Positions 1 through 22,178 of a stretch of DNA of 22,178 nt are shown here, piece after piece (positions within the stretch are counted from its first letter, which is position 1; each line of letters starts with the position of its first letter). Made by a program: the position numbers and the translations under genes. The notes beneath the pieces are model-generated. The model was not told where the DNA came from. It ran no database searches and was given only the letters and a program-made list of their open reading frames with translations. Origin of the DNA: Octopus sinensis (taxonomy: Eukaryota); assembly GCF_006345805.1 (NCBI RefSeq), contig NW_021837007.1, positions 1-22,178 on the forward strand. Reading direction: 5' to 3'.

Positions 1-292
1 TACGAGAGAGAGAGATCGGAGATGCCTGATTAATTAATAAGAGAAAATATGAGTCCTATTAGCCACCGGGTATCAAATGTACCTTTTGAAGTGTCTTCAT
101 GCTACATACACCGAAAACCTCATACCTAAGGAAACCGAGTGGGGTGGTCTTCTACCCAGTATTTCGGTTTATTTATAAAACTAGTACTTATATTCTAACC
201 AAAAGATAGGGCCATGTCTTATATCTGTCTTACATTAAGGGCAAACGAAGAACATCTACGTGGCCATTCGATCCGTTAGAAATACTTCTTAT

Positions 293-751
293 CTTTTAGC
301 CTCTATCTTGCTTCAGTCATTAGACTGCGGCCATGCTGGGGCACCGCCTTGAAGGGTTTTAGTCGAACAAATCGACCCCAGTACTTATTTGTTTTTGTTT
401 TGTTGTTGTTTTGTTTGTTTTTGTTTTTTTTAACCTGGTACTTATTCTATCGGTCTGCGGAACCGCTAAGTTATGGGGTCGCAAATACACCAACACAGGT
501 TGTCAAGCGGTGAGGGGGGACAAACGCAGACATAAAGACACGTACATAAAAACATACATACACAAGCATAACTCATACACACACAGTCTATATATATATA
601 CACATATATATTAATATATATATATATATATAACATATATATACGAAGGGCTTCTTTCATTTCCGTCTACCAGAACCACTCACATGGCTTTGGTAGGCCC
701 AAGGTTATAGTAGAAAACACTTGCTCAAGGTGCACGCAGTGGGATTGCACC
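293..751 (-). mobile_element. SINE family A (tRNA-headed, CORE-like), 5'-truncated copy
   Basis: Reverse complement of the copies at 3697-4108 and 17167-17445 (shared blocks GCGGCCATGCTGGGGCACCGCCTT, AACCGCTAAGTT, GGGCTTCTTTCA, TATAGTAGAA); has an internal (TA)/(CA) tract. Confidence 0.85.
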
Positions 752-929
752 TGGCGAGATGGCACAATCGTTAGAACGGCATTTCTTCTAGTTCTGAGTT
801 CAAATTCCACCGAGGTCGACTTTGTCCTTTCATCCTTTCGGGGGTGATGAAATAAGTGCCATTGAAATTAGGGGCTGATGTAATCCCACCCCACAAATTT
901 CATGTCTTGTGCTTATAGCAGAAAAGATT
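752..929 (+). mobile_element. SINE family B (Meta/MESC-like core), tail type 1, degenerate
   Basis: GAGTTCAAATTCCACCGAGGTCGACTTTG..CTTTCATCCTTTCGGGG core with a B-box-like GAGTTCAAAT; tail AAATTTCA..CTTGTGCTTATAGCAGAAAAGATT. Confidence 0.8.
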
Positions 930-1128
930 GGTAAGCTGACGGAATCGTTATCCCACCGGACAAACTGTTTAGCGGTATTTCGTCCGTTTTGCCGAGGTCG
1001 ACTTTGCCGTTCGTCCTTTCAGAGTCGATGAAATAAGTGCCAGTTGAGATTTGAGGTTGATGTAATCGACTATTCCCCTGCCCCAAAATTCCAGGCTTTC
1101 TGTCAACAATAGAAAGAAGGAAATTATT
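930..1128 (+). mobile_element. SINE family B, tail type 1, second adjacent copy
   Basis: TTAGCGGTATTTCGTCC..GCCGAGGTCGACTTTGCC..GATGTAATCGACT..CCCCAAAATTCCAGGC; homologous to 9115-9347 and 16117-16348 up to the tail. Confidence 0.8.
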
Positions 1129-1329
1129 TCACACTTCATTGAGTCCGACATGTACTGCTTGTTCCACAGCCCCTCTATCCTACCTCCAAATACAGAGCTG
1201 GCTTTCATCACCCTGCGATCTAGTCTATCACTAACGCAACCATCATTAGAGACTATACTGCCTAGATTAAGGTGCCCGCCTTTACAAACCCCAGCACTTC
1301 GCTAACAATGTGCTAAGGTTGTTTTGCTG
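1126..1329 (-). pseudogene. RTE-clade LINE reverse transcriptase C-terminal fragment
   Basis: Minus-strand translation LGSIVSNDGCVSDRLDRRVMKASSVFGGRIEGLWNKQYMSDSMKCEI matches the RTE pattern YLGS..S.DG.....I..RI.KAS..FG.L...W.......TK; disrupted. Confidence 0.7.
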
Positions 1330-1975
1330 AGGGTTCAGCTCTTCCACCGTTGAGATTTTGAGGGGGCATCTTTTAAGTTTTTGTGGGTCGATGCAGATGA
1401 GAAGTGATCCATCTTTTTTCACAGAATCTGCCATGCTTGAACACCAATCTGTATGTTGTTTCACAGGTTTGATGACCCCCATTTCTTCCATCTTCTGGAG
1501 TTCAATCTCGGGCTTATTTTTCAGTTGAACTGAGCATTTCCGAGGTGGGTTAATGAAGGGTTCTCAATCTGCTTTTATGTATAGTTGTGCGGCTTCCTCG
1601 AAGTTGCCCCGGCTGTCGAAAAGATTTGGGTTATGTTTCTTTCAGGTCTTCGATTGTTGTGAAATCAGGAGTTGAGTCCATAACGTGATCACAATGTATT
1701 GGGATTAATTTCATTGTTGGTAACCCGATGATTGATGGTCCCATCCACCTCTACCACATAGGATTTGGCATCATGGAATTCGCTGCTGTTTGAGCAAAGC
1801 TGAAAATGTATTGATCCCAAGCATTTCTTGGCTATTGTATGCCATCAGATGAATGTTTATCTCTGGTATTAGCATAACTGCAGTTGGAGTCGATTTGTAC
1901 ATCTGACGATATGTACGCATTGGCAGTGTGTTGCCTGCTGCTCCCGTATCAAGTCTTTAATTTTATCTGTTGTGT
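1330..1975 (-). pseudogene. pol: Gypsy pol fragment: aspartic protease plus RT N-terminus
   Basis: LDTGAAGNTLPMRTY (DTG at 1942-1950) and MEEMGVIKPVKQHTDWCSSMADSVKKDGSLLICIDPQKL..ISTVEELNP; frameshifts and stops present. Confidence 0.88.
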
Positions 1976-2149
1976 TTTTTTCTTTCTGTGGACATATGAT
2001 ATCCAATGTTGCAAATGTTTCATTTCGCATGCTTGAAGTTTGTATTCAATGGCAGAGATCCCAGTTCTCTTCGTCTGAGTCTGTAGGAGTCTTGTGGCTT
2101 GATTCTATATTATGGAATTTTTTGTGTGCTTTTTTTTCCATTGCCATTT

Positions 2150-2852
2150 TTCTGTCTTGTTCTATCTTGTTTGTTCCGTTGACGACAGAATATTTTTCCA
2201 GTGTCCCTTTTTGTTGCAGAAGTTGCAGGAATCATTGCATTCAGGGGTCTTTCTTGAGGGGTGTAATCGTCCACAATTTCCACATGAACGCTTGACAGAA
2301 TCTATATTGCATGGTCCTGCGTTTGCAACTTGTTGTATATGACTTCTTCCTTCAAGAATCGCTTCAAATTTTCGATCCCTCTGTTAGGGCTTCTTCAAGC
2401 TTTCCAAGCTCCTCTTTTGGGAAGGCTTCAATGGGAGTTGAACCAATCAATAATTCAATGCTCCGTTCTTCAAGCTCTTTTTCTTCAAACTCACATTTTT
2501 TTTGCTATTGCTTGGGCTCTTATAACAAAGTCGTCAACTGCCTCATCACGCTGCCGTCTACATTCCATCAGTTTAAGGCGATGTCCTCTGAAATTGATGT
2601 TTGTCTTGACTTGTGCTTCAAACAATCCCCACAGTTTATTTGAGTTTTTCTTGTCAGCGCCTGATAAGCCAGATGCATTCAAACGTTTGAGTCCTTCATT
2701 TCCGATGCCTCTTAATATTTTTAAAGCTATTTCTTTGGTTCTATAACCTCCTCATCTTCACAATAGTACACGATGTTTTGTTTGAATATTTGCAGGGCTT
2801 CGGCTGCATTGTCTGTGTGTCACTGCATGTCGAGAATGTGGGATGTCGCCAT
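2150..2852 (-). pseudogene. gag: Gypsy gag
   Basis: ATG at 2852-2850: MATSHILDMQ*HTDNAAEALQIFKQ...IALKILRGIGNEGLKRLNASG...QRDEAVDDFVIRAQAIAKK...; knuckles CGNCGRLHPSRK and CNFCNKKGHWK at 2185-2290; contains stops and frameshifts. Confidence 0.85.
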
Positions 2853-3133
2853 ATTATTGTTGCTTCCCTTGTGCAATACAACACCGTATGATTTGGTTAT
2901 TTTCTATGGCACAACACGCACTGTGTAGCCGATATGATAACAATAGTCTTGTATATAAATTTGTAGCAATGCCTCTAACTAAACATGTGTATTCCGTGTG
3001 TATGTGTATCCTTCTAGTTCTTTTGTTTTGTGCCACGTCGCGATACTGGTACAATGGTAGCGTTGAGCAATGTCTAATGATAATAATGTGCTGGTAATCC
3101 GATTAGTTTCGATTCCAAATATTTATCGTGTTT

Positions 3134-3147
3134 CACTGCTGTCACCA
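3134..3147 (-). promoter_or_regulatory. Primer-binding site, tRNA-Leu-like
   Basis: Minus strand TGGTGACAGCAGTG lies directly after the LTR end; it resembles the complement of tRNA-Leu 3' ends (TGGTGGCAGCGGTG / TGGTGTCAGAAGTG). Confidence 0.65.
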
Positions 3148-3304
3148 TATTGTGCCATACAAGCACTCCAGTAACGCGATGCAGAGTGGTTGGTTGTCTG
3201 TTCGGCTGCCGTTCCCCGCAGCCACCGAGCTGGCCGCCTTTCATCTGCGACGACGTATTTAACAATGTGAAACTAAGTACGTTTAGTTTCGTATCATTAC
3301 AACA
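3148..3304 (-). repeat. Putative short (157 bp) 5' LTR
   Basis: Minus strand begins TGTTGT and ends ACAATA (one mismatch from ACAACA), abutting the PBS; no second LTR in the window to confirm it. Confidence 0.6.
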
Positions 3305-3408
3305 GATAGATAGATAGATAGATAGATAGATACATACATACATACATACATACATACATACATACATACATACATACATACATACATACATACATACATA
3401 CATACATA
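3305..3408. repeat. (GATA)n-(CATA)n compound microsatellite
   Basis: Direct reading. Confidence 0.95.
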
Positions 3409-3696
3409 CGCAAGCCCACGCGAACACAGTCACGCACGCACACACACACGTGCACGCTCACGCAACTAGGTCTCAAACAGACAAACGCAGCCTCCGTAAC
3501 GGACTAAGTCAAAAGTCATTGAAAATGTTGCAAGTAGCAACGAAAGAACTTTGACAAACAAAGACAAAACAAATGGTTTACCATTTAACCAATTCACTAA
3601 TAATAAAGAAGTCAAATTGAACCAGTGCGTGTATTGATAATATCGGTATAATGACGTACCCTAGACACAACAAAACTTGTTGCAACACACGAATTG

Positions 3697-4108
3697 ACGG
3701 CTGTGTGTTAGGAAGCTTGCTTCTCAACCACATGGTTCCGGGTTCAGTCCCACAGCGTGGCCCTTTGGGCGAGTGTCTTCTACTATAGCCTCAATTCACC
3801 CACAGGCTTGTGAGTGGATTTGGTAGACAGAAACTGAAAGAAGCCCGTCGTATATACAGGTATATATATATTTGTGTGAATGTGTCTTTGTGTCTGTGTT
3901 TGTCTCCCATCATCGCTTGACAATCGATGTTGGTGTGTTTACGGTCCCGTCCTATAACTTAGCGGTTCGGCAAAACGGACCGATAGAGTAAGTAGTAGGC
4001 AAAAGAGACCGTTAAAGTAAGTACTAAGCCGATTTCTTCCACTAAAAACTTTTTAAGGCGGTGCTGCAGCATGGCCGCTGTCAAATGACTGAAGTAAAAG
4101 AATAAAAG
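3697..4108 (+). mobile_element. SINE family A, near full length
   Basis: tRNA-like head with A-box-like GGCTGTGTG and B-box GGTTCAGTCC, a CORE-like TGGGCGAGTGTCTTCTACTATAGCC segment, a central TA/TG tract, and tail AAGGCGGTGCTGCAGCATGGCCGC..TGACTGAAGTAAAAGAATAAAAG. Confidence 0.88.
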
Positions 4109-4110
4109 CT

Positions 4111-4289
4111 ATACATATATATATATTTATTATATATACTTATATAATTGTATGTATATGTATATACATATATTTATATATGTATATATATATGTATATA
4201 TAGATATATATATATATTATTAATATATATATATATATATATAATACATACATACACATACATACATACAATATATATATAGATATATA

Positions 4290-4327
<38 letters not shown>

Positions 4328-4332
4328 CATAC

Positions 4333-4388
<56 letters not shown>
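4111..4388. repeat. (TA)n-rich microsatellite
   Basis: Direct reading. Confidence 0.95.
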
Positions 4389-4390
<2 letters not shown>

Positions 4391-4509
4391 GAGCACCAAC
4401 ATCTTTTAAGTGCGTAGGGTCTCTGCGGGTCTTAATCCGGCCCCTGTACCCACGATGTAAGGGAGAGAAGCATTTGGCTATGGCAACTCGGGGTATGAAT
4501 AATGCTTTA

Positions 4510-4655
4510 TTTTTATTGACTTATGGACTCCCGACCCAGAAAGGACGAGAGGTTAAGTCGACCTCGCGTGAGATTTGAACTCAAAACTATAAAGGGACTT
4601 AACAAACTACCTCGATGCATTTGATCCTTCACCCCTATCGATTCTGCCAGTTAAT
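4510..4655 (-). mobile_element. Old SINE family B-related fragment
   Basis: GACCCAGAAAGGACGAGAGGTTAAGTCGACCTCG..GATTTGAACTCA..TTCTGCCAG is a diverged reverse complement of the family B core and head. Confidence 0.65.
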
Positions 4656-4712
4656 CTTCCTAACCCCCCCACCCATCAACCCGCCCTTCGAAGGCAGCAA
4701 CAGGAGACTTGG

Positions 4713-4785
4713 CAACAACAACAACGACAACAACAACAACAACTACTACTGCTACTACTACTGCTGCTGCTGCTGCTGCTACTAT

Positions 4786-4819
<34 letters not shown>

Positions 4820-4826
4820 ATCACTG

Positions 4827-4871
<45 letters not shown>

Positions 4872-5011
4872 TTACTACTACAATTGCTACTTCTACTACT
4901 ACAACTACAATTGCTACTACTACTACTACCACTACTACTACTACTACTACCACTACTACTACTACCACTACTACCACTACTACCACTACTACTGCTGTCT
5001 GCTACTACCAT

Positions 5012-5042
<31 letters not shown>

Positions 5043-5150
5043 GCTACTTCTACTACTACTGCTGCAGCAAAGTTGCACAATTAGCAATTATAATCAGAGC
5101 AAATAACAACAACAACAGCAATACCAGCAACACTTTGTAATAATAACAAC
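4713..5150. repeat. Compound trinucleotide array (AAC/CTA/CTG/CCA)
   Basis: Direct reading; source of the poly-T/Y/L/V/S ORFs. Confidence 0.95.
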
Positions 5151-5569
5151 GTTAGTTATATATACCCGTTATATACCCTTAAAAATTGCCAGAAAGTTGT
5201 AAATAATAAAAATGCCACCCCGATTAGAGCAATGTGAAGACAAAAACAAAAACAAAAACAAACAAAAAAAATCAATAGAACAATGAATTGTTACTTGGAG
5301 CGCTTTCCACAGAAAGCATCCAATCCAGGTTTAGATACGGGTATTTTTCAACAGGGTGGGGGGGGGAACGGGGAGGAGGAGGAGGAGGAGGAGGAAGAGG
5401 AAGAGGAGGAGGCGAAGGGAAGAGGAGAGGGGTAGGCCGGTATCGATCTGCATGCTACCCCTTTCTTTGCTAACCCCTTTCTTTCCTTCCTTCCTTCCTT
5501 CCTATCCCTGCTATTTTGACAACCAATTAACTGATCTCTTTTCTGCGTCTGTATCGACTTGACTTGCGG

Positions 5570-6660
5570 GGTGGGGGTGGGGGGTGGGGGGGTTGTTTGA
5601 CTGTTTAGTATCGGCGGCGGCGGCGGCGGCGGCGGCGGTGATGTTTGGGGTGTAGAACTGGGGGGAGGGAGAGCACATAGGACTATGGTGGTGATGGCGG
5701 TGATGGTGGTGGTGGGGTGTAGAACTGGGGGGAGAACACATAGGACTATGGTGGTGATGGTGGTGGTGGTGATGTTGTGGTGGTGGTGGGGTATAGGACT
5801 ATAGAGGTAATGGTGGTGATGGTGGTGGTAGTGGTGGGGTGTATAGGACTGTAGTGATGGCGGTGGTGGTGGTGGCAGTGGTGATGGGGTGCGTCGAACT
5901 AATAGAGGTGGGGAGTGAGAAGGGAGAACGGGTAGTGGTGGGGCACATAGTACTGTTGATGGTAATCGTGGTGGTTGTGGTGGTGGGGTGCGTCAAACTG
6001 GTGATGGTGGTGGTTGGTGGCGGAGATAATGGTGACGATGGTGATAGTAGTGGTGGTGGTGATGGTGTTTGTGTGTGGGGGGTGTTGTTAAGGGTAGCAT
6101 TAATGGTGAGGGTGGCGAAGGAGGTTAGGCTAGTGTGGATGGTGTTGGTATGGGATCAAATAGCAGTAGTGGTAATGGTACTGGTATTGGAAATGGTGGC
6201 GGTGGTGGTGGTGGCAGCGGCGGCAGTGGCGGCGGCGGGTGGATGAATGGGTGGCGTGGGTAGTGGTACTAAGAGTATGGGGTGGGGGTGGATGTAAATA
6301 AATAAATAAATAAATAAATGCTGGGTAACGGTAGAAATAATGGTAAATGGGAATTGTTTTGGGGTTCTTGTAGTGGTGGTGGTGGTGGTAGTGGTGGTGG
6401 CAGTGGTGGTGATGGTGGCGGTGGCGGCGGCGGCGAGGCTAATTGGGGTAATGGAAATTGTGAAGGTGGTAGCGGCGGTGGAGGAGGCGATGCGCCTGAT
6501 GGCGAACAATGAAAGGGGAGATAAGGACTAGTGGCAGCACTGGTTGTTGTGATGAGGGTTACGGTGAGAGTAAGGCATGCAAATTATGTTGCTGTTGTTG
6601 TTATCGTTGTTGTTGTTGTTGCTGAACCTAAGGTCAAGTGTTGTTGTTGTTGTTGTTTTT
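5570..6660. repeat. GGT/GGC/GTT-rich low-complexity region
   Basis: Degenerate (GGT)n, with a short direct repeat GGGGTGTAGAACTGGGGG..CACATAGGACTATGGTGGTGATGG at about 5647 and 5714. Confidence 0.9.
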
Positions 6661-6759
6661 GCTCATGTTGCTGTGCCCTTTCTTGTTACTATGAGCAAAT
6701 TTGTAAGTTGAAATCTGTTGTAAAACCATCGGTACGAACAGCGCCACCTATATCGACAC

Positions 6760-7390
6760 TGTCAATGCCACTACCACCAACGCTGGCCCTAACAACAACA
6801 ACAACAATAACAATACTACGACGGTAACACCACCAATGCTAGCACCAACACCAATAACGGTTCCACCAATAAAAACCAACATCATCACCGACATCACCAC
6901 CGGCAATAGCAAAAGGAACACCACTAGCGCCACCAACAACAACAACACTAAAAATCACACCACAAACGACACCCGTACTACCATCGATGCCACCAGCACT
7001 ACCAGTACCTACAGCACTACCACCAACACCACCACCACCACCATCATCATCATCACTACCACAACCCCTAACACCACCAACAACACCACAACATCTAACA
7101 CCACCATTATCGCCACCACAACCTCTGACATCACCACAACAACTAACACCACCACCATCATCACTACCACAAGCCCTAATACCACCAACAATACCACAAC
7201 CATTAATACCACCACTACCACAACCTCTAACATCACCACAATCACTAACACCACCACCACAACTTCTAACACCACCATCGTCACCACCACAACCTCTAAA
7301 ATCACCACAACAGCTAACACCACCACCACCACAACTTTTAACACCACCATCATCGCCACCATCACCACACCTACAACAACATTAACCGTA
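6760..7390. repeat. ACC/AAC-rich degenerate minisatellite
   Basis: Recurring 21-30 bp units of the form TAACACCACCACCATCATCACYACCACAACC. Confidence 0.85.
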
Positions 7391-7654
7391 ACAGCAATTA
7401 TGATAATTTCCATTGTTGTTTTTTAACCCTTTAGGCAACTCTTACAAAGAGACAGATGGTCGAAGACAATCGAGCTGTGACCAACACAACATATTTTTAT
7501 CATTGTCTACCTTGAAATGCCTTATCCAATGTGGTTTTTCTTTTTCTTTTTTTTTAATACAAGGCATGATTTGAGGAATATTTGATTGCTATTTCTTATA
7601 GGTGTAGCGATCGCGTAGAGCAGTCAGGATCAACTTCTTTTTTTTTTCCGAAAA

Positions 7655-7793
7655 GCGGGCCGCATGAGATACGGGTTCATCATCAAGCGAGTTGCTCTAC
7701 TAAAAAGAAATAAAGGATAAATCGAGGCAATATTTCGTTAAGCGTATCATTCATTCAGAAAGGAGCTCGCGGGCCGCAGTTTGCTTATAACTG
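7655..7793. mobile_element. hAT/Charlie-like MITE end fragment
   Basis: Repeated subterminal GCGGGCCGCA motifs and terminus GCGGGCCGCAGTTTGCTTATAACTG, typical of Charlie-type non-autonomous elements. Confidence 0.5.
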
Positions 7794-8149
7794 GTTGTGA
7801 GGTTCATTTATTCTCTCGAATAAATAGTAGTGATGTGTAAGCGAAAAGAAATAATCAATTGCATAAACTCCGATTACTTTATTGATACTTACTTGATGGT
7901 CCATAATAATCTGGCCTTTTTCCTTTGACCTGTCCAGATTAAGCCCTTCATAACTTATGGAGCAGAAACCAATGACAACTTTTCTCCACTGTTCTCAATT
8001 CAGGGCTATCTTCTCTGGGGGAAATCCTTCTCTCGAGTCCTGTTGGTTTTGAATTGTCATCGATGCTTAAATAACTTTGCTATTTTTTTTCAAGGTTGGG
8101 CCGATGAACCAACACAAATCTATTTTCACCTCTAAGAAGAAATAGTCCA

Positions 8150-8285
8150 TAAAAGTCTGGCCTCTGTTCTCTGACCTGTCCAGCGTGTGAGGCCCGACCA
8201 GAAACTGGCACTCAGTTGGCGTAGCTCTCGGGGTCACTGAGGCATACAAGCCACCGCATAGCAACAAGGACTGCACTTTATGGTG
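8150..8285 (-). mobile_element. Possible RTE-type LINE 5' UTR fragment
   Basis: TCTGGCCTC..TGACCTGTCC..GTAGCTCTCGGGGTCACTGAGGCATACAAGCC resembles reverse-oriented RTE 5' regions as I recall them; a partial second copy lies at 7910-7937. Confidence 0.35.
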
Positions 8286-8420
8286 GAAAAACTAAGTTCT
8301 GCGAGGCACTTAGTCTGTGACGGGACTTCTTCCACTATCAGAATCTATATTAGTTAGATTCCTGGGTTACCATTATGTAGAATACGTACGGAACCGAAAA
8401 ACAAAAATTAAAAAAAAAAA

Positions 8421-8676
8421 CAGCGGTTCTCAACCGGGGTCCCATATGATCCTTGGAGACCCACATAAGATTTTGTTGTTAAAAGGTATGTGCAATAAAT
8501 TGGTTTTACTTCAATAAAACAAAATATTAAAAAAATTTTTTATAAAATATCTAATAATATTAAATAAATGAAAAATATTATAGAATTTTATTAAATCATT
8601 GAATCGCTACGGGGGTCCAATAGATTAAAATAAGAATCAAGGAAGTCCATAGGTACAAAATGGTTGAGAACCGTTA
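8421..8676. mobile_element. hAT/Charlie-like MITE (256 bp)
   Basis: TIRs CAGCGGTTCTCAACC ... GGTTGAGAACCGTTA (13/15), GGGGTCC subterminal motifs and an AT-rich core; no TSD recognisable. Confidence 0.75.
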
Positions 8677-8689
8677 CTCTAAATGGTTG

Positions 8690-9483
8690 TTCATGCCGTA
8701 AAAATAACAATTAAATCTCCCTAGAATTACACCTACAGCATAAAAAAGAACACATCAAATAATCTTTTCTACTATAGGCACAAGGCCTGAAATTGGGGGT
8801 AGGGGACAGTTGATTACATCGATCCCAGTACGCAACTGGTACTCAATTTATCGATCCTGAAAGGATGAAAAGCAAAGTTGACCTCGGCGGAATTTGATGT
8901 CAGGACGTAGTGGCAGACGAAATACCCATTTCTTTACTACCCACAAGGGGCTAAACACAGAGGGAACAAACAAGGACAGACAAAGAGATTAAGGTCAATT
9001 ACATCGACCCCAGTGTGTAACTGGTACTTATTTAATCTACCCCCGAAAGGATGAAATGCAAAGTCGACCTCGACGGAATTTGAACTCAGAACATAAAGAC
9101 ACTGACGAAATACCTATTTCTTTACTACCTACAAGGGGCTAAACACAGAGGGGACAAACAAGGACAGACAAACGGATTAAGTCGATTATATCGACCCCAG
9201 TGCGTAACTGGTACTTAATTTATCGACCCCCGAAAGGATTAAAGGCAAAGCCGACCTCGGCGGAATTTGAACTGAGAACGTAGCGGCAGACGAAATACCA
9301 CTAAGCATTTCGCCCGGCGTGCTAACGGTTTCTGCCAGCTCGCCACCTAGAACACATTAAACAATACTGTGGTCCTGTGTCAGCTGCGCTTGGGGAAAAA
9401 GATGGCAGGCCGTAGCTGGAATGATTTTGATCATAGGTCTGTTGTATGAGAAGGGCTGACCTGGGGCTTAACAACAACAAAAC
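8690..9483 (+). mobile_element. Interspersed repeat 3' portion (family D) ending in (AAC)n, split by the SINE B array
   Basis: 8700-8763 plus 9349-9483 joins into a sequence similar to 15590-15720 (CACCTAC..AAAA..ACAT..GATGG..GCTGGA) and ends GGGGCTTAACAACAACAA. Confidence 0.55.
8764..9348 (-). mobile_element. Triple SINE family B array: one head, three bodies (tails 2, 2, 1)
   Basis: Units at 8764-8926, 8927-9114 and 9115-9348; the whole array is flanked by TSD AGAACACATCAAATAAT (8747-8763) / AGAACACATTAAACAAT (9349-9365). Confidence 0.9.
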
Positions 9484-9655
9484 GTTTGAAGTATTTGATA
9501 AGTGAATGTGGTAAATAGACTTGGATTAATTGTGTAGAAAATATAGATAACATTAATAGATAGATGACCTGCCGTTAGAGACATCATGTCTATCCAACCA
9601 TATTTCTATTTCATTATATACACTCACTCCCCCACCCCTCTCTCTCCTCCCTCTT

Positions 9656-10285
<630 letters not shown>

Positions 10286-10665
10286 ATAACTTAATATGCT
10301 TTAAAGGAGAGCAATAAGCGAAGGGAGAGCATAATATGAATTATTGAATGACAAGGGAACGGAAGACACACATACACACACACAGACACACACACACGCA
10401 CACGCACATGAGACAAACAGACAAACAGAAAGAGAAGGTAATGTTTTATATTAAGGTTGGAGAAATAGTTAAAAACTAATGCGTTTGCTAATATGCGTAG
10501 GGTTGGTCATGTCAGGCTGGTTATGGTTAACTGAATTATGGGGTTTTGATATTTAAAAATTTTTCCATTATCACCTCCCACCCTAGGCCCATCATTTCAA
10601 GTTATATTTCACATATTAGCCTCCTCCTCCTCTCTCCTCTCCTCTTCTCGTAGATATATTTCCAA

Positions 10666-10679
10666 ATTGCCATGGCAAC
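10666..10679. promoter_or_regulatory. Candidate RFX X-box
   Basis: ATTGCCATGGCAAC, a 13/14 match to the palindromic X-box GTTGCCATGGCAAC, in non-repetitive sequence. Confidence 0.3.
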
Positions 10680-10707
10680 GACCTCATTCTTCAAGTATTT
10701 TGGTAAA

Positions 10708-10941
10708 TTTATCTTTTTCTTGTTTCGGTCGTTTCCTGCGGCCACGCTGGGGCACCGCCTTAAAGGGTTTTTAGTCGAACAAATCGATTCCTGTACTTAC
10801 GTTTTTGTTGTTTTTTTTTGTTTTTTTTAAGCCTGTTGGTTATTCTATCTATTGCTGTTGCCGAACCGCTCAGTTACAGGGATGTATGCAGACCAACACC
10901 GGTTGTCAAGTGATGATGGGGAGACAAACACAGATACATAC
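10708..10941 (-). mobile_element. SINE family A, 3' half
   Basis: Aligns with 293-545 (GCGGCCAYGCTGGGGCACCGCCTT..GGGTTTT(T)AGTCGAACAAATCGA..GAACCGCT.AGTTA..GGTTGTCAAG). Confidence 0.85.
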
Positions 10942-10950
10942 AGGTAGATA

Positions 10951-10981
10951 TATGTGTGTGTGTGTGTGGTGTGTGTGTGTG

Positions 10982-11012
<31 letters not shown>

Positions 11013-11040
11013 TGCGCGCGTGTGTGTGTGTGTGTGTGTG
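10951..11040. repeat. (GT)n microsatellite
   Basis: Direct reading. Confidence 0.95.
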
Positions 11041-11043
11041 GGT

Positions 11044-11682
11044 GCATGCACTCGTCCAGTGCCCGATCATTGCTGACCTATGGGCCTAACACCTGCTGTT
11101 GCGCGTGACGCGGGTCCGGTTATCAACTGAATCCATCGTGAAGATCGTCCCGCCGCTTTCTTTTAACCGGGAAGGAAAGACTGTTTTTATATGCCCGGTG
11201 GCCATGGCGAAAGAAGTTGTGTGGTGGACGAGAATAAAGGGGTCTGAAGACAAACACTTTTCTCTTTGGCCAATCCCTAATAAACTTCTTCAAGTTTCAC
11301 TTGAAAGGAAAATAAAGGTAGAGAGGGAAGTGTTGTCTTCTTGTCAGTTTGTCGAAAGGTGAATGAAAGTGGCGAGAATGGTGCGGGCGAACGGACCCTT
11401 GACCTGAGCATACGCCTGTAGTTGGAAAGAGGACAGAAAACGAAAAAAGGTACCTGTTCCAAAAGTCAGGGTACCGATGGTTTTTATGGGGATTTTCCAT
11501 GAGCAGCCCTCGAACCCTTCTCCTCCCTATTGAGGATCACACATTGTTGATCTTTTTTTTTATATTTTATTAGTCTTGTTTACACGCAAACCCCTCACAA
11601 CTACACACACATACACACACACATTTTGTTTTGTCCTGTGCTGTTTTTTTTCATGCAAACCCTTGTGGTTAATAAAGAAATC
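11044..11682 (+). mobile_element. L1/Tx1-clade LINE 3' fragment (ORF2 C-terminus plus 3' UTR)
   Basis: HALVQCPIIADLWA* (end of the CCHC knuckle) ... VAMAKEVVWWTR ... FFKFHLK.KIKVEREVLSSCQFVER*MKVA, the typical L1/Tx1 ORF2 terminus with W and Y codons mutated to stops; the 3' UTR ends AATAAAGAAATC before (ATT)n. Confidence 0.72.
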
Positions 11683-11705
11683 ATTATTATAATTATTATT
11701 ATTAC

Positions 11706-11786
<81 letters not shown>

Positions 11787-11838
11787 CATCATCATCATCA
11801 TCATCATCATCGTCGTCGTCGTCGTCATCATCATCATT
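11683..11838. repeat. (ATT)n-(ATC)n-(GTC)n microsatellite
   Basis: Direct reading; abuts the LINE 3' end. Confidence 0.95.
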
Positions 11839-12639
11839 ATATAAAAAAAAAGTCATTATTAATATTCTTTAGTAATTAGGTGTTTTATATATCGTATTGT
11901 ACGTATATAAATTTTCCCATTAATGTGGGATTTTTTTAAAAAATCCCTTATTACTGAACTATATTTGCAGCGTTAATACTGCTTAATACGCTCGACAACA
12001 ACAGGAAAATAGTTAATAAAATATGTTGTCATCAACAATGAGCGTTAGACTGGGTGACGCCGTGCACCCAGGGTTTCAACAGCTGACGTACGGCTGAGCA
12101 TAAGGTCAACTGCAAGACCAACTACAGCTACACAAACTGACATGGTTATCTTCAACGTACCACAAGGGACATGGAGCATAAAAAAAGACAATCTATGGAT
12201 CAAGCTTTGTCATATTATGGAGACGTGGTTCCTATACTTTCGGTTTCTTTCCTTCGGGGTCATCGTCTTTTCAATAATGAAAACACGATGGAGAAGAATG
12301 GCTTGTTAAGAACCATACTTAGGAAGCATAGAAGAACTACGAGTCTATTACATAGTCTTTTTGCTAATACTGCACGCTGTGATTTCTCTAAAGAATTCTG
12401 TCGAAAATATTCCTTATTTCATTTCCATTTTGTTGGGTGGCAGGGTGGAAGCATTTTGAATGCCAGAACCTTTATATAGATGTTGCATAATTAAAATAAT
12501 TTTGCTGTATTACTATACTTCTGCTGGTAAGCTCCTTTATACTGGAGAATACGTGTGTATATCTGTGAATATACCACATGTATTATACACAAACGCACAT
12601 GTGAGGTCATATCTATCCACCTTCTTACTCTTATTCTTT

Positions 12640-12706
12640 CTCTCTCTCTATATATATATATGCATGTGTGTGTGTGTGTGTGAATGTGTTTGTGTGTGTG
12701 TATGCT

Positions 12707-12738
<32 letters not shown>

Positions 12739-13130
12739 CGACTGAGGGGACAAACGAAAGTGGCACTAAAGTTGCACGGAGTCGAATGAAACTTTGCGTG
12801 TGTGTATGTATGTGTGCATGTATGTATGTACATGTGTGTATGTATATATGTATGTATGTGTATGTATGTACATACGTATGTATGTATGTATGTATGTATG
12901 TATGTATGTATGTATATATGTATGTATGTATGTATGTATGTGTACGTATGTGTTTGCATGTATATGTATGTATGTATGTTTGTATATACGAATGTATATA
13001 TGTACGTATGTGTATATGCATGTACGTATGTATGTACGTATGTATGCATGTACGTATGTATATTCGTATGTATGTACGTACGTATGTATGCATGTATGAA
13101 AGTACGTACGTACGTATGTATGCACGCATG

Positions 13131-13163
<33 letters not shown>

Positions 13164-13197
13164 GTGTGTGTTGTGTGTGTGTGTGTGTATACGTGTG
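12640..13197. repeat. (TG)n and degenerate (TATG)n arrays
   Basis: Direct reading. Confidence 0.93.
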
Positions 13198-13229
13198 ACT
13201 AGAAATACCTCATATATGTGTAGGGAATA

Positions 13230-13888
13230 GTATTAGTAGTGGTGATCGTGAGGGTGGAAAGGTGGTGGTAGTGATGGTGGTTGTGGTGCTGGTGGTGGTA
13301 GTAGTAGTGATGATGGTGGTGGTGGTGGTGGTGGTGGTGGTGGTGGTGATGTTAGGGGCTGTATTTGTGTTATTGCTGGTTGTGGTTGTTAGTGGTGTTG
13401 TTGTTGGTGGTATTGAAGGTGGTGGAAGTGGTAGTAGTAATGGTGTTGGTTGTGTGACAGTGGCAGTGATGGTGGTGATGGTGTTATTGATGCTAATTGC
13501 GATATTTGTGGTCGACGGTGTTGTTGTTATTGCTATAGCTGCTGCTGGTGAGTGTGATGGTAGTGGCTGTGGAGGTGGTGGTTGTTGTAATGGTAGTAGT
13601 AGTGGTGGTGGTGGTGGTGGTGGTGGTGGTGATGGTGCTGCTGCTGCTGTTGGTGTATGTGGAGCAGTGGTGACGGCGCAGTGGTGGTGGCACAGTGATT
13701 GCGGCACGGTCGTGGCGGCATGGTCGTCGCGGCACAGTACTGGTGGCACAGTGACGACGTCACAATCGCGGTGGCGAAGTAATGACAGCGAAGTGATGGC
13801 GGCACAGTGATGGTGGCATGGCGGCGGTGGCGGTGGTGGTGTCGGTGGTGGTGGTGGTGGTGGTGGTGGTGGTGGTGGTGGTGGTGGT
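13230..13888. repeat. (GGT)n-rich region containing a degenerate 14-bp minisatellite (13663-13820)
   Basis: About 11 units resembling GGCACAGTGATGGY. Confidence 0.85.
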
Positions 13889-14198
13889 GTAAGTCTTTGA
13901 CAGTCACCGTTTTCTTTCAGTCATGCTATCGTAACAATATTTGACGGAAGTTGACGGTCCGATACAACTTAGACTACTTATGAACTAGTCGATAGCATTG
14001 GACACTTGCAAAAGGTAACAAACAATAAGAACAAAACTAAAAACAACAATAACTATACTACTAACAACGGCAACAACGACAATACAACGAACAGCAAACA
14101 ACAATACAACTAACAACAGTAACATAACTCAAAATACAGCAAACAACAACACAACTAGCTGTAGCAATGCAACTAACAACAAAAACAGCAACACAGCT

Positions 14199-14854
14199 AA
14201 CAACATCAGCACAACAACACAACAACAACACAACAACCAGCAACACAACTAACAACAAATAACGCAGCTAACAACAAACAACACAACTAACAACAACAGC
14301 AACACAGCTAACAACAACATCAGCACAACAACAACATAACAACAAACAACACAATTAACAACAAACAACACAGCTAACAACAACATCAGCACAACAACAC
14401 AACAACAACACAACAACCAGCAACACAACTAACAACAAATAACGCAGCTAACGACAAACAACACAACTAACAACAACAGCAACACAGCTAACAACAACAT
14501 CAGCACAACAACAACATAACAACAAACAACACAATTAACAACAAACAACACAGCTAACAACAACATCAGCACAACAACACAACAACAACACAACAACCAG
14601 CAACACAACTAACAACAAATAACGCAGCTAACGACAAACAACACAACTAACAACAACAGCAACACAGCTAACAACAACATCAGCACAACAACAACATAAC
14701 AACAAACAACACAATTAACAACAAACAACACAGCTAACAACAACATCAGCACAACAACACAACAACAACACAACAACCAGCAACACAACTAACAACAAAT
14801 AACGCAGCTAACAACAAACAACACAACTAACAACAACAGCAACACAGCTAACAA
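14199..14854. repeat. 180-bp tandem satellite, about 3.6 near-identical units built from AAC-rich subunits
   Basis: Sequence at 14221, 14401, 14581 and 14761 is identical apart from one A/G site. Confidence 0.95.
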
Positions 14855-15019
14855 TAATAACAACAACAATACAACAATAAAAATACAATAACAACTCAAC
14901 GAAAAGCCCAACCCATTGCTTCTGCTTTCGCTTTTGTTTTTTTTGTATATTTTTACTGCTTTTTTTCTTCTTTAATATTTTTTCTTCTTTCGTTGTTTTC
15001 ACGTTTTTTCGTTCTTTTT

Positions 15020-15099
15020 GTTGTTGTTGTTTCGTGTTGGTGGAGGAAACGGCAATGATGTCGGTGGTGGTGGTAGAAGTAGTAGTGTTGTTATTGTTG

Positions 15100-15131
<32 letters not shown>

Positions 15132-15290
15132 GGTGGTGGTGGTGGTGGTGGTGGTGGTGGTAGTGGTAGTGGTGGTGGTTGATGGCAGTAGTTTTAATGG
15201 TGGTGGTAGTATTGTTGTTGTTGTTGTTGTTGTTATTGCTACTGTTGTAGTAGTTGTTATTGTTGGCAGTGGTGGTGCCGACGGTGGCGA
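15020..15290. repeat. (GTT)n/(GGT)n arrays
   Basis: Direct reading. Confidence 0.93.
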
Positions 15291-15777
15291 AGATGACAGA
15301 GGAGATGTTAGCCATTTTGTTGATGTTATCTAGACATAATGTATGCAGGACTATATCCAGACATGCGCAGTTAGCACAATTCGGTAATTATGGCGAATTA
15401 TCAGTTGTTCACACTTGGATATTTCTGAAAAAAAAATTATTTTTATTTGTTTTTTGTTGTTTTTCTTTACAGAAACAAAAACTAATAAAGTCTTTGATGT
15501 CATCGTGGCCTGAGAATCAAATATGGAAGACTTTTCACCGATATTTCATCTTTTTTCCCCACTACAGGGACATATATTAACTTGCTAAAAATGGCAGTCA
15601 AAGCTTCCTCATATCGTACGCTACCGTCTTTAAAATGAAAGGACTACATTTTATGATGTACTCCTAGGTATACTCTGTCTTTAAAAAAATGAAGACGAAA
15701 TGGTCACGGCTGGAGGATTTCGAGAAGAGAGGACTTAAGAGTTCGAATTAATATTCTTTTGTTAATCTCTCAACTGT

Positions 15778-16002
15778 GGCAGCGAGCGAGTAGAATCTTT
15801 AGTGAGCCGGACAGAATGCTTACTGATATTTCTTCCGGTTTTTTACGTTCTGGGCTGAAATTCTGCCAAAGTCGACTTCCCCTTTCATCCCATTCGGGGT
15901 GGATAAAATAAAGTACCAACTGAGCATGCGCTGAGGTCGCTGTAATCCACTTCCTGTCTCCCTTAAGAAATTGCTAAACTTGTGTCAACTTTCGAAGCCA
16001 TC
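15778..16002 (+). mobile_element. SINE family B, old full-length copy
   Basis: GGCAGCGAGC..AGAATC.TTAG..GCCGGACAGAATGCTT..AAGTCGACTT..CCTTTCATCC..TTCGGGGTGGATAAAATAAAGTACCA. Confidence 0.8.
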
Positions 16003-16116
16003 AACGACGGACAAAACGCTTCGTGGCATTTCTTCCGGCCCCTTACATTCGGAGTTCAAATGCCAGAGTGATTGACTTTGCCTCTCATCTTTTCGGGGTC
16101 GTTCAAAATAAGTACC

Positions 16117-16348
16117 TATTTCTTTATTACCCACAAGGGGCTAAACACAGAGCGGACAAACAAGGACAGACATAAGTATTAAGTCGATTACATCGACCCC
16201 AGTGCGTAACTGGTACTTAATTTATCGACCCCGAAAGGATGAAAGGCAAAGTCGACCTCGGCGGAATTTGAACTCACAACGTAACGCAGACGAAATACCG
16301 CTAAGCATTTCGCCCGGCGTGCTATCATTTCTGCCAGCTCGCCGCCTT
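16117..16348 (-). mobile_element. SINE family B, tail type 2, young full-length copy
   Basis: Near-identical to 9115-9347; perfect 12-bp TSD AAAATAAGTACC at 16105-16116 and 16354-16365. Confidence 0.92.
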
Positions 16349-16407
16349 GATTGAAAATAAGTACCAGCTGAACATTGAGGTCCATATAAGCAATTCACTC
16401 CCTCTCC

Positions 16408-16715
16408 GTGAGGGTGCGTGTCTTCATGGTTAGCGCATTCGGTTCATGATCGAAGGTCGTGTGTCCGATAACCAACCGTGCGCTGTGGCCTTGAGCATGT
16501 TACTCCAGTCATTGCAAAAATGAATCGTACGTGTAATTCAAAGGGCCAGCCTTGTCACATTTTGTGCCATAATGAATCTCCTTAAGAATTACGTTAAGCG
16601 CACACCTCTGCCGGGTGTTCGGCCACTTGCACATTAATTTTACGAGTAGGGTGTTCCGTAGATCCAGTCAACCGGGACATTCATCGTTGTAACCGACGGA
16701 GTATCAGTCATAGAT
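16408..16715 (+). mobile_element. SINE family C (tRNA-like head), degenerate
   Basis: Head GAGGGTGCGTGTCTTCATGGTTAGCGCATTCGGTTCATGATCGAAGGTCGTG..CTGTGGCCTTGAGCA; flanked by the direct repeat ACTCCCTC (16397-16404, 16716-16723). Confidence 0.7.
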
Positions 16716-16825
16716 ACTCCCTCCCACTAAATTTGCTGGCCTTGTGCGAAAATGTGAAACCATTTGTATTACCTAATTAAAACTCGTTAACTTTATAATG
16801 TGTGTGCGTACAAGTGTGTGTGTGT

Positions 16826-16863
<38 letters not shown>

Positions 16864-17039
16864 GGAGCATGGCTTTGTGGCTATGGTGTTGGGATCCCGA
16901 CCATTAGGTTGAGGCTTCAATTCATGGATTGAGGGATACTTTGTGCAACGCTTCAACATCGAGGCCAACAAGTCCGTGCATGACAGCTAAATCTACAAGT
17001 CATCTTTTTTATTATCTCTCTGTTTATTTTCTCTTATTC

Positions 17040-17075
17040 CTTCTTGTGGAAGAGCGTAGGCTCGAAACGTAAAAG
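17040..17075 (+). ncRNA. Degenerate minimal hammerhead-like motif (family 2)
   Basis: Shares GAAGAGCGTAGGCTCGAAACGT.AAAGAC with 20337-20365; its core reads TTGTGGA, so probably inactive. Confidence 0.45.
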
Positions 17076-17101
17076 ACGTCTTTAGTTTTACAATAAATTT
17101 C

Positions 17102-17152
<51 letters not shown>

Positions 17153-17166
17153 CATACACATATATG

Positions 17167-17445
17167 GGCTCAGGAGTGGCTGTTCGGTAAGAAGCTTGCT
17201 TCTCAACCACATGGTTCTGGGTTCAGTCCCACTGCGTGGCACCTCGGGCAAGTGTCTTCTACTATAGCCTCGGGCCGACTAAATCTTGTGAGTGGATTTG
17301 ATAGACGGAAACAGAAAGAAGCCCGTCGTGTGTGTTTGTGTGAATGGGTTTGTCCCTTTATCATCGCATCGCAACCGGTGTTGCTGTGTTTACGTCCCTG
17401 TAACTTAGTGCTTCGACAAAAGAAACCGATAGAATAAGTACTTAG
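17167..17445 (+). mobile_element. SINE family A, 3'-truncated
   Basis: GGCTCAGGAGTGGCTGTTCGGTAAGAAGCTTGCTTCTCAACCACATGGTTCTGGGTTCAGTCCCACTGCGTGGCACC: A and B boxes; homologous to 3697-4000. Confidence 0.9.
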
Positions 17446-18342
17446 AAAAATGCTTTGAGAAGGGAAATTGTTAACCCTTTACCACCCTGGCATTCATGCA
17501 TCATATGTGATACACATTCATAACTTATTTTTACCACCAAAGTAACTGTGGGACCTGTGAAAAGAAAGCTATGAATTATTTTGAATGTATGAAACAAGGG
17601 CGAAGTAAAAGATAGAACCCAAGCATGAACGTTTAGGACAAATTTATGAAATTTATGTGGAACGGCAAATTGTGTGAAATAGGAAATCCGCATGTAATGT
17701 CATAAGTGAGAGACGAAGTCAGAGTAAAAATAAGAAAAAAGTGGAAATTTTACCGGTGAGTGTGTTACATAATAAGGCACAAAAAGAAAATGACTCTCCC
17801 CAGTCACAACAGAATATGCTTCAACACACGAACTCATATAAAGAATCTTGCAAACCAAATCCCAAAACGAAACAGAGTAAACTTTGTTTTCTTATATAAA
17901 CTCGTTAGACGTTTGCTTGTCCTCTGTATCGTTAGACGTTTGCTTGTCCTCTGTGTTGATACACAGGGAATATTTCCTTGGCTTCTATGAATCACAAATG
18001 ATACACGTTCATAATTATTTACAATCACTGAAGTAACTTCGGACTTATGAAGAAAAAGCTTTAAATTACTCAGAATATGGGAAATATAGACTAACTAAAA
18101 GCATGGATGTCAAGGGCAAACTTAGGACAATGCTTTCGACAGGGCAAAGGGTCAACAGGGCCCATTTTTGCTGCAAATAGTCAGACCAGGAAGCTACTTC
18201 CTTACTCTCTAACTCCCACCATTCACGGTGTCCCTGAAAATTGTAATCGATGATCCTCAGTCGCTTTTGACTAAATTATTTTAAAACAAAAGATGGCCGC
18301 CAGCATCATAAGACAACATCAGAGTTGTTTGACTGTGGCGTG

Positions 18343-18384
<42 letters not shown>

Positions 18385-18846
18385 TATTGTAAACTGTCTG
18401 GATCATAGATCTGAAAATAGATCCACTATAAAGCAATAGCAGACTAGTTTTACAGCGAATGGTATTGATAAATGGGTAGATAACGGGGTGGTCAATGACA
18501 TTGATCAATAGGGTGAGTGTACGTGTGTGTGTGTGTTTGTTTGTCTGTTTGTATTGATGTGTGTGTGTGTGTGTGTGTGTGTTTAAGTGTGTGTGTGTGT
18601 GTGTGTGTGAAATCTAACATTTCTCGGCATGAAATATAAATAGACTATATATTACCTTAAAATTGAGTACTTGCGTCTTTGTTTATTTTATAGACACACA
18701 CACACACACATGCGCATAATTTTAAGTGTATATATTCTATACATATACATACATACTAAAGTGTGTGAGTTATGTTACTATATATATATATATATAATAT
18801 ATATTATATATATATATATATATAATATATATATGTATATATATAT

Positions 18847-18885
<39 letters not shown>

Positions 18886-18898
18886 TTATATATATATG

Positions 18899-18942
<44 letters not shown>

Positions 18943-19213
18943 ATTATATATACACACAATCGCACGCGCGCACACACAAACACTTATATATATATATGCA
19001 GAGATAGGACAAAATAACGGAAACACCACTTTTTATTCATTTTATCTTATTTGTTTGTTGGCAACATAACAAATCCAAAACTGCTCTCGTCCATATATGT
19101 GTGTGTTCATATACATTATGGATGTCTTGTGCTTCAGGATAGAACCTTCTGTTTTTCCTCCTTCCTTTCCTTTTCTTTCATTATGGAAGATATTTATATA
19201 TAAATAAGTTAAA

Positions 19214-19298
19214 ATGCATGACCTATCAGATTTCCAAGGCGGACAAATCGTTAGAGCACGGATCGCTGGTGTTTCTCTCACTAAAACTGCTGAATCAC
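19214..19298 (+). pseudogene. Tc1-like transposase N-terminal relic
   Basis: MHDLSDFQGGQIVRARIAGVSLTKTAES matches the Tc1 paired-like HTH start (DLSDFQRGQIVGAR.AG.S.T.TA). Confidence 0.7.
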
Positions 19299-19351
19299 AA
19301 TTCTATATTTATGAAATGAGAAACTTATTATGTAAACTGTTTATGTAAGTC

Positions 19352-19865
19352 CAACTGGTGACCTCATCCTCATTGTAGCTTTCACTACATTTTGGTTGTT
19401 GTACGCTCCACCCTTCTTCAGGTGTTGTTTGTTGAACTCAGTTGTCTAATCGGGATAAAGATTTGATCAACGGCGGTACACTGTTCTTATTCATTCTTAG
19501 GTTCGAAATCCCTATTCGACAAGCGAGTTCAACTCAAGACACCTGAAGAAGGCTGGAGCATACAACAGCCGAAACGTAGTGAAAGCAACAATGAAGAGGA
19601 GGACACCAGAAGAGGACACCAAAAATGGATGAGAACAGTGTACTGCCGTGGATCGAATAAAGGGTTAGGTTCGAAATCCCTATTCGACAAACGAGCTCAA
19701 CACAAGACACCTGAAGAAGGGTGGAGCACGCAACAGTCAAACCGTAGTGAAAGCAACAATGAAGAAGGGGACACAAGCCCGACCGAGTTCAACACAAGAC
19801 ACCTGAAGAAGAGTAGAGTGTACAACAGCCGAAGCGTAGTGAGAGAAACAATGAAAATGAGAAGA
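19352..19865. mobile_element. Penelope-like pseudo-LTR repeat cluster: one inverted plus three direct copies
   Basis: Minus copy at 19352-19497; plus copies with CTGAAGA at 19543, 19711 (period 168) and 19803; each carries a hammerhead-like motif. Confidence 0.75.
19540..19581 (+). ncRNA. Minimal type-I hammerhead ribozyme (family 1)
   Basis: CAC-CUGAAGA-A-GGCUG-(10 nt loop)-CAGCC-GAAA-C-GUA-GUG: both core boxes, 5-bp stem II, palindromic ACGU stem III, GUA cleavage triplet and CAC/GUG stem I. Confidence 0.7.
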
Positions 19866-20134
19866 TCAAACCGACTAATATAAATATATAGTGTATATTA
19901 TTGCTGAATTGTATAATGTTTCGAGAGGTAGGCATTCGAAAACCATGGTAAAACCAGCTCTGCGAAGTATTATCTAAGACGGAAGGCAAAACTCGCAGAC
20001 AGGAACAGCGAAATAATGGAACATATTATGTCTTAAACCCATTGAACTACGGCAGCAAAAGTGGCGGCAGTGCTAAGCCACCGCTTTACCAACCTTGTGC
20101 CTATCTATCTACCTATCTATGCAATATCAGGAGT

Positions 20135-20208
20135 ATCCATTCACGGGGTATTAATCAGAACTACGTTGTTGGCAAGCAATCTTGTTACCACACAGCTACT
20201 CCTACGCC
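20135..20208 (-). mobile_element. SINE family A head fragment
   Basis: Reverse complement GGCGTAGGAGTAGCTGTGTGGTAACAAGATTGCTTGCCAACAACGTAGTTC aligns with the head at 17167. Confidence 0.7.
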
Positions 20209-20327
20209 AGTACATGTGTGGTGTGTGTGTGTGTATGTGTGTGTAGTGTAGGTGTGTGTGTACGTGTGTGTGTTGAATCGTTATTCCCTACACATTTTTT
20301 CTCTCCGTTTTTCTTATCCTCTCAATC

Positions 20328-20363
20328 CTTTCTGTCGAAGAGCGTAGGCTCGAAACGTCAAAG
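20328..20363 (+). ncRNA. Minimal type-I hammerhead-like motif (family 2, A6U core variant)
   Basis: CUUU-CUGUCGA-A-GAGC-GUAG-GCUC-GAAA-C-GUC-AAAG: 4-bp stems I and II, ACGU stem III and GUC triplet; the core differs from CUGANGA at one position. Confidence 0.6.
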
Positions 20364-20454
20364 ACTTTTCTATTCTTCCCGAGCATTAAACTAATAACCC
20401 TGTTTGTTGTTCCTTCACTTATCTTCGTCTTTTATTTTCTGTTTTTGTTTTGAA

Positions 20455-20520
<66 letters not shown>

Positions 20521-20523
20521 TGT

Positions 20524-20932
20524 AACGAAAACTTGAGCTTGACAAGCAAGTTGTCCGCGGACATTCGACGAGGCGTAGAAAGAAAAGAGACCTCACAAAA
20601 GGTGAGTGAATCTTTGACTGTTTTATTATAAATATAAACAGTACACTTTAGACGTGTGTGAGACAGAGAAAGAGTGTTGTGTGTGTGTGCATGTGTGTAG
20701 TGTGTCTGTATGTATGTGCGTGTGTGTGTGTGAACAGAATTGCTATCCAAGCCAGACGGTATTGTCGAAGTCGAACGATGCAAACAAATGGTACAAAGCA
20801 AAGAAAACAACGGTCAGAATACAAGACAAAATGGAAATGCTCGGAGCCGACCGAGAGAACAATGAGCCAGAATCTTTTCATGTCAGTCGCAAAATGGAAG
20901 AAAGAGCAGAAAAACATACGGAACCATCATGA
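20524..20932 (+). other. Possible two-exon fragment (exon ending 20601; intron 20602-20737; exon 20738-20932)
   Basis: Donor AAG|GTGAGT and acceptor AACAG|, both phase 0, with an open spliced frame ..ETSQK|NCYPSQ..HTEPS*; no recognisable homology and a weak polypyrimidine tract. Confidence 0.2.
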
Positions 20933-20940
20933 TAAAAGAC

Positions 20941-21000
<60 letters not shown>

Positions 21001-21004
21001 TATT

Positions 21005-21092
21005 ATTTATTATATAGAAGGAGCTTCTACAGGACAGTACTGTTTCATTGAAACAGTACTAGTCCTGTAGAAGCTCCTTCTATATAATAAAT
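21005..21092. repeat. Near-perfect fold-back inverted repeat, 43-bp arms
   Basis: 21005-21047 is the reverse complement of 21049-21092 except for one extra A at 21061. Confidence 0.95.
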
Positions 21093-21254
21093 TAATTTTA
21101 CTCTGCTATGTATTGAGTACCTTACTTACTGTGGTTAACCCCGGATCAACCCGGGACCTACATATATATATATATATAATAATATATATATACATATACA
21201 CACAACACAGCAAGGTTCTTCAAAGTTGGAAAGATCACACACGTATATTTCGTT

Positions 21255-21259
21255 GTCTG

Positions 21260-21341
<82 letters not shown>

Positions 21342-21451
21342 CCTTACCTATCTACCTACCTACATATCTCTCTATCGATCGATCAGTCGATATATCTATC
21401 GAACTATTTATTTATCTATTCATCTGTATGTATATATATATATATAGGTAA

Positions 21452-21482
<31 letters not shown>

Positions 21483-21536
21483 ATATATATATAATATATA
21501 TATATTATATATACATATATATATATATATAGGTAA

Positions 21537-21601
<65 letters not shown>

Positions 21602-21614
21602 CATAAATCGATAT

Positions 21615-21712
<98 letters not shown>
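21255..21712. repeat. (TATC)n, (TA)n and (GATA)n arrays
   Basis: Direct reading; the TATC and GATA blocks are mutually inverted around the TA tract. Confidence 0.95.
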
Positions 21713-21723
21713 CACTATATAAA

Positions 21724-22178
21724 CACAGACAGGACAGAAGTAAATAGACACCATTATAACCATGAAAATCTATTCAAATCTGAAATTATACATTCAAATT
21801 ATTTATTAATTGTTACAATATTAATATTTAAATACATAGTAGATATGTCCTTTGCATTTTTCAATGCAAGGACCTACCAGGCATGTTACTGATCAGCTGA
21901 CGAATATTCTCTTTAGGAATTTCTTGCCAATTTTCATGCAGTAACTCAAAAGATCTGGCTTTGAAGATGCTTTCTTGTTCTTTTTATGAAATGTCCTGTC
22001 CATTATGTCCTAAAGGTGTTCAATAGGGTTAATATCTGGTGACTGGCTTCACCATGTAAGCTTTTTAATGCCATTTTCACCCAACAAATCTTGGGTCATT
22101 TTAGCCGTGTCTTCCATAAATAAAGAGTTTTCTTGAAGCATTTCACCACTGAGAAAATGGAAGGAATCCTGGCTGCAT
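21724..22178 (-). mobile_element. Tc1/mariner DNA transposon, 3' part with candidate TIR; transposase pseudogene at 21830-22178
   Basis: Minus translation SLFMED-TAKMTQDLLGENGIKKLTW*SQSPDINPIEHL*DIMDR..ENWQEIPKENIRQLISNMPGR..KNAKD matches the Tc1 WPxQSPDLNPIExxW motif; TIR-like CACAGACAGGACAGAAGTAAATAGACACC at 21724. Confidence 0.9.

What the first reader, a model, noticed from the sequence alone, without database searches (positions are those of the whole stretch)
19352..19865. Tandem and inverted array of minimal hammerhead ribozymes (Penelope pLTR or retrozyme-like unit)
Seen: four copies of a unit of up to ~168 bp, one inverted and head-to-head with three direct copies. Each contains CACCTGAAGAAG...CA(G/A)(C/T)C.AA..GTAGTG. 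Copy 19540-19581 has a complete type-I hammerhead (CUGAAGA, one extra A, stem II GGCUG/CAGCC, GAAA, loopless palindromic ACGU stem III, GUA triplet, CAC/GUG stem I). The other three have damaged GAAA boxes or stem II. Established: Penelope-like elements carry minimal hammerheads with palindromic stem III that cleave as dimers in tandem pLTRs, and they often show an inverted 5' copy. Inference: this is a non-autonomous self-cleaving retroelement whose progenitor could release ~168-nt RNA monomers or circles. No RT or GIY-YIG ORF is visible nearby.
Basis: partly seen in the sequence, partly recalled or inferred. Interest (0 to 1): 0.72.

Follow-up and report, generated by a model that had tools for sequence, protein, structure and literature searches.

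The report
Decayed Penelope retrotransposon stub with hammerheads
These four repeats are cut-short, decayed end-pieces of a Penelope-type jumping gene, likely laid down in a single insertion, and one of them still carries the small hammerhead-ribozyme motif typical of such elements, so the locus is a mostly ordinary fossil and probably not a source of RNA circles.

Summary
The four copies and the minimal hammerhead at 19540-19581 are real. They are 5'-truncated pieces of the terminal repeat (pLTR) of a Penelope-like element, one inverted with a tail and three direct. They sit inside one 8-bp target-site duplication in a Tc1-like fossil; 10 of 14 paralogues show the empty site. Longer copies elsewhere join this repeat to RT and GIY-YIG frames. 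A sister family has a full pLTR-ORF-pLTR copy and supplies most of 2,481 intact pattern matches. Its hammerhead differs only at N7, H17 and loop II, which suggests past selection, but no stem covariation was found. The 168-nt monomer idea fails: spacings here are 168 and 92, and neither recurs in 130 other loci. Three of the four motifs are broken, and family copies decay like dead DNA. A family-level extra: the full pLTR starts with a tRNA-derived A/B-box head at which many short copies begin, possibly a Pol III promoter. The window's copies lack that head. This scan noted the same head before on other DNA, including this genome. Cleavage and expression are untested.

The parts
19288..19295 (+). 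Left copy of the 8-bp target-site duplication
   Evidence: Same 8-mer at 19902-19909; single copy at the empty site in 10 of 14 paralogues of the host repeat
19297..19492 (-). Copy A: inverted, 5'-truncated pLTR (reference 138-331) ending in the tail
   Evidence: 82% identity over 179 aligned bases, 19314-19492; tail end at 19297 read by eye against the family tail
19383..19424 (-). Broken hammerhead in copy A (G12>A, C15.2>U, stem II mismatch)
19497..19609 (+). Copy B: direct, 5'-truncated pLTR (reference 176-288)
   Evidence: 89% identity over 113 bases
19540..19581 (+). Intact minimal type I hammerhead motif; predicted cut after 19578; cleavage untested
   Evidence: features as in PMC4209133
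19629..19783 (+). Copy C: direct, 5'-truncated pLTR (reference 140-294), starting at the ATG that likely opens the element's ORF; broken hammerhead at 19708-19749
   Evidence: 85% identity; same frame runs on into the ORF in sister-family copies L247 and L241
19782..19901 (+). Copy D: direct, 5'-truncated pLTR (reference 201-310, aligned to 19890), no tail; broken hammerhead at 19800-19841
   Evidence: 84% identity
19902..19909 (+). Right copy of the 8-bp target-site duplication
18991..19295 (+). Left half of the older host repeat, likely a Tc1/mariner-type transposase remnant
   Evidence: Paralogues join it directly to the right half; paralogue frames give weak Pfam DDE_3 and HTH_Tnp_Tc3_2 hits below cut-off
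19902..20108 (+). Right half of the host repeat

Best explanation
The array is a decayed remnant of an endonuclease-positive Penelope-like retrotransposon: four differently 5'-truncated copies of its hammerhead-bearing terminal repeat lie inside one 8-bp target-site duplication and were likely written in one insertion event by the element's own RT and GIY-YIG endonuclease. Shown: the family link to RT and endonuclease frames, the TSD and empty site, the inverted copy with a one-sided tail, and an intact motif in copy B only. Inferred: the endonuclease nicked an A/T-rich site in a Tc1-like fossil; reverse transcription started near the 3' end of the repeat, stalled and restarted several times on the same kind of RNA, and gave the inverted and tandem stubs. 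In the active ancestor the hammerhead overlapped the first codons of the ORF and would have cleaved weakly, as a dimer through the ACGU palindrome or with protein help. Today the locus has no promoter head and no ORF, and is most likely inert; copy B is probably intact by chance.
For: Family link: 6 of 6 long family copies tested give tblastn hits to RT/endonuclease frames (E 2e-60 to 1e-6). L047 carries RT, thumb and GIY-YIG remnants directly upstream of the repeat. A sister-family frame hits Pfam RVT_1 (E 1.2e-9, over cut-off; 1 of 3 proteins hit). Another scores 0.96 to Atlas clusters with PF26215 (90-98% of members) and GIY-YIG (13-19%). L247 has two hammerhead-bearing repeats 2,575 bases apart around the ORF, and the frame through the hammerhead runs on into the ORF in L247 and L241, as in PAc (PMC11167929). 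One event: TSD at both ends, chance 39 of 5,000 random flank pairs; empty site in 10 of 14 paralogues; all four copies share a letter seen in 5 of 28 and 2 of 19 other copies. Architecture: 60 of 130 family loci hold copies on both strands; inverted pLTR, tail and 8-10 bp TSD are described for Adineta Penelope (PMC3846280). Past selection: 30 of 30 constrained positions are identical between the two families while 20 of 51 free ones differ (P 2.5e-5). Decay: CpG sites 203 of 463 changed; core 40 of 704, stems 88 of 812, free sites 93 of 1,032; only 6 of 61 copies spanning the motif are intact.
Against: No compensatory base pair: 0 of 10 pairs in 21 copies. Rfam finds no hammerhead. The motif overlaps a reading frame, so part of its conservation could be for protein. 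The sister-family line used came from loci picked by the hammerhead pattern; the independent majority line agrees but leaves one column unresolved. The core sites show somewhat fewer changes than free sites (5.7% against 9.0%), which may reflect their A-rich make-up but is not explained by a test. No full-length copy of this exact family was found; the pLTR-ORF-pLTR evidence is from the sister family (about 75% identical in the endonuclease region). B and C are closer to each other (13% different) than other pairs (17-24%), so a later duplication or conversion inside the array is possible. No tree was built, so the clade is inferred.
Confidence: 0.85

Rival explanations
1. The array is a non-LTR retrozyme-like unit: a non-coding tandem repeat whose hammerheads release a fixed monomer of about 168 nt that circularises and is copied in trans.
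For: Tandem direct copies with type I hammerheads 168 apart; size is near the 170-400 nt range of animal retrozymes (PMC7229834). A short non-coding derivative with a unit of about 308 bp does exist in the family (L131).
Against: Second spacing is 92; the 12 same-strand spacings in 130 other loci run from 252 to 836. The copies start at four different points. The repeat is the end of a coding element. The hammerhead is the minimal PLE type, not the canonical one of retrozymes (PMC4209133, PMC7229834).
Confidence: 0.05
2. The template was not the full-length mRNA but a short SINE-like RNA of about 330 nt, predicted to be made by RNA polymerase III from the tRNA-derived head of the pLTR and copied in trans by Penelope enzymes. 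This changes the source RNA, not the family.
For: The family pLTR begins with A and B boxes. In the sister family 8 of 8 copies that reach the head's first base stop within 7 nt of it (12 of 30 reach the head at all). In this family 17 of 90 reach the first 10 nt; 4 run on 57 nt or more by script, about 3 more by eye, and about 10 stop there.
Against: None of the window's four copies reaches the head, so this locus cannot tell. A 12-nt palindrome lies at the same spot and could stop or fold back the RT; palindromes at pLTR 5' ends are described in PMC3846280. The long copy L241 also starts at the head, so the head may simply mark the pLTR start. No RNA evidence.
Confidence: 0.35
3. Copy B is a locally useful, selected ribozyme rather than a chance survivor.
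For: It is intact at all constrained positions, including two CpG sites that are often lost.
Against: 6 of 61 copies are intact by the same descriptor, so one of four is unremarkable. Only stem II is predicted stable in the monomer (z -0.7). A transcript across the locus would fold as a long hairpin against copy A (z -11.6), and the B+C and B+D dimer folds lie 10 and 8 kcal/mol above the minimum. No gene was identified around it.
Confidence: 0.04
4. The CUGANGA/GAAA pattern is a by-product of the protein-coding frame, not a ribozyme.
For: No covariation; no Rfam match; the motif lies in the ORF's first codons.
Against: The two family differences at N7 and H17 change amino acids, while nine third-codon positions at constrained sites are unchanged (counted by hand; third positions in the RT-endonuclease region differ at 76 of 248 between one copy of each family, decay included). 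The same overlap holds for PAc, whose motif cleaves (PMC11167929).
Confidence: 0.06

Closest known systems
Minimal type I hammerheads in pLTRs of metazoan Penelope-like elements (PMC4209133; parts 1-2 of 4 read: abstract, results, discussion, start of methods)
   Same: Extra base between 9 and 10.1, G10.1-C11.1 pair, palindromic 15.2-16.2 with no loop 3, short stem I, mostly single or opposite-strand copies scattered through the genome
   Different: Stem II is 5 bp and stem I 3 bp here, against 7-8 and 4-5 bp in the schistosome examples
PAc, Poseidon of the green anole (PMC11167929; parts 1-2 of 4 read, main text)
   Same: RT followed by C-terminal GIY-YIG; ORF starts inside the pLTR and overlaps the hammerhead; optional tail; A/T-rich target
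   Different: Here the ATG lies upstream of the core rather than at stem II; the pLTR starts with a tRNA-derived head, which that text does not mention; all copies I saw are decayed
Adineta vaga Penelope insertions, e.g. Pen2a (PMC3846280; passages read)
   Same: Inverted pLTR next to direct pLTRs, tail on one end only, 8-10 bp TSD, ORF start inside the pLTR, palindrome at the pLTR 5' end
   Different: The window's insertion has no ORF body and three direct stubs; Pen2a has a TATA/Inr-like promoter, this family A/B boxes
Animal non-LTR retrozymes (PMC7229834; passages read)
   Same: Type I hammerheads in short tandem repeats
   Different: Those have canonical hammerheads and a constant monomer; here the motif is minimal, the spacing varies and the repeat belongs to a coding element
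Schistosome SINE-like hammerhead repeats (as reviewed in PMC6765202; passages read)
   Same: A promoter followed by a hammerhead, as in the family's head-bearing short copies
   Different: Here the head is part of an autonomous Penelope pLTR, and it is missing from the window's copies

Membership tests
EN+ Penelope-like element | Single ORF with RT followed by a GIY-YIG endonuclease | tested here: met
   Family level, not in the window. GIY-YIG itself rests on the Atlas look-alikes and on motifs read by eye; Pfam gave no GIY-YIG hit
EN+ Penelope-like element | ORF flanked by direct pLTRs, ORF start inside the pLTR | tested here: met
   Sister family L247 and L241; for this family only the 3' pLTR-ORF link was seen
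EN+ Penelope-like element | 5'-truncated partial tandems, inverted 5' copy, one-sided tail, short TSD | tested here: met
Penelope/Poseidon clade | RT phylogeny groups with Penelope/Poseidon | not tested
   No named PLE references on hand; assignment from domain order and likeness to PAc only
Minimal PLE hammerhead | CUGANGA and GAAA boxes, NUH triplet, stems I and II, palindromic loopless stem III | tested here: met
   Copy B; commonest family letters once CpG decay is allowed for
Minimal PLE hammerhead | Compensatory changes in stems | tested here: inconclusive
   0 of 10 pairs in 21 copies; the two families have identical stems, so there is little variation to test
Minimal PLE hammerhead | Self-cleavage as a dimer or with protein help | not testable with these tools
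   Needs an in vitro assay
Non-LTR retrozyme | Constant monomer repeated head to tail | tested here: not met
   Spacings 168 and 92; neither recurs in 130 loci
Non-LTR retrozyme | Non-coding element with canonical hammerhead | tested here: not met
   Repeat is linked to RT/EN frames and the motif is minimal
Non-LTR retrozyme | [quoted passage not shown] | not testable with these tools
   Only assembled contigs were available
tRNA-derived SINE (family-level reading) | tRNA-related head with A and B boxes | tested here: met
   Family reference, not the window copies. Box pattern in 1 of 5,000 and 0 of 5,000 shuffles; best alignment to 22 distinct tRNA sequences from this genome reached by 2 of 300 (this family) and 0 of 300 (sister) shuffles. 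Not a tRNA gene: no ARAGORN call at default, no Rfam hit, strict invariant pattern not matched
tRNA-derived SINE (family-level reading) | Transcribed by RNA polymerase III from the head | not testable with these tools
   Only the pile-up of 5' ends, which a palindrome could also cause

The most novel reading that the evidence does not exclude
This Penelope lineage captured a tRNA-derived segment as the start of its terminal repeat and uses it as an RNA polymerase III promoter, so that an autonomous retrotransposon sheds its own SINE-like, hammerhead-bearing short RNAs, which its enzymes copy in trans by the thousand; the window's array would be one such product, truncated below the head.
Probability: 0.35. 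Interest if true: 0.6.

Novelty: new member of a known kind. Interest (0 to 1): 0.28.

Why it matters
The locus itself matters little: it is one fossil among an estimated several hundred to a thousand copies of a known kind of element. It does give a clean worked example of a Penelope insertion, with exact ends proven by empty paralogous sites. The family is more interesting. If its tRNA-derived head is a working Pol III promoter, it would show a SINE arising from inside its own partner retrotransposon and would make the open question of what Penelope hammerheads do testable on a short, abundant RNA.

Tried and rejected
Rfam on the whole window and on 19300-19950: no hammerhead; only microsatellite-driven chance hits. 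Rfam on seven family loci and two head regions: no tRNA or hammerhead. Expression: no RNA holder listed. Contigs of five runs guessed to be RNA gave only short partial matches, mostly with differences or loose ends typical of other family copies, and no joints; contigs cannot show ends or circles, so this is no evidence either way. Several short contigs in those runs end at 19574-19576, near the predicted cut, but this is also a CpG branch point of a high-copy repeat, so I did not count it. A joint across the insertion in DNA runs most likely comes from paralogues of the host repeat, not an empty allele. A search for other hammerhead families with a different stem II gave 36 matches, nearly all double mutants of the sister family; two copies of a third repeat have another stem II but no pairing stem I, so they were not used as covariation. 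A spliced-intron reading of the short family variant was rejected because the junction does not keep the splice ends and falls on a shared 5-base word. A second search for longer copies of this family returned hits about 80% identical, which I took for the sister family and did not analyse further. PDB gave only weak RT matches. One row of alignment A1 (L247) was entered on the wrong strand and ignored. The Lunse et al. dimer paper was not held; I know it only through the review PMC6765202. Literature searches showed no title or abstract opening on an octopus Penelope hammerhead or a tRNA-headed Penelope pLTR; passages of PMC13282606 and PMC8967140 list Penelope families in octopus, and 'hammerhead' does not occur in the main text of the first. 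Repeat libraries such as Repbase and Dfam and these papers' supplements were not seen and may hold the family.

Full report
Observation. The window is a whole 22-kb contig of a 2.72-Gb animal genome, probably an octopus; that rests on my recall of its repeats and on earlier notes of this scan, not on a test. Self-comparison finds four related segments in 19297-19901, one on the minus strand and three on the plus strand. Copy B (19540-19581) has every part of a minimal type I hammerhead: 3-bp stem I, CUGAAGA, an extra A, 5-bp stem II, GAAA, the ACGU palindrome and a GUA triplet ending at 19578. My descriptor passes only B among the four copies and hits 0 of 200 shuffled windows. Copies A, C and D have core or stem II damage. 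Rfam reports no hammerhead. The hammerhead spacings are 168 (B to C) and 92 (C to D).

The family. A DNA search of the genome gave 1,152 first-look candidates, 40 scored, at 75-92% identity. A 28-base pattern just 3' of the core has 192 matches within two mismatches, control 0, which implies roughly 400-600 copies without indels at 10-12% divergence and more in all. I fetched 90 of these 192 places. Against a 332-nt majority reference their mean identity is 88%; 3' ends cluster and 5' ends are scattered. The window's copies cover reference 138-331, 176-288, 140-294 and 201-310. Among 130 family loci (some fetched twice), 65 hold one copy, 60 hold copies on both strands, and the 12 same-strand spacings run from 252 to 836; none is 168 or 92. 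There is no fixed monomer.

It is the end of a Penelope-like element. Walking upstream, 4 of 29 loci continue into coding sequence, and L047 shows broken RT, thumb and GIY-YIG frames directly before the repeat. That region finds a sister family about 75% identical. One of three sister frames hits Pfam RVT_1 above cut-off; another scores 0.96 to Atlas clusters carrying PF26215 and, in 13-19% of members, GIY-YIG. These frames hit 6 of 6 long copies of the window's family by tblastn and nothing in the window. Sister copy L247 has two hammerhead-bearing repeats 2,575 bases apart around the ORF, and in L247 and L241 the frame that starts shortly before the hammerhead runs through it into the ORF. 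The same frame appears in the window, from the ATG at 19629. PAc of the anole has this overlap too (PMC11167929, main text read). I did not find a full-length copy of the window's own family and built no tree, so 'Penelope/Poseidon' is inferred.

One insertion. An 8-base word stands at 19288-19295 and 19902-19909; random flank pairs share such a word in 39 of 5,000 draws. The flanks are two halves of an older repeat, likely Tc1/mariner-type (weak Pfam hits below cut-off in 3 of 4 paralogue frames; none in 2 others). In 10 of 14 paralogues the halves overlap by exactly those 8 bases with no Penelope sequence; the other 4 align poorly at the site. The tail is on the inverted copy only. All four copies share a letter found in 5 of 28 and 2 of 19 other copies, and they differ from each other by 13-24%. 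Inverted pLTR, one-sided tail and 8-10 bp TSD are described for rotifer Penelope (PMC3846280, passages) and for PLEs generally (PMC8557442, passages).

Is the hammerhead real? A strict pattern for the intact motif has 2,481 matches, control 0; the 100 listed, all on one chromosome, have the sister family's loop. Between copy B and the sister majority, 30 of 30 constrained positions agree and 20 of 51 free ones differ, among them N7, H17 and four loop II positions (P 2.5e-5). That sister line came from 29 pattern-selected loci (one 41-base match dropped); the line from loci selected on coding sequence agrees except for one unresolved column. The changes at N7 and H17 alter amino acids while nine constrained third-codon positions do not change (hand count), which points to RNA-level constraint in the active lineages. 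Against this, no pair shows a change on both sides in 21 copies (0 of 10 pairs). The features match the published minimal PLE hammerhead, which cleaves not at all as a monomer and weakly as a dimer (PMC4209133, parts 1-2 read). In PAc, cleavage needed the protein and was not needed for insertion in vitro.

Is this copy functional? Probably not. Inserted copies decay like dead DNA: 44% change at CpG sites against 6-11% elsewhere, and 6 of 61 copies spanning the motif stay intact. The monomer forms only stem II with confidence. A plus-strand transcript of the locus would fold back on copy A. In an intramolecular dimer B's core would cut the partner's site, after 19746 or 19838, and those folds lie 10 and 8 kcal/mol above the minimum. 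A cut after 19578 needs a second intact core, so two separate transcripts.

A family-level extra. The full repeat begins with a tRNA-related head. Both families have an A box and a B box; the box pattern arises in 1 of 5,000 and 0 of 5,000 shuffles, and the best match to 22 tRNA sequences from this genome is reached by 2 of 300 and 0 of 300 shuffles. It is not a tRNA gene. Short copies tend to begin there: 8 of 8 sister copies that reach its first base stop within 7 nt (30 examined), and about 10 of the 17 family copies that reach it stop there (90 examined). L241 begins there too. A Pol III start would explain this; so would a 12-base palindrome at the same spot. The window's copies lack the head. 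I stated this reading before opening the scan's notes; they hold the same idea for other DNA, including this genome, and are not independent support. Searches did not show it in print; repeat databases and supplements were not seen.

Verdict. The locus is a new copy of a known kind of element, most likely inert. Interest 0.28; the Pol III-headed pLTR is the open, more interesting possibility (probability 0.35).

Noticed in passing
L106, L109, L111, L131, L166, L174, L180, L201, L205 and others: A short variant of the family joins the tRNA-like head straight to the hammerhead (about 125 bp missing) in roughly 20 of 90 loci; in L131, L166 and L205 the tail runs through a short linker back into the head, a non-coding unit of about 308 bp. 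This is the best candidate for a true non-autonomous derivative.
   Followed up: partly
L247 and L241 (G000:C1:74999596-75002919 and C2:104075099-104078422): Near-full-length copies of the sister Penelope family, with stops and frameshifts; an (AAT)n microsatellite of variable length lies between the head and the ORF start.
   Followed up: partly
window 18991-19295 and 19902-20108: Old Tc1/mariner-like transposase remnant split by the insertion; about 70-75% identical paralogues elsewhere.
   Followed up: yes
L330:1501-1536 and L349 (minus strands): Two copies of a third short repeat with hammerhead boxes and a different, pairing stem II, but no pairing stem I and no RT nearby in L330.
   Followed up: partly
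window 8813-9299: A 187-bp unit in 2.6 tandem copies, 84% matches; looks like pieces of a common SINE-type repeat also seen in many fetched loci (recalled, not tested).
   Followed up: no
window 14199-14854: A 180-bp CAA-rich array, 3.6 copies at 99% identity, so a recent expansion.
   Followed up: no
window 969-2751, minus strand: Short open frames that by eye resemble decayed retrotransposon coding pieces (gag/RT-like at 1282-1563 and 2491-2751, LINE-like at 969-1301); Pfam gave nothing significant.
   Followed up: partly
window 6707-7426: A 239-codon Thr/Asn-rich open frame inside a degenerate triplet repeat; no Pfam match, probably not a gene.
   Followed up: partly
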